DNA of 64,000 nucleotides from assembly GCA_017744415.1 (NCBI GenBank), contig JAGIBJ010000139.1:15023-79022 (forward strand), given 5' to 3'. Position 1 is the stretch's first letter, and every line of letters starts with the position of its first letter. Shown here piece by piece: positions 1-64,000 of this stretch. The notes below the pieces were generated by a model. It worked only from the letters and a program-made list of their open reading frames with translations, was not told the DNA's origin and searched no databases. The DNA is from Solirubrobacteraceae bacterium. Lineage in GTDB: Bacteria; Actinomycetota; Thermoleophilia; Solirubrobacterales; Solirubrobacteraceae. Position numbers and translations under genes: made by a program.

Positions 1-345
1 GGGATCGCGGTGCGCGTCGACCGCCCGAGCCAGGCGGTGCCGCCGGCCGGGGAGGAGGCGCTCGGGTTCGTCGTCCGCGAGGGCGTGACGAACGTGCTGC
101 GCCATGCGCGCGCCCGCAGCTGCGCGATCACCGTCGGCCACGCCGGCGATGCGATCGTCCTCGAGGTCGCCGATGACGGCGCCGGCTCCGGCCGGACGCT
201 CCACATCATCGATCCCGAGGCCGAGCCCGAGCTCGCGGGCAACGGCCTGCGCGGGCTCGCCGAGCGGGTGGCCGCCGCCGGTGGCCGGCTCAGCGCGGGC
301 GACCGCGACGGCCGCTTCGTGCTGCGTGCCGAGGTGGCCGCGTGA
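1..345 (+). CDS. Sensor histidine kinase, C-terminal fragment (HATPase_c, DesK/LiaS-like); 5' end lies outside the window
   Basis: The in-frame ORF runs to the window edge. It carries ATP-binding-domain-like sequence (GFVVREGVTNVLRHA, GNGLRGLAERV). Its stop overlaps the GTG of the downstream NarL-type regulator (GTGA). Confidence 0.75.
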   Translation, partial: GIAVRVDRPSQAVPPAGEEALGFVVREGVTNVLRHARARSCAITVGHAGDAIVLEVADDGAGSGRTLHIIDPEAEPELAGNGLRGLAERVAAAGGRLSAGDRDGRFVLRAEVAA

Positions 346-947
346 TCCGCCTCCTGCTGGCGGAGGACCAGGGCATGGTGCGCGGCGCCCTCGCTGCCCT
401 GCTCGAGCTGGAGGACGACCTCGAAGTGGTCGCGCAGGTGGCCCGCGGCGATGAGATCGTCGACGCCGTGCTCGAGCACCGGCCCGACGTGGCCCTGCTC
501 GACATCGAGCTGCCCGGGCTCGACGGCATCGCCGCCGCGGCCGAAGTGCGTCGGCGCGCCGCGCAGACGCGCGTGCTGATGCTCACCACCTTCGGGCGCC
601 CCGGCTACCTGCGGCGCGCCATGGAGGCCGGAGCCTCCGGCTTCCTCGTGAAAGACGGCCCCGCCGACGAGCTCGCGGCCGCGATCCGCCGGGTGGTTGG
701 CGGCGAGCGCATCGTCGATCCCGCCCTGGCCGCCAGCGCGCTCACCGCGGGCGAGAACCCGCTCACGGGCCGCGAGCGCGACGTGCTCCGGGCGGCCCGC
801 CACGGCGCCACCGTCACGGCGATCGCGAACGAACTGCACCTCAGCGAGGGCACGGTGCGCAACTACCTCTCCTCCTCGATCGGCAAGACCGACGCGGCGA
901 ACCGCATCGAGGCCGCCCGCCGCGCCGACGACCTCGGCTGGCTGTAG
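342..947 (+). CDS. Response regulator, NarL/LuxR family
   Basis: It has a REC domain (LLAEDQGMVRGAL...DVALLDIELPGLDG) and a C-terminal LuxR-type HTH (LTGRERDVL...LHLSEGTVRNYLSS). Confidence 0.9.
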   Translation: MIRLLLAEDQGMVRGALAALLELEDDLEVVAQVARGDEIVDAVLEHRPDVALLDIELPGLDGIAAAAEVRRRAAQTRVLMLTTFGRPGYLRRAMEAGASGFLVKDGPADELAAAIRRVVGGERIVDPALAASALTAGENPLTGRERDVLRAARHGATVTAIANELHLSEGTVRNYLSSSIGKTDAANRIEAARRADDLGWL

Positions 948-1098
948 TCGGGCGATCCCGCGCCGCTGCACTGCGTCTGCACGGACCACGCGGCGGTCTG
1001 CATCCCCTGGTGATCAACGGTGGGCAGCCGCCCGACGGTCGGTCACGCGAGCAGGAGCAACCCGTCCTGGCGATCGAGGAGACGGCGGCCGAGCGTTC

Positions 1099-1689
1099 TC
1101 AGTCGGGTCGCGAATGCGTTCCGCGGTTGGCAAGGCCGTCGACGAAGAGGTCGAGCAGGCGCTGGCCGATGCCTGGGTCCGCAGGCGAGCGCTGGGCGAT
1201 GAGACCGACTGCGGCCAACGCCATCATCACGTCGTTTGGCTGCACGTCTGAGCGAAGGGTGCCGTCTCGCTCACCCGCGGCGAGCAGCAGCGTGATCGCG
1301 TCCAGGACCATCGATCGCGTGGCCGTGCCGAGACCTTCGCGAGGCGCCAGGATGCCGGGGAGCGCTTCGATCATCGCGTGCTTCACCCGTGTGACGGTCA
1401 AGAACTGCAGCCCCCAGCGTCGCAGCCCCTCAGCGGCTCCGTAGTCGCGCAGCAGCGGCTCGGCCGCCTCGCAGAGCATGGCGACCTCGGAGCGGAAGGT
1501 GGCCTCGACGAGGTCGTCCCGGGTTGGGAACCGGCGGTAGAGGGTGCCGATGCCGACACCGGCATCCTGCGCGATCGCCTTGAGCGACGCCGACGCCCCG
1601 TCCTTCGCGAACGCTGCGGCCGCAGCGCGAAGCAGGCGGTCGTGGTTCTCCTGCGCATCAGATCTGAGGTTTGAACGGTCGTGGGTCAT
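1099..1689 (-). CDS. TetR family transcriptional regulator
   Basis: N-terminal TetR HTH (KDGASASLKAIAQDAGVGIGTLYRRFPTRDDL). It is divergent from an aldo/keto reductase gene. Confidence 0.9.
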   Translation of the reverse strand: MTHDRSNLRSDAQENHDRLLRAAAAAFAKDGASASLKAIAQDAGVGIGTLYRRFPTRDDLVEATFRSEVAMLCEAAEPLLRDYGAAEGLRRWGLQFLTVTRVKHAMIEALPGILAPREGLGTATRSMVLDAITLLLAAGERDGTLRSDVQPNDVMMALAAVGLIAQRSPADPGIGQRLLDLFVDGLANRGTHSRPD

Positions 1690-1695
1690 GGCGAA

Positions 1696-1715
1696 AAGCG
1701 GAGTCGACTCCGCTT
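1696..1715. promoter_or_regulatory. Perfect 20-nt palindrome AAGCGGAGTCGACTCCGCTT, candidate TetR operator
   Basis: It lies 7 nt upstream of the TetR start in the TetR/AKR divergent intergenic region. A degenerate second copy (AAGCGGACGCGGCTCCGTT) lies at about 1730-1748. Confidence 0.5.
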
Positions 1716-1789
1716 AGCTGCTACCGTCTAAGCGGACGCGGCTCCGTTTGATGACGATACAGGGCCGAGACTCGGAGGAGACGTTCACC

Positions 1790-2812
1790 ATGCAGTACCG
1801 CACGCTCGGGCAGACCGGCATCAAGGTGAGCCCGTATGGGCTGGGCGCACTGATGTTTGCCACCCGGATCGGCAACCCGGATCCGAAGGACTCCGCCCGC
1901 ATCCTGCACAAAGCGCTCGATGCTGGGATCAACCTCGTCGACACCGCCGACGCCTACGAGGACTCCGAGGAGGTCGTCGGTCGTGCGCTGGCCGGCCGCC
2001 GCGACCATGTCGTGCTCGCCACCAAGGTGGGCTTGCCGGTCGGAACGGACCCCAACGAGCGAGGTGCCTCCCGCCGGTGGATCACGACGGCGGTCGATGG
2101 TTCGCTGCGTCGGCTGCAGACCGACTACATCGACATCTACCAGCTGCAGCGCCCCGATCCCGACACCGACATGGAGGAGACGCTCTCCGTCATGACCGAC
2201 CTCGTTCGCAGCGGCAAGATCCGCGCGTTCGGCACCTCGATGCTCCCGGCGGCGAACATCGTGCAGACGCACTGGATCGCCGAACGGCGCGCGTTGCTGC
2301 GCCCGCGAACCGAGCAGCCGGCGTACTCGATCCTGAACCGCGGCATCGAGCGTGAGCTCCTCCCGATCGCTCAGCAATACGGGATGGGGATCCTCGTGTG
2401 GGGTCCGCTCGCACAGGGAATGCTCACGGGCCGGGTGCGGCGCGGTCAAAACACCGACGTCATCCGCTCGAGGTTCAACGCGGTGTTCGGCGACCAAACA
2501 CGGCTGGACGCCGTCGAGCGGCTGGTCTTGCTGGCCGACGAGGCCGGTCTTCCGCTGACTCACCTCGCGATGGCGTTTGCCACCGCACACCCAGGCGTGA
2601 CGAGTGCGCTGCTCGGCGCCCGCACCATGGTGCACCTTGACGATCTCCTGAACGGGATCGACACCGTCCTCAGCGATGACGTGCTGGACCGGATCGACGA
2701 GATCGTTGCGCCCGGCACCGAAGCCGGAGCGCTCGACCAGGCGTACATGCCGCCCGCACTGACGCACACCGCCCTCCGGCGGCGACCGCTGGACGAACGC
2801 GCTGCCGCTTGA
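1790..2812 (+). CDS. Aldo/keto reductase
   Basis: AKR-like sequence (MQYRTLGQTGIKVSPYGLGA...DTADAYEDSEEVVG...IDIYQLQRPD). I preferred the ATG at 1790 over the track start at 1748. Confidence 0.9.
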   Translation: MQYRTLGQTGIKVSPYGLGALMFATRIGNPDPKDSARILHKALDAGINLVDTADAYEDSEEVVGRALAGRRDHVVLATKVGLPVGTDPNERGASRRWITTAVDGSLRRLQTDYIDIYQLQRPDPDTDMEETLSVMTDLVRSGKIRAFGTSMLPAANIVQTHWIAERRALLRPRTEQPAYSILNRGIERELLPIAQQYGMGILVWGPLAQGMLTGRVRRGQNTDVIRSRFNAVFGDQTRLDAVERLVLLADEAGLPLTHLAMAFATAHPGVTSALLGARTMVHLDDLLNGIDTVLSDDVLDRIDEIVAPGTEAGALDQAYMPPALTHTALRRRPLDERAAA

Positions 2813-2932
2813 TTTAACGACGAGCCACGCGGCATGGATGGTTCGCGACGGTTGGTGTGGCCGTCTTGGGCCCCGAGGGCTGAGGCGCTCTCGCGGAGTG
2901 TCTCCTCGAGCGCGTTGAGTGAACCCCGCCCG

Positions 2933-3967
2933 CTAGGCCGCGACGACCCGGGGCACGCGCTCGAGCTCGGTCGCCACCCGGGCGGCCGTGGAGCGCAGCA
3001 GGCGCAGCTCGTCGCCCGACCAAGCGTGGCGCCCGGTGCGTGTGGCGCAGATGGTGCCGACGATGTGCCCGCCCTGGCTCACGAGCGGAACGCTGGCGCA
3101 GGCGCCGACGCGGCCGGTGGCGACGAGGCGGTGGTCGTGGAGCGCGGGGTGACGGGCCGCGTCGGTGGCGACGAGTGGCCGCCCCGTGACGACGCACTGG
3201 TGGGCGAGGCTCTCCTCGGCGGGGGTGCTGGCGCGCGCCGCGGGGCCGTCGACGCCGAACGCGCCGATCACGTGCTCGAACCGATCGTCGACGAGTGAGA
3301 TGGTGACCATTGGCTCTTGCAGGAGCCAACCGAGGCTCGAGGCCGCGCGGTCGAAGGTGCCGGCGACGCGGGCGCCGGTCACGTCGGTCGCCGCGACGGC
3401 CGCGAGGCGGGCGGGGTCGCGGAGCACGTCGCCGCCTTGGAGCTGCGGCGCGGCATCGAGCGCGTCGCCAGCTCGGGCGAGGAGCTGGCGACCGCTCTCA
3501 TGGCGGTCCCAGGTGGCCGCGCCGACGGCGCAGACGGCACCCGGAGGTGTGGCATCGCGCAGGCGGTCGACGACGCGCGAGGCCGAGCTGAGCGGGCAGT
3601 CCGGCAGGAGCACGGCGAAGCGATCGTCGGCGACCCGCGCAAGGCGGTCGGCGGGGCGCAAGGCCTCTTGCCAGTTCACGACGGCGAGCACGATCCGGCG
3701 GCGCAGCTCGTGTGGCTCGGTGGAGCCGCCGACGGGCACCAGCGCGAGGCGGAGCACGGTGACGTCGGGTTCGCCGCGACGGAGCACGCGGCCGAGCTCG
3801 CGCTCGAAGTCGGCGAGCACCGGAACGCCCGTCAGCGGATCCGGAGTGATCTCGTCCCAGGTGCTTCCCCGCGCAGGTGCCGCGACGGCCCTCGCATGTC
3901 GGCGCCGCAGCAATGACGGCAGTGGGCCGGACGGCGACGTGGGGTGCAGCGAGTGGCGTCGGGGCAT
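2933..3967 (-). CDS. GGDEF-like (degenerate) plus GAF domain signalling protein
   Basis: The central domain resembles a diguanylate cyclase, but the GGDEF position reads ADDRF (RVADDRFAVLLPD). The C-terminus is GAF-like (GACASVPLVSQGGHIVGTICA). The start was moved to the ATG at 3967 because the longer ORF overlaps the dacB-like gene. Confidence 0.7.
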   Translation of the reverse strand: MPRRHSLHPTSPSGPLPSLLRRRHARAVAAPARGSTWDEITPDPLTGVPVLADFERELGRVLRRGEPDVTVLRLALVPVGGSTEPHELRRRIVLAVVNWQEALRPADRLARVADDRFAVLLPDCPLSSASRVVDRLRDATPPGAVCAVGAATWDRHESGRQLLARAGDALDAAPQLQGGDVLRDPARLAAVAATDVTGARVAGTFDRAASSLGWLLQEPMVTISLVDDRFEHVIGAFGVDGPAARASTPAEESLAHQCVVTGRPLVATDAARHPALHDHRLVATGRVGACASVPLVSQGGHIVGTICATRTGRHAWSGDELRLLRSTAARVATELERVPRVVAA

Positions 3968-4110
3968 GGACGAGGGAAGTGCGGGGCGGGCGAAACCCCG
4001 GCGCCTACCTTCAACCGTCGCGCCGCGCCTCGGTAGGGATGTGGACACCCTGGCATGGCGCCTTCCCGCAACGTGCGGGTTTTTCGTGCCAGGCGACGCT
4101 GATTGGCGGT

Positions 4111-5493
4111 TCAGCGTGCGAGCGCGCCGCCGCCGGCGGCCGGCGAGGTGCCCGCGGGCGTGGTGGAGGTCGGCCCGTTGCTCGGCGACGGCACCGGCGT
4201 GACGAGATCCGCGACAGGCTTGTCGCTCCAACCGGCGATGGTTGCGGCGATCGCGTCCTGCCGCGAGCGGGCGGTCGCCACGTTCACCTTGTTCTGCAGG
4301 ATCGCGAAGGCCACGTTGCGGCCGCCCATCGTCGTGCACCATCCCGCGAGGGCTGAGACGTTCGAGAGCGTGCCCGTCTTCGCGCGGCAGCGGCCCGAGG
4401 CGGCGGTCCCACGCATGCGGCTCGCGAGCGTGCCGGTGGCGCCGGCGAGCGCGAGGCTCGCGCGGAACTGGCCTCCCTCGGTTCGGCTCGCCATCTGGTC
4501 GAGGAGCCGGACGATGCTCGAGGGCGCGACGCGGTTGCCACGGGCGAGCCCGGAGCCGTCGACCAGCCGGGCGTTCACGCCGAGCGTTCGCAGGTGGGCG
4601 CGCTCGACGGCGAGGCCGGCCGCGGTGGTGCCGCCGGCACCGTGTCTCGCTCCGACGCCGCGGAGCAGCTCCTCGGCGTAGAAGTTGTCGGAGGGCTGGT
4701 TCGTCGCACTGATCAGCTGGAAGATCGTCGGCGACTTCACCGTACCCAGCAGCGTCGAGCCCGTGCTCGTGCGAAGTGCGCTGCCGAACGTCACGTTGCC
4801 CTTGAGGCCGCCGGCCTTCAGCGCGTCGCGCAGCCGCACGAGCACCTGACGCGACGGATCGGTGACGCTTGCGGACGCGAATCCGCGCGCGACGACCAGC
4901 GCGCCGAGGCGCCCGCCGATCTCACCGTTGTAGCGGCCGCGGGTGAGCGGCGTGCCCTGCTGCGTCGTCCAGGTGCCGAGGTCGGCGCGCAGCGTGCCGG
5001 CGATTCGCACGATCCCCGCGTCCTTGGCAGCCTCGGCGAGCGCGTCGACGCCGGCCGTCGAGAACGACGGGTCGCCCGCCCCCTTCACGATCAGGTCGCC
5101 CTGGAGCACACCGTCGGCGTCGATCTCGCCGCTCGCGCGGAGCTCCGTGGCCAGCGTGGCCGTCGGGCCGTCCTGCAGCAGCGCGGTGCTCGTCGTGAAG
5201 AGCTTCGTGACCGAGGCCGGGATGCGGCGGGTGCTCGGCGTCCGCGATCCGAGGACCGTCTGCGTGGCGGCCTCACGGATAAAGACGCTGGTGCTGCCCG
5301 GGAGCGCCGCGACCTGCGACTTCAAGCGGGCCTTGGTCTGGGCGAGCGTCGCAGCATCGGCCGTGCCGAGCGGCAGCACGACGGCTGAGCAGGAGGCGGC
5401 GATGAGCCCGGCCGCGAGACGCGGATGAGACCGGTGTCGCGCCGCCGCGCGGCAGCGCGCGTCGAGAGCAAGCGTGGGACGCACCCGGCGCAA
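4111..5493 (-). CDS. dacB: D-alanyl-D-alanine carboxypeptidase/endopeptidase (PBP4, peptidase S13)
   Basis: It has an SxxK motif (SVTKLF), DGSGL, KTGTL and an N-terminal signal-like segment. Confidence 0.85.
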   Translation of the reverse strand: MRRVRPTLALDARCRAAARHRSHPRLAAGLIAASCSAVVLPLGTADAATLAQTKARLKSQVAALPGSTSVFIREAATQTVLGSRTPSTRRIPASVTKLFTTSTALLQDGPTATLATELRASGEIDADGVLQGDLIVKGAGDPSFSTAGVDALAEAAKDAGIVRIAGTLRADLGTWTTQQGTPLTRGRYNGEIGGRLGALVVARGFASASVTDPSRQVLVRLRDALKAGGLKGNVTFGSALRTSTGSTLLGTVKSPTIFQLISATNQPSDNFYAEELLRGVGARHGAGGTTAAGLAVERAHLRTLGVNARLVDGSGLARGNRVAPSSIVRLLDQMASRTEGGQFRASLALAGATGTLASRMRGTAASGRCRAKTGTLSNVSALAGWCTTMGGRNVAFAILQNKVNVATARSRQDAIAATIAGWSDKPVADLVTPVPSPSNGPTSTTPAGTSPAAGGGALAR

Positions 5494-5536
5494 CCTACCG
5501 GCCGGGCCGGAGGGGCGACCCCAGCTCGGCGCGGAC

Positions 5537-6043
5537 TCACTCGCGCGCGGCGAGCTGCTTCCAGAACCGCAGGAACTCCCGCTCCTGACCGATTCCGAGC
5601 TCGAGCGCGAGGCGCTGACCCGGCTGAAGGGCGTCGAGCTGCTCGAGCTCGAGGTACTGCGCCAGCTGCGCCTCGTGCTGGGCGACCTGCTCGGCGGCGA
5701 GTGCGGCGGGATCGCCGCCGAAGAAGAGCTTGAGGGTGGCGAGGCTGCGGATCTCGACCGGGTCGGGTGCGGGGGCCGCCCGCCACTCGGAGAGCGCCGC
5801 CTTGCCCTCCGGCGTGATCGAGAGCAGGCGCCGCCGGCGGCCCGTCGCCTCGCGCTCCTCGCTGAGGAGGCCGGCCTCGACGAGGCGATCGCACTGCGCG
5901 TAGATCTGCGTGTGCGGCAGCGCCCAGAACTTCGCCACCGAGATCTCGGCGAGGTTCTTGAGGTCGTACGGCGTGGCCGGCTCGAACTGCTCGACGAGCC
6001 CGAGCACGAGGTAGCCCGGCGTCGTCAGCTTGATCGGCGTCAT
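5537..6043 (-). CDS. PadR family transcriptional regulator
   Basis: Winged-HTH PadR-like sequence (PGYLVLGLVEQFEPATPYDLKNL...QIYAQCDRLVEAGLL). The ATG at 6043 was chosen by frame arithmetic. The longer track ORF is R/S/P-rich junk upstream. Confidence 0.85.
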   Translation of the reverse strand: MTPIKLTTPGYLVLGLVEQFEPATPYDLKNLAEISVAKFWALPHTQIYAQCDRLVEAGLLSEEREATGRRRRLLSITPEGKAALSEWRAAPAPDPVEIRSLATLKLFFGGDPAALAAEQVAQHEAQLAQYLELEQLDALQPGQRLALELGIGQEREFLRFWKQLAARE

Positions 6044-6087
6044 CGGGGTTGCAGTATGGACCAGACGCGTTATGGTGCGAAGTGTAC

Positions 6088-6102
6088 CGTTCAGAATGAA
6101 CG
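6088..6102. promoter_or_regulatory. Inverted repeat CGTTCA-GAA-TGAACG in the PadR/dioxygenase divergent intergenic region
   Basis: This is a perfect 6+6 inverted repeat in an unusually AT-rich 73-bp intergenic region, 15 nt upstream of the ATG at 6117. Confidence 0.4.
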
Positions 6103-6116
6103 ATTGAGGGAGCCTC

Positions 6117-7571
6117 ATGAGCACGACCACCCGTCCGGGAACACCGGCCGCTGCGCCCGCCGACCGCGCACGCCAGCGTCTGCGTGAGCTCGCCTTCACC
6201 TCCGCCGAGGAGATGCCCGAGGGCGCCGAGCTGCCGGTCGTCGGCGAGCTGCCCGCCTGGCTGCGCGGGCAGCTCCTGCGCAACGGACCCGGCCGCTGGG
6301 ACTTCGGCGGCACGGCGGTGCACCACTGGTTCGACGGCATGAGCCTGCTCCACAGCTTCGAGGTCGACGCCGGCCGGGTGACGTACCGCAACCGGTTCGT
6401 GGAGAGCAAGGCCTACACGGCCTTCCGCGACACCGGCAAGCTCAAGTACTCCGAGTTCGCCAGCGATCCGTGCCGCACGCGCTTTCAGCGGATCCAATCG
6501 ATGTTCCAGCCGCAGGTGACCGACAACCCGGCGATCAACGCGTTCAAGTTCGGCGAGCACTACATGGCGCTGAGCGAGACGCCCATGGCCTACGAATTCG
6601 ATCCGTCGACCCTCGAGACGCTCGGCGTGCTCTACGAGAACCCCGACATGTTCGCCACGGCGCACCCGCACGAGAGCCCTGAGGGTCACATGCTCAATCT
6701 CGCCGGCAAGTTCGGGCCGCGGTCCACTCAGACGTTCTTCTCGATGGACCCAGCCACGCTCGAGGCCAAGCGGATCGGCGGCGTGCGGCGCCAGCGGCCG
6801 ACCTACCAGCACTCATTCGGGATGACCGACCGCTGGCTGATCCTCACGGAGTTCCCGTTCAGCGTGAACCCCGTCGACATCCTCCGCACCGGCCGGCCGT
6901 TCATCGAGAACTTCAAGTGGCAGCCCGAGGCGGGCACGCGCATCGTGCTCATCGACCGCCGCACCGGCGAGCGCGGAGGGGAGTGGGAAGCCGAACCCGG
7001 CTTCTGCTTCCACCACGTGAACGCGTGGGAGGAGGGCGACGACGTGGTCCTCGACCTCTGCCGGTTCGACGACCCGTCGATCGTCGAGAACCTTGCCCTC
7101 GCCCAGCTGCGCGCGGGCGCCGACTACCCCGAGGACGGTAACGCCTACCTGCACCGCTACCGCCTGCGACCGGGGGCCCCGCGCGCTCAGGAGACTCGCC
7201 TCAGCGACGCACCCATCGAGCTGCCGCGCATCAACTACCGCCGTCACAACGGGCGCGCCTATCGCTACGTGTACGGCGTTGGCAGTGGCGCCGACGTCCC
7301 GTTCGACCGCCTCGTGAAGATCGATGCGATGTGGGGTGCCGTGCGCGAGTGGCGCGAGCCCGACGCGCTCGTCGGCGAGCCGGTGTTCGTCGCCACGCCG
7401 GGCGGCGCGGCCGAGGACGACGGCGTGCTGCTCTCGCTCGTGCTCGACGGCCGAGCCGAGCGCTCGATGTTGCTCGTGCTCGATGCCGCCGACCTCTCCG
7501 AGCTCGCCCGCGCGACCATCAGTCGGGCGGTGCCGCCTGGCTTCCACGGAAACTTCGTCCGCGCGAAGTAG
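6117..7571 (+). CDS. Carotenoid/apocarotenoid cleavage dioxygenase (RPE65/CCD family)
   Basis: CCD-like sequence across the full length (NGPGRWDFGG...HWFDGMSLLHSF, FHHVNAWEEGDD, PPGFHGNF). Confidence 0.9.
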   Translation: MSTTTRPGTPAAAPADRARQRLRELAFTSAEEMPEGAELPVVGELPAWLRGQLLRNGPGRWDFGGTAVHHWFDGMSLLHSFEVDAGRVTYRNRFVESKAYTAFRDTGKLKYSEFASDPCRTRFQRIQSMFQPQVTDNPAINAFKFGEHYMALSETPMAYEFDPSTLETLGVLYENPDMFATAHPHESPEGHMLNLAGKFGPRSTQTFFSMDPATLEAKRIGGVRRQRPTYQHSFGMTDRWLILTEFPFSVNPVDILRTGRPFIENFKWQPEAGTRIVLIDRRTGERGGEWEAEPGFCFHHVNAWEEGDDVVLDLCRFDDPSIVENLALAQLRAGADYPEDGNAYLHRYRLRPGAPRAQETRLSDAPIELPRINYRRHNGRAYRYVYGVGSGADVPFDRLVKIDAMWGAVREWREPDALVGEPVFVATPGGAAEDDGVLLSLVLDGRAERSMLLVLDAADLSELARATISRAVPPGFHGNFVRAK

Positions 7572-7767
7572 CGATCGCAGCGAGCCCAGTGCCGCGGCGG
7601 CTGGCCACGGCGCCGCCCGCGGCATCGACGCTCCGCTGAGCCGGACCGTCCGTTGCGTCGGAATCCGGTGTGAGGTGAGCCAAAGGGATTGAGCGCGCGC
7701 GTAACGCGGCCGACAGTGGGGTCGAGGCCGTCCCAAACGGTCACTCGCTTCACGTCCCAGGATCTCG

Positions 7768-8412
7768 ATGCCGCTTCGCAAGTCCCCACGCACCGCGCTC
7801 GCAGCCGCCACGCTCGCGACGCTCGCCGTCGGTGCGGCCGTCCCCGTCGGCGCCTCCGCCGCGCTCAGCTCGTCGCTGAACCTCTCGTGCACGGCGCCGG
7901 CGCTCAGCAAGCCCCTCGCGAAATGGGGCGACACCTCCGACTACTGGCTCGCCACCGGCGGTGACTTCGAGAGCAGCCTCGCCGGCTGGTCGGTCAAGAA
8001 CGCGGCGATCGCATCCGGCAACGAGACGCTCGGCGTCATCGCCGGCACGAAGTCGCTGAAGCTCGGCGTTGGCATCGGCAGCGCCGAGGCGACGACGCCG
8101 GAGTTCTGCGTCGATCCGCTGCACCCCAAGTTCCGCTTCGTCGTGAAGACGAACTCGACGGTTGCAGCGCTCAACACCTACATCAACTTCAAGACGCCGC
8201 TCGGTGTCACGCTGACGGTGCCCGCCAAGCTGAATTCGGTCGGCAGCGGCAACTGGACCCTCTCCCAGAGCCAGCCGCTCTCGACGGCCATCCCCGACGT
8301 CTTCCTGGGCACCGGCACCACGGCCTCGATCACGTTCAAGTCGGTCACCTCCACGCCCGGGGCCGCAGTGAGCGTCGACAACCTCCTCATCGACCCCTAC
8401 CGCCGCGGCTGA
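7768..8412 (+). CDS. Secreted hypothetical protein
   Basis: Signal-peptide-like N-terminus (ALAAATLATLAVGAAVPVGASA) and high GC3. I recognise no domain. Confidence 0.6.
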   Translation: MPLRKSPRTALAAATLATLAVGAAVPVGASAALSSSLNLSCTAPALSKPLAKWGDTSDYWLATGGDFESSLAGWSVKNAAIASGNETLGVIAGTKSLKLGVGIGSAEATTPEFCVDPLHPKFRFVVKTNSTVAALNTYINFKTPLGVTLTVPAKLNSVGSGNWTLSQSQPLSTAIPDVFLGTGTTASITFKSVTSTPGAAVSVDNLLIDPYRRG

Positions 8413-8480
8413 GCCCAGCCGCGCCCATCCGGTGGGCGCCCGAGCCGTCTTCTTCGGGTGCCCGCCCCTCTGAGCGGGCA

Positions 8481-8509
8481 GCCCGGCTCCGCGCGCTGCG
8501 GAGCCGGGC
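8481..8509. terminator. GC-rich hairpin (12-bp stem) between convergent genes
   Basis: GCCCGGCTCCGC-gcgct-GCGGAGCCGGGC. Confidence 0.5.
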
Positions 8510-8539
8510 GCGCCGTCCCTCGGAAGTCGCAGGCTGAGG

Positions 8540-10324
8540 CTAGCCCTCGTACATCGCGTCGAGTGCTGTCGCGTACATCTGCTCGACGACGTTGCGCTTC
8601 ACCTTCAGGGTGGGCGTGAGCTCTCCGGTCTCCTGCGAGAAGTCGCGCGGGAGGATCGTGAACTTCTTGATCTGCTCGACCTGCGCGTAGTGCGCGTTCG
8701 CGGCGTCGAGCGCGGCCTGGAACTCCGCGATCACCTTCGGCTGCTTCGAGAGCTCGGCGAGGTCGGTCGGGAGGCCGTTCTGCTCGGCCCACTGCGGTGC
8801 CGACTCCGGGTCGAGGGTGACCAGCGCGACGGGGTAGGGGCGGCGGTCGCCGTGCATCACCACCTGCGAGACGAGCGGGTGCAGCTTGAGCTCCGCCTCG
8901 ATGTTCGCGGGTGTGAGGTTCTTGCCGCCTGCCGTGATGATGATGTCCTTCTTGCGGCCGACGATCGAGATGAAGCCGTCGGCGTCGATCTCCGCGAGAT
9001 CGCCGGTGTGCAGCCAGCCGTCAGTGAGGGTCTCGGCGGTCGCGGCATCGTTGTGCCAGTAGCCCTGGAACACGTTCTTGCCGCGGATCAGCAGCTCGCC
9101 GTCGTCGCCGAGCTTCGCCTCCACACCGGGCAGCGGCTTGCCGACGCTGCCGAGCTTGTTGTCCTCTGGCGTACAGCAGGAGGTTGCCGTGGCCGTCTCG
9201 GTCATGCCGTAGCCCTGCATCAGCGGCACGCCGCACGCGGTGAAGAAGCTGATGATGTCGATGCCGAGCGGCGCGGCGCCCGTGATCGCCCGGCGCAGGC
9301 GGCCCCCGAAGAGGCCGCGCACGAGGCCGAAGAGCCGGCCCTCGAGCTCGTCGTAGCCGGCCTGCAGCTCGGCGGGGATCGGCTGGCCGGCAGCGTTGAG
9401 CGCCTGCACCTTGAGGCCGACGTCGGTGGCCTTGGCGACCGTCTCGGCTCCAGCCATCTGCAGCGCGATCGTGAAGATCTTCTCGAAGATGCGCGGCACC
9501 GACGGCAGGATCGACGGCTTCACCTCCTGGATCTCCCCGATCACGGCCTTCGTGTCGCCGCCGAAGTACGCGAGCACGATGCCGCTGTCGAAGGCGGTGA
9601 GCTGCATCAGGCGCGCGAAGGAGTGCGCGAGCGGCAGGAAGCAGTAGAGGATCTCGCCCTCGACGTCCTCTCCCTCCTCGACGATGCCCGACTCGAGCGA
9701 GCTGTCGACGATGGCGCGGTAGTTGCCGTGCGAGAGCACGCAACCCTTTGGCGGACCGGTGGTGCCCGAGGTGTAGATGATCGTGTACGGATCCTCGGGC
9801 TTCACGGCCTCGGCACGCGCCGTGAGCTCGGCTGGATCGACGCCCGCGCCGGCGGCCGTGAACTCGGCGATCGGGGTCGCGCCCTCGGCCTCACCGTCCC
9901 AGACGATCACGTGCGCCAGCGCCGGCACGCGATCGCGGATCTCCGCGATTTTCGCGGCCTGGGCGGCATTCTCGACGAAGATCGCCACTGCGCCGGAGTC
10001 GCTGATCACCCACTCGCACTCCGTTGGCGAGTTGGTCTGGTAGATCGGCACGACGATCGCGCCCGCCCTCGTGGCGCCGAAGTCGACGACCGACCAGGGG
10101 CGTGACGTGTCGCCGATGATGCACACGCGCTCGCCGGGCTGGATCCCGAGGGCGATGAGGCCGAGGCCGACCGCCGTCGACTCGTCGAGCAGCTCGTTGT
10201 AGCTCTGCTGCACCCAGTTGTCGCCCTGCTTGACCGAGGTGGCCGACCGATCGCCGTAGAGCTCCGCGGCGCGCGGGAGCAGCGTCGCGATCGTCGTCGT
10301 GCCGGTGCCGAGCGTTTGGGTCAT
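8540..10324 (-). CDS. fadD: Long-chain fatty-acid-CoA ligase (AMP-dependent synthetase)
   Basis: AMP-binding motifs (IIYTSGTTGPPKG, GYGMTET, WLHTGD, GRKKDII). The ATG at 10324 (MTQTLG...) is preferred. Confidence 0.9.
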   Translation of the reverse strand: MTQTLGTGTTTIATLLPRAAELYGDRSATSVKQGDNWVQQSYNELLDESTAVGLGLIALGIQPGERVCIIGDTSRPWSVVDFGATRAGAIVVPIYQTNSPTECEWVISDSGAVAIFVENAAQAAKIAEIRDRVPALAHVIVWDGEAEGATPIAEFTAAGAGVDPAELTARAEAVKPEDPYTIIYTSGTTGPPKGCVLSHGNYRAIVDSSLESGIVEEGEDVEGEILYCFLPLAHSFARLMQLTAFDSGIVLAYFGGDTKAVIGEIQEVKPSILPSVPRIFEKIFTIALQMAGAETVAKATDVGLKVQALNAAGQPIPAELQAGYDELEGRLFGLVRGLFGGRLRRAITGAAPLGIDIISFFTACGVPLMQGYGMTETATATSCCTPEDNKLGSVGKPLPGVEAKLGDDGELLIRGKNVFQGYWHNDAATAETLTDGWLHTGDLAEIDADGFISIVGRKKDIIITAGGKNLTPANIEAELKLHPLVSQVVMHGDRRPYPVALVTLDPESAPQWAEQNGLPTDLAELSKQPKVIAEFQAALDAANAHYAQVEQIKKFTILPRDFSQETGELTPTLKVKRNVVEQMYATALDAMYEG

Positions 10325-10477
10325 GCCGTCCTCAGGTGGTGCCGTGGGTCGCGGAGTCCCCTGAGCGGAGCGGGGGGACACGCGCTACAGGCCGATCGTA
10401 CCGTGACGCCCGTCACCTAGAAGCCGGTGCGTCGACGGGTTGGCTGCCGGCCGCCGCGCGCCTGGCGCGGCGACCCG

Positions 10478-11284
10478 TCAGACCGGGTTGGCGATGTCGA
10501 CGAACGTGTGCTGAACGCCGGCGAACTCCGCTGCCACGCGCTCGCCGAGCTCGCGGATTCCGAAGCGCTCGGTGGCGTGGTGGCCGGCGGCGAAGAAGTG
10601 GACGCCGAGCTCCTCGGCCATGCCCTGCGAGCGCTCGGCCGGCTCGCCCGTGACGAACGCGTCGAGCCCGAGCGCGGCCGCCTCGGTGATGTCGTCAGCG
10701 GCACCACCCGAGACGACGCCGACGGTGCTGATGCGCTCGGGGCCACCCGCGAACGCGAGCGGGCGCTGGATGAGTCCGGCGAGCAGATCGGCGAACTGGC
10801 TGGGGGAGAGCGCGGACGGGAGGTGGCCGGCGATGCCGAGGTGGCGGCCGCGGTGCGGGGCGAAGGTGCGGCGATCAGTGAGGCCGAGGGCGTCGGCGAT
10901 CAGGGCGTTGTTGCCCACCTCCTCGTGCGCGTCGAGCGGGAGGTGGTAGGCCGCGAGGCTGATGTCGCCGACGAACAGCGGGCGCAGCCGTCCGGCGGTG
11001 AGGGCGTCGATCGGGCCGATCGAGGGCCAGAAGAGCCCGTGGTGCACGAGCAGAAGGTCGGCCTCCAGGCGAGCGGCCTCCTCGATGAGCGCGCGGTTGG
11101 CGCTCACGCCGGTGACGACGTGCCGCACCTCCTCGCGCCCCGGCACCTGCAGCCCGTTGGGGCCGTAGTCCTCGAAGTTCGCGCTGTCGAGCAGTGCGTC
11201 GAGGAAGGCAACGATCTCGTCCCGGCTGGCCACGGGCGAACCGTAACGCCCGCGGCCCGTGGCACGCGCCTGATCGCACCGCAC
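10478..11284 (-). CDS. Nif3-like dinuclear metal centre protein
   Basis: NIF3-family sequence (YGPNGLQVPG, LLLVHHGLFW, AAYHLPLDAH, AAGHHATERFG). The start is uncertain, with an alternative GTG at 11233. Confidence 0.8.
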   Translation of the reverse strand: MRCDQARATGRGRYGSPVASRDEIVAFLDALLDSANFEDYGPNGLQVPGREEVRHVVTGVSANRALIEEAARLEADLLLVHHGLFWPSIGPIDALTAGRLRPLFVGDISLAAYHLPLDAHEEVGNNALIADALGLTDRRTFAPHRGRHLGIAGHLPSALSPSQFADLLAGLIQRPLAFAGGPERISTVGVVSGGAADDITEAAALGLDAFVTGEPAERSQGMAEELGVHFFAAGHHATERFGIRELGERVAAEFAGVQHTFVDIANPV

Positions 11285-11324
11285 GACCCGTTCGCGAGTG
11301 GCTTGTTACTCTCTCCCAACCTCT

Positions 11325-11400
<76 letters not shown>

Positions 11401-11657
11401 AGGAGTTGGTGGTGTCCGGCGCACACATGCGCACGGGCGCCACCAACCGACCCACGCCTACGCGCCGGGTTCCTGACGCTCCTTCAGCGGGCTGTCACCA
11501 CCAACGAGCGCCCGGGTACCTGCAGCCGCGGCTCTGAGAGGGCCAAATTTCTGCGCAGTGGGCGCGCCGCGCCGGCCTCGGTGTCACACGATCGTGCCAT
11601 CGGAGCCGGTGCGTTGCGCGTTCCGCTCAAGTCGCCGAGTCAGACGCCGAGGAGGAG

Positions 11658-12704
11658 GTGGTGGACCCCTTCGCGACCTCGGACCCCGCGGCGACCGCCG
11701 CACCCGCTCCGGCCGCCCCGCCCGCGGCACCGGCGCCCACCCCTCCCGCTGCGCCGGCGGCCAACGGCGCAGGCCTGGGTGCCGCCGTCGCCGAGGTCGC
11801 GCACCTCGGCGAGCGGATTCGCGGGGGCATCCGCCGCAGCATGCTCATCGCGCCCGACCGCCTCGAGGTCATCCTCGCGACGCTCCTCTCCGGCGGCCAC
11901 CTCCTGATCGAGGACCACCCGGGCGTCGGCAAGACGCAGCTCGCCCGCGCAATCGCCGGCACGTTCGCTGCCCGCTTCGCGCGCGTTCAGGCGACCGTCG
12001 ATCTCCTCCCGACCGACATCCTCGGCGCCACCGTCTGGAATGCCGGCACGAGCAGCTTCGAGTTCCACCCCGGGCCGGTCTTCACGAACGTCCTCCTCGT
12101 CGACGAGCTCAACCGCGCTACCCCGAAGACCCAGTCGGGGCTCCTCGAGGTGATGCAGGAGCTGCAGGTGACGATCGACGGCCACACCTACCCGGTGGAG
12201 GCGCCGTTCATCGTCGTCGCGACGCAGAACCCGACGGCGGGGTTCGACGGCACCTACCCGCTGCCGCCGGCGCAGCTCGATCGTTTCCAGGCGCGCATCT
12301 CGCTCGGCTATCCGACGTCGGGTCAGGAGGCCGCGCTGCTGCGCGAGCGTCCCTCGACCACTGCCCAGCCGGTCGCGACGCTCGCCGAGCTCGTCGCCGC
12401 GCAGGCCGCCGTGCACCACGTCGCCGCCACCGACCCGCTGCTCGAGTACGTCGTCGCCCTGCTCGACCACACCCGTCGCCATCCTCTCGCCGAGACGGGC
12501 GCCAGCCCGCGCGCCGGCCTCGGCCTGCTCAGCGCCGCCCGCGCACGTGCCGCGCTCCAGGGCCGCGAGTACGTGCTGCCCGACGACGTGCAAGCGATGG
12601 CTCACCCCATGCTCGCCCACCGCGTGCAGCCGGTCGCGGCAGCCCCGGCCGACGCGCAGCACCAGATCGTCGGCGACGCGCTCGCGCAGGTGCGCGCCCG
12701 GTGA
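11658..12704 (+). CDS. moxR: MoxR-like AAA+ ATPase
   Basis: Walker A (HPGVGKTQLA), Walker B (LLVDELNRA) and ATQNP are present. The N-terminal tail is low-complexity and Ala/Pro-rich. Confidence 0.9.
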   Translation: MVDPFATSDPAATAAPAPAAPPAAPAPTPPAAPAANGAGLGAAVAEVAHLGERIRGGIRRSMLIAPDRLEVILATLLSGGHLLIEDHPGVGKTQLARAIAGTFAARFARVQATVDLLPTDILGATVWNAGTSSFEFHPGPVFTNVLLVDELNRATPKTQSGLLEVMQELQVTIDGHTYPVEAPFIVVATQNPTAGFDGTYPLPPAQLDRFQARISLGYPTSGQEAALLRERPSTTAQPVATLAELVAAQAAVHHVAATDPLLEYVVALLDHTRRHPLAETGASPRAGLGLLSAARARAALQGREYVLPDDVQAMAHPMLAHRVQPVAAAPADAQHQIVGDALAQVRAR

Positions 12705-13660
12705 AACGCGGCACCGAGCTGGCCATCGGGCCGGTTCTGCTGGCCGTCGCGGCGGTGCTGCTCGGCTCGCTCGCGATCTTCGCCATCGCGGTCGGCCTCG
12801 CGCTGATCTACATCGGCGCGGCGTGGGCCGTCTCGCGTGCGGAGGAGCAGGTGCGTATCGCACGCCAGCTGCTGCACCATGAGATCGTCGAGGGCCGCCG
12901 CGCTGAGCTGCAGTTCGAGACGACGGGCGTGGAGGGCCTGCCGGTCACGATCGAATACGCCTGCCAGTGCGGCGAGTGGCACACGCTCCCGGCCGGCCGC
13001 CACACCGTCGGCTGGACGATGGATCACCCCGGCCCGCACGTCGTCGGCCCGTCGCCGCTGCGCATCCGCGACGACCTCGGCCTGTTCACGCGCTTCCTGT
13101 TCGCCGGCGAGCCCGACCGCCTCCTCGTCCTGCCCGACCCGGAGGACGTCAACGCTCACCGCCGCGTGAGCGGCTCCGACATGGCCCACGACCCCGAGCC
13201 CGACGGCCTGCGGGAATACGTGCGCGGCACGCCGATGAGCCGGATCCACTGGAAGACGGCGGCACGTACCGGCCAGCTCATGGAGCGCCGGTTCGTCACC
13301 TCCCGCGACGAACTGCCGCTGATCATCGTCGACACCGCCGGCGCGCTCACCGGCGCCAACGTCGACTGGGCAGCGCGCGAAGCGGCGGGGCAGGCGCTCG
13401 CGCTGGCGCGCAGCGGTGGCTGCCGCGTGCTGCTGCCAGGCGACCGCACGCCCACGACGCTGCTCGATCCCGTCGGCAGCTGGACCACCCTGCACCGCCG
13501 CCTGGCCGATCTCGCCGAAGGCCGCCCGACGTTGCCGCACGGCGTTCACGTGCGCGACGCCGTCGTCGTCGCCGCCGCGGCCGCACCGCCGCACCGGGTC
13601 CGCCCGCGCCGCGCGCTGCCGCCGGGCTTCGTGGGCGAGGGAGTCTGGGCGGGCCGATGA
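12701..13660 (+). CDS. DUF58 domain protein (MoxR partner)
   Basis: The GTG overlaps the moxR stop (GTGA). It has an N-terminal TM segment and a DUF58 signature (LREYVRGTPMSRIHWKTAAR). Confidence 0.85.
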   Translation: MKRGTELAIGPVLLAVAAVLLGSLAIFAIAVGLALIYIGAAWAVSRAEEQVRIARQLLHHEIVEGRRAELQFETTGVEGLPVTIEYACQCGEWHTLPAGRHTVGWTMDHPGPHVVGPSPLRIRDDLGLFTRFLFAGEPDRLLVLPDPEDVNAHRRVSGSDMAHDPEPDGLREYVRGTPMSRIHWKTAARTGQLMERRFVTSRDELPLIIVDTAGALTGANVDWAAREAAGQALALARSGGCRVLLPGDRTPTTLLDPVGSWTTLHRRLADLAEGRPTLPHGVHVRDAVVVAAAAAPPHRVRPRRALPPGFVGEGVWAGR

Positions 13661-15855
13661 CCACCATGCTCCGCCCGCCGGCGCCCGCGGCCTACGGCAC
13701 GCCCGAGCCTCCCGCCGACGAGCCACGCAAGCTCGACGAGCACTGGCAGACGCGCACCGCCGCCGCGCTCATCCTCGGCCTCGCCGCCCTCGGCATCTGG
13801 CTGCCGCAGCTCGGTGGCGGCGTGCTCTGGGTCGCGCCGGTGCTCGGGTTCGCGATCCTCGTGATGGTGCGCGCCGTGAAGGCCGAGACGCCCCTGCAGT
13901 CGCATCTGCTCACCTTCGCCTGGGTCGTGTGGATCCCGCTGGCCGTGCTCCTCGGCGGCGCCGGTGCGAGCGCGATCTCGCCGTCGGCGCTGATCGCGGG
14001 GCTCGCGGGCATCTTCCGCGGCGCCTCGGGCACGCTGTCGCTGTCGTCGTGGCTCGCGTTCACCGGGAGCTGCTGGATCATCGGTGCCGTGCAGGCCGTG
14101 CGGCCCGGCCGCGGACCGGCCGCCGCCGGCTTCGTGCTCCTCACGCTGCCGTTCGTTTTCGCGCTCGCCGTGCCCCACACGGACGACGCCTCGTGGTACG
14201 GCGGCGCCATGCTCGGTGCCGCCCTGCTCTGGGCCACGCGCGGCACGCTCCGCGGTGCCTGGCCGGCCGTGCTCGCCGTCGCGGTCGTCGGCACGCTGGT
14301 GTCCGCAGCGATCGGTCCGACCGAGCGCCGCATCCCGCAGCGTCAGGCGCCCGCGCCGAGCGGTGGGGCAGGCGGCATCGGCCAGAGCAACGGATCGCAG
14401 CAGCAGGAGGGCAACCAGCAGGGGCAGCAGGGCGACGCCGACCAGAAGGGTGGCGGCAAGCCGCAGCCGCTGTCGCAGACCGTCCTCGACACGAGGCAGC
14501 AGTACGACCCCGTCGAGGAGGACGGCGGTGACGTGTCGGTCGACTTCGAGGTGCGCTCGCCGCAGCCCGCGCTCTGGCGAATGCAGGTGCTCGAGCGGTG
14601 GGACGGCCGTGGTTGGTCGACCGCCGAGCAGCCCCAGCGCGAGCTCCGGCAGCCGGCGGCCCGGTCGGTGCCGACGAAGATCACCATGGGCGCGCTCAAC
14701 GATCGGCGCGTGATCAGCCCTGGCCGCGTCGTATCGGTCGCCGGGAAGAGCCCTGAGCCAGGGATCGGCGAGTCGCAGTTCTTCGAGCGCGCGCCCGCGC
14801 GGGGGACGAGCTACGACGTGGTGTCGCAGGTCGTGAAGACCGATGTCGCCGCGGTCAGCCGGACGGGGCTGCCGTCGCCCGCCAAGTACGCGCCCGAGAC
14901 GCTGATCTGGGATTCGCTTCCGGCCACGATCCCGCTGCCGCAGCGCATCTCGATGCTGCCGCCCAACGTCGCCGACAGTGGCTGGGGCGACGTCTACAAG
15001 CTCGCGTGGAGCCTCTCGCAGGGCGAGGCGACGGAGATGGGCGTCGTGCGCAACGTGCTCGACTACCTCAGGAATCCCTCGAACTTCAGCTACTCGCTCA
15101 AGGTCGACAAGCCCGGGCCTCAGCCGCTCGTGTCGTTCCTGCTCGATACGCACGTCGGCTATTGCCAGCACTTCGCGGGTGCCGCCGCGCTGCTGCTGCG
15201 GCTCGCCGGCATCCCGACCCGCGTGGCCACCGGCTACGCCACCGGCGAGCAGAAGGGCGTCGACCAGTACGTGGTGCACAGCAGCGATCCCCACGCGTGG
15301 ATCGAGGTGTACTTCCCCGGCTACGGATGGGCGCCGTTCGATCCGACGCCGGGTGATGCCGCCGCGCAGGTGGCGCCGAGCGTCGATCCGACCGCACCGC
15401 CGCGCCGCAGCGGGCACGCCGGCTTCGACCTTCGCCAGGTCGCGATCCTGATCCTCGGCGGCGTCGCGCTCGCGCTCACCGTGCATGCCGTTCGCCGCTG
15501 GCGTCGGCGGCCCGCCGCGAGCCTGCCGCTCGCGGACGTGATCGCTCGCGTGGTTCCGGGGCCGCCCGGCCCGGGCGCCACGCTGCACTCCTTCGGCCCC
15601 GACCTGCAGCGAATCGGGCCCGCGACGGCGGCGCTCGGCGCGGCGGCCGAGCGCGAGCGTTTCGCGCCCGGGGCCCCTCCGACCGCCCGCCACCCTCGTT
15701 GGCTGCTGTGGCGGGCGATGCGCCGCGACGTCGGTGTGGTGCACGCGACGTGGCTGCTGCTCGTCGGCGCGCCACGAGCCGAGGCCGAGACGGGTGTGGT
15801 CGACCGCGCGCAGTCGCTCCGTGACACCGCCTCGACCGCCCCACCCGGCACCTGA
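13657..15855 (+). CDS. Transglutaminase-like membrane protein
   Basis: ATGA overlap with the DUF58 gene. It has multiple N-terminal TM helices and a TGase core (GYCQHFAGAAALLLRLAGIPTRVATGY...HAWIEVYFPGYGWAPFDPT). Confidence 0.85.
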   Translation: MTTMLRPPAPAAYGTPEPPADEPRKLDEHWQTRTAAALILGLAALGIWLPQLGGGVLWVAPVLGFAILVMVRAVKAETPLQSHLLTFAWVVWIPLAVLLGGAGASAISPSALIAGLAGIFRGASGTLSLSSWLAFTGSCWIIGAVQAVRPGRGPAAAGFVLLTLPFVFALAVPHTDDASWYGGAMLGAALLWATRGTLRGAWPAVLAVAVVGTLVSAAIGPTERRIPQRQAPAPSGGAGGIGQSNGSQQQEGNQQGQQGDADQKGGGKPQPLSQTVLDTRQQYDPVEEDGGDVSVDFEVRSPQPALWRMQVLERWDGRGWSTAEQPQRELRQPAARSVPTKITMGALNDRRVISPGRVVSVAGKSPEPGIGESQFFERAPARGTSYDVVSQVVKTDVAAVSRTGLPSPAKYAPETLIWDSLPATIPLPQRISMLPPNVADSGWGDVYKLAWSLSQGEATEMGVVRNVLDYLRNPSNFSYSLKVDKPGPQPLVSFLLDTHVGYCQHFAGAAALLLRLAGIPTRVATGYATGEQKGVDQYVVHSSDPHAWIEVYFPGYGWAPFDPTPGDAAAQVAPSVDPTAPPRRSGHAGFDLRQVAILILGGVALALTVHAVRRWRRRPAASLPLADVIARVVPGPPGPGATLHSFGPDLQRIGPATAALGAAAERERFAPGAPPTARHPRWLLWRAMRRDVGVVHATWLLLVGAPRAEAETGVVDRAQSLRDTASTAPPGT

Positions 15856-16113
15856 GTTCGACGACGGGGTCGCCCGCAGGCTGCCCCAGACGCAAGACCA
15901 CGCCCGGCGTGCCTCGTCGGTGTCCCCGGATCAGAGCACGACCAGGCGCGTCGCCGTGGTCCCGCGCGCGGTGCCCGGTGGTGCCCACAGCCATCCGTCT
16001 GGACTGGCGTGCGCGGGCGCCGCAGGGCCGTACCTTCGAGGCACTGAGTGACGGGTCGTCGCCTACCCGGGGTGGGTGTAGGCGGCGGCCCTGTCCCAGC
16101 GTCTCGCGGCGAC

Positions 16114-16185
16114 GAACCTGAGCGTTCGCTGAGCGGCGGCCCGCGCGATCAGGGGGTTTCGCGCGGACCCTGAGCGTTCGCTGGG
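16114..16185. repeat. Two 20-nt direct repeats (GAaCCTGAGCGTTCGCTGaG / GAcCCTGAGCGTTCGCTGgG) flanking an 8-bp-stem hairpin
   Basis: The repeats lie at 16114-16133 and 16166-16185. The hairpin CCGCGCGA-tcagggggtt-TCGCGCGG lies at 16141-16166. All are in the 420-bp non-coding region upstream of the OmpR-type regulator. Confidence 0.6.
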
Positions 16186-16276
16186 AGGCCCTCGGTGTCC
16201 CGGTGGCGATGGGCGATGATGCTGGTGAGAAGTCCCACGCCTCACCGATCCAGCTCCGCACCGAATCCCACGCCCA

Positions 16277-16975
16277 GTGCCTGAACCCACCGCAGCGCCC
16301 ACCCGCATCCTCGTCGTCGACGACGAGCCGCCGATCGTCGAGGTGATCGGGATGGCCCTGAAGTACCAGGGCTTCGAGGTCGCCACGGCGGCCACGGGGA
16401 AGGAGGCGCTGCAGCAGGTCGACCGCGTGAAGCCCCACCTGATGGTGCTCGACGTCGGTCTGCCCGATCTCGAGGGCTTCGACGTCGCCGATCGCCTTGG
16501 TGTCGCGGCCGACCGCGTGCCGATCATCTTCCTCACCGCGCGCGACGCGACCGAGGACAAGCTCCGCGGGCTCGCGGCCGGCGACGACTACGTCACCAAG
16601 CCCTTCTCGCTGGAAGAGCTCGTCGCCCGCATCCGCGCGGTGCTGCGTCGCTCGCTCGACGAGCAGACCGAGGCCGTGCTGCGGTTCGACGACCTCGAGC
16701 TCGACGAGGAGACCCACGAGGTCACCCGTGGCGGCGAGGCGATCGAGCTCACCGCGACCGAGTTCCGGCTCCTGCGCTACCTGCTGAGCAATCCGCGCCG
16801 CGTGCTCACGCGGCAGCAGATCCTCGACGAGGTGTGGGAGTACGACTTCGGCGGCGACGCTCGCGTGCTCGAGACCTACATCTCGTACCTGCGGAAGAAA
16901 CTCGACGCCCACGGGCCTTCGCTGATCACCACCGTGCGCGGCGTCGGCTACGCGCTGCGCGCACCGAAGGCCTAG
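16277..16975 (+). CDS. Response regulator, OmpR/PhoB family
   Basis: REC domain (ILVVDDEPPIVEVIGMALKYQGFEV...MVLDVGLPDLEGF) plus a winged-helix domain (LTATEFRLLRYLLSNPRRVLTRQQIL...VRGVGYAL). Confidence 0.9.
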   Translation: MPEPTAAPTRILVVDDEPPIVEVIGMALKYQGFEVATAATGKEALQQVDRVKPHLMVLDVGLPDLEGFDVADRLGVAADRVPIIFLTARDATEDKLRGLAAGDDYVTKPFSLEELVARIRAVLRRSLDEQTEAVLRFDDLELDEETHEVTRGGEAIELTATEFRLLRYLLSNPRRVLTRQQILDEVWEYDFGGDARVLETYISYLRKKLDAHGPSLITTVRGVGYALRAPKA

Positions 16976-16984
16976 GCGGGCGAG

Positions 16985-18640
16985 GTGGCGGGCCGGCCCC
17001 ATCCGGTGCGGGCGCTCAGCGCGTTCGCCGAGCGGATCCAACACCGCACGCTGCGCACGCGCCTCACCGGCGTGCTGCTCGCGCTGGCGGCGGTGGGCTT
17101 GGTGCTGCTCGCCGCCATCACCTGGGGATCGCAACGGCAGTTCCTCCAGAACCAGGTCGACGATCGCGCGCGCTCGGCGGTGCAGTTCGTCGCCGCCCAG
17201 GTGGTGCTGAAGACGCGCTACGAGGCGCTGAACGGGACCTCGAGCAGCTCGGGGACGAGCGGCGGGGCGGCCGGGCCGACCTCCGGTGCGACCGACGAGT
17301 TCGGCCCGGACAGTGACGACGGCTTCGGGCCGCCGCCGGGTGTCGGCAACCGGAAGGATCGCGGCGACCTGCCACCAGGCACCTACGGTGTGCTCCGCAA
17401 CGCGGCCGGCAAGCAGCTGGGCGTGGCCTACGCGCAGCGCACGCTCGGCGGTGAGTCTCTGCCGGCGCCGAATCTCCCGACGAAGATCGCGTACGACGAG
17501 CCGATCACGGTCGACGCCGTGTCCGGCAGTACGAAGTACCGGGTGGTCGCGTCGCTCGTGCGGTTCCCGAACCAGTCGACCTCGTCGTTCGTCTCGGTGG
17601 TCGCGATCCCGCTCGACAGCAACAGCGACCAGCTCCGCAACCTCGTGCTCGTCGACGGGGTGGTGATCCTGCTGATCCTCGCCGCGCTCGGGTTCGGTGC
17701 CACGCGCCTCGTGGGCGCCGAGCTGGCGCCGCTCGAGCACATCGCCGCCGACGCCGACGAGATCGCTGGCGGGCGTCTGGATCGCCGCGTGCCGGCGGCC
17801 GAGGAGGGCACCGAGGTGGGGCGGCTCTCGGTCGCGCTCAACGCGATGCTCGAACGGATCGAGGAAGCGTTCGCCGAGCGGCAGCGCTCGGAGGACAAGC
17901 TGCGACAGTTCCTCTCGGATGCCTCGCACGAGCTGCGCACGCCGCTCGCGTCGATCCGCGGCTACGCCGAGCTGCAGCGCACCGGGATGCTCAGCTCGGA
18001 CGACGAGCGCAACCAGGCCGTGGCCCGCATCGAGGAGCAGGCGGCGCGCATGGGCACGCTCGTCGAGGATCTCCTGGCGCTCGCCCGCCTCGATGAGGAA
18101 CGCGCGCCGAAGACCGAGCTCGTGGAGCTCGCCGTCCTCGCCCGCGACGCCGTCTCCGATGCCGTCGCCCTCGATCCCGGGCGTGAGGTGAACCTCCGCG
18201 TCGACGGCGATCCCCTCGTCCTCGGCGACGAAGCCCGCCTTCGCCAGGTGTTCACCAACCTCCTCGGCAACGCCGTCGCCCACACACCGCCCGGGTCACC
18301 GATCCACGTGGCCGTGGAGCCGCGCGACGATACGCGTGCGGCCGGCCCGGGCGGGCGCAGCGACGCGCCGGTGGCCGGCGGTGGCTGGATCGCCGTGCAC
18401 GTCGACGACGCCGGTGCCGGCGTTCCCGCCGACCGCCGCGAAGCGATCTTCGAGCGCTTCCACCGCGAGGCCGGCGGTACTGCCCGCACTCGCGGCCCGG
18501 CGGGCGCCGGCCTCGGCCTCGCTGTGGTGCGCGGCATCGTCCAGGCCCACGACGGCACGGTCGTCGTCACCGACTCCCCGCTCGGCGGCGCCCGCTTCAC
18601 GGTCACGCTGCCCCTCGCCGACACCGGCGACGACGACTAG
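16985..18640 (+). CDS. Sensor histidine kinase (TM-HAMP-HisKA-HATPase)
   Basis: H-box (FLSDASHELRTPLASIRGYAEL), N-box (FTNLLGNAVAHTP) and G-box (GLGLAVVRGIV). Confidence 0.9.
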   Translation: MAGRPHPVRALSAFAERIQHRTLRTRLTGVLLALAAVGLVLLAAITWGSQRQFLQNQVDDRARSAVQFVAAQVVLKTRYEALNGTSSSSGTSGGAAGPTSGATDEFGPDSDDGFGPPPGVGNRKDRGDLPPGTYGVLRNAAGKQLGVAYAQRTLGGESLPAPNLPTKIAYDEPITVDAVSGSTKYRVVASLVRFPNQSTSSFVSVVAIPLDSNSDQLRNLVLVDGVVILLILAALGFGATRLVGAELAPLEHIAADADEIAGGRLDRRVPAAEEGTEVGRLSVALNAMLERIEEAFAERQRSEDKLRQFLSDASHELRTPLASIRGYAELQRTGMLSSDDERNQAVARIEEQAARMGTLVEDLLALARLDEERAPKTELVELAVLARDAVSDAVALDPGREVNLRVDGDPLVLGDEARLRQVFTNLLGNAVAHTPPGSPIHVAVEPRDDTRAAGPGGRSDAPVAGGGWIAVHVDDAGAGVPADRREAIFERFHREAGGTARTRGPAGAGLGLAVVRGIVQAHDGTVVVTDSPLGGARFTVTLPLADTGDDD

Positions 18641-18653
18641 CCCGCGCCGCGAC

Positions 18654-18687
18654 ACGCCAGCGGCCGCCCGACGCCAGCGGCCGCCCG
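18654..18687. repeat. Tandem duplication, 2 x 17 bp (ACGCCAGCGGCCGCCCG)
   Basis: Perfect tandem copies that directly abut hairpin copy A. Confidence 0.85.
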
Positions 18688-18740
18688 CGCCGAACAGACT
18701 TCCTCTGTAGCTCTGACTACAGAGGAAGTCTGTTCGGCGC
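18687..18740. repeat. 54-nt perfect palindrome, copy A (24-bp stem, loop CTCTGA)
   Basis: GCGCCGAACAGACTTCCTCTGTAG-ctctga-CTACAGAGGAAGTCTGTTCGGCGC. It is visibly AT-richer than the surrounding DNA. Confidence 0.95.
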
Positions 18741-18782
18741 GAGGGGGGCGAATTTTGGTGGGCTGCGGCCTCTGAATAGGTA

Positions 18783-19865
18783 GTGAATGCCTTGATCAGA
18801 GATCGACTCAAACGACAACGCGGTGTCGTCGCCGACTGGCAGCTCACCCTGGAAGTGAGCGCGGGAAGCATCCGCCACGTAAAGCCCGACTGGCAGCGGA
18901 TGTACGACGGCGTGCACATCAGCGGACACGCCGCGCCGACCGACTGGCAACGGCTGTACGGGGCCACGGTGACCGCCCCCGATTCGGTGCTCGACGCCTG
19001 GGCATCCGCCTGGTTCTACGGCCTCGTCGACCGCTTGGACGGAGCCGTCGACATCGTCCGTCCCGGGTCGGCCGGAGTGCGTGAATTGCCCTCGGTCTAC
19101 GTTCCCCTGGATCCACAGGCCGCCGGGGATGTCGGGAGCCCCGACTCTGATCTTGCGACGACCGCAGCCGGTAGTCAGGCACCAGGCCGCGGCCCGACCG
19201 ACGACACGCCGCCCGCGACGGGGACGGCGATCGGTCGACCGGATGACGGGGACGATGCCTCCTCGTCGACGGACGACAAGCCGCTGGTCGATCCCCGCTT
19301 CGCGCTCAACGTGCGCCGCTCGGAATGCCTCGACGAGGTCGATCTGCGAACCAATGACGGGATCGCGATGCTCAGTCCGGCTCGAACCGTCGTGGATCTC
19401 CTCGCGTTGCTCTACTCGTCGAACCGTCGCGCACGGCTGGTGCGAGACGCACTACGTCTCCGCGTCGTGACACCCGCGGAGCTCCACGAGATCGCCCGCC
19501 GGGGCCGCGGCCGACGCGGCGTGGGCCGCTTGCGGCCGCTGCTGGACGTCTACGCGCGGCTCCCGATGGACGAGGCGAAGAGCGACGCTGAAGCGCTTGC
19601 CGTGGCGTTGCTGGTGGCCGCAGGCTTCCCAGAACCGCGGCTCAACGTGCTCGTCGAAGGCGAGGAGGGTGATCTCGTCTTCCCCGCCGAGCGCCACATC
19701 GTCGAGCTCGACAGTCACGGGTTTCATCCGTTCCCGGGCGAGGACGAGCGGAAGCAAGCCATCTGGATCAATGCAGGGTGGACGGTCGATCGCGCCCCAA
19801 CCGACTCCGTCTACACGGATCCCGCGGTGCTCTACCGGGCCGCGACTCCACCACGCCTCCGCTAG
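18783..19865 (+). CDS. DUF559/Vsr-like endonuclease-fold protein with an AbiEi-like N-terminal region
   Basis: The C-terminus resembles DUF559 (GDLVFPAERHIVELDSHGFH...ERKQAIWINAGWTV). The middle is a long acidic, disordered insert. The 5' end is about 57% GC by my count of the first 60 nt. Confidence 0.65.
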   Translation: MNALIRDRLKRQRGVVADWQLTLEVSAGSIRHVKPDWQRMYDGVHISGHAAPTDWQRLYGATVTAPDSVLDAWASAWFYGLVDRLDGAVDIVRPGSAGVRELPSVYVPLDPQAAGDVGSPDSDLATTAAGSQAPGRGPTDDTPPATGTAIGRPDDGDDASSSTDDKPLVDPRFALNVRRSECLDEVDLRTNDGIAMLSPARTVVDLLALLYSSNRRARLVRDALRLRVVTPAELHEIARRGRGRRGVGRLRPLLDVYARLPMDEAKSDAEALAVALLVAAGFPEPRLNVLVEGEEGDLVFPAERHIVELDSHGFHPFPGEDERKQAIWINAGWTVDRAPTDSVYTDPAVLYRAATPPRLR

Positions 19866-19880
19866 CTGGCCCCCTCCTCC

Positions 19881-19934
19881 GCGCCGAACAGACTTCCTCT
19901 GCAGTCAGAGCTACAGAGGAAGTCTGTTCGGCGC
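19881..19934. repeat. 54-nt palindrome, copy B (reverse complement of copy A, 1 substitution)
   Basis: GCGCCGAACAGACTTCCTCTGcAG-tcagag-CTACAGAGGAAGTCTGTTCGGCGC. The loop is the reverse complement of the copy A loop. Confidence 0.95.
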
Positions 19935-19966
19935 TGGTGTGGGCACGCGCGCTCGGCCGGCTTGAG

Positions 19967-22615
19967 CTAGCTCGAGGCGGCGCGCAGGGCGGTGTCCTTG
20001 CCCTGGCAGTCGTAGAGGCCGTCGACGCTTGAGACGGCCGTACAGGTATTGGTGACGGCGTTCATCACGGTGTTGGAGCCCGTGCGGCTGTCCCGAAGAC
20101 CGCCGCTGCTCGTGACCACCCAGCGGATGTTGCCGCTGGCGACCCGGTCGGCAAACCAGCTCACGCTCACCTCCGACTCGCGGCCCGAGAAGCCGCCGAT
20201 GCCGGCAAGGTCGGCGTCCGAGCTGAGGATCGCCGTCGCGGCGCCCATCTGCCCGGAGACGACGACCGTGCCGCCGCCGTTGGCCTTGGCGTAGGCGAGG
20301 GCCGAGTTCACCGACGACTGGTCGCCGCCGAACATCCCGCCGGCGCCCATGCCGCCACCGCCGCGGAAGCTGCGCCGGGTGCCGGCAGCCGACGAGCTGC
20401 CGCCCTGCGACGAGCCGCTGGTCGAGCTGCCGCTCTGCGATGCGCCGCCGGCCGCGCCGGGCCTGCCCGGGAATCCGCTTTGGATGCCGGACGACGAAGT
20501 GCCGCCCGGCATGCCCGGAAACCCGCTCGAGCCGCTCGACGCGGAGCCCGGCAGCGCCGGCGGCTGTCCGCCGCCGAACCCGCCGCGGAACCCGTTGCCG
20601 CGGCCGAAGCCGCCGCGGCCACCGCCTGGTCCACCGCCCATGCCGCCACCCTGGCCGGCGGGGCCGCCGGTAGGGAAGGTGCTGCCGACGTTGTGGTTCA
20701 GGGTTTGCGCCGACCAGACGGCCGGGGCGACGAGCAGGAGCGCGGTGGCCGCGGTGACGGCGGCGACCCGGATGCGCCGGCTCCGCACCGCGACGAACGC
20801 GACGGCCGCGACGATCGTGCCCGCGTACAGGAAGGGGGTGAGCCAGCCGAGCTGGGTCGCGTTGCCGAGCACGACGCCCTCGGTGATTGCACCGGCGACG
20901 AGCATCGCGCCGCCGAGCACGCCGAGCACGAGTCCTTCACGCGAGCGCACGCCGCTCGCGGCGGCCGCGGGCACATCGAGCCCGGTTGCCCGAACCTGTG
21001 TCGCGGCACCCGCACGGTACGCGGCCGACTGATGCTGCGCCGACGCCTGAGCCTCCGCGGCGCCCGCCACCATCGGGTCGCCGTCGCGGTCGGCCCAGAG
21101 TTCGGCGGGCACGTGGCCCGCTGGACCCGCGAACGCCGCCGCCGGCACCGCGCGGGCGCCATCAGTGTCGCTGGCCGCGGCGGCGCGAGCGCCCCCCGCC
21201 GCTGCAGCGCTGGTCCGCGCCGCTCCGTCCGAGTCACCGCGAGCGACAGCACCAGCAGCCGAACGGCCGGCCGCAGCGCCGGCCGCTGCAGCGCTGCCGA
21301 CCGGCGCCACGCCGCTGTCCACGGCCGCGAGCCGCGACGCGGCATCCGCATCCGCCTCGCGGCGCGCCAGCGTCAGCATGGTGCCCACGCCGCCGCCAAC
21401 GAGCGCGGCCGTGAATGGTGCCAGCGCCGACACGTAGTAGGGATGGAAGATGCCGGAGGCGTAGGAGAACGCCACGGCGGTGATCGCGAAGGCACCCCCG
21501 ATGGCGATGAGCCATCCCGTGCGCGCATCGCTGCGGCGCAGCCGCGAGGCGGCGAGGATCAGCACGCTGGCGCCGATCGCGGCACCGAGGAGCCAACCGC
21601 CCTGGCTGCCGAGCGACGAGTTCAGCAGTCGCAGCGGGCCGGCGTCGCCGCCGAACACGCCGCCGCCACCGCCGCCGCCGGGCCCACCGCCCATGCCGCC
21701 GCCCGGTCCACCGCTCTGCCCGAGCAGCCGGCCGAGGCCGTTGTAACCGAGGATCAGGCTCCAGATCGAGTTGTCGCTCGTGCCCGAGATCCACGGGCGA
21801 TCCGCGGCAGGCGTGAGCCAGACCGCGATCGGCCAGGCGAGCCCGAAGACCAGCGCCGACGCCCCGAACGCGAACAGCTGCCGCACGGCGCGCAGCAGCG
21901 ACGCGCCTGCGGGACGCACCCACAGCCACGCGGCCACCATCGCCGGCACCACGAGCAGCGCCGCCGCCATCTTCGCCTCGAAGCCGAGCCCGACGGCGAC
22001 GCCCGCGAGCACGAGCCAGCGCGTGCGGCCGTCCTCGAGGCCACGCACGAGCGCCCACACCGCGAGCGTGATGCAGAGGACGAGCGCGGCATCCGGGTTG
22101 TTGTGGCGGAAGATCGCCACGGCCGTCGGCGTGAGCGCGAGCACGAGGCCGGCCGCGAAACCGCCGGCCCGCCCGAACACGCGCCGCGTCATCCCGTAAG
22201 TGAGCTCGACGGCCGCGATGCCCATCAGCGCCTGCGGTGCGAGGTAGGCCCATGAGCTGAAGCCGAAGAGCCGCACCGAGGCGGCCTGGACCCAGAGCGC
22301 GAGCGGCGGTTTGTCGACGGTCATCAGCCCGGCCGGGTCGAACGTGCCCCAGAGGAACGCGCTCCACGACTCGCTCATCGAACGCACGGCTGCGGAGTAG
22401 TACGTGTTGGCCTCGCCGTTGACGGAGAGGTTCCAGAGGTTCAGGAAGGCCGCGAGCGCGAGGAGCACGAGCAGCTCAGGACGGCGGACGAGCCCGGCGC
22501 CGAAGGCGCGCACGCGCGACCCGGAGGCCGCGTGGTCGCGCTCGGCCTGAGTGCCGGGCGCATCACCCGCGCGGGACGCGGGCTGTCGGGGGAAGGAAGA
22601 GGAAGCTGAAGACAT
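19967..22615 (-). CDS. GT39/ArnT-PMT-like membrane glycosyltransferase with large low-complexity inserts
   Basis: The N-terminus is GT-C/GT39-like (YYSAAVRSMSESWSAFLWGTFDPAGLMTVDKPPLALW) and many TM segments follow. There are Gly-rich and Ala-rich tracts. Confidence 0.8.
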   Translation of the reverse strand: MSSASSSFPRQPASRAGDAPGTQAERDHAASGSRVRAFGAGLVRRPELLVLLALAAFLNLWNLSVNGEANTYYSAAVRSMSESWSAFLWGTFDPAGLMTVDKPPLALWVQAASVRLFGFSSWAYLAPQALMGIAAVELTYGMTRRVFGRAGGFAAGLVLALTPTAVAIFRHNNPDAALVLCITLAVWALVRGLEDGRTRWLVLAGVAVGLGFEAKMAAALLVVPAMVAAWLWVRPAGASLLRAVRQLFAFGASALVFGLAWPIAVWLTPAADRPWISGTSDNSIWSLILGYNGLGRLLGQSGGPGGGMGGGPGGGGGGGVFGGDAGPLRLLNSSLGSQGGWLLGAAIGASVLILAASRLRRSDARTGWLIAIGGAFAITAVAFSYASGIFHPYYVSALAPFTAALVGGGVGTMLTLARREADADAASRLAAVDSGVAPVGSAAAAGAAAGRSAAGAVARGDSDGAARTSAAAAGGARAAAASDTDGARAVPAAAFAGPAGHVPAELWADRDGDPMVAGAAEAQASAQHQSAAYRAGAATQVRATGLDVPAAAASGVRSREGLVLGVLGGAMLVAGAITEGVVLGNATQLGWLTPFLYAGTIVAAVAFVAVRSRRIRVAAVTAATALLLVAPAVWSAQTLNHNVGSTFPTGGPAGQGGGMGGGPGGGRGGFGRGNGFRGGFGGGQPPALPGSASSGSSGFPGMPGGTSSSGIQSGFPGRPGAAGGASQSGSSTSGSSQGGSSSAAGTRRSFRGGGGMGAGGMFGGDQSSVNSALAYAKANGGGTVVVSGQMGAATAILSSDADLAGIGGFSGRESEVSVSWFADRVASGNIRWVVTSSGGLRDSRTGSNTVMNAVTNTCTAVSSVDGLYDCQGKDTALRAASS

Positions 22616-22648
22616 CGGGCGTGGGCCTGTGGTCGTCGGTGAAGGGGG

Positions 22649-24034
22649 TCAGGCGTGGTGGCCGCCGGTGCGGCCACGGCCGAGCGTGCCGAGGAGCAGC
22701 TGGACGGTCGAGGCGCGGCGCGCGGGCCGCTCGCCCGCGAACACCCAGTTGCGCAGCGCGAGGTAACGCACCACCGTCGCGAAGAGGTTCGCGGCGATCA
22801 GCACGCCGAGCTCGACGGGCCGGGGCGGCGAGCCCCATAGCCAGTGCAGCGCGCCGAGCGCGCCGGTCGAGACCGCGAGGGTGAGCAGGAACACCATCGA
22901 GCCCTGCAGGTGGTGACGCCCGAGATCGTCACGGCCGCGCACCTTGAACGTCAGATGGCGGTTGGCCTGCGTGTTGCCGATCGCGGTGATCGCCAGCGCC
23001 GCGGCGTTCGCGCCGGCCGGCGAGAGCGGCCCGCGCAGCACGAGGTAGAGGACGGCGTAGACCAGCGTCGAGATGACGCCGATCGCGAGGAAGGACGGCA
23101 CTCGCGTGCCCCCGATCAGCCGAGCGATGCCGCGCAGGTCGTCCTTGGCGGTCTGCACCACGTCGACGCGCGAATCCGGGTCGTCGACCCAGTCGACCGG
23201 CACCTCGTGGATCCGCAGGCCCGAGCGCTGCGCGAGTACGAGCAGTTCGGTGTCGAAGAACCAGGCTTCGTCGCGCACCTGCGGCAAGAGCTGGCGGGCG
23301 GCATCGGCGCGGATCGCCTTGAAGCCGCATTGCGCATCGGAGAACCGCGCTCCCAGCGAGTAGCGCAGGATGCGGTTGTAGGTGCGCGAGATCAGCTCAC
23401 GCTGAAGCCCGCGCTCCACCCGAGAGGTGCGGGCGAGCCGGGTGCCGATGGCGAGGTCGCTGTGGCCCGAGAGCAGCGGGGCGACGAGCGGGAGCAGCGC
23501 AGCGAGGTCGGTGGAGAGGTCGACGTCCATGTAGGCGAGCACGTCGGCCGGGGAGTCGGTCCAGGCGGCGCGCAGCGCACGGCCGCGGCCCTTCACAGGG
23601 AGGTCGAGGAGCATCACGCCGGGGAGATCGGCGGCGAGAGCCCGGGCGACATCGGCGGTGTGATCGGTCGACGCGTTGTTCGCGATGACGATCCGCGCCG
23701 GCACCGGGAAAGTGCGCAGGTGCTCGTGGAGCCGGCGAATCGATGCCGCCAGCACGTGCGCCTCGTTGTAGACGGGCACGACCATCTCCACGAGCGGGCG
23801 CACCGCTTTGTCTCCGCCCGCGAACTCCGCGTGGCCGTCGACGGTGCCTGCCAAGGCAGGGCCGCCGACCGTGTCCGCTAGTGCGGGCTGGGTGCCGCGG
23901 CCGGCCGCGCGGGGTACCCGGAGGGCGCGGGCGTGGGCGTGGGCTGGAGGGTCGATCATGGGGGAAGCCGTGCGGTGGCGGGCGCTGCGCGGTGGCGCCA
24001 CGCCGGAACCGGCGGTAGGGGGCGTGCTGCTCAT
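22649..24034 (-). CDS. GT2 polyprenyl-phosphate glycosyltransferase fused to a GtrA-like membrane domain
   Basis: GT2 motifs (VVPVYNEAHVL, IANNASTDHT, LAYMDVDLSTD) and a C-terminal GtrA-like TM region. It lies upstream of GT39 on the same strand. An alternative GTG start is at 24043. Confidence 0.85.
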   Translation of the reverse strand: MSSTPPTAGSGVAPPRSARHRTASPMIDPPAHAHARALRVPRAAGRGTQPALADTVGGPALAGTVDGHAEFAGGDKAVRPLVEMVVPVYNEAHVLAASIRRLHEHLRTFPVPARIVIANNASTDHTADVARALAADLPGVMLLDLPVKGRGRALRAAWTDSPADVLAYMDVDLSTDLAALLPLVAPLLSGHSDLAIGTRLARTSRVERGLQRELISRTYNRILRYSLGARFSDAQCGFKAIRADAARQLLPQVRDEAWFFDTELLVLAQRSGLRIHEVPVDWVDDPDSRVDVVQTAKDDLRGIARLIGGTRVPSFLAIGVISTLVYAVLYLVLRGPLSPAGANAAALAITAIGNTQANRHLTFKVRGRDDLGRHHLQGSMVFLLTLAVSTGALGALHWLWGSPPRPVELGVLIAANLFATVVRYLALRNWVFAGERPARRASTVQLLLGTLGRGRTGGHHA

Positions 24035-24205
24035 GCAACGCACGTTGGACGGAGTGTGCGAGAAGCCGCCCCGCGCTACCTGAGGGTTTCCTGAGACCGC
24101 CGACTGGTGGTTCCGCGGCGCGCCCCTGAGCGCGGTCTCGTGATGGGGAGCCGTCCCCCGTCGGGCCCGCTTCGGTGAGGCGGCTCACGCTGGCGCATCG
24201 GCGCT

Positions 24206-24241
24206 GTATCACCGCCCGGGCATGCCGCTCTGTATGGGTAC
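24206..24241 (+). promoter_or_regulatory. Bipartite promoter-like motif, copy P1 (GTATCA-N16-CTCTGTATGGGTAC)
   Basis: This is one of three near-identical copies with an invariant 16-nt spacer. It lies about 45 nt upstream of the ATG at 24285 of the small ORF-rSAM pair. Confidence 0.55.
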
Positions 24242-24284
24242 CGCCGCGTCAGGGGGCGCGGCGACCCCGACAGAGAGTCCATCC

Positions 24285-24569
24285 ATGACCGCGCTGCACA
24301 CCGCACTCGACAGCGAGCCCGTCCGACCACGCGGCTCTGCCCGGCTGCTTGCCGCCTGGCAGGCGCCCGCCGCCGATCCGCTCGACGCCCTCGCCGCCGA
24401 CCTCGCCGGTATCGCCACCGGCCCGGGAGCGGAGGAGCTCGCCGACCGGGAGCGCTGGAGTCGCCTGCTGCGCCGCCACGGAGGCCGCCCGCAGCCGCCG
24501 CGGGCCATCACCGACGGCGTGCCCGTGCACGTGCCGGCGCTCGTGGGCGCGGGAGCCTTCGATGCGTGA
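24285..24569 (+). CDS. Small hypothetical protein (94 aa), translationally coupled to the radical SAM gene
   Basis: About 82 of 94 codons end in G/C by my count. The composition is A/L/D/E-rich, whereas the overlapping rSAM-frame extension is P/R/S junk. An AGAGAG lies 8 nt upstream of the ATG. The stop overlaps the rSAM ATG (ATGCGTGA). Confidence 0.5.
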   Translation: MTALHTALDSEPVRPRGSARLLAAWQAPAADPLDALAADLAGIATGPGAEELADRERWSRLLRRHGGRPQPPRAITDGVPVHVPALVGAGAFDA

Positions 24570-25593
24570 CCTCTCCAGCGGCCCGGTGCTGCAGGTGCAC
24601 CCGTCGCGGCGGTGCAACCTCAGCTGCGGCCACTGCTACTCGTCGTCCGGCCCGCGCGAGGACGAGACCCTGCCGCAGCGCCTGCTCGTCGACGCCATCC
24701 GCGAGGCGGCGTGGTTCGGCTACGAGCAGCTCGCCGTCTCCGGTGGCGAGCCGATGCTCTCGGAAGACCTCCCGGTGCTGCTGCGCCGCGCCCGCACGCT
24801 CGAGATGACGACCTCGGTCACCACCAACGGCCTGCTGCTCGGGCAGACGCGGCGCTGGCAGCGGATCGCCCCGCTCATCGACGTGCTCGCGATCTCGATC
24901 GACGGCACCGAGGAGGAGCACGACCGGCTCCGCGGCCGCCAGGGCGCCTACGCCCACGTGGTGCGCAACCTCGAAGCGGTGCGCGCGACCGGCACGCCGT
25001 TCGGCTTCATCACCACCCTCACGCAATACAACGCGGCGAGCATCGAGTCGGTGGTGCGTCTCGCCGCCGAGCAGGGCGCCCGCTCCGTGCAGGTGCACCC
25101 GCTCTCGGGCGCGGGCCGCGCCGCCATCGAGCTCCCGGGCGAGCAGCCCGACGCGATCGAGCTCGCGGCCGCCCTCCTCGAGGCCCGCCGGCTCGGCGAG
25201 CAGTACGGCGTGCCCGTGCACGTCGACGCGCTCACCGCCGATCAGCTCGTCCTCTACCGCGGCGACCTCGTGCCGCCGTTCCCGGCCCGCTCGGTCACCC
25301 AGCTCGCACCCGTCCTGATCGTCGAGTCGAGCGGCCGCGTGCGCCCGCTCGCCCACGAGCTGCCGGACGAGCTCGCCATCGGCAACCTGCACCGCGCCCC
25401 GCTGCACCGGCTCGTCGCCGAGTGGGAGCGCTCCGACCGCGCCGCGCGCCTGGCCGCCGCCTGCGAGGAGACGTGGACCGATCTCGTCGGCGCCGACGCC
25501 GACCCCGCCGCAGCCTGGGCCGACGAGGTGGCCCGCCGCGCGGCGGCAAGGGTCGCCGCGGAGCGGCAAGCCGTGCTGCCGATCGCCGCGTAA
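24562..25593 (+). CDS. Radical SAM protein (CX3CX2C), with no Cys-rich SPASM/auxiliary cluster region
   Basis: HPSRRCNLSCGHCY (Cys codons at 24613, 24625 and 24634), SGGEPML and ISIDG are present. There is only one further Cys in the whole protein. Confidence 0.9.
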   Translation: MRDLSSGPVLQVHPSRRCNLSCGHCYSSSGPREDETLPQRLLVDAIREAAWFGYEQLAVSGGEPMLSEDLPVLLRRARTLEMTTSVTTNGLLLGQTRRWQRIAPLIDVLAISIDGTEEEHDRLRGRQGAYAHVVRNLEAVRATGTPFGFITTLTQYNAASIESVVRLAAEQGARSVQVHPLSGAGRAAIELPGEQPDAIELAAALLEARRLGEQYGVPVHVDALTADQLVLYRGDLVPPFPARSVTQLAPVLIVESSGRVRPLAHELPDELAIGNLHRAPLHRLVAEWERSDRAARLAAACEETWTDLVGADADPAAAWADEVARRAAARVAAERQAVLPIAA

Positions 25594-25614
25594 CGCCGGG
25601 GCGATCAGGCTCGA

Positions 25615-25637
25615 CGGGCGGCCGGTGTGGCCGCCCG
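25615..25637. terminator. Hairpin between the convergent rSAM and S8 genes
   Basis: CGGGCGGCC-ggtgt-GGCCGCCCG. Confidence 0.5.
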
Positions 25638-25644
25638 AGCCGGC

Positions 25645-26838
25645 CTACGGCAGGACGAGCGTGCCGCCGTCGAGGATTCGCTCGCGAGAGGGATCGTCGA
25701 TGAGGCGGTAGGCCGCCTCCTTCACGGGGATGCCCTCGTTGGCGGCGAGCTGCAGGATCGCGCCGGCGACCGCCGGCGTCGCGAACGACGTGCCCGTCCA
25801 CTCGGCGCCCTCCAGGAAGGTGCGAGCGCCGGTGCCCTGCTCGGCGAACTTCACGAACGCGCTCACGGCTGTGCCCGGCGCGGATGCGTTCACCCAGGTG
25901 CCGCGGCCCGTGTAGTCGGTGAGCTCCCAGTCCTTCGACCCCTCGGGCTGCTTGACGGCTCCGACGGCGATGGCGAGCTTGGAGGCCGCGGGCCAGTGCG
26001 GGCGCGAACCGCCGTGGTTGCCGGCCGCCGCGACGACGACCGTCTTGGGCGAGAGTCGCTGCAGCGCACGGTCGATCGAGAGGTGCGAGCCATCGGCCTG
26101 GGCGGGGCCGCCGAACGAGCAGTTGATGACGTCGACCTCTGGGAGATCGAGCAGCGCCTGTGCGATGTCGAGCTCGCTTGCGAGGCCGGCGGGCGTGGTG
26201 AGGATGCGGCGCACGATGACGTTTGCGGTGGGCGCGTACCGCAGGATCACGCCGGTGACGAACGTGCCGTGGCCGGCCGCGGGATCGAGGAGCTGATCAC
26301 CGTCGTCGTCGAGGCGCTCCTCGTCGGCGGGGTCGACCGAGACGGGCAGACCCCAGTCCGGCCAGACGCCGGTGTCGAGCACGGCGACGGTGAGTCCACT
26401 CTCGCGCTTCAGCACCTCGTCCGGAATGTCGGTGGGGCGGTCGGCCGGGATGGCGGGGTCGCAGCCGTGCATGCGCTGAGGGTCGGCGACGAGGAAGTGC
26501 TCGACGCTCGCGGCCGACGGAGCGATCTTGCGCAGGTTGCGGGCCAGCGACGGCACGGCGACCTTGTCATCGACGGCGAGAAGATCGAGGCCGACGGCGA
26601 GCGACGTGCGACGGGATTCGTCGGGGGCGAACTCTGCCCGCGCGGAGCGCAGGAGCTCGAGGCCGTAGCGCCAATCGGTGCGCTTGCCGCGGAGGAGCTC
26701 GGGATGCACGAGGAGCCGTCCACGCCGGTAGAGGAAGCCTGCGCCGGGCGACGAATCGATCGCCACCTCCTTCTGCGCGGCGATCGCGAGTTCCCAGCGA
26801 TCAGTCTCCGGTTGCGGCTCCCACGGCTCCCCTTGCAC
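25645..26838 (-). CDS. S8 family serine peptidase (subtilase), no signal peptide
   Basis: Catalytic-triad contexts are present: VAVLDTGV (Asp), GHGTFVTGVIL (His) and GTSFATPAVAGA (Ser). An N-terminal region of about 140 aa has unknown function and no hydrophobic leader. Confidence 0.9.
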   Translation of the reverse strand: MQGEPWEPQPETDRWELAIAAQKEVAIDSSPGAGFLYRRGRLLVHPELLRGKRTDWRYGLELLRSARAEFAPDESRRTSLAVGLDLLAVDDKVAVPSLARNLRKIAPSAASVEHFLVADPQRMHGCDPAIPADRPTDIPDEVLKRESGLTVAVLDTGVWPDWGLPVSVDPADEERLDDDGDQLLDPAAGHGTFVTGVILRYAPTANVIVRRILTTPAGLASELDIAQALLDLPEVDVINCSFGGPAQADGSHLSIDRALQRLSPKTVVVAAAGNHGGSRPHWPAASKLAIAVGAVKQPEGSKDWELTDYTGRGTWVNASAPGTAVSAFVKFAEQGTGARTFLEGAEWTGTSFATPAVAGAILQLAANEGIPVKEAAYRLIDDPSRERILDGGTLVLP

Positions 26839-26889
26839 GGTGGCTCCAATCGGTAAGGTCGGTCGGCAGACCCCGCGCCCGCCAACTTC

Positions 26890-27438
26890 GTGAACCTACC
26901 AGCCCTTCTTTCGGCCGCCGCCGATGGCGATCGCGCCGCTTGGAACGCCCTTGTGGAGCGCTTCACACCGCTTGTCTGGGCAACGGTACGCGGGCACCGG
27001 CTGGGCGACGCCGACGCCGCCGACGTGGTGCAGACCACCTGGCTTCGGCTCGTCGAGCACCTCGGCCGTATCCAGGAGCCGGAGCGGGTCGGCGCATGGC
27101 TCGCAACCACCGCTCGGCGCGAATCACTGCGCGTGCTTGCAGCCGGCGGACGCGTCTCACCGACCGACCAGCTCGACGAGATCCACGACGCCACGCGCGG
27201 GCCGGAGGAACTCGCGGTGCAGAAAGACCGCGACGCGCTGCTGCACCGAGCGCTCGGCCGGCTCGGCGACCGCTGCCGCACCCTGCTGCGTCTCCTCGCC
27301 ACCGAGCCGCCGCCGGCGTACGAGGAGATCTCGGCCATCCTCGAGATGCCGATCGGCTCGATCGGGCCGACGCGTGGGCGCTGCCTCGAGCAGTTGCGCG
27401 CCGAACTCGCACAACTTGGTATCAGGGGCGCGGCGTAG
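26890..27438 (+). CDS. ECF-type sigma-70 family RNA polymerase sigma factor
   Basis: Region 2 (AADVVQTTWLRLVEHL...AWLATTARRESL) and region 4 (CRTLLRLLATEPPPAYEEISAILEMPIGSIGPTRGRCLEQLR). It is divergent from S8, with 51 bp between the start codons. Confidence 0.9.
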   Translation: MNLPALLSAAADGDRAAWNALVERFTPLVWATVRGHRLGDADAADVVQTTWLRLVEHLGRIQEPERVGAWLATTARRESLRVLAAGGRVSPTDQLDEIHDATRGPEELAVQKDRDALLHRALGRLGDRCRTLLRLLATEPPPAYEEISAILEMPIGSIGPTRGRCLEQLRAELAQLGIRGAA

Positions 27439-27454
27439 CGCTCTGTGTGGGTAC
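27418..27454 (+). promoter_or_regulatory. Bipartite promoter-like motif, copy P2 (GGTATCA-N16-CTCTGTGTGGGTAC)
   Basis: The -35-like half lies inside the 3' end of the sigma gene. The -10-like half starts 3 nt after its stop codon. The ATG at 27457 follows 2 nt after the motif, which would give a leaderless or near-leaderless mRNA. Confidence 0.55.
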
Positions 27455-27456
27455 TG

Positions 27457-27927
27457 ATGACGAACGACCAGCACAATCCAGCGCCAGACGATCCGCTCAC
27501 GGACGAGCTGCGCGACTTCTTCGCGCGCACGGATCCCGTTCCGCCGCAAGTCGTCGACGCTGCCCGCGCCGCGATCGAGTTCCGTGACCTCGACGCTCAA
27601 CTCGCTGAGCTCCTCGCTGATTCCGCGTTGGAAGACAAGGAACTCGCTGGGGTTCGCGGGATCGGCCAGCGCATGCTGAGCTTCGGCGCCGGGGAGCGGT
27701 TCCTCGAGGTCGATGTCGCCGAGGACGGCGCGCGTCGCGAACTGACGGGCTACGTCGTCCCCGCGGGCGCGGGGCGGCTCCGTGCGCAAAGCGCCGACGG
27801 TGAGATCGAGGCGGAGATCGACGCGCACGGCCGCTTCCGGCTAGCCCGTGCCCCACGCGGCCCGATGCGCCTGTGGATCGCGATCACCGGCATGCCCGAG
27901 ATCGTGACGCCTTGGGTGACCGTCTGA
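27457..27927 (+). CDS. Hypothetical cytoplasmic protein (156 aa); candidate anti-sigma or CHAT-substrate adaptor
   Basis: High GC3, with no TM segment and no zf-HC2 motif. The C-terminal part looks like a small beta-sandwich (EIEAEIDAHGRFRLARAPRGPMRLWI). It sits between the ECF sigma and TPR-CHAT genes. Confidence 0.65.
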   Translation: MTNDQHNPAPDDPLTDELRDFFARTDPVPPQVVDAARAAIEFRDLDAQLAELLADSALEDKELAGVRGIGQRMLSFGAGERFLEVDVAEDGARRELTGYVVPAGAGRLRAQSADGEIEAEIDAHGRFRLARAPRGPMRLWIAITGMPEIVTPWVTV

Positions 27928-30788
27928 ATCCACCGGCCGACGGCCGCACCGACCACCGCTCCCGAGCCGAGGAGGCGTGGCAACTCGTTGCAACCGAGGT
28001 GCGCACGGCACGCGCGCTGGCCCTGGAGGTGATCGACGCCTCCGACGACACCGCCGCCCGCTCGGTCGCGTTGCGAACGCTGGGGCTTTGCGCCATCGAG
28101 CTGGGAGCGGCGGACGAGTCTCTCGAGTGGATGAGCCGGGGGCTGGCAGCGGCACGTCAGACGCGCGATTCGGAACTGCTCGCCCAGGCCGAGATGGGCG
28201 TCGCCGTCGCCCACCAGTACCTCGGCCGGCGGGGTGAGGCACTCCGCCTCGCGGCACGCGCGGAGCAGCGCGCGCCCAGCGATCCCCGAATCGCGCTCTC
28301 GCGAGGCTTGATCCTCGAGCGCTTCGGAGATCCCGATGCGGCGAACGAGGCCTTCGGGCGCGCTATCGCCCTCGCCGCTGAGCAAGGCAACCAGCAGGCG
28401 CTGCTGAAGGCGTACTCGAACCGCGCGATCGTGCGGGCGTATCAAGCCGACCTCGACGGCGCGGACTCCGACCTGAACGCCGCCGAGGTCGTCGCCACCA
28501 CGCACGGGTACGGGCACGCTCAGATGATGATCGCGGCCAACCAGGCGTTCGTCGCGGCTCGCCGGGGAGAGGTCGTGATCGCGCTCGGTCGCTACGACGA
28601 GCTGAGCGACGAGGTCGGCACGCTCGGCGGATTCAGGCAAGGCAGTCACGAGCTCGATCGATGTGAGGTGCTGCTTGCGGCTGGCCTCGCAGGCGACGCC
28701 GTCGCGACCGGACAGGCTGCGGTCGAGGCGTTTGCATCCGCTGGCGCAGTTCTGGAGGTCGCCGAGGCGCGGACCCTCGTCGCCCAGGCCGCGCTCGTGG
28801 ACCAAGACCTCGAGGTCGCGGAGGCCGAGGCTACGCGCGCACGCCGAGAGTTCCAACGTCATAGCCCCGACAACCCGTGGCGGTCGCTGGCGGAGGACGT
28901 GGCCGTTCGGACGGCGTGGGCGAGCGGCCGTCGCACGCCCGCGCTCGCGAGTCGGGCGGCCACGGTCGCTACCGCCCTCGACAAGGCCGGCTGGTCGACT
29001 TCCGCCGCCAGCGCGCGCGTTCTCGCTGCCCGCATCGAGCTACAGCTCGGGCGGCGCGAGCGTGCCGCGGAGCAGCTGCGGTTGGTGCGGGATACGCCGC
29101 GGTCGCCGGTGGGACTGCGCATTCAGGCTCGGGCGGCGACGGCGCTGCTGCGACGGGAGGCGGGCGATCGGCGTGGAGCGCGGGCGGCGCTGCGGTCGGC
29201 GTGGGAGCTGCTCGAACGCCACCGGGCCACGCTGGGCGCGACGGAGCTGCGGGCCGGCGCGACCGCGCACGTGGCGGAGATCGTCAGCATCGCGATGGAG
29301 ATGGCGATCGAGGACCGCCGGCCGCGTGAGGTGCTGCGATGGGCCGAGCGCGGGCGGGTGGGTGCGCTCACGCCGCGCGCGACGGCGCCGCCGGAGGACT
29401 CCGAGCTGGCGCGGCTGCTCGGCGAGCTGCGCGTGGTGGCCGCCGAGGCCGACGCCGCGGCCAAGCGCGGCGACGACAGCCGCGCGCTGCTGCGCCGCCA
29501 GGCCCAGATCGAAGAACGCGTGCGCGGTCGCGCCCGGCTGCTCCCGCCGGAGGCGGGCGGCGGCGCGGCGCCCGAGATCGACCCCGCCGACATCCTCGCC
29601 GCCGTGGGCCATCGCGCCCTGCTCGAATATGTGGTCAGCGGCGACGACCTCTGGGTGGTCGTCGGCACGCGCGGCCGCTTCACCCTGCGACGCGCCTGCA
29701 CCGTCGCCCAGATCGCCGACGAGGCCGACGGCCTGCGCGTCGCGCTGCGCCGCCTCGCCTTCGGCTCGCCGGTGCCCCAGCTCCGAGCCGCCGCCCGGCA
29801 GGGCGCCGACTACGCGCGCGGTCGTCTGCGCCAGCTCCTCTTCGACCCCGTCGCCGACCTCGTCGGCGAGCGCCGCCGGATCATCGTCCCGATGGGCGCG
29901 CTGCACGCCGTCCCTTGGTCGGCGCTCCACGAGCCCGACGAGCACTACGTGGTCGCCCCGTCGGCCGCGCTCTGGGCCCGCGCCGCCGCCACACCACCGC
30001 GCCGCGGCTCAGCGCTGCTCGTCGCCGGCCCACGCCTCGCCGAAGCGGGCGCCGAGGTCAGCGCCATCGCCACCGTCCTCGCCACCACGTCGCTCGTTGC
30101 TGGCCAGGGTGACGGCAGCCCGACCGCCGACGCCGCGCACGCACCCACCGTCCTCACCGGCGACGACGCCACCGTCGACGCCGTGCGCGATGCGATGGGC
30201 GGCGCAGCGCTCGCCCACCTCGCCTGCCACGGCCGCTTCCGCGCCGACAACCCGCTCTTCTCCTCGCTCGAGCTCCACGACGGCGCGCTCAGCGTGTTCG
30301 AGCTCGAACGCCTCGGCCGCGCGCCCGCCCGGATCATTCTGTCCGCCTGCGACGCCGGCCTCTCCGCCGTGCACCCCGGCGACGAGCTCCTCGGCCTCGC
30401 CGCGGCCCTCCTGCGCCTCGGCACCACCGGCATCGTCGCCAGCGTCCTCCCAGTCCCCGACGCCGCCACCCGCCGGCTCATGGAGGCCCTCCACCTGCAC
30501 CTCGCCGCCGGCGACACCGGTCTGGCCGACGCCCTAGCCGCCGCCCGCGCCGGCCTCGACCCCGAGCGCGACGACGACCTCGTCGCGAGCTGGGCGTTCC
30601 AGGTGCTCGGCGCTGAGTTAAGTGACGAACGGCACCTAACGCGTGGTATCAACCGACGCTCGCGTCGCTCTGTGTGGGTACCGGTCGGATGGGGACATCG
30701 TCCGCCGGCACCGGTGCCGGAACGGCGTGGCTTGCAGGATGCGGGGGTTTCCTCGCCACGTCGTTCCCACCCGGCCGGTGCCACCTGA
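27912..30788 (+). CDS. TPR-repeat plus CHAT (caspase-like) domain protease
   Basis: The N-terminal ~500 aa are TPR-like helical repeats. The C-terminal CHAT domain has His in LACHGRF (His codon 30228-30230) and Cys in LSACDAG (30348-30350). The start is uncertain (TTG 27912 or GTG 27873). The last 56 codons (30618-30785) have non-coding-like codon usage. Confidence 0.85.
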   Translation: MGDRLNPPADGRTDHRSRAEEAWQLVATEVRTARALALEVIDASDDTAARSVALRTLGLCAIELGAADESLEWMSRGLAAARQTRDSELLAQAEMGVAVAHQYLGRRGEALRLAARAEQRAPSDPRIALSRGLILERFGDPDAANEAFGRAIALAAEQGNQQALLKAYSNRAIVRAYQADLDGADSDLNAAEVVATTHGYGHAQMMIAANQAFVAARRGEVVIALGRYDELSDEVGTLGGFRQGSHELDRCEVLLAAGLAGDAVATGQAAVEAFASAGAVLEVAEARTLVAQAALVDQDLEVAEAEATRARREFQRHSPDNPWRSLAEDVAVRTAWASGRRTPALASRAATVATALDKAGWSTSAASARVLAARIELQLGRRERAAEQLRLVRDTPRSPVGLRIQARAATALLRREAGDRRGARAALRSAWELLERHRATLGATELRAGATAHVAEIVSIAMEMAIEDRRPREVLRWAERGRVGALTPRATAPPEDSELARLLGELRVVAAEADAAAKRGDDSRALLRRQAQIEERVRGRARLLPPEAGGGAAPEIDPADILAAVGHRALLEYVVSGDDLWVVVGTRGRFTLRRACTVAQIADEADGLRVALRRLAFGSPVPQLRAAARQGADYARGRLRQLLFDPVADLVGERRRIIVPMGALHAVPWSALHEPDEHYVVAPSAALWARAAATPPRRGSALLVAGPRLAEAGAEVSAIATVLATTSLVAGQGDGSPTADAAHAPTVLTGDDATVDAVRDAMGGAALAHLACHGRFRADNPLFSSLELHDGALSVFELERLGRAPARIILSACDAGLSAVHPGDELLGLAAALLRLGTTGIVASVLPVPDAATRRLMEALHLHLAAGDTGLADALAAARAGLDPERDDDLVASWAFQVLGAELSDERHLTRGINRRSRRSVWVPVGWGHRPPAPVPERRGLQDAGVSSPRRSHPAGAT
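30645..30681 (+). promoter_or_regulatory. Bipartite promoter-like motif, copy P3 (GGTATCA-N16-CTCTGTGTGGGTAC)
   Basis: It is identical to P2 in both conserved halves. It lies in the AT-richer 3' tail of the CHAT ORF, and no convincing CDS follows on the + strand. Confidence 0.5.
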
Positions 30789-30914
30789 CGGGCTCTCGCT
30801 TGCATCTCTCGCCCGCGTGAATCCGACCCGTGCGGGTGCACTTGGACGGCTCCGCCCGAACGAGATCTGCGGCGTGATAGCCGCCTCAGGGGGTGCCGGC
30901 AGTGAGGGGTTGGC

Positions 30915-32369
30915 TCAGGCCGGAGCCGAGCCGCAGGCCGGCCATGCCGGGCGGATGAACGCGTCGGGCCGGGGCAGCTGGCCCTCCTGCCAGATGGTGC
31001 CGAAGGCGACGTGGGGCAGGTCGAGGGCGTGCTCGACGACGACGAAGCGCTGCTCCCACTGGGGCGAGAACTTCTCGTTGTGGGAGCGGAGGTCGTCGAT
31101 CTGAGTCCAGCGGGTGGCGAGTCGGGCCAGGAGGTTGGCGACGTGGGGCCAGAATCCGACCACCTCCTCGTGGAGGTAGCGGCGGGCCGCGGCGAAGTTG
31201 AGCGAGATCGCCTCGACGCCGCGCGCCCGAGCGGTCTGCAGGGTATGGACGATGAGGGCGTCGATCACGCCGTTCGGCGACTCGGGATCGCGGAGCTGGA
31301 GCGCGAGCGACCACATCGAGCGCTGCGAGAGCGGCATGAAGGCCATGGCGCCCGCGATGTGGCCGGACGCGGCGTGGCGGGCGATCATCAGCACGGCATC
31401 GTCCAGTGCGGGCGCCTCGATCGACTCGGGCGCCATCGCGAAGCTCTGCTCCTCGTCGCCGCCGCGGGAGCGCCGCTGCAGCGCTCGCAGGCCCTCGCGC
31501 TCGGCGGCGCTGAGCTCGGCGCGGGTGCGAGCCTCGAGCACGTAGCCAGCGTTCTGCACGCGCCGATGGGCCTGGCGCACCTTCTTGATGCGGCCGCCGT
31601 CGAGCGAGAATCCGGCCGTCGGCACGATTGCCTCGCAGCCCATGTAGATCGGCCGCATCCCGAACTCGTCGCGCAGCCCGTCGGCCAGCGCCCGGCTTGC
31701 CGTGCTCACTCCGAACCGCAGGCCCGCACCGTGCGCGAGCTCTCGGGCGAGCTGCAGCACGGCGCGCTGGCCGGCGGCAGCGCCGACGGGATCTCCGGCC
31801 ACGAGCAGCGTGCGGTTCTCCACGCGGAAGGCGAGCACGGCGTCGCCCTCGGGGGAGAAGAGGTGGCCGACATCGGTGCGCAGCTTGAACGGCGCCATCG
31901 AGTCGCAGCCGTGCTCGCGGACGAGCGCCTCGGTGCGGTCGAGCGCGGCGGGCGTCGGGAGCATGTGCCGGCGCAGCATCTCGCGGTAGGGCTCGGCGAC
32001 GAGGCGGCGGCGCATCGCGATCAGCGAGCCGAACCCTGCGATCGGCGCGGCGACGACGGACGGCGAACGATCGTGCACCACCTCGAGGACGGCGATCACG
32101 CCGAGCAGGCCAAGCGCCAGCATCCACGCCCCACGGCGCTTGCGCAGCACGCCGAAGGCGAGGACGGACAGCAGCGCAGCGAGCGCCAAGGCCCACCAAC
32201 CGCCGGCGATCATCGGGTGAAGGCGCGAATCGGCGACGGCCTCGCCGACGTCCTGAACGTGATCCGACGGCGCCTCGGACAGGGCGCCCAAGGCATTCGC
32301 GAACGCGAACGCACCCGCGGCAGCGACGGCGACGCGCGTGTGCCGGTTCGAGCGCGGCAGCGGCTTCAT
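30915..32369 (-). CDS. MprF-like phosphatidylglycerol lysyltransferase C-terminal domain (DUF2156) protein with N-terminal TM segments
   Basis: DUF2156-like sequence (CDSMAPFKLRTDVGHLFSPEGDAVLAFRVENRTLLVAGDPVG...ISLNFAA). Confidence 0.75.
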   Translation of the reverse strand: MKPLPRSNRHTRVAVAAAGAFAFANALGALSEAPSDHVQDVGEAVADSRLHPMIAGGWWALALAALLSVLAFGVLRKRRGAWMLALGLLGVIAVLEVVHDRSPSVVAAPIAGFGSLIAMRRRLVAEPYREMLRRHMLPTPAALDRTEALVREHGCDSMAPFKLRTDVGHLFSPEGDAVLAFRVENRTLLVAGDPVGAAAGQRAVLQLARELAHGAGLRFGVSTASRALADGLRDEFGMRPIYMGCEAIVPTAGFSLDGGRIKKVRQAHRRVQNAGYVLEARTRAELSAAEREGLRALQRRSRGGDEEQSFAMAPESIEAPALDDAVLMIARHAASGHIAGAMAFMPLSQRSMWSLALQLRDPESPNGVIDALIVHTLQTARARGVEAISLNFAAARRYLHEEVVGFWPHVANLLARLATRWTQIDDLRSHNEKFSPQWEQRFVVVEHALDLPHVAFGTIWQEGQLPRPDAFIRPAWPACGSAPA

Positions 32370-32380
32370 GGGTCTCGACC

Positions 32381-33889
32381 TCAGCTAGAGGGTGATGGCT
32401 CGGGCGTCGTGGACGCCTCGGCCATCGTGGCAGGCTCGGCGCCCACCGGCGCCACCTCGTCGCCGGCGCCGCGCGAGGCGCCGTCGGTCGTGGGAGCCTC
32501 GTCTGCGGCATCACCCTGCGGCGACTCCGGCAGCGGCTCGTCGTCGCCCAGCCGGGCACGGACGATGGCGCCGATGCCGCCGATCCCGATCGCGAAGAGC
32601 AGCGGCACCATCCGCAGGCTCATCCGCGATTCGGACACGAAGATCGTGTTGAGCGCGGTGACCGCGAAGAGCGCGGCGAAGCCGAGCGCCACGTAGCGAC
32701 GGCGGCGCCCCGCGAGGAACAGCGCCGCGAGCATGCCGATCAGCGAGATGCCGAGGAGCACGTGGTGTTGGAGCACGCTCGACTCCTGCCGCCCGATCGC
32801 GCCGCCGCCCCAGGGCCGGCCCCAGATGCGGGTCGACTTGTCGAGGAGCATGTTCGCGAACTTCAGCGGCTGCCCGAGGGCGTAGTCCTGGATGTTGCGA
32901 TCGAGCTCGGCCTGGATCGCTTCGTCCTGGGTGAGGCCGGGGTGGCGGCGCTGCAGCAGCTCGAAGATGAGGCGCATGTCCATCTGGGTGGCCGTGACGC
33001 CGCACGCATCTTGGCGATCGGGGAAGGTGGCGCACACCTCTTTCATGAACTGCCGCTTGACGATGATCTGGCGCCCGCCGGCAGGCAGGTAGGTCGCGAC
33101 CCACAGCGAGCTCGGGCCAGCCGTGGTGATCGGCGTCAGCCTCTTCTGCTCGATGCTCGCGTACGTAACCCACGGGAGCACGGTGATCACGGCCCCGGCC
33201 ACGAGCAGCGCGCCGAGGCGGAACCCCTCGCGCAGGCTCTCGCGCCGCCACGTGAACAGGAACGCGAGCCCGGGCATCACGCCGAAGAGCAGCAGCAGAT
33301 CGTTGCGGGAGAGGACGGCGAGGCCGAGCAGCGCGCCGGCTCCGCCCGCGAGCTTCCACGAGCGCCCGGGCCGCGAGAGCGCCACGCAGAACGCGAACAC
33401 CGCGAGCACGAAGAACAGCCCGCCGAGCGGCTCGGAGAGGTAGCTGCGCGAGACGAGCACGAGAGGGTCGAAGATCGCGGTCATCAGCGCCGCGAGCAGG
33501 CCAGCCCAAGCGCCGCCGAGCCAGGCGGCGAACGCGAACACCGCCGGGATCGCGAGGATCGAGACGAGCGTCTGCGCGTAGACGGCGACGTTCTTCTGCC
33601 CCGGCAGGCGCTGGTCGATCGGGCCGCTGCCCGTGAGCTTCATCGCGGCGGCGAAGAGGAACGGCGTGCCCGGCGCCCAGTGGAGCGGATCCTTGCCGTA
33701 GGCGTAGGAGCGGTGCACGACCATGTTGTTGGCGATGCCCAGGTAGGAGCGCTCGTCGACCGATACGCGCGTGCCCGTGCCGAGCTTGTCGATGCGCAGC
33801 GCGGCGCCGAGCACGACGATGAGCAGCAGCAACGCGGCGACGACGGGGCGCCGGCGAACGGCGGCGATCGAGGACGACAGAGCAGTCAC
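32381..33889 (-). CDS. GT39/ArnT-like phospholipid-carrier-dependent glycosyltransferase
   Basis: It is a multi-TM protein (DERSYLGIANNM...HWAPGTPFLFAAAMKL). The start was trimmed to the GTG at 33889 to avoid overlap with the + strand SRPBCC gene. The C-terminal tail is acidic and Pro-rich. Confidence 0.7.
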   Translation of the reverse strand: MTALSSSIAAVRRRPVVAALLLLIVVLGAALRIDKLGTGTRVSVDERSYLGIANNMVVHRSYAYGKDPLHWAPGTPFLFAAAMKLTGSGPIDQRLPGQKNVAVYAQTLVSILAIPAVFAFAAWLGGAWAGLLAALMTAIFDPLVLVSRSYLSEPLGGLFFVLAVFAFCVALSRPGRSWKLAGGAGALLGLAVLSRNDLLLLFGVMPGLAFLFTWRRESLREGFRLGALLVAGAVITVLPWVTYASIEQKRLTPITTAGPSSLWVATYLPAGGRQIIVKRQFMKEVCATFPDRQDACGVTATQMDMRLIFELLQRRHPGLTQDEAIQAELDRNIQDYALGQPLKFANMLLDKSTRIWGRPWGGGAIGRQESSVLQHHVLLGISLIGMLAALFLAGRRRRYVALGFAALFAVTALNTIFVSESRMSLRMVPLLFAIGIGGIGAIVRARLGDDEPLPESPQGDAADEAPTTDGASRGAGDEVAPVGAEPATMAEASTTPEPSPSS

Positions 33890-34076
33890 GGAGGCGAGGT
33901 GCGTCGCGCGGCTCGAGGCCCGGGGGTCGACGCGACCGGCGGGATCGTACCGGGGGCACCCCGCGCGAGGTCGCGCTCGCGGGGCGTGGTGTGACTGGTG
34001 TCTCCGAGCGCCGCGCTGAACCGGCGTGTCGTCCGCACCGGTGACGGATCGGAGACTTGTGGGTACCATCACCGCC

Positions 34077-34601
34077 ATGAGCACCGCCGAGGCGTCCGCC
34101 ACCGCGATCACCACGACCTGGCCCGCTGGTTTCCCGGCCGACGCCAAGGGCATCAACGGGTTCGCCGTCCGTGAGGTCGACGCGCCCGCCGAGGCCGTCT
34201 ACCAGTGGCTGCTGCGACCCGACCTCCAGACGGAGTTCTACGGCGCGCTGCGCGGCGTGCGCGGGAAGGGCGACGCGTGGCCGGCGCTCTCGGCCGGCGC
34301 CACCATCTCGTTCTTCATCGGGCCGCTCTTCATCCCGCCGATGAAGGTGCTCCGGGCCGATCCGCAGCTGCTGAGCGTGGCGTGGGGCTCGAAGGCTCCC
34401 GGCTTCCAAGCCTGCCACTGCTTCACCGTGCAGGCGATCGACAGCAAGCGCTCGGTGCTGCGCTCCGACGAGACCTGGGTCGGTCCAGTCGCCCGTGCCA
34501 TCGGGCCGCTCACCAAGGGTGTCCTGCAGAAGGTGCAGACCGACTGGTGCACCGCCGTCGCTCGCGCGGCCACCACGCACCCCTCCGGCCCGCCGGCCTA
34601 G
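34077..34601 (+). CDS. SRPBCC (START/polyketide-cyclase-like) family protein
   Basis: The ATG at 34077 is preferred. The protein has an SRPBCC-like size and pattern (VDAPAEAVYQWLLRPDLQ...). Confidence 0.7.
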   Translation: MSTAEASATAITTTWPAGFPADAKGINGFAVREVDAPAEAVYQWLLRPDLQTEFYGALRGVRGKGDAWPALSAGATISFFIGPLFIPPMKVLRADPQLLSVAWGSKAPGFQACHCFTVQAIDSKRSVLRSDETWVGPVARAIGPLTKGVLQKVQTDWCTAVARAATTHPSGPPA

Positions 34602-34604
34602 CGC

Positions 34605-34674
34605 CTCCGGCGCTCGTGTATGACGCGTGGAGGGTACGCAACGCGCACTCCGCGCGTCATACACGAGCCCGGAG
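34605..34674. terminator. Long imperfect palindrome (~27-bp stem, 15-nt loop) filling the convergent intergenic region
   Basis: CTCCGGCGCTCGTGTATGACGCGTGGAG-loop-CTCCGCGCGTCATACACGAGCCCGGAG. The symmetry extends outward to the two stop codons (cCTAG ... CTAGg). Confidence 0.6.
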
Positions 34675-34677
34675 GGC

Positions 34678-35970
34678 CTAGGGGTGGAAGCGCTCGAGCT
34701 CGCGGCCGATCGCCGCGAGCGTGTCGGCGCCATCGAGCAGCCCGCCGCGGTCGGCAACGAGCGTGAGGTGGAGCTGCCCGGCGTAGGAGAGGGCGGTGAG
34801 CGCGACCGGTTGCCCGGCCGGTGACGGCGCCCAGCCCCACATCCCGGTGATCTTGCGGCCGAACAGCTCGATCGGGTCAGGCGGCCCGGGCACCGACGAC
34901 ACGATCACCGGCGCGAAGAACTGCCCGGCGACGCTGCGGGTGACCGTGCCTCGGATCGCCGCGGGCAGGTCGTCGGCGCGGCGCGAGATGTCGGCGATCG
35001 AGCCCGCCTCCTGACGGGACGCGCGAAGCGCGCGCGTGGTGACGCGCAACGCCGAAATCGCATCGCCCGTCGCGTGGAGCGGTGCGTAGATCACCGAGAC
35101 CGGGTTCGCGAGCTCGTCACCGTCGCGTCGGGCATTGAGCGGCACGAAGGCCTCGCCGCCGTTCGGATCGATCACGCCGGTGCCGCGCAGCGCTCGGGCG
35201 ATCGCGACGATCAGCGCGGCCGTCACGGTGCCGCCGTGCGCGCGGGCGCCCTCGCGGAGCGGACCGAGCGGCACGCTGCTGCGCGCGATGAAGCGAGGCC
35301 CGTCCCAGGCGGGCTGCGACGGGCCGGCGAGGCGCTCGCCGTAGATCCGCAGCGCGGTGGCGAGATCGGCGAAGCCGGAGAAGTCGGTGAGCGTGCGCAG
35401 CGTGCCCGCGAGATCGGCGCGCACGCCCTCGAGGAGGGTCGGCGGCGGGAGGGTGGGGGAGACGGGCGTCTCGTCGGCCATGATCCCGCCGACCAGTGCG
35501 AGCGCCAGCTCCACCGAGCCGACGCCGTCGGTGATCACGTGGTGCAGTTGCCCCGCCATGAGCGTGTGGGCGCCGTCGCTGAGCGCCTGGAGCCGCCAAA
35601 GCGGACGGTCGCGCGGCAGCATCTCGGCGAAGAGGCGCGTGATGAGGGCGTCGACCGCGGTGCGATCGGTCATCGACTCGACCGCGAGCGCGTCGATGTG
35701 GGACCCACAGTCGAACCACGGGTCGTCGAACCACCGCAGCGCGCCGGTGATCGGGTCGCGCACGAGGCGGCGCGTGAGCGCGGGCGTCGCGCCGACGGCG
35801 CCAGCCATCACGGCCCGCATCAGCGCGGGCGACGGCGCGCCGCCCTCGAGCTCGACGGCCCAGCCGATGTGAAGCGGTGGCCGCCCTGGCTGCTCGAGTT
35901 CGAGGAACGCCTGATCGAGCGCGCTCGGCCGCAGCACCCCCATGCTGCTGGGCTCGGCGCGGTTCGTCAC
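34678..35970 (-). CDS. Wax ester synthase/diacylglycerol acyltransferase (WS/DGAT) family
   Basis: It has the HHxxxDG motif (LHHVITDGVGS). There is an ATGA overlap with the bioA stop. Confidence 0.85.
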   Translation of the reverse strand: MTNRAEPSSMGVLRPSALDQAFLELEQPGRPPLHIGWAVELEGGAPSPALMRAVMAGAVGATPALTRRLVRDPITGALRWFDDPWFDCGSHIDALAVESMTDRTAVDALITRLFAEMLPRDRPLWRLQALSDGAHTLMAGQLHHVITDGVGSVELALALVGGIMADETPVSPTLPPPTLLEGVRADLAGTLRTLTDFSGFADLATALRIYGERLAGPSQPAWDGPRFIARSSVPLGPLREGARAHGGTVTAALIVAIARALRGTGVIDPNGGEAFVPLNARRDGDELANPVSVIYAPLHATGDAISALRVTTRALRASRQEAGSIADISRRADDLPAAIRGTVTRSVAGQFFAPVIVSSVPGPPDPIELFGRKITGMWGWAPSPAGQPVALTALSYAGQLHLTLVADRGGLLDGADTLAAIGRELERFHP

Positions 35971-37313
35971 GACGGGATCCGCCGCCCGTCGAGCGGTCGA
36001 TCCGTGGCGGGCACGCCGAGGCGCCCGCTCACCGCCTCGATCGCCTCGGCCGTCACCTCGACGAGATGACGCAGCTGCTCGGCCGAGATCGCGAGCGGCG
36101 GCATGAGGACGACGATGTCGCCGAGCGGGCGCAGCAGCACGCCGCGCTCGCGGGCCTCGACGATCACCTGGTGGCCGGCCCGCTCGAGCGCCGGGTGCGG
36201 CAGGAGCTCGACGCCCACCATGAGGCCGCGATGGCGTACCTCACGCACGCCGGGCAGCGGCGCGATCAGCTCGTCGAGGAGCTCCGTGAGCTCGGCAGCG
36301 CGCGCTTGGGCGGCGGCGAGCGTGCCCCGTTGGAGCAGATCGAGACTGGCGATGGCGGCGGCGCAGCCGAGCGGGTTGCCGGTGAACGTGTGGCCGTGGA
36401 AGAAGGTCTTGAGCTCGTCGACGCCGCCCAGGAAGTGCTCGTAGATCTCCTCGGTCGCGAGGGTCGCGGCGAGCGGGAGGTAGCCGCCGGTGAGGCCCTT
36501 GCCCAGGCAGAGCAGATCGGGCTTCACGCCCTCGAGCTCGCACGCGAACATCGCGCCGGTGCGGCCGAAGCCCGTCGCCACCTCGTCGCAGATCAGGTAG
36601 GCGCCAGCGGCCGTGGCGGCCTCGCGGATGGCGCGCAGGTAGCCCTCGGGCTGCACGAGCAGGCCACCGGCGCCCTGCACCACGGGCTCGACGATCACGG
36701 CAGCGAGCTTGTGGCCGTGCTCGGCGATCAGCGCCGCGGCGGCCTCGGCGTCGCCCCACGGGAGCCGGATGCCGTCGAAGAGCAGCGGGCGAAAGCGCTC
36801 GTGGAACACCTCGATGCCCCCGACGGAGACGGCTCCGAGGGTATCGCCGTGGTAGCTGGCATCCACATAGGCGAAGGTCGTCCGTTCGGTCGACCCGGCC
36901 TGGAGCTGGCCCTGGTAGGCCATCTTCAGCGCGATCTCGGTCGCTGCGGCGCCCGTGTCGGAGTAGAAGACTCGCGAGAGATCGCCCGGGGCGATCTCGA
37001 TCAGTCGCTCGGCGAGCTCGATCGCGAGCGGGTGCGTGAGTCCGAGCATCGTGGTGTGGGCGACCTTGTCGAGCTGCGCGCGGATCGCGTCGTCAAGCTC
37101 CTGCACGCGGTGGCCGTGCACGTTGCACCACAGCGACGAGGTGCCGTCGAGGAACCGGCGGCCGTCGGCGTCGATCAGCTCGCAGCCGTCGCCCTCGACG
37201 ATCACCGGTGCCGGTTCGCTCGTCCACGCCTGCTGCTGCGTGAACGGATGCCAGAGGACGGCGTGGTCGCGTCGGCGGAGTTCGTCGCTGGCGGTCGGGG
37301 GCACCCCGGACAC
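35967..37313 (-). CDS. bioA: Adenosylmethionine-8-amino-7-oxononanoate aminotransferase
   Basis: BioA-like throughout (LWHPFTQ..., SLWCNVHGH, ICDEVATGFGRTG, LCLGKGLTGGYLPL). The GTG at 37313 was set by frame arithmetic. Confidence 0.9.
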   Translation of the reverse strand: MSGVPPTASDELRRRDHAVLWHPFTQQQAWTSEPAPVIVEGDGCELIDADGRRFLDGTSSLWCNVHGHRVQELDDAIRAQLDKVAHTTMLGLTHPLAIELAERLIEIAPGDLSRVFYSDTGAAATEIALKMAYQGQLQAGSTERTTFAYVDASYHGDTLGAVSVGGIEVFHERFRPLLFDGIRLPWGDAEAAAALIAEHGHKLAAVIVEPVVQGAGGLLVQPEGYLRAIREAATAAGAYLICDEVATGFGRTGAMFACELEGVKPDLLCLGKGLTGGYLPLAATLATEEIYEHFLGGVDELKTFFHGHTFTGNPLGCAAAIASLDLLQRGTLAAAQARAAELTELLDELIAPLPGVREVRHRGLMVGVELLPHPALERAGHQVIVEARERGVLLRPLGDIVVLMPPLAISAEQLRHLVEVTAEAIEAVSGRLGVPATDRPLDGRRIPS

Positions 37314-37409
37314 GCTACCGGCGTCCGCACCCCCGCGCCGGGTGCGCGCGCCCGCCTGCAGCCTGCGCAACGGAGCAGCGCGCGTGGGCGAGTGCGTAGG
37401 GTGCGTCGC

Positions 37410-39089
37410 GTGCGGAGCCCCGCCCCTCCCTCGCTCGGCCTCGTGGTCGCCACCTCCGGCATGGCGACGCTCGGAGCCGAGATCGCGACCGCCCGCCTGC
37501 TCGCACCGGCGTTCGGCAGCTCGACGGTGATCTGGGCCAACACGATCGCGATCGTGCTCGTGGCGCTCGCGCTCGGTGCTTGGCTCGGCGGCCGCATGGC
37601 CGATCGGGGCCCGCGCCCGGAGCGGATGTACGCGCTGCTGCTCGGCGGTGCCGGCCTCCTGGCGCTCACGCCGATCCTCGCGACCCCGCTGCTCAGCGCC
37701 GGCGGTCGCGCGCTCGACGACATCAGTGCGCCCGGCTTCTTCGGCTCGCTCGTCGCGGTGCTGATCCTCGTCGCCACGCCGCTTGCCCTCCTCGGAGCGG
37801 TGACGCCCTACACGGTGCGGCTCGCGCTCGACGCCGTGGAGGCCGAGAGCTCGGATGCCATCGCCCAGGCGGGCCGCACCGCCGGCCGGCTCTCCGCGCT
37901 CGGCACCGGCGGCTCGCTCGTCGGCACGTTCCTCTCGGCGCTCGCCTTGATCCCGCTGCTCGGCACGCGGCGCACGTTCCTGCTGTTCGCGCTCGTGCTC
38001 GCGCTCGTCGCGGCCTGGGGATTGCTGGGCACCCGTGGCGAGCACGCCGCACCCGCCGCATCGAGTGACGACGACGGCCCAGCCGACCCGGTCGATGACG
38101 ATCCCGTGGCCGGCCGACCGGTGCTCCCCTTCGCCGTGGCGGTCCCGGCGGCGATCTTCGTGCTGCTGCTCCTGCCCGTGCCGACGATCAAGGCGGCGAG
38201 CGGCGGCCAGCGGCTGCTCGAGGAGCGCGAGACGAACGAGCAGTACGCACGCGTGCTCCAGAGCGCCGACGGCACCCGCACGATGGAACTCGGCGAGGGC
38301 CATGCGATCCACTCGCTCTGGCGGCGCGGCACCGTGATGACGGGCCTCTACTGGGACGAGCTCCTCACGCTGCCCTACCTCAGCGGCCGGGCCCCGAAGC
38401 GCGTGCTCATCCTCGGCAACGCCGGTGGCACTGCGGCAACGGCGATGCGCGCGCTCGAGCCGCAGGTGCACGTGGATGCCGTCGACTACGACCACCAGCT
38501 GGCGGAGCTCGGCAAGCGCTGGTTCGGGCTCGGCGGTGATCGCCTGCAGCTCCTCACGGGCGACGCGCGGGTCGAGCTGCGCCGCAGCGCCGGCGGCTAC
38601 GACGCGATCATCGTCGACGCCTACCGCCAGCCCTACATCCCGTTCCACCTCTCCACCCGCGAGTTCTTCACCCTCGCCCGCGAGCGGCTCGCGCCCGGCG
38701 GCGTGGTGATCGTGAACGTCGGCCATCCCGAAGGCGACGACGAACTCGAGAAGGTGCTCGCCGCGACGATGCGCGCCGCCGGTCTGCGCACCGTGCTTCG
38801 CGACCCGGCCCAGGATCTCAACACCCAGCTCGTCGGCGCCGCGGGGGCACTCGATGCCTCATCGCTCGGGCAGGCCGCCGAGCTGATCGACGGTCGTGCT
38901 GCCACCGGCGACGGCATCCGCGCGCCCGCCACCATCTCGGATCTCGCCTCGCTCGGCGTCACGATGCGCCAGACGGCCGCCCGGCTCGAGCCGGCGCGCC
39001 GCGGCGGCCCCGTGTACACCGACGACAAGGCGCCCGTCGAGCTGCTGATCGATGGCTCCCTGGCGAAGGTCGCGACCGCGGGCAGTTGA
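37410..39089 (+). CDS. Fused membrane domain plus spermidine synthase-like (class I SAM-dependent aminopropyl/methyltransferase fold) protein
   Basis: About 7 TM helices at the N-terminus are followed by VLILGNAGGTAA...DAIIVDAYRQPYIPFHLSTREFF...GGVVIVNVG. The start is uncertain, with GTGs at 37392, 37401 and 37410. Confidence 0.7.
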   Translation: MRSPAPPSLGLVVATSGMATLGAEIATARLLAPAFGSSTVIWANTIAIVLVALALGAWLGGRMADRGPRPERMYALLLGGAGLLALTPILATPLLSAGGRALDDISAPGFFGSLVAVLILVATPLALLGAVTPYTVRLALDAVEAESSDAIAQAGRTAGRLSALGTGGSLVGTFLSALALIPLLGTRRTFLLFALVLALVAAWGLLGTRGEHAAPAASSDDDGPADPVDDDPVAGRPVLPFAVAVPAAIFVLLLLPVPTIKAASGGQRLLEERETNEQYARVLQSADGTRTMELGEGHAIHSLWRRGTVMTGLYWDELLTLPYLSGRAPKRVLILGNAGGTAATAMRALEPQVHVDAVDYDHQLAELGKRWFGLGGDRLQLLTGDARVELRRSAGGYDAIIVDAYRQPYIPFHLSTREFFTLARERLAPGGVVIVNVGHPEGDDELEKVLAATMRAAGLRTVLRDPAQDLNTQLVGAAGALDASSLGQAAELIDGRAATGDGIRAPATISDLASLGVTMRQTAARLEPARRGGPVYTDDKAPVELLIDGSLAKVATAGS

Positions 39090-39124
39090 CCCGGTCCGGC
39101 AGGCTCCGGGCGCGTGAATCGGCC

Positions 39125-39841
39125 ATGATGCGGGGCATGCGCGGCGTGTTCGTCACCGGCACCGGCACCGGCGTGGGCAAGAGCGTCGTGTCTGCTGCCC
39201 TCGCAGCCTCACTCGTCGCTCGAGGCGAGCGCGTCGTAGCCAGCAAGCCGCTGCTCTCGGGCCTCGACGACGACTACCCGGTCTGGCCGCCCGATCATGA
39301 GCTGCTCGCCCGGATCACCGGCGAGCCGGCCGACGTGATCGCGCCGCACCGCTATGGGCCGGCCGTCTCGCCACACCTGGCAGCGCGCTGGGCGGGCGAG
39401 CGCCACACCGCCGAGGCGCTCGCGACGGAGGTGCGCGCTCGCCACCACGCCGCCGCGCTCGGCGGGCACGACCCGGTGCTCGTGGTCGAGGGTGCCGGTG
39501 GCCTGCTCGTGCCGCTCGACGATGACGGCGCCTCGATGGCTGATCTTGCCTTTGAGCTGGGGCTGCCGGTCGTGGTCGCCGCCCACCCGGGCCTCGGCAC
39601 GATCAATCACGTCCAGCTCACGCTCGAAGCCGCCCGCGCCCGCAACCTTGAGGTGAGCGGCGTCGTGCTCACGCCCTGGCCCGAGATGCCCGGCGACATC
39701 GAGCGCGACAACCTCGCCTACCTGCTCACGCGCAGCGGCGCGCGGCTGCGTCAGCTGCCGGTGGTTGCGGCGCCGCAGCCTGCTGCGCTGGCTTCAGCCG
39801 GTGCGGCGGCAGGCCTCGCCGACTTGGTTCGCGAGGCCTGA
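39125..39841 (+). CDS. bioD: Dethiobiotin synthase
   Basis: P-loop (VFVTGTGTGVGKSVVSAAL) and VEGAGGLLVP. The track start at 39086 (TTG, overlapping the upstream stop) is an alternative. Confidence 0.85.
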   Translation: MMRGMRGVFVTGTGTGVGKSVVSAALAASLVARGERVVASKPLLSGLDDDYPVWPPDHELLARITGEPADVIAPHRYGPAVSPHLAARWAGERHTAEALATEVRARHHAAALGGHDPVLVVEGAGGLLVPLDDDGASMADLAFELGLPVVVAAHPGLGTINHVQLTLEAARARNLEVSGVVLTPWPEMPGDIERDNLAYLLTRSGARLRQLPVVAAPQPAALASAGAAAGLADLVREA

Positions 39842-39876
39842 GTCGCCGACACCTCTGCCGCGGCGATCGCGCTCGG

Positions 39877-40830
39877 TTAGCGCTTGCTCCAGCCCGCGCT
39901 GCGCGCGTTGTCGGCGATCACCATCGGGCCGAAGTAGGCGACCTGCTGCACGGTCCAGTCGTCCGAGCGGTAGAGGCCCTGCTTGAGGAACACCGGATCT
40001 GCGGCGCCCGGGCCATCGGGCGTGTACACCTGCAGCGTGCGCAGGCGCTTGATGCACTTGATGGTGTGGCCGTCGCGGCGCACGCAGAGGCGGCCGTCGG
40101 GCCCCTGCGACCAGCGGATCTGGAACACGAAGCGGGTCCACTTGTTGACGGGCGCCTTGCCGAGATCCCACTCGTTGCGCGTGGCGCCGGCGAGCTTCGT
40201 GCACGTGTCCTTCGGGTTGGAGGCGCACTTGTACTTCTGCACCGAGCCCATCACCCGCACGAGCTTGAGCCGCCCGTTGTAGACCTGGATCGCCATCGGC
40301 GGCTCGCCGCCGTTCTCGCCCTTCCACTGGGTCACGATCGTCCAGAGCTTGCCGTTCGTGCTCATCGGGAACGGCCCGAGGCGCAGGCTGAAGGCGTAGT
40401 AGCGCAGGTCGCCCGGGTTGCCCTTGTCGGCGGTGTGGAGCACCTCGGCCCGCGGGCGCTTCAGCCCGCCGGTGTTGGTGACGTCGCCCTGCTGCAGCTC
40501 CGCGCGCAGCACGTAACGGGCCTTCTCGATGCGGTTGCGCTTCGGGTTGGCGACCACGCCGAGGCGGTTCGACTTGCCGTTCGTGAGGGTGGCGTTGCCC
40601 GACGTCGGCACTTGCGCGCCCGTCCAGCCGGCAAAGGGCTTGTTGGGCGTAGCCGCGCCGTCGGTCGAGTGGTAGCGCGGCGAGAAGAGGCGCTCGGTCG
40701 CGGCGCTGGCGACGAGCGCGGAACCCCCGCTGGCCACGGCGACGACAGCGGCCGCGAGCAGCGCGAGGCGCGTGCGCCGGCGACGGGGCGACGCGGGACT
40801 CGCTTCAGGGGTGGCGGCGTGACGCGGCAC
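39877..40830 (-). CDS. Secreted hypothetical protein, tentatively polysaccharide-lyase/concanavalin-like
   Basis: Arg-rich N-terminus with a hydrophobic signal (RRRRTRLALLAAAVVAVASGGSALVASA). The function is a weak guess from the overall pattern. The start was trimmed to the GTG at 40830 to avoid bioF. Confidence 0.5.
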   Translation of the reverse strand: MPRHAATPEASPASPRRRRTRLALLAAAVVAVASGGSALVASAATERLFSPRYHSTDGAATPNKPFAGWTGAQVPTSGNATLTNGKSNRLGVVANPKRNRIEKARYVLRAELQQGDVTNTGGLKRPRAEVLHTADKGNPGDLRYYAFSLRLGPFPMSTNGKLWTIVTQWKGENGGEPPMAIQVYNGRLKLVRVMGSVQKYKCASNPKDTCTKLAGATRNEWDLGKAPVNKWTRFVFQIRWSQGPDGRLCVRRDGHTIKCIKRLRTLQVYTPDGPGAADPVFLKQGLYRSDDWTVQQVAYFGPMVIADNARSAGWSKR

Positions 40831-40889
40831 GGCAAGAGAAGGTATCGAACCGCTCCTGACGCGGTGCCGAATGAGCGACGCGGTCGGCC

Positions 40890-42266
40890 TCAGCCGCGCA
40901 GGCCGAACTGCGGGCTCGTGCGGCGGGCACGCACCATTCCGGGGTCGATCTGCTCGACGTCGAAGAACGCGCTTGAGCTGGCCTTGCGGCCCGCCTCGGG
41001 CTGCGCCGCACCGTTGCGGCTCGGGGCAGCGCTCCACTCACCGAGATCGTCCTCGCGGGCGTTGGTCATCGACGGGCGCTTGGGGCCCTCGCCAACGTCG
41101 AGGCCGTGCGCGCGGGCCACCTCGGCGATCGCCTGGGCGGCCTTGCGCAGCTCCTGCGGCGTGTGCGAGGCCGACACCGTCACGCGCAGGCGCGACGTGC
41201 CCTCCGGCACCGTGGGCGGGCGGATGCCCTGCGCGAACACGCGACGCTCGAGCAGGCTCTCGGTCACGTTCATCGTCGTCGTGGCATCGCCGACCATGAT
41301 CGGGAGGATGTGGCTCGGGTCGTCGGGCATCGCGAAGCCCTCGGCCTGCAGGGCGCCGTGGAGCGTGCGGGCGTTGGCCTGGAGGCGCTCGACGCGCTCC
41401 GGGCTCTGCTCGAGCAGCTCGAGCGCCGCGAGGGCACCGGCGACGATCGGCGGCGCGGGCGCCGTCGAGAAGATCAGCGGGCGGGCGGCGTTGACCAGGT
41501 ACCGCATCAGTTCGTTGGAGCCGGCAACGAACGCGCCGTAGGCACCGAGCGCCTTGCCGAGCGTGCCGACGATTGCGTCGATCTCCTGCTCGAGCCCGGC
41601 GGCGGCGACGGCGCCGCGGCCGTTCGGCCCGATGCAGCCGGTGGCGTGGGCCTCGTCGACGATGGTGCGGGCGTCGAAGCGCTGCGCGAGATCGGCGATG
41701 CCCTCGAGCGGGGCGATGTCGCCGTCCATCGAGAACACGGAGTCGGTGACGATCAGCGGGCGGCCCGCGTTGCGCGGCGTCTTCTCACGCAGGCCCCAAG
41801 CGAGGTGCTCCAGGTCGTTGTGGCGGTAGACGAACACCGGCGCCTTGGCGGCGCGGCAGCCCTCGACGATCGAGGCGTGGTTGAGCTCGTCGGAGAAGAT
41901 CATCGACGACCGGTCGCCGAGCGCCTGGATCACGCCGAAGTTCGCGAGGTACCCGGAGCCGAAGAGCAGTGCGCCCTCCGTGCCCTTGAAGCGGGCGAGG
42001 CGCTCCTCGAGACGGCCGTGGATCGTCATGGAGCCCGACACCAGGCGGGAGGCGCCGGCGCCGACGCCCCAGCGCATCGCGGCATCGGCCGCGGCCTCGC
42101 GGATGCGCGGATGGTCACTGAGGCCGAGGTAGTTGTTGCTGCAAAGGAGCAGCACCGGAGTGCCGTCGAGCACGACGCGCGGGCCCTGCGGGCCGCTGAC
42201 GAGTCGGAGCCGCCGGTAGAGACCGAGGTCGCGGAGTTCGTCGAGGCGCGTGCTGAGCTCGTCCAT
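40890..42266 (-). CDS. bioF: 8-amino-7-oxononanoate synthase, with a ~70-aa C-terminal extension
   Basis: CSNNYLGLSDHP, FGSGYLANFGVI and SMDGDIAPL are present. The ATG at 42266 (MDELSTRL...) is preferred. Confidence 0.9.
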   Translation of the reverse strand: MDELSTRLDELRDLGLYRRLRLVSGPQGPRVVLDGTPVLLLCSNNYLGLSDHPRIREAAADAAMRWGVGAGASRLVSGSMTIHGRLEERLARFKGTEGALLFGSGYLANFGVIQALGDRSSMIFSDELNHASIVEGCRAAKAPVFVYRHNDLEHLAWGLREKTPRNAGRPLIVTDSVFSMDGDIAPLEGIADLAQRFDARTIVDEAHATGCIGPNGRGAVAAAGLEQEIDAIVGTLGKALGAYGAFVAGSNELMRYLVNAARPLIFSTAPAPPIVAGALAALELLEQSPERVERLQANARTLHGALQAEGFAMPDDPSHILPIMVGDATTTMNVTESLLERRVFAQGIRPPTVPEGTSRLRVTVSASHTPQELRKAAQAIAEVARAHGLDVGEGPKRPSMTNAREDDLGEWSAAPSRNGAAQPEAGRKASSSAFFDVEQIDPGMVRARRTSPQFGLRG

Positions 42267-42288
42267 CCCGGAACTCAGTCTGCCCGCC

Positions 42289-42975
42289 TCACCGGCGGAC
42301 GTCACCGTCGGCGGCGGGTTCGACCCCGCTACCTCCGGCCTTTGGTGCGCTGGCGGCATTGGCCGGCTCGACGTGGGTGACCATCCGCCACAGCATCTCG
42401 GTGGTGGTGTCGACCACCTCGGGGAGCTGGTCGATCTCGTCACGTACGACGGCTCGATCGACGAGCTCGGTGACGGCACCGGTCAGGCCACGCGCCATCA
42501 GCACCGAGAGCGATTGGGAGGGGATGTCGGGGTGCAGCTCGCGGCCGCGCTCGACGAGTTCGATCAGGAGGTTGGCGAAATCCTCCAGGGTCTCGTCGCG
42601 CTGCTGGCGCGCCTCCTCGCTCAGCGTGGCGAGTTCAAGGCTGATCGCGCGCGTGAAGAGCGGGTACGCGGCGAGCGCGCCGTAATACACCTGGAAGCCC
42701 TGGCGCATCACATCCTTCCAGGGCTTGGAGAAGTCGAGCGACTCGCGCACGATGCCCGTCATCTGCGAGACGAGTTCGCGGTGCAGGGCGAGGAAGCACT
42801 GCTCCTTCGTCTCGAACTCCGCGTAGAAGGTGCGCAGCGACACCTTCGCCTCGCGGGCGATGTCCTGGATGCGCGCGCCGTGGAAGCCATCCCGCTGGAG
42901 GATGGTGGCCATGGCGTCGAGCAGCCGGCGCCGCTGATCGGCGCGCAGCTCGTCACGGCTTGAAGGGGCTGACAT
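42289..42975 (-). CDS. TetR family regulator located between bioB and bioF (possibly BioQ-like)
   Basis: TetR HTH (GFHGARIQDIAREAKVSLRTFYAEFETKEQ). The ATG at 42975 was verified by frame. The BioQ role is inferred from position only. Confidence 0.8.
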   Translation of the reverse strand: MSAPSSRDELRADQRRRLLDAMATILQRDGFHGARIQDIAREAKVSLRTFYAEFETKEQCFLALHRELVSQMTGIVRESLDFSKPWKDVMRQGFQVYYGALAAYPLFTRAISLELATLSEEARQQRDETLEDFANLLIELVERGRELHPDIPSQSLSVLMARGLTGAVTELVDRAVVRDEIDQLPEVVDTTTEMLWRMVTHVEPANAASAPKAGGSGVEPAADGDVRR

Positions 42976-43030
42976 GGCGGGGATCGGTTGGTTCGGCGTG
43001 GTGGAGAGAGCGACCGGCCGGCGCGGCGGT

Positions 43031-44332
43031 TCAGCCAGCGCTGGCCTCGGCGACGGCACGCTCGCGCGTCGTGCGGCCGTGGCCGGTGTTGGGGGCGCCA
43101 TCGGGGCGCGGCGGCGGCGGGTTCTTGCGGGGGCGGTAACGCAGCTGCGTCGACGGGTCCCAGAGGCGCACGTTGAGGCCGTCGCTGCCGTCCTCGGTGC
43201 CCACCTCGGTCGGCGGGCCGTCGACGCGCTCGGCGCCGATGATCGACGGCGGCAGCTGCGGGGTGACGCCGCGCTCGGCGACGCCCGCATCCCACTCGGC
43301 CTGGTCCATGAAGGTCTCGATGACGTTCGGCGTCTCGCCCGAGAGCCAGCCGTCGCGGTTGTCGGGGCGCGGGTTGGAGCCGTTGTCGGGCTGGCGGGAG
43401 ATGTCGAGGCCGAGGTCTTCGAACATCGCGCGATCCTGCTCGGGCGTGTTGCCGAGCGTGGTGAGGAAGTTGCCCATCATCACGCCGTTCACGCCGGCCT
43501 TGACGGCGAGCGGCTGCAGATCGCCGATGTTCTCGACGCGGCCGCCGCAGAGGCGGAAGAGCGCATCGGGGAGCACGAGGCGGAAGATCGCGATCCACTT
43601 CACGGCCTCCCACGGGTCCATGAAGTCGCGGTCGCCGAACTTCGTGCCCGGGCGCGGGTTGAGGAGGTTGATCGGCACCGAAGTGGGGTCGATCTCGGCG
43701 AGCTCGAAGGCCATCTCGACGCGCTGCTCGGGCGTCTCGCCGAGGTTGAGGATGCCGCCGACGCAGCTCTCCAGGCCAGCTTCCTTGATCGCCTCGACGG
43801 TGCGGATGCGGCCCTCGTAGCGGACGGTGGTCGACACCTCGGGGTAGTAGCTCTTCGCCGTCTCGACGTTGTGGTGCACGCGCTGGACGCCGGCCTCCTT
43901 GAGGAGCTTCGCGCGATCGACGCTCATGTGGCCGATCGAGATGCACCGCTTGAGGTTGGTCTCCTTGGCGACGAGCCGCGTGCCCTCGAGGAGCTTCTCG
44001 AAGTCGCGCTTGGAGAGGCCCTGGCCCTGGGTGACCATGCAGAAGCGGTGCGCGCCTGCGGCCTCCGCGGCACGTGCGTGCTCGAGGATCTGCTCGGGCT
44101 CCATCATCGCGTGCATCGGGGTCTCCGATTCGGCGAACCGCGACTGCGCGCAGAACCCGCAGTCCTCGGCGCACCCGCCCGACTTCGCGTTCACCAGCGA
44201 GCACATGTCGGTGCTGGTGCCGAAGCGGTCCTTGCGCACGGCCCACGCACGTTCGACGAGCGCTTCGATCTGCTGGGGGTCGCGCAGCTGACCGAGCTCC
44301 AGCGCCTCTACACGGGTGATCAAGGGGGCCAT
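43031..44332 (-). CDS. bioB: Biotin synthase with a ~115-aa C-terminal extension
   Basis: Radical SAM CAEDCGFCAQS and YNHN-like (RVHHNVET) motifs. The canonical domain ends near FEDLGLDI and a Pro/Gly/Asp-rich tail follows. Confidence 0.9.
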   Translation of the reverse strand: MAPLITRVEALELGQLRDPQQIEALVERAWAVRKDRFGTSTDMCSLVNAKSGGCAEDCGFCAQSRFAESETPMHAMMEPEQILEHARAAEAAGAHRFCMVTQGQGLSKRDFEKLLEGTRLVAKETNLKRCISIGHMSVDRAKLLKEAGVQRVHHNVETAKSYYPEVSTTVRYEGRIRTVEAIKEAGLESCVGGILNLGETPEQRVEMAFELAEIDPTSVPINLLNPRPGTKFGDRDFMDPWEAVKWIAIFRLVLPDALFRLCGGRVENIGDLQPLAVKAGVNGVMMGNFLTTLGNTPEQDRAMFEDLGLDISRQPDNGSNPRPDNRDGWLSGETPNVIETFMDQAEWDAGVAERGVTPQLPPSIIGAERVDGPPTEVGTEDGSDGLNVRLWDPSTQLRYRPRKNPPPPRPDGAPNTGHGRTTRERAVAEASAG

Positions 44333-44508
44333 TCCGCGAAATCTACCGGAGCCGCCACCCGTCGACCCGGGATGTGGGCCAGCGCGGTACCTCTTCTTGA
44401 GGGTGACTCAGCGCTCACAGCGCGCGGCTGGCACGAACATCGCGCGTGCGCATCGCCCCGGGTCCTGGTGCGGACGCCGGGGCCACAGGAAAGCGGAGTT
44501 ACCGGCGG

Positions 44509-45291
44509 TCAGCGGGTGAGGTCGAGCTCGAGCGGCGCGTGATCGCTCGGCTTGCTGCCTTTGCGCAGGTCGCGCAGGATCCGCACGTCGGCAATCCCAC
44601 TCGCCAACCCTTCGCTCACCATGTGCACGTCGATCCGCAGACCGAGGTTCTTGTGGAAGTGGCCGGCGCGATAGTCCCACCACGTGAACTGCTGGGTGTC
44701 CTCGCCCCAGCGCTGCACGTGCGCGTCGACCAGCCCGCCCTGCTCGAGGATCTCGAAGAAGGCCTTGCGCTCGGCGGGGCTCACGTGGGTGCGGCCTGCG
44801 GTCTCCACCGGATCCCAGGCGTCGATGTCGCGCGGGCAGACGTTCACGTCGCCGGAGATGATCACCGGCGTGCCCTCGTTCTTCAGGTCGGCGGCTCGGG
44901 CGGCCATCGCCTCGAGCATCTCGAGCTTCATGAAGTACTGCTCGTGGCCGAGTTCGCGGCCGTTGATGACGTAGACGCTCGCGAAGCGGATCCCGTCGAT
45001 CGTCGCCTCCACCCAGCGCGCCTCGCCGGGCAGCGGGTTACCGAACAGCTCGGTCGTCGGCGCCTCGATGGCGAGGTCGGCGCGCGTGAGGATCGCGACG
45101 CCCGCCCACTGTCCGCCCGAGCTTTCGGCGGCGTGGTAGCCGAGGGCAGCGAGCTCCTCGTGCGGGAACGCCTCGGGGCTCACCTTCGTCTCTTGCAGCA
45201 GGACGACGTCGGGCGCGTGCTGCGTCAGCAGTTCCTCCACGCGCGGCAGCCGCGCGCGGAGCGAGTTCACGTTCCAGGTGATGACGCGCAT
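44509..45291 (-). CDS. xthA: Exodeoxyribonuclease III
   Basis: MRVITWNVNSLRARL...LLQETK...GDVNV...SDHAPL. Confidence 0.9.
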   Translation of the reverse strand: MRVITWNVNSLRARLPRVEELLTQHAPDVVLLQETKVSPEAFPHEELAALGYHAAESSGGQWAGVAILTRADLAIEAPTTELFGNPLPGEARWVEATIDGIRFASVYVINGRELGHEQYFMKLEMLEAMAARAADLKNEGTPVIISGDVNVCPRDIDAWDPVETAGRTHVSPAERKAFFEILEQGGLVDAHVQRWGEDTQQFTWWDYRAGHFHKNLGLRIDVHMVSEGLASGIADVRILRDLRKGSKPSDHAPLELDLTR

Positions 45292-45305
45292 GCGTGCGGC
45301 GCGGG

Positions 45306-46145
45306 CTACTTGCCCTGCCAGTTCGGCTTGCGGCGCTCCGCGAAGGCCTGCACGCCCTCGATGAAGTCGTCCGACTGGAAGCAGTCCTTGCGTTCCTGGA
45401 TCACGTACGCCTCGAGGTCCTCGGGCAGCCGGCGGCGCTCGGCGAGGATCGTGCGGAGCACGCGCTTGTTGCCGCGCACGGAGAGTGGGGCGTTGCCTGC
45501 GATCTCGGCGGCGACGGCGACGGTGGCGTCGTCGAGCGCCTTCGCGTGGGCTTCCTTGATGATCTCGTCGCGGTGGCCGGCAGCGCTCTCGGGCACGGGC
45601 ACGAGCTCGTTCACGAGTCCCCACACCTCGGCCTTCACGGAGTCGATGTACTTGCCGCGCAGGAACAGGTCGCGCGTGCGCGCCTCGCCGATCACGTCGA
45701 GGAAACGCATCAGGCCGGTGTGCGAGTAGACGAGCCCGAGCTTGGCGGGCGGCATGCCGATCTTGATGTCGTCCCGGGCGACGCGCAGGTCGCAGCAGAG
45801 GGCGAGCTCGAGGCCGCCGCCGATCGTGTGGCCGGAGAGGCCGGCGACGACGGGCACGTCGGTGCGGTCGAGCGCCTCGACGGCACTGGCGAACGGGTGG
45901 GCGACGAGCGGCTCGGCGAGCTCGTTGAAGCGGTCGGCCGGGATGTTCCCGATGTCGTAGCCCGAGGAGAAGAGGCCGGGCTCGCCGGTGAGGATCACGC
46001 AGCGCACGTCGTCGGTGAGGCCGTCGAGCGCTTCGGCGATGCCGTCGAGGATCGGGTGGTCGAGCGCACCGCGCTTCTCGGGGTTGCTGATGCGCAGGCG
46101 CAGGACGCCGTCGGCAGGGGTGTCGCGGATCAGCTGGCCGGGCAT
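45306..46145 (-). CDS. Enoyl-CoA hydratase/isomerase (crotonase) family
   Basis: VILTGEPGLFSSGYDI, GHTIGGGLELALCCD and FIEGVQAFAERRKPNW. Confidence 0.9.
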   Translation of the reverse strand: MPGQLIRDTPADGVLRLRISNPEKRGALDHPILDGIAEALDGLTDDVRCVILTGEPGLFSSGYDIGNIPADRFNELAEPLVAHPFASAVEALDRTDVPVVAGLSGHTIGGGLELALCCDLRVARDDIKIGMPPAKLGLVYSHTGLMRFLDVIGEARTRDLFLRGKYIDSVKAEVWGLVNELVPVPESAAGHRDEIIKEAHAKALDDATVAVAAEIAGNAPLSVRGNKRVLRTILAERRRLPEDLEAYVIQERKDCFQSDDFIEGVQAFAERRKPNWQGK

Positions 46146-46428
46146 AGCGCGGCAGCCTACGCGGCCGGGCTTCGGAGCGCTGCGCGCGGATGGGGGAGGG
46201 CGGCGGTTACGGGATGCGGCGAACGGGCATGGTCTGCGTCGGAGGGCTGAGGGGCTGATGGATGCGAGCCGCCGGCGGAGATCCAGCGGCTCGCGATGAT
46301 GGGATTCCCGTGCACCTCGCGCGGCCCTCCTGCCCGCATCGCGAACTCGGCATCCGTACGAGTGTTCGATCGCGAGTGCGACCGATCGCTCAAGCCGCGC
46401 GAACGCCAGCCGATCAATCCGCACCGCC

Positions 46429-46487
46429 GGCCCGTTCTGGCATGCGTTTCTCCGGACACTGTGGAGCAACGCATGCCAGAACGGGCC
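46429..46487. repeat. 59-nt near-perfect palindrome (25-bp stem with 1 mismatch, 9-nt loop)
   Basis: GGCCCGTTCTGGCATGCGTTTCTCC-ggacactgt-GGAGCAACGCATGCCAGAACGGGCC. It lies in a ~400-bp non-coding region, about 60 nt upstream of the plsC-like start. Confidence 0.9.
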
Positions 46488-46545
46488 GGGCGGGGTGTGC
46501 GTGAGGCGGCGCTCCCGCCGTGGTCCCCAGCGGTACGCTCCTGCC

Positions 46546-47340
46546 GTGAGCGCGAAGCAGGCAGAGCGGCCCGAGGGCGACGACGGGCTCGTCAAGCTCA
46601 AGGAACAGGTCTACGTCGATCCGCGTCCGTCGGAGTACTTCGACCGCTTCTACGCGTACACGCGCAGCCACCCGAATCCCGGCTGGGTCTACACGACGGT
46701 GCGCGTGATCACCGTGGTCATGAGCCGCGCGTTCTTCCGGATCCGCGGCATCGACGCCCAGAACGTGCCGGCGAGTGGGCCGGTGATCATCGCGCCGAAC
46801 CACTTCTCGCACATCGACCACTTCTTCGCCGGCGCGTCGCTGCGCCGCAAGCTGCAGTTCATGGCGAAGAGCCAGCTCTTCGTGCCGCCGCTGCAAGGCA
46901 TCTACATGCGTGGGGGCACGTTCCCCGTGCGCCGCGGCAACCGCGACTCGCGCGCGATGGACATCTCGCGCGAGATCCTCGAGCGCGGCGGCGCGATGGT
47001 CATGTACTGCGAGGGCGGTCGCAGCCGCTCGGGCGAGCTGCAGGAGAAGGCGAAATGGGGCATCGGCCGCATCGCGCTGGAGACGGGCGCGCCGATCGTG
47101 CCGACCGCCATCCTCGGCTCGAGCCACGTGCGCAACTTCAAGAAGGGCGAGTTCCCGACGGTGACCGTGAAGTACGGCAAGCCGCTGCGCTTCGAGAAGG
47201 TCGAGGATCCGACGCGCGAGCAGTCGCAGGCCGCCGCCGACCAGATCTTCGACGAGATCAAAACGCTCTACTACGGCCTCCGCGACCAAGGCCGCGGCCC
47301 GGCGCTCGCCGCAGCGCGCGCGAGCCTGCGCCGGGGCTGA
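46546..47340 (+). CDS. plsC: 1-acyl-sn-glycerol-3-phosphate acyltransferase
   Basis: NHxxxxD motif (PNHFSHIDH) and EGGRSRSG. The GTG at 46546 is preferred over the track start at 46495. Confidence 0.85.
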   Translation: MSAKQAERPEGDDGLVKLKEQVYVDPRPSEYFDRFYAYTRSHPNPGWVYTTVRVITVVMSRAFFRIRGIDAQNVPASGPVIIAPNHFSHIDHFFAGASLRRKLQFMAKSQLFVPPLQGIYMRGGTFPVRRGNRDSRAMDISREILERGGAMVMYCEGGRSRSGELQEKAKWGIGRIALETGAPIVPTAILGSSHVRNFKKGEFPTVTVKYGKPLRFEKVEDPTREQSQAAADQIFDEIKTLYYGLRDQGRGPALAAARASLRRG

Positions 47341-47359
47341 CGCCGCCGCCGGCGGGACG

Positions 47360-47920
47360 ATGCCTTCCATGGGCAGCCTCGCCGACGATCCGATCCACGC
47401 CGAGCTCGACGCCCTCCTCGCGCCGCACCATGGCGCGCTCGGCGCCGACGCCACCGCCTACATCGGTCACGTGCACCGCATGGCGGGCCTCGTGCTCGCC
47501 CAGGAACCGGCGCCCGGCTGGGAGCCCGACGCCCGCGGCCAGCTCGTCGTCGCCGCGGTGTTCCACGATCTCGGCATCTGGCTCGACGGCACGTTCGACT
47601 ACCTCGACCCGTCGGCCGCCCACGCCGCCGACCACCTCCGCACCACCGGCCGTGACGCGTGGATCTCGCGCGTCGACCGGATGATCCAGCGCCACCACCA
47701 GCTGCGGCCCATCCGCGACGACGCGCTCGTCGAAGCCTTCCGCCGGGCGGATCTCGCCGACCTCACCTTCGGCCGCGTGCGCAGCGGCATCCCGCGTGGC
47801 GCGTGGCGCGAGCTCCGAGGGCACTGGCCGGTCGCCGGCTTCCAGAAGCGCCTCGCGCAGCTCACCGTCGCGCAGGCACGGCAGCATCCGCTGAAGCCGT
47901 TGCCGATGCTGCGCTGGTAG
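47360..47920 (+). CDS. HD domain phosphohydrolase-like protein
   Basis: It has an HD signature (AAVFHDLGIW) and the typical size. Confidence 0.65.
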   Translation: MPSMGSLADDPIHAELDALLAPHHGALGADATAYIGHVHRMAGLVLAQEPAPGWEPDARGQLVVAAVFHDLGIWLDGTFDYLDPSAAHAADHLRTTGRDAWISRVDRMIQRHHQLRPIRDDALVEAFRRADLADLTFGRVRSGIPRGAWRELRGHWPVAGFQKRLAQLTVAQARQHPLKPLPMLRW

Positions 47921-47995
47921 CGCGTGAGCGGGACATAACTGTGGCTACAACCACAGTTATGTCCCGCTCACGTCGACGGCTGCGCTGGTAGCGCG
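47908..47995. repeat. 50-nt perfect palindrome flanked by 17-bp direct repeats (MITE-like footprint)
   Basis: The direct repeat GCTGCGCTGGTAGCGCG occurs at 47908-47924 and 47979-47995. The hairpin CGTGAGCGGGACATAACTGTGG-ctacaa-CCACAGTTATGTCCCGCTCACG lies at 47923-47972. Confidence 0.9.
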
Positions 47996-48006
47996 ATACT
48001 CGTCGG

Positions 48007-48636
48007 GTGGGCAACGAGCTCCTCACCGCGTTCCTGGCCCTCGGCCTGATCACGATCCTGCCCGGCCCCGACGTCGCCGTCGTCACCCACGCGGCGCTCA
48101 CGCAGGGCCAGACCGGCGCGCGCCGCGCCGCCGCCGGCATCACGCTCGGACTCACGATCTGGGGCGTCGCCACGGTCGGCGGGCTCGCGGCCCTGCTCGC
48201 CGAATCGGCCGCGGCGTATTCAGCCGTGAAGCTGATCGGCGCGGGCTACCTGATCTTCCTCGGGGTGCGCACGCTCATCCAGCTCCGTGGCGACGTGCAC
48301 CAGGCCATCGCTCACGCAACGCCCGCACCGAGGGGCCGCGGGCCGTTCCGCCGCGGGCTGCTCACCGACCTCCTCAACCCGAAGATCGCCGTGTTCTACG
48401 TCGCCGTGCTCCCGGGTCTCGCGCCCGACGCCCTTGCTCTCTCCGCCGGCCTCGCGTTGCTCGTTGCCATGCACGTGGTGATCACGATCAGCTGGCTCAC
48501 GTTCTACGGCACGTTCGTCGTCAGAGCCGGCGACGCGTTCCGCCGGCCCGAGATCCGGCGACGGATGGAAGCCCTCACCGGTGCGGTGATGGTCGGGCTC
48601 GGCATCCAGATCGCGCTCACCGGCCGCAACGGCTGA
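48007..48636 (+). CDS. LysE/RhtB family amino-acid exporter
   Basis: It has a LysE-like N-terminus (LGLITILPGPD), about 6 TM helices and LLNPKIAVFY. Confidence 0.85.
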   Translation: MGNELLTAFLALGLITILPGPDVAVVTHAALTQGQTGARRAAAGITLGLTIWGVATVGGLAALLAESAAAYSAVKLIGAGYLIFLGVRTLIQLRGDVHQAIAHATPAPRGRGPFRRGLLTDLLNPKIAVFYVAVLPGLAPDALALSAGLALLVAMHVVITISWLTFYGTFVVRAGDAFRRPEIRRRMEALTGAVMVGLGIQIALTGRNG

Positions 48637-48750
48637 GCGGCCCGATCGCAGCGAGCCTCCGAAACGCCGGGCCCCTCTAGGCCCAGCTGTCCGGAACCTC
48701 GACCTCCCGCGGACCGGCTCCGCCCGGCGCGCCGTCGAGCGATCCGGGCC

Positions 48751-49959
48751 GTGCCCCGCACACTGCCTAGGATGACTGCCGCCACGCCCGACGCCGAGCA
48801 GCCCTGGACCCCGGAGGGCGACCCCTCGACCTGGCTCGCGCGTTTTGCGACCGACACGCCGTTCACGATCGGCGTGGAAGAGGAGGTGATGCTCCTGGAT
48901 CCCGCCACCTTCGATCTCGCCGGTGCGACCGCGAGCGCCAGCGTGCTCGCTCTGCTCGGCGACGATGACGCGTACTCGCCGGAGCTCCACGCGGCCCAGC
49001 TCGAGGTGAAGACGTCGCCCGGCAACCTCGCCGCCGTCATCGCCGAGCTCGGCTCGGCGCGCGAGCGGCTCGTGGGCGCGCTCGACGGTCGCTGGCGCGT
49101 GGCCACCGCGGGCGTGCACCCGTTCGCCGATCGACGCCCGCTCGTGAGCGAGGGCGAGCGCTACCGGCGGCTCGCCAGCGAGTACGGCCGCGCGGCGCTC
49201 GAGATGGTCACGTTCGGCCTCCACGTGCACGTAGCCCTCGACGGCGGCGAGCGCGCGGTGGCTGTACACGACGCGCTCCGAGAGCACCTCCCGACGATTG
49301 CAGCGCTCTCCGCCAACGGCCCCTTCCACGAGGGGGTCGACACCGGCTTCGCGTCGCTGCGCCCGCGGCTCGCCGAGGCGCTGCCGCGGCAGGGCGTGCC
49401 GCCGGCGTTCGGCGACACCCGAGGTTGGTGCGACTTCATCCGCTGGGGCCAGCAGGCCGGCGCCTTCGGACCGCAGGAGCTGTGGTGGGAGGTGCGGCTG
49501 CACCCGGCGTTCGGCACCGTCGAGGTGCGCGTCGCCGATGCCCAGGCCGACCTCGCCGACGTCGGCGCGCTCGTCGCGACGATCGCCGCGCTCGTCGTCC
49601 ACCTCAGCGATCGCTTCGATGCCGACGATCTGCCTGCGCCTGTCGCGGGGGAGCGGATCGCCGAGAACCGCTGGCTCGCCCTGCGGTACGGCCTCACCGG
49701 CGATCTGCTGGATCCGCGCACCGGCGAGGCGCGGCCGGCGCGTGAGATGGTGCGCGCGCTGCTCGAGACCATCGCCCCGGCGAGCGCCCGGCTCGGTGAC
49801 GGTGCGGCCGAGGCCCTCGAGCGTGCCGGGCACCTCGCGGCCTGCGGCGGCGCTGAGCAGCAGCGGCTGGTCGCTGATGCGCGCGGTCTCGCCGGGCTCG
49901 TCTCCTGGCTCGCCGACCGCTACGAGCACGGCGGTCCGGCACCGGCGCCGCTCAACTGA
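48751..49959 (+). CDS. ybdK: Carboxylate-amine ligase, glutamate-cysteine ligase family 2 (YbdK-like)
   Basis: FTIGVEEEVMLLDP, HVHVALD and WWEVRLHPAFGTVEVRVAD. Confidence 0.9.
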   Translation: MPRTLPRMTAATPDAEQPWTPEGDPSTWLARFATDTPFTIGVEEEVMLLDPATFDLAGATASASVLALLGDDDAYSPELHAAQLEVKTSPGNLAAVIAELGSARERLVGALDGRWRVATAGVHPFADRRPLVSEGERYRRLASEYGRAALEMVTFGLHVHVALDGGERAVAVHDALREHLPTIAALSANGPFHEGVDTGFASLRPRLAEALPRQGVPPAFGDTRGWCDFIRWGQQAGAFGPQELWWEVRLHPAFGTVEVRVADAQADLADVGALVATIAALVVHLSDRFDADDLPAPVAGERIAENRWLALRYGLTGDLLDPRTGEARPAREMVRALLETIAPASARLGDGAAEALERAGHLAACGGAEQQRLVADARGLAGLVSWLADRYEHGGPAPAPLN

Positions 49960-50032
49960 CGGGGTTTCGCATAGCCGTGCGCGATTGCTCCGGGCGCTGG
50001 CCGGAGCACGTGCACTCCGGTACGTTGCCGCG

Positions 50033-52099
50033 GTGCCGCCTCGCTCTCTGCGTCTCGTTCCCGCGCTCGCCGCGCTCGTCACCGCGCTGAGCCCCGCCGC
50101 CGCCGAGGCCGCCGTTCCGCACACTGGCAACACGTGGCTCCCCGCAAACGGAGCCGAGCTCCTCGAGGCGGTGTCGGCCGTGAACGCCATCACCGCGACG
50201 GCTGCGGCGACGACGCAGCAGATCAAGCTCACGCCGACGACCTACACGCTCACGGCGCCCCTTCAGCTCAACGGCAACACCCCGATCGAGATCGTCGGCG
50301 ACGCTGCCGGCGGGACGATCATCACCAACGGCGCCAACGCCCCGGCGCCCTTGATCACTTCGGTCGACCGCGAGGACGAGTGGCCCGTCGAGTTGCGCGA
50401 CCTCCAGGTCGACGTGCGCGGCACCAGCAGCGCCACCTTCGCCGCAGTGAGCATCGGCGCCCGCGTGGTGCTCAAGGAGGTCACCGTCGACGTGCCCAGC
50501 ACCGCGCCGTCGGTCACCGGCGTGCAGCTGCGCACCGAATCGGCCGCGAACGGCCTCACGGTCACGTCGGAGGCCACCGCCGCGCCCGCGGTACGCGCCG
50601 AGCCCGAGTCCGACCTCTTCGCGTTCGCCATCGAGGGCGGCGAGCCGTCGCTGCAGATCGCCGACGGGCCGGGCTTTCGCCGCAGCGTGACCGTGCGCCG
50701 CGGCCGCATCGCCGGCGGCCCGACGACCCAGCGGGTCCTCACCACCGCGGGCTCCGCCGACGAGCTCACCGTCAACCTGGCCGGCGTCGAGCTCTGGGCC
50801 GGCGACGAGACCGAGACCGTGATCGACGTCGCCGGGGCCACCGGCAGCACCGTGGTCGGCACCGGCACCACCGTCAACCTGCGCGGTCTCACCACCGTCG
50901 GCGGCCCCGCCACGACCGCCGACGTGCGCGTCGCGCCCGGCACCGCCGGCAGCCGCACCGACATCCAGATCGAGGGCCTGCTCTCGCTCGGCACCGCGCC
51001 CGCGATCGCGTGCGGTCCGGGCGGTCCGGCGCTGCTGATGGTCGACGTTCGCGGCATCTACAGCGAGGGCCCGCTCGACCCGGCGCCAGGCTGCACGATC
51101 GACGAGAACGGCCGCCGCACCGGCGATCCGAAGTTCCGCGACCGCGCCGCCGGCGACCTCGAGCCGCTCTGGGGGTCCGTGCTGATCGATGGCGCGCCCC
51201 AATACCCGAGCCCGGATGCCCGCGGCCAAGAGCGCCCGAGCGACAAGGGCTTCGGGCCCGTCGACGCGTGGACCGGCGACATCGGCGCGATCGAATACCA
51301 GTACACGCCCGCGCTGCTCGAAGAGGTGGCGTTCGACGAGCCGGGCAACCGCGGCCTCGTGCGCCTCGAAGCCCTCGCGCACGATCTCTCCGACGAGGAG
51401 GACGCCAAGTACGGCGTCACCTACCGCTGGCGGTTCAGCGATGGCACCGAGCAGTTCGGTCAGTCGGTCGAGCACCGCTTCGCGCTCCCGTCCGGCGTGA
51501 AGTTCGCCGACTTCACCGCCTCCGTCGAGGTGACCGCGATCGACGTCAGCGGTGCCGAAGACTCCGTCTACGTGCCCCTCGAGCCGTGGATCGCGACGTG
51601 CGAGCCCGCCACCGACAGCGACACCTACGAGCGTGGCGAGCCGTGCCCGGAGGTCGACCCGACACCGACGCCCGCGGCGACGCCCATCGCCACCGCCACG
51701 CCGGCGCCGTCGAAGGTGCCGCTCGCGGCGGCGACGCCGAAGCCCGCGGCGCCGTTGCTCGGCCGCTTCGAGGTGATCCGCGCCCGCACCAGCCTCGCCT
51801 CGAGGCGCGCGACCGGCATCGCGAACTCCCGCCCCTCGGAAGCATCGGTGCGGCTCGGCCTCGCCGACAGCGCGAAGCTCACTGTGCGCGCCAGCCGCCT
51901 CAAAGGCACGAAGGCGACCCCGGTGAAGGGCGCGTCGATCACCTTCGACACCGTCGCGGGTCGCCGCATCCTGCGCGTGACGCCCCGCATCGGCACCGCC
52001 CGGCTCCGGCGCGGCCTCTACGTGATCAGCGTCGAGGTGCGGCCGTTCTCGGGCGGCACGACGGCCGTGCGCACGTTCAACCTGCGCGTGGTGAAGTAG
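50033..52099 (+). CDS. Secreted repeat/beta-rich protein with a PKD-like domain
   Basis: Signal peptide (LRLVPALAALVTALSPAAAEAA) and a PKD-like segment (YRWRFSDGTEQFGQSVEHRF). The GTG at 50033 was verified by frame. Upstream track ORF sequence is out-of-frame junk over ybdK. Confidence 0.6.
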   Translation: MPPRSLRLVPALAALVTALSPAAAEAAVPHTGNTWLPANGAELLEAVSAVNAITATAAATTQQIKLTPTTYTLTAPLQLNGNTPIEIVGDAAGGTIITNGANAPAPLITSVDREDEWPVELRDLQVDVRGTSSATFAAVSIGARVVLKEVTVDVPSTAPSVTGVQLRTESAANGLTVTSEATAAPAVRAEPESDLFAFAIEGGEPSLQIADGPGFRRSVTVRRGRIAGGPTTQRVLTTAGSADELTVNLAGVELWAGDETETVIDVAGATGSTVVGTGTTVNLRGLTTVGGPATTADVRVAPGTAGSRTDIQIEGLLSLGTAPAIACGPGGPALLMVDVRGIYSEGPLDPAPGCTIDENGRRTGDPKFRDRAAGDLEPLWGSVLIDGAPQYPSPDARGQERPSDKGFGPVDAWTGDIGAIEYQYTPALLEEVAFDEPGNRGLVRLEALAHDLSDEEDAKYGVTYRWRFSDGTEQFGQSVEHRFALPSGVKFADFTASVEVTAIDVSGAEDSVYVPLEPWIATCEPATDSDTYERGEPCPEVDPTPTPAATPIATATPAPSKVPLAAATPKPAAPLLGRFEVIRARTSLASRRATGIANSRPSEASVRLGLADSAKLTVRASRLKGTKATPVKGASITFDTVAGRRILRVTPRIGTARLRRGLYVISVEVRPFSGGTTAVRTFNLRVVK

Positions 52100-52105
52100 C
52101 CGCCC

Positions 52106-53326
52106 TCAGAAGGCCCAGTGGCCGAGGGCGAACAGCGTCGCGAGCCAGGCGAACGCCGCCATCGACCAAGCCGAGGCGAGCATCGACAGCCACCCCGGCC
52201 GGAGCTTCGCCAGCAGCAGGAAGATCGGGAACACGGTGAGCACGTACCGCGGTGTGGACTGCACCCAGCTGGTGCTCGCGAACAGCAGCACGTTCAGCAG
52301 TCCCCACACGGCGTACGACGGCCGTAGGTAGCGCCACGCGAGCAACGAGGCGACGAGCCCGAGCGTCATGAAGCCGAGCTCCATGCTGATCACCATCAGC
52401 CCCTCACCGGGCTTGGTCCACGTGTCGTAGCCACCCAGCATCCCGGTGACGGTCTTGATCGGGTTCTGGAAGTGCTTGCTCCAGTTCTCCGCCTGCACCT
52501 GCTGGAAGTGGAAGGGGTCGCCGAAGTAGTGCTGGTTGATCGCGAGATAGAACGCGAGCCCGGCGCCGGTGACCAGGATCCAGAGCGAGCGCCGGTCGAA
52601 CCGCCCGCTGCGGCGGTACTGCAGGTAGGCCTCCACCGCCAGCGCTGGGATCAGCAGGATGCCGTTGAGTCGCGTCATGGCCGCCAGCGCGCCGACGATG
52701 CCGGCGGTCGCCCAGTGGCCGGTGCGTGCGGCGACGAACGCGCCGAGCACGAACGTCAGGAAGAGGCTCTCGGTGTAGGGCAGGTGGAGGAAGTAGGCGG
52801 TGGGGAAGATGAGCAGGAACCACGCGGCGCGGGTGGCCTGCGCGTCGTCGCCACCGTCGGCGCGGACGAGCTGCGCGAGCAGCACGGCGGCCGTGATCGA
52901 CGCGATCGCCGACGTGACGAACGCGGCCGCGAGGAAGTCGCCGGGGATGACCGCGTGAACGGCGCGCACGGCCATCGGGTAGCCCGGGAAGAACGCGATC
53001 TGGGTGCGCTCCGCCTCGCCGACCGTCCGGTAGCCGAACTCCGCGACGCCGAGGTACTGCTGCGCGTCCCAGACGTTCCACATGTGGAACCGCTCGAAGA
53101 AGCTCTCGAAGCCGCGGTTGCCGAGCGTCTCGCCGACCACACCGCCGAGCCAGAACAGCAGCAGCTTGATCCCGAGCACGAGGCCGACGATCGGCCCGGC
53201 GAAGCGCAGCTCTTGCCGCACGCGCTGGCGGCGCGAGGGCGCGGCCGGCGGATCGGCGAGCTCGGCGAGGGCCTCGTCGACGCGCGTGGGCGCGGCGGTG
53301 GCGGGGTTGCTGGTGGTGGCTGACAT
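52106..53326 (-). CDS. Integral membrane GT-C-type glycosyl/mannosyltransferase-like protein
   Basis: About 10 TM segments. The pattern WDAQQYLGVAEFGY...AFFPGYP resembles PIG-V/mannosyltransferase families. The ATG at 53326 was verified. Confidence 0.55.
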   Translation of the reverse strand: MSATTSNPATAAPTRVDEALAELADPPAAPSRRQRVRQELRFAGPIVGLVLGIKLLLFWLGGVVGETLGNRGFESFFERFHMWNVWDAQQYLGVAEFGYRTVGEAERTQIAFFPGYPMAVRAVHAVIPGDFLAAAFVTSAIASITAAVLLAQLVRADGGDDAQATRAAWFLLIFPTAYFLHLPYTESLFLTFVLGAFVAARTGHWATAGIVGALAAMTRLNGILLIPALAVEAYLQYRRSGRFDRRSLWILVTGAGLAFYLAINQHYFGDPFHFQQVQAENWSKHFQNPIKTVTGMLGGYDTWTKPGEGLMVISMELGFMTLGLVASLLAWRYLRPSYAVWGLLNVLLFASTSWVQSTPRYVLTVFPIFLLLAKLRPGWLSMLASAWSMAAFAWLATLFALGHWAF

Positions 53327-53467
53327 GCGCGCTCGAGACCCCCCCGAGAGCGGGGCAGGTCGATGCGCTTCGTTGTAACTCGGATTCGGGTGCGAGGGCA
53401 TCGGGGGAACCCCCACGCGGATCCCCACAGTGCGCGCCGGGGGTGACGAGGGTGCCGCCGCGAAACG

Positions 53468-53511
53468 ACGACGGGCGCCGCCGCTCCCGTAGGAGCGACG
53501 GCGCCCGTCGT
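53468..53511 (-). terminator. 20-bp-stem hairpin downstream of the SDR gene
   Basis: ACGACGGGCGCCGCCGCTCC-cgta-GGAGCGACGGCGCCCGTCGT, with one mismatch. Confidence 0.6.
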
Positions 53512-53578
53512 GCTTCGGCACCGAGTGCCGAGCGGGCCGCGCTCCGCCCGACGGCGGCGCGCGACCGAAGCGGTGGCC

Positions 53579-54415
53579 TTACGCCGTCATGCCGCCGAAC
53601 ATGCCGCCGGAGACGAGGAGCGTCTGGCCGGTGACGAAGTTCGAGTACGGCGAGCACATGAAGAAGACGCCGCCGGCGGCCTCCTCCGGGGTGGCGCCGC
53701 GACCGAGCGGGGTCATCATGGTGGCGCCCTGGCGGACGATGTCGCTCATGCCGAGGTCGACCTTCTTGCCGTCGCCGACGTCGGCGCCGGTGGTGCCCTC
53801 GGAGCCCTTGGAGGCGGTGAGGCGCGTCTCGACGAAGCCGAACGCCACGGCGTTCACGTTCACCTTGAACATGCCCCACTCCTTGGCGAGGGTCTTCGTG
53901 AGGCCGACGACGCCCGACTTGCCGGCCGCGTAGTTGGCCTGGGCAGCGTTGCCGAACACGCCGGAGGTCGACGAGATGTTCACGATCTTGCGGAACACCT
54001 CCTTGCCCTCGGCGATCTCCTGCTTGGCGACCTCGCGCATGTACGGCGAGGCGGCGCGGATCACCTTGAACGGAACGGTGAGGTGGATGTCGAGCATCCG
54101 GTCCCAGTTCTCGTCGCTCATCTTGTGGAGCGCGCCGTCGAGCGTATAGCCGGCGTTGTTGACGACGATGTCGAGCTTGCCCCACGCGTCGATGGCGGTC
54201 TTCACGAGCTGCTCGGGAGCGTCGCCCTTGGTGAGGTCGCCGCCGAAGACGGCCGTCTCGCCGTCGATCTCGCTGGCGGTCTGCGCGGCGAGGTCGGCGT
54301 CGAGGTCGTTGATCACGACCTTCGCGCCGGCGGCGGCGAGGAGCTCAGCGGTGGCACGGCCGATGCCGCGAGCCGAACCGGTGACGATGGCGACCTTGTC
54401 GTCGAGAAGACCCAT
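53579..54415 (-). CDS. SDR family oxidoreductase (FabG-like)
   Basis: TGSARGIGRA Rossmann motif, NNAG and YAAGKSG (YxxxK). Confidence 0.9.
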   Translation of the reverse strand: MGLLDDKVAIVTGSARGIGRATAELLAAAGAKVVINDLDADLAAQTASEIDGETAVFGGDLTKGDAPEQLVKTAIDAWGKLDIVVNNAGYTLDGALHKMSDENWDRMLDIHLTVPFKVIRAASPYMREVAKQEIAEGKEVFRKIVNISSTSGVFGNAAQANYAAGKSGVVGLTKTLAKEWGMFKVNVNAVAFGFVETRLTASKGSEGTTGADVGDGKKVDLGMSDIVRQGATMMTPLGRGATPEEAAGGVFFMCSPYSNFVTGQTLLVSGGMFGGMTA

Positions 54416-54567
54416 GAAGCGCTCCTGGAAGCAGTGAGAGGTTGGGACCGGCCCGTCGCGCGCGCGTGTCGCGTCCGGGGCGAGCGGGGCGCATCGTAAC
54501 CCCGGGCCGCGCGAGGAGGTCGAGCGGTGCCCGGCGACGCCCTCGGCGGCGCTTCTAGGCTGCTGCC

Positions 54568-55216
54568 ATGGAGCGCACCGCGCGAGCAGGCGCCGGCGGA
54601 CTGAGCTGGATCCACGAGGGGCAGCGGCACGGCACCGAGGTGGCCGTGGTCGCGCGCCGGGCGCTTGTCGGGCCGGAGGCCTTCGAGATCACCGGCACGG
54701 TCGCGGCCGTCGACGAGGGCATGCCGTTCGCGCTGCGCTACCGGATCGTGCTCGATGACTCTGGCCGCACTCGCTTCGCGGTGCTGCGCTGCGCCGATGC
54801 TGCGAGCGAGCTTCGTGTGGTCGTCTCCGGCGACGGCGACGGCCACTGGACCGTCAACAACGTGCGCGCCCCGGAGCTCGACGGCTGCCTCGACGTCGAC
54901 CTCGAGGCGTCGCTGCTCACGAACGCCTTCCCGGTCGCGCGGCTGACGCTGCCCGAGGGTGAGCCCGTCGATGTGCCCGCGGTCTGGATCCGCACCACCG
55001 ACCTGAGACCCCAGGTGCTGCGCCAGCGCTACCGGCGCCTCGGCGACGCCGACGATCCGTCGCCCCGGTTCGGGTACGAGTCTCCGGAGCACGCGTTCTC
55101 GTGCGAGCTTGCGTTCGGTACCGACGGCTTCGTCGTCGACTATCCGGAGCTCGGCCGCCGCAGCCCGCAGGCTCCGCCGGGGCCGAGCCCGCTGCTGCGG
55201 CTGGCGGCGCCGCCGA

Positions 55217-55230
<14 letters not shown>
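54568..55230 (+). CDS. Putative glycolipid-binding domain protein
   Basis: The pattern resembles Pfam Glycolipid_bind (LDGCLDVDLEASLLTNAFPVARL...VVDYPELGRR). Confidence 0.55.
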
Positions 55231-56818
<1,588 letters not shown>

Positions 56819-56843
56819 GGCGCGGACGGTACCGTGCAGGACG

Positions 56844-57689
56844 ATGCGAGTCGCGGCGATCCAGCTCACGGCCGGTGCCGATATCGGGGCCAATCTCGCC
56901 CAGGCGCTCGCCGCCGTGCGGGCTGCCGCTGCCGACGGCGCCCAGCTCGTCGTGCTGCCGGAGAAGTGGCTTGCCATCGGCGGCGCCACCGCGCTGCGGC
57001 CCGCGGCGCAGTTGCTCGACGGGCCCGTCGTCGGCCAGCTCCAGGCGCTCGCCGCCGAGCTCGGCATCGATCTCATCGCCGGCTCGATCCCGGAGGCCGC
57101 CGATCCTGGCGACGCGGATCAGCGCCTGCGCAACACCTCGCTCCACCTCACGCCCGCGGGCGAGGTGGCGGCCGCCTACCGCAAGGTGCACCTCTTCGAC
57201 GCGGATGTCGCGGGCGTGCGCTACCGCGAGTCCGATGCCGAGCGCCCCGGCGACCACCCGGTCACCGCCACGCTCGCCGATCCGTTCTGGGTCGCCGGCC
57301 TCACGATCTGCTTCGACCTGCGTTTCCCCGGCCTCTACGGCGCCCTCGCGAGCGCGGGCGCGACGCTGCTCACGATCCCCGCCGCGTTCACCCTCGCGAC
57401 CACGCGCGCGCACTGGGAGGTGCTGGTGCGCGCCCGCGCGATCGAGCACGGCGCCTACGTGATCGCAGCCAACCAGTCGGGCACCCATGCGGACGGCACC
57501 GCGAGCGGCGGGCAGAGCCTGATCGTCAGTCCCTGGGGTGAGGTGCTCGCGGCCGCCCCGGAGAAGGGAGCCGCGACGATCGTCGCCGACCTCGACCCTG
57601 CCGCGGTTGCGCACGCTCGCGAAGCCCTCCCGACGGCAGCCCTCGCGCGCCCGGAGGCGTACCAGGCGCGGCCCGTCCCGTTTGATTGA
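56844..57689 (+). CDS. Carbon-nitrogen hydrolase (nitrilase superfamily)
   Basis: MRVAAIQL..., LPEKW, YRKVHLFD and ICFDLRFP (Glu-Lys-Cys contexts). Confidence 0.85.
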   Translation: MRVAAIQLTAGADIGANLAQALAAVRAAAADGAQLVVLPEKWLAIGGATALRPAAQLLDGPVVGQLQALAAELGIDLIAGSIPEAADPGDADQRLRNTSLHLTPAGEVAAAYRKVHLFDADVAGVRYRESDAERPGDHPVTATLADPFWVAGLTICFDLRFPGLYGALASAGATLLTIPAAFTLATTRAHWEVLVRARAIEHGAYVIAANQSGTHADGTASGGQSLIVSPWGEVLAAAPEKGAATIVADLDPAAVAHAREALPTAALARPEAYQARPVPFD

Positions 57690-57746
57690 ATGCCGATCAG
57701 CACGGCGACCGGCAGCCGCCCGCCGTCCACGCAGGAGCACTGACTC

Positions 57747-57977
57747 GTGACCGACCCGACGCCTGACGACGAACAGCCCACCGGCAGCTTCGCGCCGCTC
57801 GCCGATCCGGCAGCCGATCCCGAGCTGCCGCCGCCGGGCGCCGCTGCGGATGCCACGGGCGGGGATGTCGTCGCGCAGATCGAGCGTCTCGCCCAGGATC
57901 GTCCGGAGGCCCTGATCGGCCTCGCGTTCGGCATCGGTTTCCTTCTTGCCATGGTGGTGCGTCGTCTTGTCCGATAG
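57747..57977 (+). CDS. Small membrane-anchored hypothetical protein
   Basis: Acidic, Pro-rich N-terminus and a single C-terminal TM (LIGLAFGIGFLLAMVV). It is the first gene of a three-gene small-membrane-protein cluster. Confidence 0.5.
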   Translation: MTDPTPDDEQPTGSFAPLADPAADPELPPPGAAADATGGDVVAQIERLAQDRPEALIGLAFGIGFLLAMVVRRLVR

Positions 57978-58374
57978 CAACGAGCCCCAGGTCGCCCGCG
58001 CCCTTCAGGACATCTCGAACAGCGTCACGAACCTCGTCTCCGAGGAGATCGCGCTCGCAAAGGCCGAGGTCACTGATCGCGTCACCAACCTTGGTCGTGG
58101 TGCCGGCATCGGCGTCGCCGCCGGCGTGTTCCTCTTCTTCGCCCTCATCATGGCCTCGCACATGCTGGCTTGGGGCATCTTCAGCCTCACCGGCGGCGAC
58201 CACGTGTGGCTCGGCTACCTGCTCGCCACCGTGTTCTTCGTCATCCTCGCCGCGCTCTCCGGCCTCGTCGCCGTGAAGCTCCTGAAGAAGGGCGCTCCGC
58301 CCGTGCCGCACATGGCCATCGCCGAGGCCAAGGCCACCCAGCAAGCCGTCGCCGACGCGAGGAAGAACGCATGA
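57967..58374 (+). CDS. Actinobacterial holin-X-like (holin superfamily III) membrane protein
   Basis: LVSEEIALAKAEV followed by two TM helices. The start is uncertain (TTG 57946 or 57967). Confidence 0.65.
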   Translation: MSDSNEPQVARALQDISNSVTNLVSEEIALAKAEVTDRVTNLGRGAGIGVAAGVFLFFALIMASHMLAWGIFSLTGGDHVWLGYLLATVFFVILAALSGLVAVKLLKKGAPPVPHMAIAEAKATQQAVADARKNA

Positions 58375-58589
58375 GCCCGCAGCGCACGCCCGAAGAGATC
58401 CGCGCCTCCATCGAGAGCCACCGCGACGACCTCACCAAGGCCGTCGGCGAACTCACCGTCGCCACCCAGCAGGCCACCGACTGGCGCCGCCAGGTGGGCC
58501 GCAAGCCGATCCCGTTCGCCGGCGCCGCCGCCGCAGCGGGCTTCCTGCTCGGCGGGGGCCTCGTCGCCCTCGGCGGGCTCCTCGGCTGA
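58371..58589 (+). CDS. DUF3618-like small protein
   Basis: ATGA overlap with the upstream stop. It has PEEIRASIESHRDDLTKAV and a C-terminal TM. Confidence 0.6.
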   Translation: MSPQRTPEEIRASIESHRDDLTKAVGELTVATQQATDWRRQVGRKPIPFAGAAAAAGFLLGGGLVALGGLLG

Positions 58590-58620
58590 GCGCGGTCCTC
58601 GCCGCCGGAACGCTTGACGC

Positions 58621-58657
58621 GTGGACAGATCCCGCAGCCACCGCGGGATCTGTCCAC
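58621..58657. terminator. 15-bp perfect-stem hairpin between convergent genes
   Basis: GTGGACAGATCCCGC-agccacc-GCGGGATCTGTCCAC. Confidence 0.6.
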
Positions 58658-58671
58658 AGCTCAGCTCGGCG

Positions 58672-59973
58672 TTAGGGCAGCACCAGCGCCGCGAGGCAGT
58701 TGCTGGAGTTGGCGGTGGAGCCCTTCATCTTGTCGACGAGCCAGTTCTGGGCCTTGTCCATCTCGGTGAGCATGGGGGCGAGGTGGTTGAGGCTCGTGCC
58801 GCCGGTGTCGAGGGGCTGGATGACGGGCTGGTAGTACACGCTGCCGCCGCGGAAGCACCAGTCGAGCGCCATCTGCTTGGCCTGCGGGTGGGGCACGATG
58901 TCGTCCTGGGTGCCGGTGACCACCATCACGGGCTTGCTGGGCTTCACGAAGCCGATGCGCTGCTTCTCGGCGATCGCCTTGGCGGCCGGGATTGAGTTGA
59001 CGACGTCGTAGGCCGACTTGCCGCTCGTGGTCCACGAGCTCGTCTTCTGGAAGGCGAAGCTGCCGATCGAATCGCCGATGCACTGCTCGGCCGCCTTCGC
59101 GAGGGCAGCCTTGCCGGCAGCGTTGGTTTGCTGGTCGAGAATTGGCTTCAGCGCCGAGTTGTTGGCGAGAAGGCCGTTGATCGCGTAGCCGAGCACGCCC
59201 GTGAGGATCGTGCCGTCGGCCTTCTTCAGCGTGTCGAGAAGGTTGGCCGGCGGGGCACCCGCGAACGATGCCTTCAGGTTGACGCCCGCGCCGTAGGAGC
59301 CGGCGAGCTCAGCGGCAGCCGCAGCCGCGCCGCCACCCTGCGAGTAGCCGTAGAAGCCGACGGGCGACGACGACGTGACCGTCGCGCCCGGCACCTTCAG
59401 CGCCACGCGAGCGGCGTCGATGACCGCCTGGCCCATGTCTTTGCGGTCGACGTACGTGTGCATGCGATCGGGCGTGCCGAGGCCGACGTAGTCGGTGATG
59501 ACCACGGCGATGCCGCGATCGAGGAACTTGTAGATGCCCGGGATTTCGTACCCGAGCGCGGTCTGGCCGGGCTCGAGGACGACCACCGATTCCAGCGTGC
59601 GGGACGGCGCACAGGCGTCGCCCTGGCCCTGGGTGCCGGCAGCGTAGGAGACGAGCGGGCGAGCACCGCTACCGGACCACTTCTTCGTCGGCTCGATGTA
59701 GACGCCGGTGACCGCGACCGGCAAGCCGTTCGCGTCGGTGGACTTGTACATCACCTTCGTGGCCTTGCCGGGCATCCACAGCGGCACGCCGGCGATCTCG
59801 ATCGACGCGCCGAGCGGCTGCGGCTGGCTCTTGATCAGGTCGCCGTTGCCGGACGGCAGCGACGCGGGCGGGTTGTAGAAGGCGGGCACGGCCGCGGAGG
59901 CCGACGCGGCGCCGGCGCCGAGCGCGACGACCGCAAGCGCGGCAGCCCGGGCGGCCTTGGGTGCGTAGGACAT
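58672..59973 (-). CDS. Secreted lipase (LIP family)
   Basis: Signal peptide (AAALAVVALGAGAASASA) and a GYSQGG nucleophile elbow. The ATG at 59973 is preferred. Confidence 0.75.
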   Translation of the reverse strand: MSYAPKAARAAALAVVALGAGAASASAAVPAFYNPPASLPSGNGDLIKSQPQPLGASIEIAGVPLWMPGKATKVMYKSTDANGLPVAVTGVYIEPTKKWSGSGARPLVSYAAGTQGQGDACAPSRTLESVVVLEPGQTALGYEIPGIYKFLDRGIAVVITDYVGLGTPDRMHTYVDRKDMGQAVIDAARVALKVPGATVTSSSPVGFYGYSQGGGAAAAAAELAGSYGAGVNLKASFAGAPPANLLDTLKKADGTILTGVLGYAINGLLANNSALKPILDQQTNAAGKAALAKAAEQCIGDSIGSFAFQKTSSWTTSGKSAYDVVNSIPAAKAIAEKQRIGFVKPSKPVMVVTGTQDDIVPHPQAKQMALDWCFRGGSVYYQPVIQPLDTGGTSLNHLAPMLTEMDKAQNWLVDKMKGSTANSSNCLAALVLP

Positions 59974-60172
59974 GGACTTCCTCAGGGACGAGACACGAGC
60001 CGGACGGGACAGTGACCGGACGCACAGAATGGTACGCCTCGGGACCCGCTGGTCCAAGACGTTGTGAAGCAAGGTTCAACTCGGACGCCGCGCCACGCGA
60101 AAACGCCCAGAATCTCGGGGCATCGGGCGCGCCCGCGAAGCGAGACGCGCGTCTGACGTGGGCGCCAGGACG

Positions 60173-61099
60173 CTACTCGGCGGCCGCGCCGGCGAGTTCG
60201 CCGCCGCGCAGGCTGCCCGTGCCGACCAGGCGGCTCGGCGCCGCAGCGACGCCGATCATCCCCGGGCCGGTGTGCGCGCCGACCACGGGGCCGGCCTCGC
60301 AGATGGCGACCGGATCGGTGCCGAACACGTTGCGGCCGGCCTCGAGGAACTCTTCGACGACATCCGGGGCGAGCACGTGCATCACCATCCAGGCATCGAG
60401 GCCCTCCTGTGCGAACTCGTCGAAGAACCGCAGCAGGCGCTGGCGCATCTTCGAGCTCGTGCGGATCTTCTCCACCGTCTCGTTCTCCGAGCCGGGGCCG
60501 CCGTCGAGCTTGAGGATCGGGCGAATCTGCAGCGTCGAGCCGAGGAGGCCCTGCGCGCGGCCGATGCGGCCGCCGCGGCGAAGGTACTCCAGCGTGTCGA
60601 GGCCGAAACGCACGCGCATCGTGCTGCTCACCTCAGCGGCGGCAGCAGCGACGCCCGCAGCGCTCGCGTTCTTCTCGGCAGCACGGAGTGCGCCGGCGAC
60701 GCAGAGTGCGAGACCGCCCGCGGTCGAGCCGCTGTCGACGATCTCGATCGTGCGCTCAGGGAACTTCAGCAGCGCCTCGTCGCGCGCCTGGCGGGCCGTC
60801 TCGACCGTGCCCGACATGCCCGTGGTGATGTGCACCGAGACGATGTCGCGGCCGTCAGCGAGCAGCGGCTCGTAGAGCTCGAGAAATTCGCCGACCGACG
60901 GCTGTGACGTGGAGAGCGAGCGCTCGCCGGCGCGCAGCGCGCGGTAGAGCTCGCCCCAGTCGCCGATCAGGTCTTCGCGCGTGGCGCGGCCGTTCTCGAC
61001 GAGCCACAGCGGGATCACCGATAGCTCGTGACCGACGAGCTCCTCCGGCGGGAGGTAGTTCGTGGAGTCCGTGACGACGGCGACGGGCATGGACAGCAC
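60173..61099 (-). CDS. DegV family fatty-acid-binding protein
   Basis: VAVVTDSTNYLP, LSTSQPS and HTGPG. Confidence 0.9.
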   Translation of the reverse strand: MLSMPVAVVTDSTNYLPPEELVGHELSVIPLWLVENGRATREDLIGDWGELYRALRAGERSLSTSQPSVGEFLELYEPLLADGRDIVSVHITTGMSGTVETARQARDEALLKFPERTIEIVDSGSTAGGLALCVAGALRAAEKNASAAGVAAAAAEVSSTMRVRFGLDTLEYLRRGGRIGRAQGLLGSTLQIRPILKLDGGPGSENETVEKIRTSSKMRQRLLRFFDEFAQEGLDAWMVMHVLAPDVVEEFLEAGRNVFGTDPVAICEAGPVVGAHTGPGMIGVAAAPSRLVGTGSLRGGELAGAAAE

Positions 61100-61207
61100 C
61101 CTAGCCCCACGCGCCGACGCCCCGCGTCACCGCCTGGCCGCTCAACCCGCACGTTGCGGCCTGACTGGGCGGCCCGCCGCGCCGCGCCGACGGGTAGCGT
61201 TGCGCGA

Positions 61208-63115
61208 ATGCCCTGCTCCCGTCCCAGGCTCGCGTCGGCGGCCATGCCGGCCCTCGCGCTGCTCGCTACGTGCCTTCCCGCGCCCGCGTACGCGGGCGAG
61301 CCGACGATGGCCCTCGCCGACGTGCGCGCGGGCATGCAGTGCACGGCGCTCTCCGTCGTGCAGGGCACGGAGCCCGTCGCGTTCGACGCCACCGTGCTCG
61401 GCATCGAGGGCGGCCCGCGGCCGTCCGACTCGCTCATCGTGATGCGGTTCTCCGGCGCCGCGATCGCCGGCACCGGCATCGGCCAGGGCTTCAGCGGCTC
61501 GCCCGTTTGGTGCCCGGACGCGGCGGGCGTGTCGCGCGTCGTCGGCGCGATCTCGCAGGGCATCGGCCAGTACGACAACCTCGTCGGCGGCGTCACGCCG
61601 ATCGAGGCGATGCTCGGCACGCCGACGTTCGCGAACGGCCCGACGGCCCCCACGATCGGCGAACCGTCGACGTCCAAGACGCCAACCACGACCTCGAAGT
61701 CGGCCGCCGCGAAGGCGAAGGCCAAGAAAGCCAGAGCCAAGAAGGCCAAGCGCACGGCGACGAGCGCGTCCGCCACCGCGCAGCCCTGGGGCACCGGCCG
61801 CGCTCCGCTCACGCTCACCGGCGTGCGCGGCCCGCTCGCGAGCCGCCTCGCGCGCGTGTCGACGAAGGCCGGCCTGCCGATGTTCGTCGGCCCTACCGCC
61901 AGCCGCGCGGCCGATGCTCCCGCCGCGGGCCCGCTCGTTGGTGGCTCGGCCGTGGCCGTGAGCCAGGTGACGGGCGACGTGAACGCCGGCGCCATCGGCA
62001 CCGTCACCTACGTCGACGGCGATCGCGTCTGGCTCTTCGGCCACCCCTACAACGGCAACGGCGCCGCGCGCATGATGCTGCAGCAGGCGTCGATCACGAC
62101 GGTGATCGGCTCGCCCGCCATCGCCGACCAGGTGAGTTACAAGCTCGGCACGCCCGGTGCCGCGGTGGGCACGGTCGGGTTCGACGGCGCGTTCGCCGTT
62201 GGCGGCGTGCTCGGCCCGCTCCCGGCGACGATCCCGACCGATGTCACCGTCCGCAACGCCGCCGGCGCCATCGTGCAGACCGCGACCACGAGCGTCACCG
62301 ACGAGCGCGCGGTGCGCGGCGGCAGCACCGCCGGCCTGCTTCCGCTCGCCGCGGGCGCGAACGCCGGCGCGGCCCTGCAGCGCCTCACGAGCCAGGCCGT
62401 GATCGGCGGCTCGGCGCACGCGTGCACCACGATCTTCCTGAAGGGTCAGAAGGTGCCGCTCTACCAGTGCGCCGACACCGTCGTCCCCACCGCCGACGCA
62501 TCCGTCGGCGGCATCGAGAGCGGGGTCGCGGAGGCCGTCGCGGGGGCCGTCACGCCCGCCGTGAGCGCCGAGCGCTTCCTCAAGCTGATCGATCGCGTGA
62601 ACGTCGACGTGCGCCTGCGCGACGAAGCCGACACCGCCCAGATCGTGCGCGTGCGCCAGCCGAAGAAGCTCAAGGCAGGCACCGTGGCGACGGTGCGCGT
62701 CGTGGTGATCCAGGGCTCGACGGGCGAGCGCCGCGAGGTGCCGATCCAGGTCCGCATCCCGAAGGCCGCGGCCGGCCTGCGCACCGGCATCGCCGTGCTC
62801 GCCGATCCCGTCGAAGTGACGAGCGACGCCAGCTTCTCCGACGCCCTCTTCGGTGACGACGAGGATTCCCCGGCGCCGCCGAAGAACCTCAGCGCGCTGC
62901 GTGCGCTCTACACGCCGTCCGGGCTCTCCGGCCTGCGCGCGGTCGCGGTGCCCGGCGTGCCCGGCGACGAGATCCTCGCCGCGTTCGCCGGCGACGAGAC
63001 CGACCTCAGCGACGAGGAGATCACCGAGCTCCAGCGTCGCGTGAAGGTGGCCAAGGAACTCCCGACCGTCACGGTCACGGGGAGCGCCTCGGTGAACGTG
63101 CGCCCGAGCTGGTAG
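61208..63115 (+). CDS. Secreted protein with an N-terminal SpoIVB/S55-like or chymotrypsin-fold serine peptidase signature
   Basis: Signal peptide (ALALLATCLPAPAYA), GQGFSGSPVW and a Lys/Ala-rich linker. The function is tentative. Confidence 0.5.
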   Translation: MPCSRPRLASAAMPALALLATCLPAPAYAGEPTMALADVRAGMQCTALSVVQGTEPVAFDATVLGIEGGPRPSDSLIVMRFSGAAIAGTGIGQGFSGSPVWCPDAAGVSRVVGAISQGIGQYDNLVGGVTPIEAMLGTPTFANGPTAPTIGEPSTSKTPTTTSKSAAAKAKAKKARAKKAKRTATSASATAQPWGTGRAPLTLTGVRGPLASRLARVSTKAGLPMFVGPTASRAADAPAAGPLVGGSAVAVSQVTGDVNAGAIGTVTYVDGDRVWLFGHPYNGNGAARMMLQQASITTVIGSPAIADQVSYKLGTPGAAVGTVGFDGAFAVGGVLGPLPATIPTDVTVRNAAGAIVQTATTSVTDERAVRGGSTAGLLPLAAGANAGAALQRLTSQAVIGGSAHACTTIFLKGQKVPLYQCADTVVPTADASVGGIESGVAEAVAGAVTPAVSAERFLKLIDRVNVDVRLRDEADTAQIVRVRQPKKLKAGTVATVRVVVIQGSTGERREVPIQVRIPKAAAGLRTGIAVLADPVEVTSDASFSDALFGDDEDSPAPPKNLSALRALYTPSGLSGLRAVAVPGVPGDEILAAFAGDETDLSDEEITELQRRVKVAKELPTVTVTGSASVNVRPSW

Positions 63116-63136
63116 CCCGGGCGCCCCGCCCGGCCG

Positions 63137-63517
63137 CTAGCCGAGACGGTTCTCGATCTGCAGCGGTGCGGGCTCCTCGGAGCCGGCATCCGCCGCGCCC
63201 TCGACGCCGAGCAGCGTCTGCAGCTCGCCGGTGTCGGCCATCTCGAGGATGATGTCGCAGCCGCCGACGAGCTCACCCCGTACGAAGAGCTGCGGGATCG
63301 TGGGCCACTGCGAGAGGGCCGAGAGCTCCTCGCGGATGCGCGGGTCCGGGAGGATGTCGACGCTCGCGAACGGCACCTGCAGCGACGTGAGGGTGGCCGA
63401 GGCACGCTGCGAGAAGCCGCACATCGGACGATCCGGCGTGCCCTTCATGAACAGGATGACTTCGTTCTGGTCGATCGCCGACTTGATCTGATCGCTCAGG
63501 GTGGGCGTGTCGCTCAT
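63137..63517 (-). CDS. grxD: Monothiol glutaredoxin (Grx4 family)
   Basis: It has the CGFS active site (PMCGFSQRA) and WPTIPQLFV. Confidence 0.9.
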   Translation of the reverse strand: MSDTPTLSDQIKSAIDQNEVILFMKGTPDRPMCGFSQRASATLTSLQVPFASVDILPDPRIREELSALSQWPTIPQLFVRGELVGGCDIILEMADTGELQTLLGVEGAADAGSEEPAPLQIENRLG

Positions 63518-63741
63518 GGGGTCTCCGTCTTCAGGGAGAGGGCATGGATGGCGCCCCCGATCTCGTCGCCGAACACCTCGTACACCAGCTTGTGCTGCTG
63601 AATTCGGGTGAGACCGGCGAAGGCGGGGCTGCGCACCTCGGCGCGGAAGTGGTCCTCGGTGCCGGTGGTGTCGATGACGACGGCCTCGGCACCCGGGATC
63701 GATTCCTCGATCCGGCGCTGCAGTTCCTCGGGGGTTGGCAT
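63514..63741 (-). CDS. bolA: BolA family protein
   Basis: HFRAEV...RIQQHKLVY...IHALSLKT. There is an ATGA overlap with grxD. Confidence 0.85.
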   Translation of the reverse strand: MPTPEELQRRIEESIPGAEAVVIDTTGTEDHFRAEVRSPAFAGLTRIQQHKLVYEVFGDEIGGAIHALSLKTETP

Positions 63742-63865
63742 GAGTTCGAGCGTAGCGGTCTCGCGCGGGCTACTACACTCATGGAAGCGAGCCGATGACT
63801 CTGGAGAGAAGTCGGCCCGGCGGGCCTTCACCTCCCGAACCAGCCACCCGGAGACCTCCCGAACG

Positions 63866-64000
63866 ATGATCACCCTCACCGACAAGGGCGCGGACAAGGT
63901 CCGCGAGTACCTTACCGCGCAGAACGCCGACGTGGCCGTGGCCGGCCTGCGCGTCGGCGTGAAGGGCGGCGGCTGTTCCGGCTTCCAGTACCAGCTGGCG
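63866..64000 (+). CDS. erpA: HesB/IscA/ErpA-type iron-sulfur cluster insertion protein, N-terminal fragment (runs off the window)
   Basis: MITLTDKGADKVREYL...LRVGVKGGGCSGFQYQLA. Confidence 0.85.
   Translation, partial: MITLTDKGADKVREYLTAQNADVAVAGLRVGVKGGGCSGFQYQLA

Follow-up and report, generated by a model that had tools for sequence, protein, structure and literature searches.

What do two nearly identical palindromes do at the two ends of a single gene? The question is raised by a locus within the window, by which we mean the whole 64-kb stretch of DNA analysed here, from a Solirubrobacteraceae MAG, where a gene with a predicted nuclease domain lies between two long hairpins. The answer that we favour, at about even confidence and by analogy with known operators, is that positions 18687–19934 form a self-contained accessory cassette, in which the palindromes are putative binding sites of the cassette's own protein, serving autorepression at the 5′ end and insulation or looping at the 3′ end.

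Palindrome A occupies 18687–18740 and is read as GCGCCGAACAGACTTCCTCTGTAG-CTCTGA-CTACAGAGGAAGTCTGTTCGGCGC, that is, 24-bp arms around a 6-nt asymmetric centre, with a GAAC-N36-GTTC core at 18692–18735. Palindrome B (19881–19934, core at 19886–19929) reads …TCTGCAG-TCAGAG-CTACAGA… around its centre, and a comparison of its reverse complement with A finds a single differing base, in agreement with the original prediction of two 54-nt palindromes in opposite orientation; neither is assigned to a strand. The inverted repeat reaches a length of 65 nt at 92% (18684–18748 against 19873–19937), the longest exact stretch common to A and B is 32 nt, and a 16-mer of the arm occurs four times in the window (both arms, both copies) where 0.31 occurrences are expected by chance. 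Each palindrome folds strongly on both strands, A into a 24-bp stem of −64.6 kcal/mol (z −11.8) and B into a 24-bp stem of −59.3 kcal/mol (z −9.4) that contains one C·A mismatch. The covariance model of the family, R1, scores A at 62–63 bits and B at 61–64 bits.

The gene between them (18783–19865, plus strand) begins 42 nt after A and ends 15 nt before B, the gaps originally reported. To its left, a HAMP/HisKA/HATPase histidine kinase gene (HK; 16985–18640, plus strand) has its stop codon 46 nt before A and defines the syntenic site, and to its right runs a GT39/PMT_2 mannosyltransferase gene (19967–22615, minus strand), placing B between two convergent genes; both neighbours lie outside the element. 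A perfect 2 × 17-bp tandem duplication (ACGCCAGCGGCCGCCCG; 18654–18687, without strand) abuts the outer side of A, as had been seen, with units at 18654–18670 and 18671–18687 and a one-base overlap with the palindrome. It was considered as a target-site duplication and rejected, because both units lie on one side of the element. Short tandem repeats of a similar kind also adjoin the palindromes of two homologous loci, L026 and L020.

GC content is 0.55–0.56 at 18700–18849, the 5′ end of the gene, against 0.77–0.80 just upstream, so the dip noticed there before is real; the element as a whole has 67.3% GC against 72.1% for the window, within the lowest 0.7% of windows of the same size, and GC3 of the cassette gene is 0.795 against 0.89–0.93 in the neighbouring genes. 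A leader motif, GGGGGGCGAATTT (18743–18755, plus strand), lies ~30–40 nt 5′ of the start codon. A consensus scan recognised no sigma-70-type promoter near the upstream palindrome, a scan of 18400–20200 for intrinsic terminators (a GC-rich hairpin with a U-tract right after it) found no such site, though the hairpins may still terminate transcription in the U-tract-less manner of actinobacteria, and Rfam returned sub-threshold microRNA-precursor look-alikes only, which we take as generic hairpin noise.

An assembly artefact, or an arbitrary orientation within the MAG, was considered as the origin of the bracket and rejected: the same gene-to-GT39 arrangement is found in L018, which comes from an unrelated sample, the exact stretch shared by the two palindromes does not exceed 32 nt, and the same architecture occurs in JGI, NCBI and Logan assemblies. 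One Logan contig (L001) terminates in both palindromes, at window positions 18689–19932, which is consistent with a short-k-mer assembly graph breaking at the shared inverted stretch. A possible second bracket in the window, made of hairpins at 46427–46489 and 47923–47972, was set aside; the two sequences are unrelated, they enclose an ordinary acyltransferase and a second ORF, and they are ordinary gene-end hairpins.

The protein offers the next part of the answer. The 360-aa ORF is predicted to encode a complete AbiEi antitoxin-like DNA-binding module, with a winged-helix N-terminal and an AbiEi C-terminal domain, fused to a C-terminal nuclease domain of the Vsr/DUF559 ("EDxHD"-like) type. 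The DUF559/AbiEi label given originally holds through homologues, family profile, predicted structure and PADLOC, and it cannot be drawn from the window protein by Pfam and NCBIfam, which gave no matches even at E ≤ 10. Among 22 family members, Pfam recognises DUF559 in 12, AbiEi_4 in eight and AbiEi_1 in seven, and PADLOC AbiEi models match the window protein at E 2e-6 and its relatives at 2e-25 to 8e-28. In the AF2 model (pLDDT 85.4), the first ~260 residues match the AbiEi antitoxin 6y8q_A by Foldseek (E 1e-3, probability 1.00, TM 0.65 on the target); the two-domain AbiEi fold is recovered by Foldseek, PADLOC and, in homologues, Pfam. The C-terminal domain matches the catalytic domain of I-Bth0305I (3r3p; TM 0.68, rmsd 2.9 Å) and, more weakly, 1vsr, and the family profile matches the DUF559 structure 3hrl at E 2.2e-6. 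It has a Vsr-like restriction-endonuclease fold with conserved Asp, Glu and His residues, of which D297, E308, D310, H315 and D321 are invariant within the family. Between the winged-helix domain and the remainder lies a low-complexity, predicted-disordered insertion (19134–19256, plus strand; residues ~118–158, pLDDT < 50), which most homologues do not have; in P0004 an insertion of another kind occupies this position. No AbiEii (DUF1814) partner gene was found at the locus, where a single ORF lies between the palindromes and the next gene is the convergent GT39, nor in L019, L020, L023, L026 and L032, so that the cassette is not a bicistronic AbiE type IV system. The subfamily profile collects ~26,000 clusters (50% identity) at E ≤ 1e-10 and 6,468 clusters at E ≤ 1e-30.

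Is the bracket peculiar to this genome? Relatives of the gene from other soil actinobacteria have palindromes of this kind too. They flank the homologues in L018, L019, L020/L021, L023/L024, L026 and L032, and in L025 one lies upstream of a contig-truncated gene; the bracket recurs in seven further loci, at protein identities from 59% down to ~41%. The arm interiors and centres vary among loci, and the base GC[CT]GAACGT is common to all. Nineteen palindrome copies align over 54 columns without any gap, and in all 19 the GAAC-N36-GTTC span is exactly 44 nt, with a non-palindromic centre of 2 to 12 nt. A dimer that binds the duplex would predict such a constant overall length despite a changing "loop"; a hairpin of fixed stem would not. 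Symmetry of the arms is kept through sequence turnover: changes occur on both sides in 16 of 21 pairs, and 85.5% of cells are paired against 29–42% in slid registers, a value that none of 500 shuffles reached. G·T pairs number 19 on the sense strand and 13 on the other, and the missing clear bias towards the sense strand argues against a structure or element in the sense RNA.

The position of the copies relative to the gene is also informative. The leader core GGGGCGA is invariant in nine of nine aligned loci, including a distant member without palindromes (L033), and at every locus the half-site stands ~30–40 nt ahead of the start codon. In L032 the leader motif forms the 5′ base of the upstream palindrome, which there spans both the leader motif and the start codon, the place where an autoregulatory operator would be expected by analogy. 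In five loci the downstream copy includes the stop codon. The two copies are inverted relative to each other in the window, L023 and L032 and direct in L019, L020 and L026, and tandem palindrome doublets occur in L020 and L026.

Comparison of synteny shows the gene and its palindromes behaving as one. In L027, the closest relative by histidine kinase (76% identity), the HK|GT39 gap has neither gene nor palindromes, and the same is true of L028; with L029, these are the empty sites, in line with the discrete cassette of the original prediction, which had suggested a look at whether relatives have HK and GT39 side by side. Gene and hairpins are not conserved in all relatives, and presence and absence at this one site are found within both histidine-kinase clades. 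The ends of the indel coincide with the outer edges of the palindromes or lie ~10–25 nt from them. Outside this site, at least four further genomic contexts contain homologues, where palindromes again bracket the gene, and at the HK|GT39 site the gene is inverted relative to HK and GT39 between lineages, each orientation being fixed within its clade. From these comparisons, gene and palindromes appear to be one discrete unit, whose gain, loss and inversion involve the block as a whole. Borders at the palindromes, together with an empty site in L028 that has no solo palindrome, agree more readily with an element that has definite ends than with recombination at random, and so count against the reading that we favour. 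The tree of the cassette proteins has the same shape as that of the histidine kinases, with the window and L018 in a clade apart from L019 and L020, and P0008 and P0009 are 79% identical where their kinases are 83% identical; the history of the cassette accordingly looks more like a long stay with vertical inheritance than like jumps of recent date.

Away from the gene the palindrome is scarce. Neither pattern search nor covariance model found a family palindrome in the rest of the window (~62 kb) or in ~65 kb of gene-less syntenic DNA (L027–L029), and tblastn found no second copy of the gene in the window or the gene-less loci. The one solo palindrome seen lies between GT39 and TetR in L020, at a distance of 2.5 kb from the gene. 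Every other hairpin of the window and the loci is unique in sequence, and duplication together with the GC[CT]GAACGT base is seen only beside AbiEi-nuclease genes, so the family is not a generic one of gene-end terminators. Exact matches to an 18-mer of the arm, four in GTDB representative genomes (a set that does not include the source MAG) and 12 in JGI metagenomes, are single-strand and from unrelated taxa, and were attributed to chance. The one match to the family base motif in viral contigs (L031) was likewise attributed to chance, as it falls within coding sequence and its interior is not palindromic. Among PLSDB plasmids, tblastn with the window protein and with P0014 gave no match.

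How might these parts work together? An AbiEi-type fold next to sites arranged like AbiEi operators (paired inverted repeats of ~23 bp, a few bp apart; here 24-bp arms and a 6-bp centre) suggests that the encoded protein recognises the hairpins, which was one of the original proposals and is the one that we now favour. Each palindrome would offer two ~24-bp inverted half-sites at fixed spacing, bound as double strand by the encoded protein, in a layout like that of the operators which AbiEi antitoxins bind as two monomers. Upstream, we infer that the palindrome and the conserved leader half-site GGGGGGCGAA would allow negative autoregulation of a potentially harmful nuclease. Downstream, the palindrome, which lies over the stop codon in most relatives, would bind the same protein and might double as a bidirectional hairpin terminator that insulates the cassette from neighbouring genes; the two ends may also be looped together. 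That the copies are near-identical within a genome and divergent between genomes would follow because both have to match one protein and can recombine together, probably by gene conversion, and loss, gain and inversion of the block may come from recombination or breakage at the palindromes. Some observations sit uneasily with operators. AbiEi operators are not known to include a copy at the 3′ end, and the roles proposed for it are conjecture; palindrome A in the window ends 42 nt before the start codon, with no sigma-70-type promoter recognised near it, so that an overlap of operator and promoter is at most presumptive there. In addition, it is unlikely that a winged-helix domain reads the whole 24 bp of an arm, and the near-perfect symmetry of the arms therefore hints at a further role, as a hairpin or cruciform or in templating.

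It is also possible, if rather doubtful, that the cassette is an active mobile element, homing-like or RAYT/REP-like, with the palindromes as its termini and putative substrates of its own nuclease. A dimer would bind each end, the Vsr-like domains would nick or cut, and host repair or recombination would copy, excise or invert the cassette, a PD-(D/E)xK/Vsr-type enzyme taking the place of an HUH transposase. Presence and absence at one syntenic site in both HK clades, the palindromes forming the borders and none remaining in L028, would be expected of such an element, as would homologues in at least four unrelated contexts, opposite gene orientations in two lineages at the same site, the solo palindrome of L020, the tandem doublets of L020 and L026, the low GC3 and the invariance of the predicted catalytic residues. 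The nearest nuclease fold, moreover, is that of a bona fide homing endonuclease, a homodimer with a footprint of ~60 bp (PMC3239194). Against mobility, the protein tree follows the histidine-kinase tree, 64 kb hold no second copy of gene or palindrome, and no target-site duplication or conserved target sequence lies beside the elements. Intact sites at both ends would expose the resident to self-cleavage, unlike in classical homing, and strand transfer is impossible for a nuclease alone. On the same evidence we regard it as no better than a tentative suggestion that these loci represent a class of selfish elements, bounded by palindromes, that has so far escaped notice, in which an AbiEi-type domain would target the fused Vsr-like nuclease to the element's own 54-bp ends; cutting or nicking there would lead to excision and inversion of the cassette, to gene conversion between its ends and now and then to its spread, solo and tandem palindromes included.

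We consider it unlikely that the hairpins are mere transcription terminators or RNA stability elements, identical through local duplication and gene conversion without any recognition by the protein. Long hairpins without a U-tract do stand at other gene ends in the window (34610–34670, 46427–46489, 47923–47972 and 53464–53515), A lies 46 nt past the histidine-kinase stop and B between convergent genes, and strong folding on both strands would suit such a function. However, only the hairpins beside AbiEi-nuclease genes are duplicated and carry the GC[CT]GAACGT base, a 44-nt span that stays constant while the loop changes in size is not a property of terminators, and G·T pairs show no clear sense-strand bias. 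Nor would a terminator be expected to hold the start codon, as the upstream copy does in L032, or the stop codon, as the downstream copy does in five loci, or to recur as a leader half-site.

A programmed inversion switch, in which the 1.1-kb segment flips within a population and alters expression of the nuclease gene relative to its neighbours, is very improbable. Copies are inverted in the window, L023 and L032, gene orientation varies between lineages at the same site, and "DUF559 domain-containing protein" is enriched, with an odds ratio of 14.3, among predicted targets of programmed inversion in a survey across the bacterial domain (PMC9881135). Yet no invertase or recombinase lies in or beside the unit, the conserved leader flips with the gene so that promoter and ORF stay coupled, the copies are direct in L019, L020 and L026, and each orientation is fixed in its clade. 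Finally, the idea that the hairpins are a generic dispersed REP-like family, beside the gene by accident, which recalls the REP/MITE-like hairpins of the original prediction, has in its favour the one solo copy in L020 and is close to refuted by palindromes at the gene's ends in seven or eight independent loci, by their absence from ~62 kb of remaining window and ~65 kb of gene-less syntenic DNA, and by an exact arm that GTDB representatives and JGI metagenomes lack save for single-strand chance matches.

Returning to the reading of an accessory cassette with its own operators, why does it matter? Genes for AbiEi_4-DUF559 fusion proteins rank with the most common "hypothetical" ones in Actinobacteria, and the palindrome gives them a tightly linked cis-element of fixed geometry at both gene ends, which is a candidate DNA partner for the protein. 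We found no published description of a palindrome-bracketed AbiEi-nuclease cassette. Such an element would account for breaks in short-read assemblies, for DUF559 among predicted inversion targets and for the patchy distribution of the gene. If the protein only binds, the cassette would be a new single-chain variant of AbiE toxin–antitoxin logic with an operator at both gene ends; if the nuclease acts on its own palindromes, it would be a new way to build a mobile or self-maintaining DNA element. The selfish-element reading, if true, would make it a functional analogue, built from different parts, of REP/RAYT or of free-standing homing endonuclease genes, and could cover part of a very large actinobacterial family (6,468 clusters).

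Among known systems, attC sites are 57–141 bp long, have a base of RYYYAAC…GTTRRRY and extrahelical bases, and serve an integron integrase with diverse cargo. The cassette resembles them in its ORF between imperfect palindromes and in the conserved base letters (GCCGAAC…GTTCGGC). An assignment to integrons was rejected, as the palindromes do not vary in length, those of the window lack extrahelical bases, the cargo always belongs to the same gene family and no arrays were seen; among the genes of the bracketed unit and its immediate neighbours there is no integron integrase. A protelomerase (telomere-resolution) site was rejected because the palindromes have a constant length, a constant cargo gene and a non-palindromic centre, and no protelomerase is encoded in the unit or by its immediate neighbours.

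A closer likeness in layout is that to REP/RAYT systems. RAYT genes are single-copy genes for a DNA enzyme, flanked by cognate palindromic repeats that are species-specific and seemingly co-evolve with them, and they show long vertical residence with occasional loss. The cassette shares the single-copy gene for a DNA enzyme, the flanking palindromes that differ between species and seem to evolve along with it, and the vertical residence with occasional loss. It differs in its enzyme, AbiEi plus a Vsr-like nuclease and not an IS200/IS605-type HUH (Y1) transposase, which places it outside that class; in palindromes of ~54 bp with a 44-nt core in contrast to REPs of ~20–40 nt; and in that no dispersed copies are seen in 64 kb and half of the cassette loci have their two copies in direct orientation.

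For the nuclease part, homing endonucleases are the natural comparison. I-TevI is a homing endonuclease that represses its own promoter via an operator resembling its homing site, and is therefore a precedent for a selfish nuclease which also acts as its own repressor through a cleavage-related site, although it belongs to the GIY-YIG family and to a phage system and has a single operator in place of a bracket. With EDxHD homing endonucleases the cassette shares the fold of the catalytic domain, invariant acidic and histidine residues, and a fixed place in the chromosome where the gene may be present or absent. I-Bth0305I, a homodimer with several domains, has a ~60-bp footprint centred on a pseudopalindrome (PMC3239194), comparable in size to the 54–65-bp palindromes of the cassette. 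Unlike these enzymes, the cassette gene lies outside any intron or intein, its DNA-binding part is AbiEi-like, and complete palindromes stand on both sides of the resident gene in place of a disrupted target; empty sites have no recognisable palindrome and occupied sites have two intact ones.

For the DNA-binding part, the model is AbiEi itself. Its operators consist of a pair of 23-bp inverted repeats, with 3 bp between them in S. agalactiae and 13 bp for Rv2827c of M. tuberculosis, the latter having two operator pairs in tandem (PMC7319586). The cassette is alike in the ~260-residue fold, in ~23-bp inverted repeats with a short spacer (here 6 bp) and in tandem pairs (here in L020 and L026). 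In contrast to AbiE type IV systems, it has no gene for an AbiEii/DUF1814 nucleotidyltransferase, and a Vsr-like nuclease is fused in cis; in contrast to AbiE, it has a second site at the 3′ end, often over the stop codon, and the whole unit is an indel.

The palindromes bracketing the 360-aa ORF lie exactly where the original prediction had placed them, at 18687-18740 (A; arms GCGCCGAACAGACTTCCTCTGTAG and CTACAGAGGAAGTCTGTTCGGCGC, centre CTCTGA) and 19881-19934 (B; centre TCAGAG); each is 54 nt long, and reverse-complementing B gives A but for a single base. With their flanks they form an inverted repeat of 65 nt at 92% (18684-18748 versus 19873-19937), and their folding energies (A, -64.6 kcal/mol, z -11.8; B, -59.3 kcal/mol, z -9.4) are both far stronger than those of shuffled sequence. 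The gaps of 42 nt and 15 nt to the ORF (18783-19865), the tandem duplication at 18654-18687 (two perfect 17-bp units) and the low GC of the gene's 5' end (0.55) also proved correct as predicted. The element as a whole (the cassette: palindrome A, gene and palindrome B) has an atypical composition: its GC is 67.3% compared to 72.1% for the window, a value in the bottom 0.7% for windows of that size, while GC3 is 0.795 versus 0.89-0.93 in neighbouring genes. No arm copies beyond A and B were found across the 64-kb window, and large scans of genome and metagenome contigs with the exact window arm gave chance matches only.

Palindrome brackets characterise the gene family. The genomic context of eight loci was inspected, with searches covering the 64-kb window and relatives' genomes within ±10 kb, and near-identical long palindromes stand on both sides of the gene in every examined locus that retains both flanks. 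Both ends carry them in L019 (a JGI contig; protein 56% identical), L020/L021 (GCA_036704275.1), L018 (a Logan contig whose start falls inside the upstream palindrome), L023/L024 (adjoining HPF and SecA genes; its contig stops in the downstream palindrome), L026 (close to a gene for acetyl-CoA carboxylase carboxyltransferase), and L032 (adjoining ETF/Fe-S genes; protein ~41% identical). L025, whose contig stops inside the gene, has the upstream palindrome. Tandem two-palindrome modules occur on each side in L020 and L026, and a solo palindrome between GT39 and TetR in L020, 2.5 kb from the gene, is the sole exception to gene association. R1, a covariance model of the family palindromes, found only A and B in the window (the next best, at 25.9 bits, is a generic hairpin) and matched the other loci only beside the genes; tblastn located the gene once in the window and not at all in the gene-less loci.

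Arm interiors and centres vary between loci, and the two copies within a locus are more alike than copies from different loci. The loci share the palindrome base, GC[CT]GAACGT…ACGTTC[AG]GC (GAACAG in the window version). Despite a non-palindromic centre of 2-12 nt, 19 copies align over 54 columns with zero gaps, and GAAC through GTTC, first G to last C, spans exactly 44 nt in 19/19. Arm symmetry is maintained despite complete sequence turnover (16 of 21 pairs changed on both sides); paired cells amount to 85.5%, versus 29-42% in slid registers, and the observed values were reached by 0/500 shuffles. G·T pairs number 19 versus 13 between strands, with no clear strand bias.

The stop codon lies inside the downstream palindrome in L019, L020, L023, L026, and L032, as does the start codon inside the upstream palindrome in L032, so that the protein ends bear peptide signatures: an N-terminal …DVR… encoded by GACGTTCGG, and a C-terminal PNV or AER encoded by CCGAACGTC or GCCGAACGT. 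Because these signatures occur in 21/57 close family representatives and 1/23 distant ones, they suggest that the association spans many clusters of the close subfamily, not the whole DUF559 superfamily. Also conserved outside the coding sequence is a leader motif, GGGGGGCGA(A/G)(T/C), which precedes the start codon by ~30-40 nt. Its core, GGGGCGA, does not vary across 9/9 loci, the palindrome-less L033 among them, and in L032 the motif doubles as the upstream palindrome's 5' base.

With a cut-off as loose as E<=10, Pfam and NCBIfam still gave zero matches to the window protein, so the predicted DUF559/AbiEi identity needed independent support, which came from homologues, the family profile, predicted structure and PADLOC. 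The identical protein is annotated as hypothetical in a Solirubrobacteraceae MAG; the best named relative of the adjoining kinase is Patulibacter. Within a 22-member protein alignment (A1), domain matches were to DUF559 (12/22), REase_MTES_1575 (9/22), AbiEi_4 (8/22), and AbiEi_1 (7/22), and the family profile matched the DUF559 crystal structure 3hrl (E 2e-6). The AlphaFold model of the window protein (pLDDT 85.4, pTM 0.76) matches AbiEi antitoxin 6y8q over its first two domains, and its C-terminal domain resembles the Vsr-like catalytic domain of homing endonuclease I-Bth0305I (3r3p; TM 0.68, rmsd 2.9 Å). Direct matches to PADLOC AbiEi models came from the window protein (E 2e-6), and strong ones from its relatives. 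Since D297, E308, D310, H315, and D321 are invariant in the family, the nuclease domain looks active. No partner gene for AbiEii accompanies it. Taken more widely, the family is very large, with 6,468 clusters (50% identity) at E<=1e-30. A low-complexity, predicted disordered insertion rich in Pro/Asp/Thr/Gly/Ala (residues 118-158; window 19134-19256) splits the AbiEi-like module and is specific to the window protein; homologue P0004 has an unrelated insertion at that position and other homologues have none.

Geometry is the decisive clue to the role of the palindromes. A fixed total length with a variable "loop" is not expected from selection on a hairpin stem; it is the pattern of a dimeric protein on two inverted half-sites of duplex DNA. 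The geometry agrees, too, with published AbiEi operators, which consist of two 23-bp inverted repeats with 3 bp between them in S. agalactiae and 13 bp in the case of Rv2827c, whose operator has two inverted-repeat pairs in tandem (PMC7319586). Because the geometry matches and the protein contains a complete AbiEi module, we read the palindromes as putative binding sites for the cassette's own protein, giving about even chances to a reading whose functional steps we infer throughout. The upstream palindrome and leader half-site would mediate autorepression, and the same protein would bind the downstream palindrome, which as a strong palindrome could also halt transcription from either side. 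Binding by its own protein would account for the exclusive association, the locus-specific arms, the like ends, and the G·T pattern.

The window reads RR-HK(+), cassette(+), GT39(-) GT2(-), where HK is a histidine kinase and GT39 a mannosyltransferase. L018 shares the gene-to-GT39 arrangement, and L019 and L020 have the same neighbours with the cassette in opposite orientation and a TetR-FMO pair added. The synteny comparison proposed with the original prediction revealed an HK-GT39 gap with neither gene nor palindrome in L027, a Patulibacter minatonensis MAG and the closest relative by kinase (76%). L028, with a kinase 83% identical to those of L019 and L020, has FMO-TetR and lacks the cassette, and L029 has other genes in the gap. 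In alignment, the block missing from L028 relative to L019/L020 is exactly palindrome(s)-gene-palindrome(s); between the window and L027, homology returns ~24 nt outside A, 17 nt of these being the second tandem-duplication unit, and ~7-10 nt outside B. Cassette presence and absence occur in both clades of the kinase tree, and the tree of the cassette protein splits into the same two (homologues P0008 and P0009 are 79% identical, their kinases 83%), so residence looks long and mostly vertical, interrupted by clean loss (or gain) events and one or more inversions.

The main alternative, possible if rather doubtful, is that the nuclease acts on the palindromes and makes the cassette an active element, which is compatible with the binding-site reading. 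The indel borders at palindromes, with none remaining in L028, the solo palindrome and tandem doublets, the differing orientation between lineages, the low GC3, and a catalytic fold resembling a homodimeric homing endonuclease with a footprint of ~60 bp (I-Bth0305I; PMC3239194) all favor such activity; however, the protein tree agrees with that of the kinases, 64 kb contain a single copy, no target-site duplication is present, and a resident gene would be endangered by intact sites around it. Pure terminators are improbable, a programmed inversion switch highly so, and an incidental REP family more remote still, each fitting the data poorly.

The "empty" L027 gap (11343-11596) holds ~185 nt of unrelated sequence, in which an open frame (…CENELAWTLVGQGARG…IEIRAWLMTRLKAAAPQALVVA, then stop) may be a remnant of another gene. 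Given the varied cargo of relatives, FMO-TetR (L019, L020, L028) and MerR with a hypothetical gene (L029), the gap looks to be a local accessory-gene hotspot. A small conserved palindrome, AAAAGTGATG…CATCACTTTT (L019 5815-5845; L028 11690-11718), upstream of the FMO-like gene and beside the divergent TetR, is probably a TetR operator unrelated to the family palindromes. The window's GT39/PMT_2 protein (19967-22615, -) has 882 aa versus 723-801 aa in relatives, and both its middle and its C-terminal part contain long low-complexity stretches rich in Ala, Gly and Ser.

Other window hairpins (1699-1746, 8475-8515, 34610-34670, 46427-46489, 47923-47972, 53464-53515, 58621-58657) have 17-30-bp stems and unique sequences, lack U-tracts and apparently lie at gene ends; those at 46427-46489 and 47923-47972, mutually unrelated in sequence, bracket an ordinary acyltransferase and a second, unassigned ORF. 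Short tandem duplications recur beside or between family palindromes in the window (18654-18687), L026 (1299-1358, 1412-1437, 2537-2562, 2630-2695), and L020 (about 5885-5905, 6985-7003), their units being 17-mer x2, 7-mer x7.7, 13-mer x2, 23-mer x2.9, and GCCGGCTCGGC repeats; slippage during replication, or repair at palindromes, may have produced them. Contigs with these genes tend to begin or break inside the palindromes or the gene, as in L001 (1244 bp, corresponding to window 18689-19932), L022, L023/L024 (3' ends), L018 (5' end), and L025 (3' end), and thus the bracket probably fragments short-read assemblies and is under-represented in MAGs.

Full-text searches pairing DUF559 with mobile elements, AbiEi, hairpins or inverted repeats turned up no account of such a bracket. 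The one hint in this direction is a 14-fold enrichment of "DUF559 domain-containing protein" in predicted targets of programmed inversion, with no further comment there (PMC9881135); inverted repeats overlapping gene ends could yield this enrichment. An AbiE toxin-antitoxin system is ruled out by the missing AbiEii, and REP/RAYT by the lack of an HUH transposase, with no dispersed repeats seen in 64 kb. Constant length, a single cargo family, and no integrase in or beside the unit exclude an integron cassette, and a classical homing endonuclease gene is rejected since there is no intron or intein and the target is not disrupted. What the cassette does have in common with known systems is the protein-operator logic of AbiEi systems and the nuclease type of Vsr/EDxHD enzymes.
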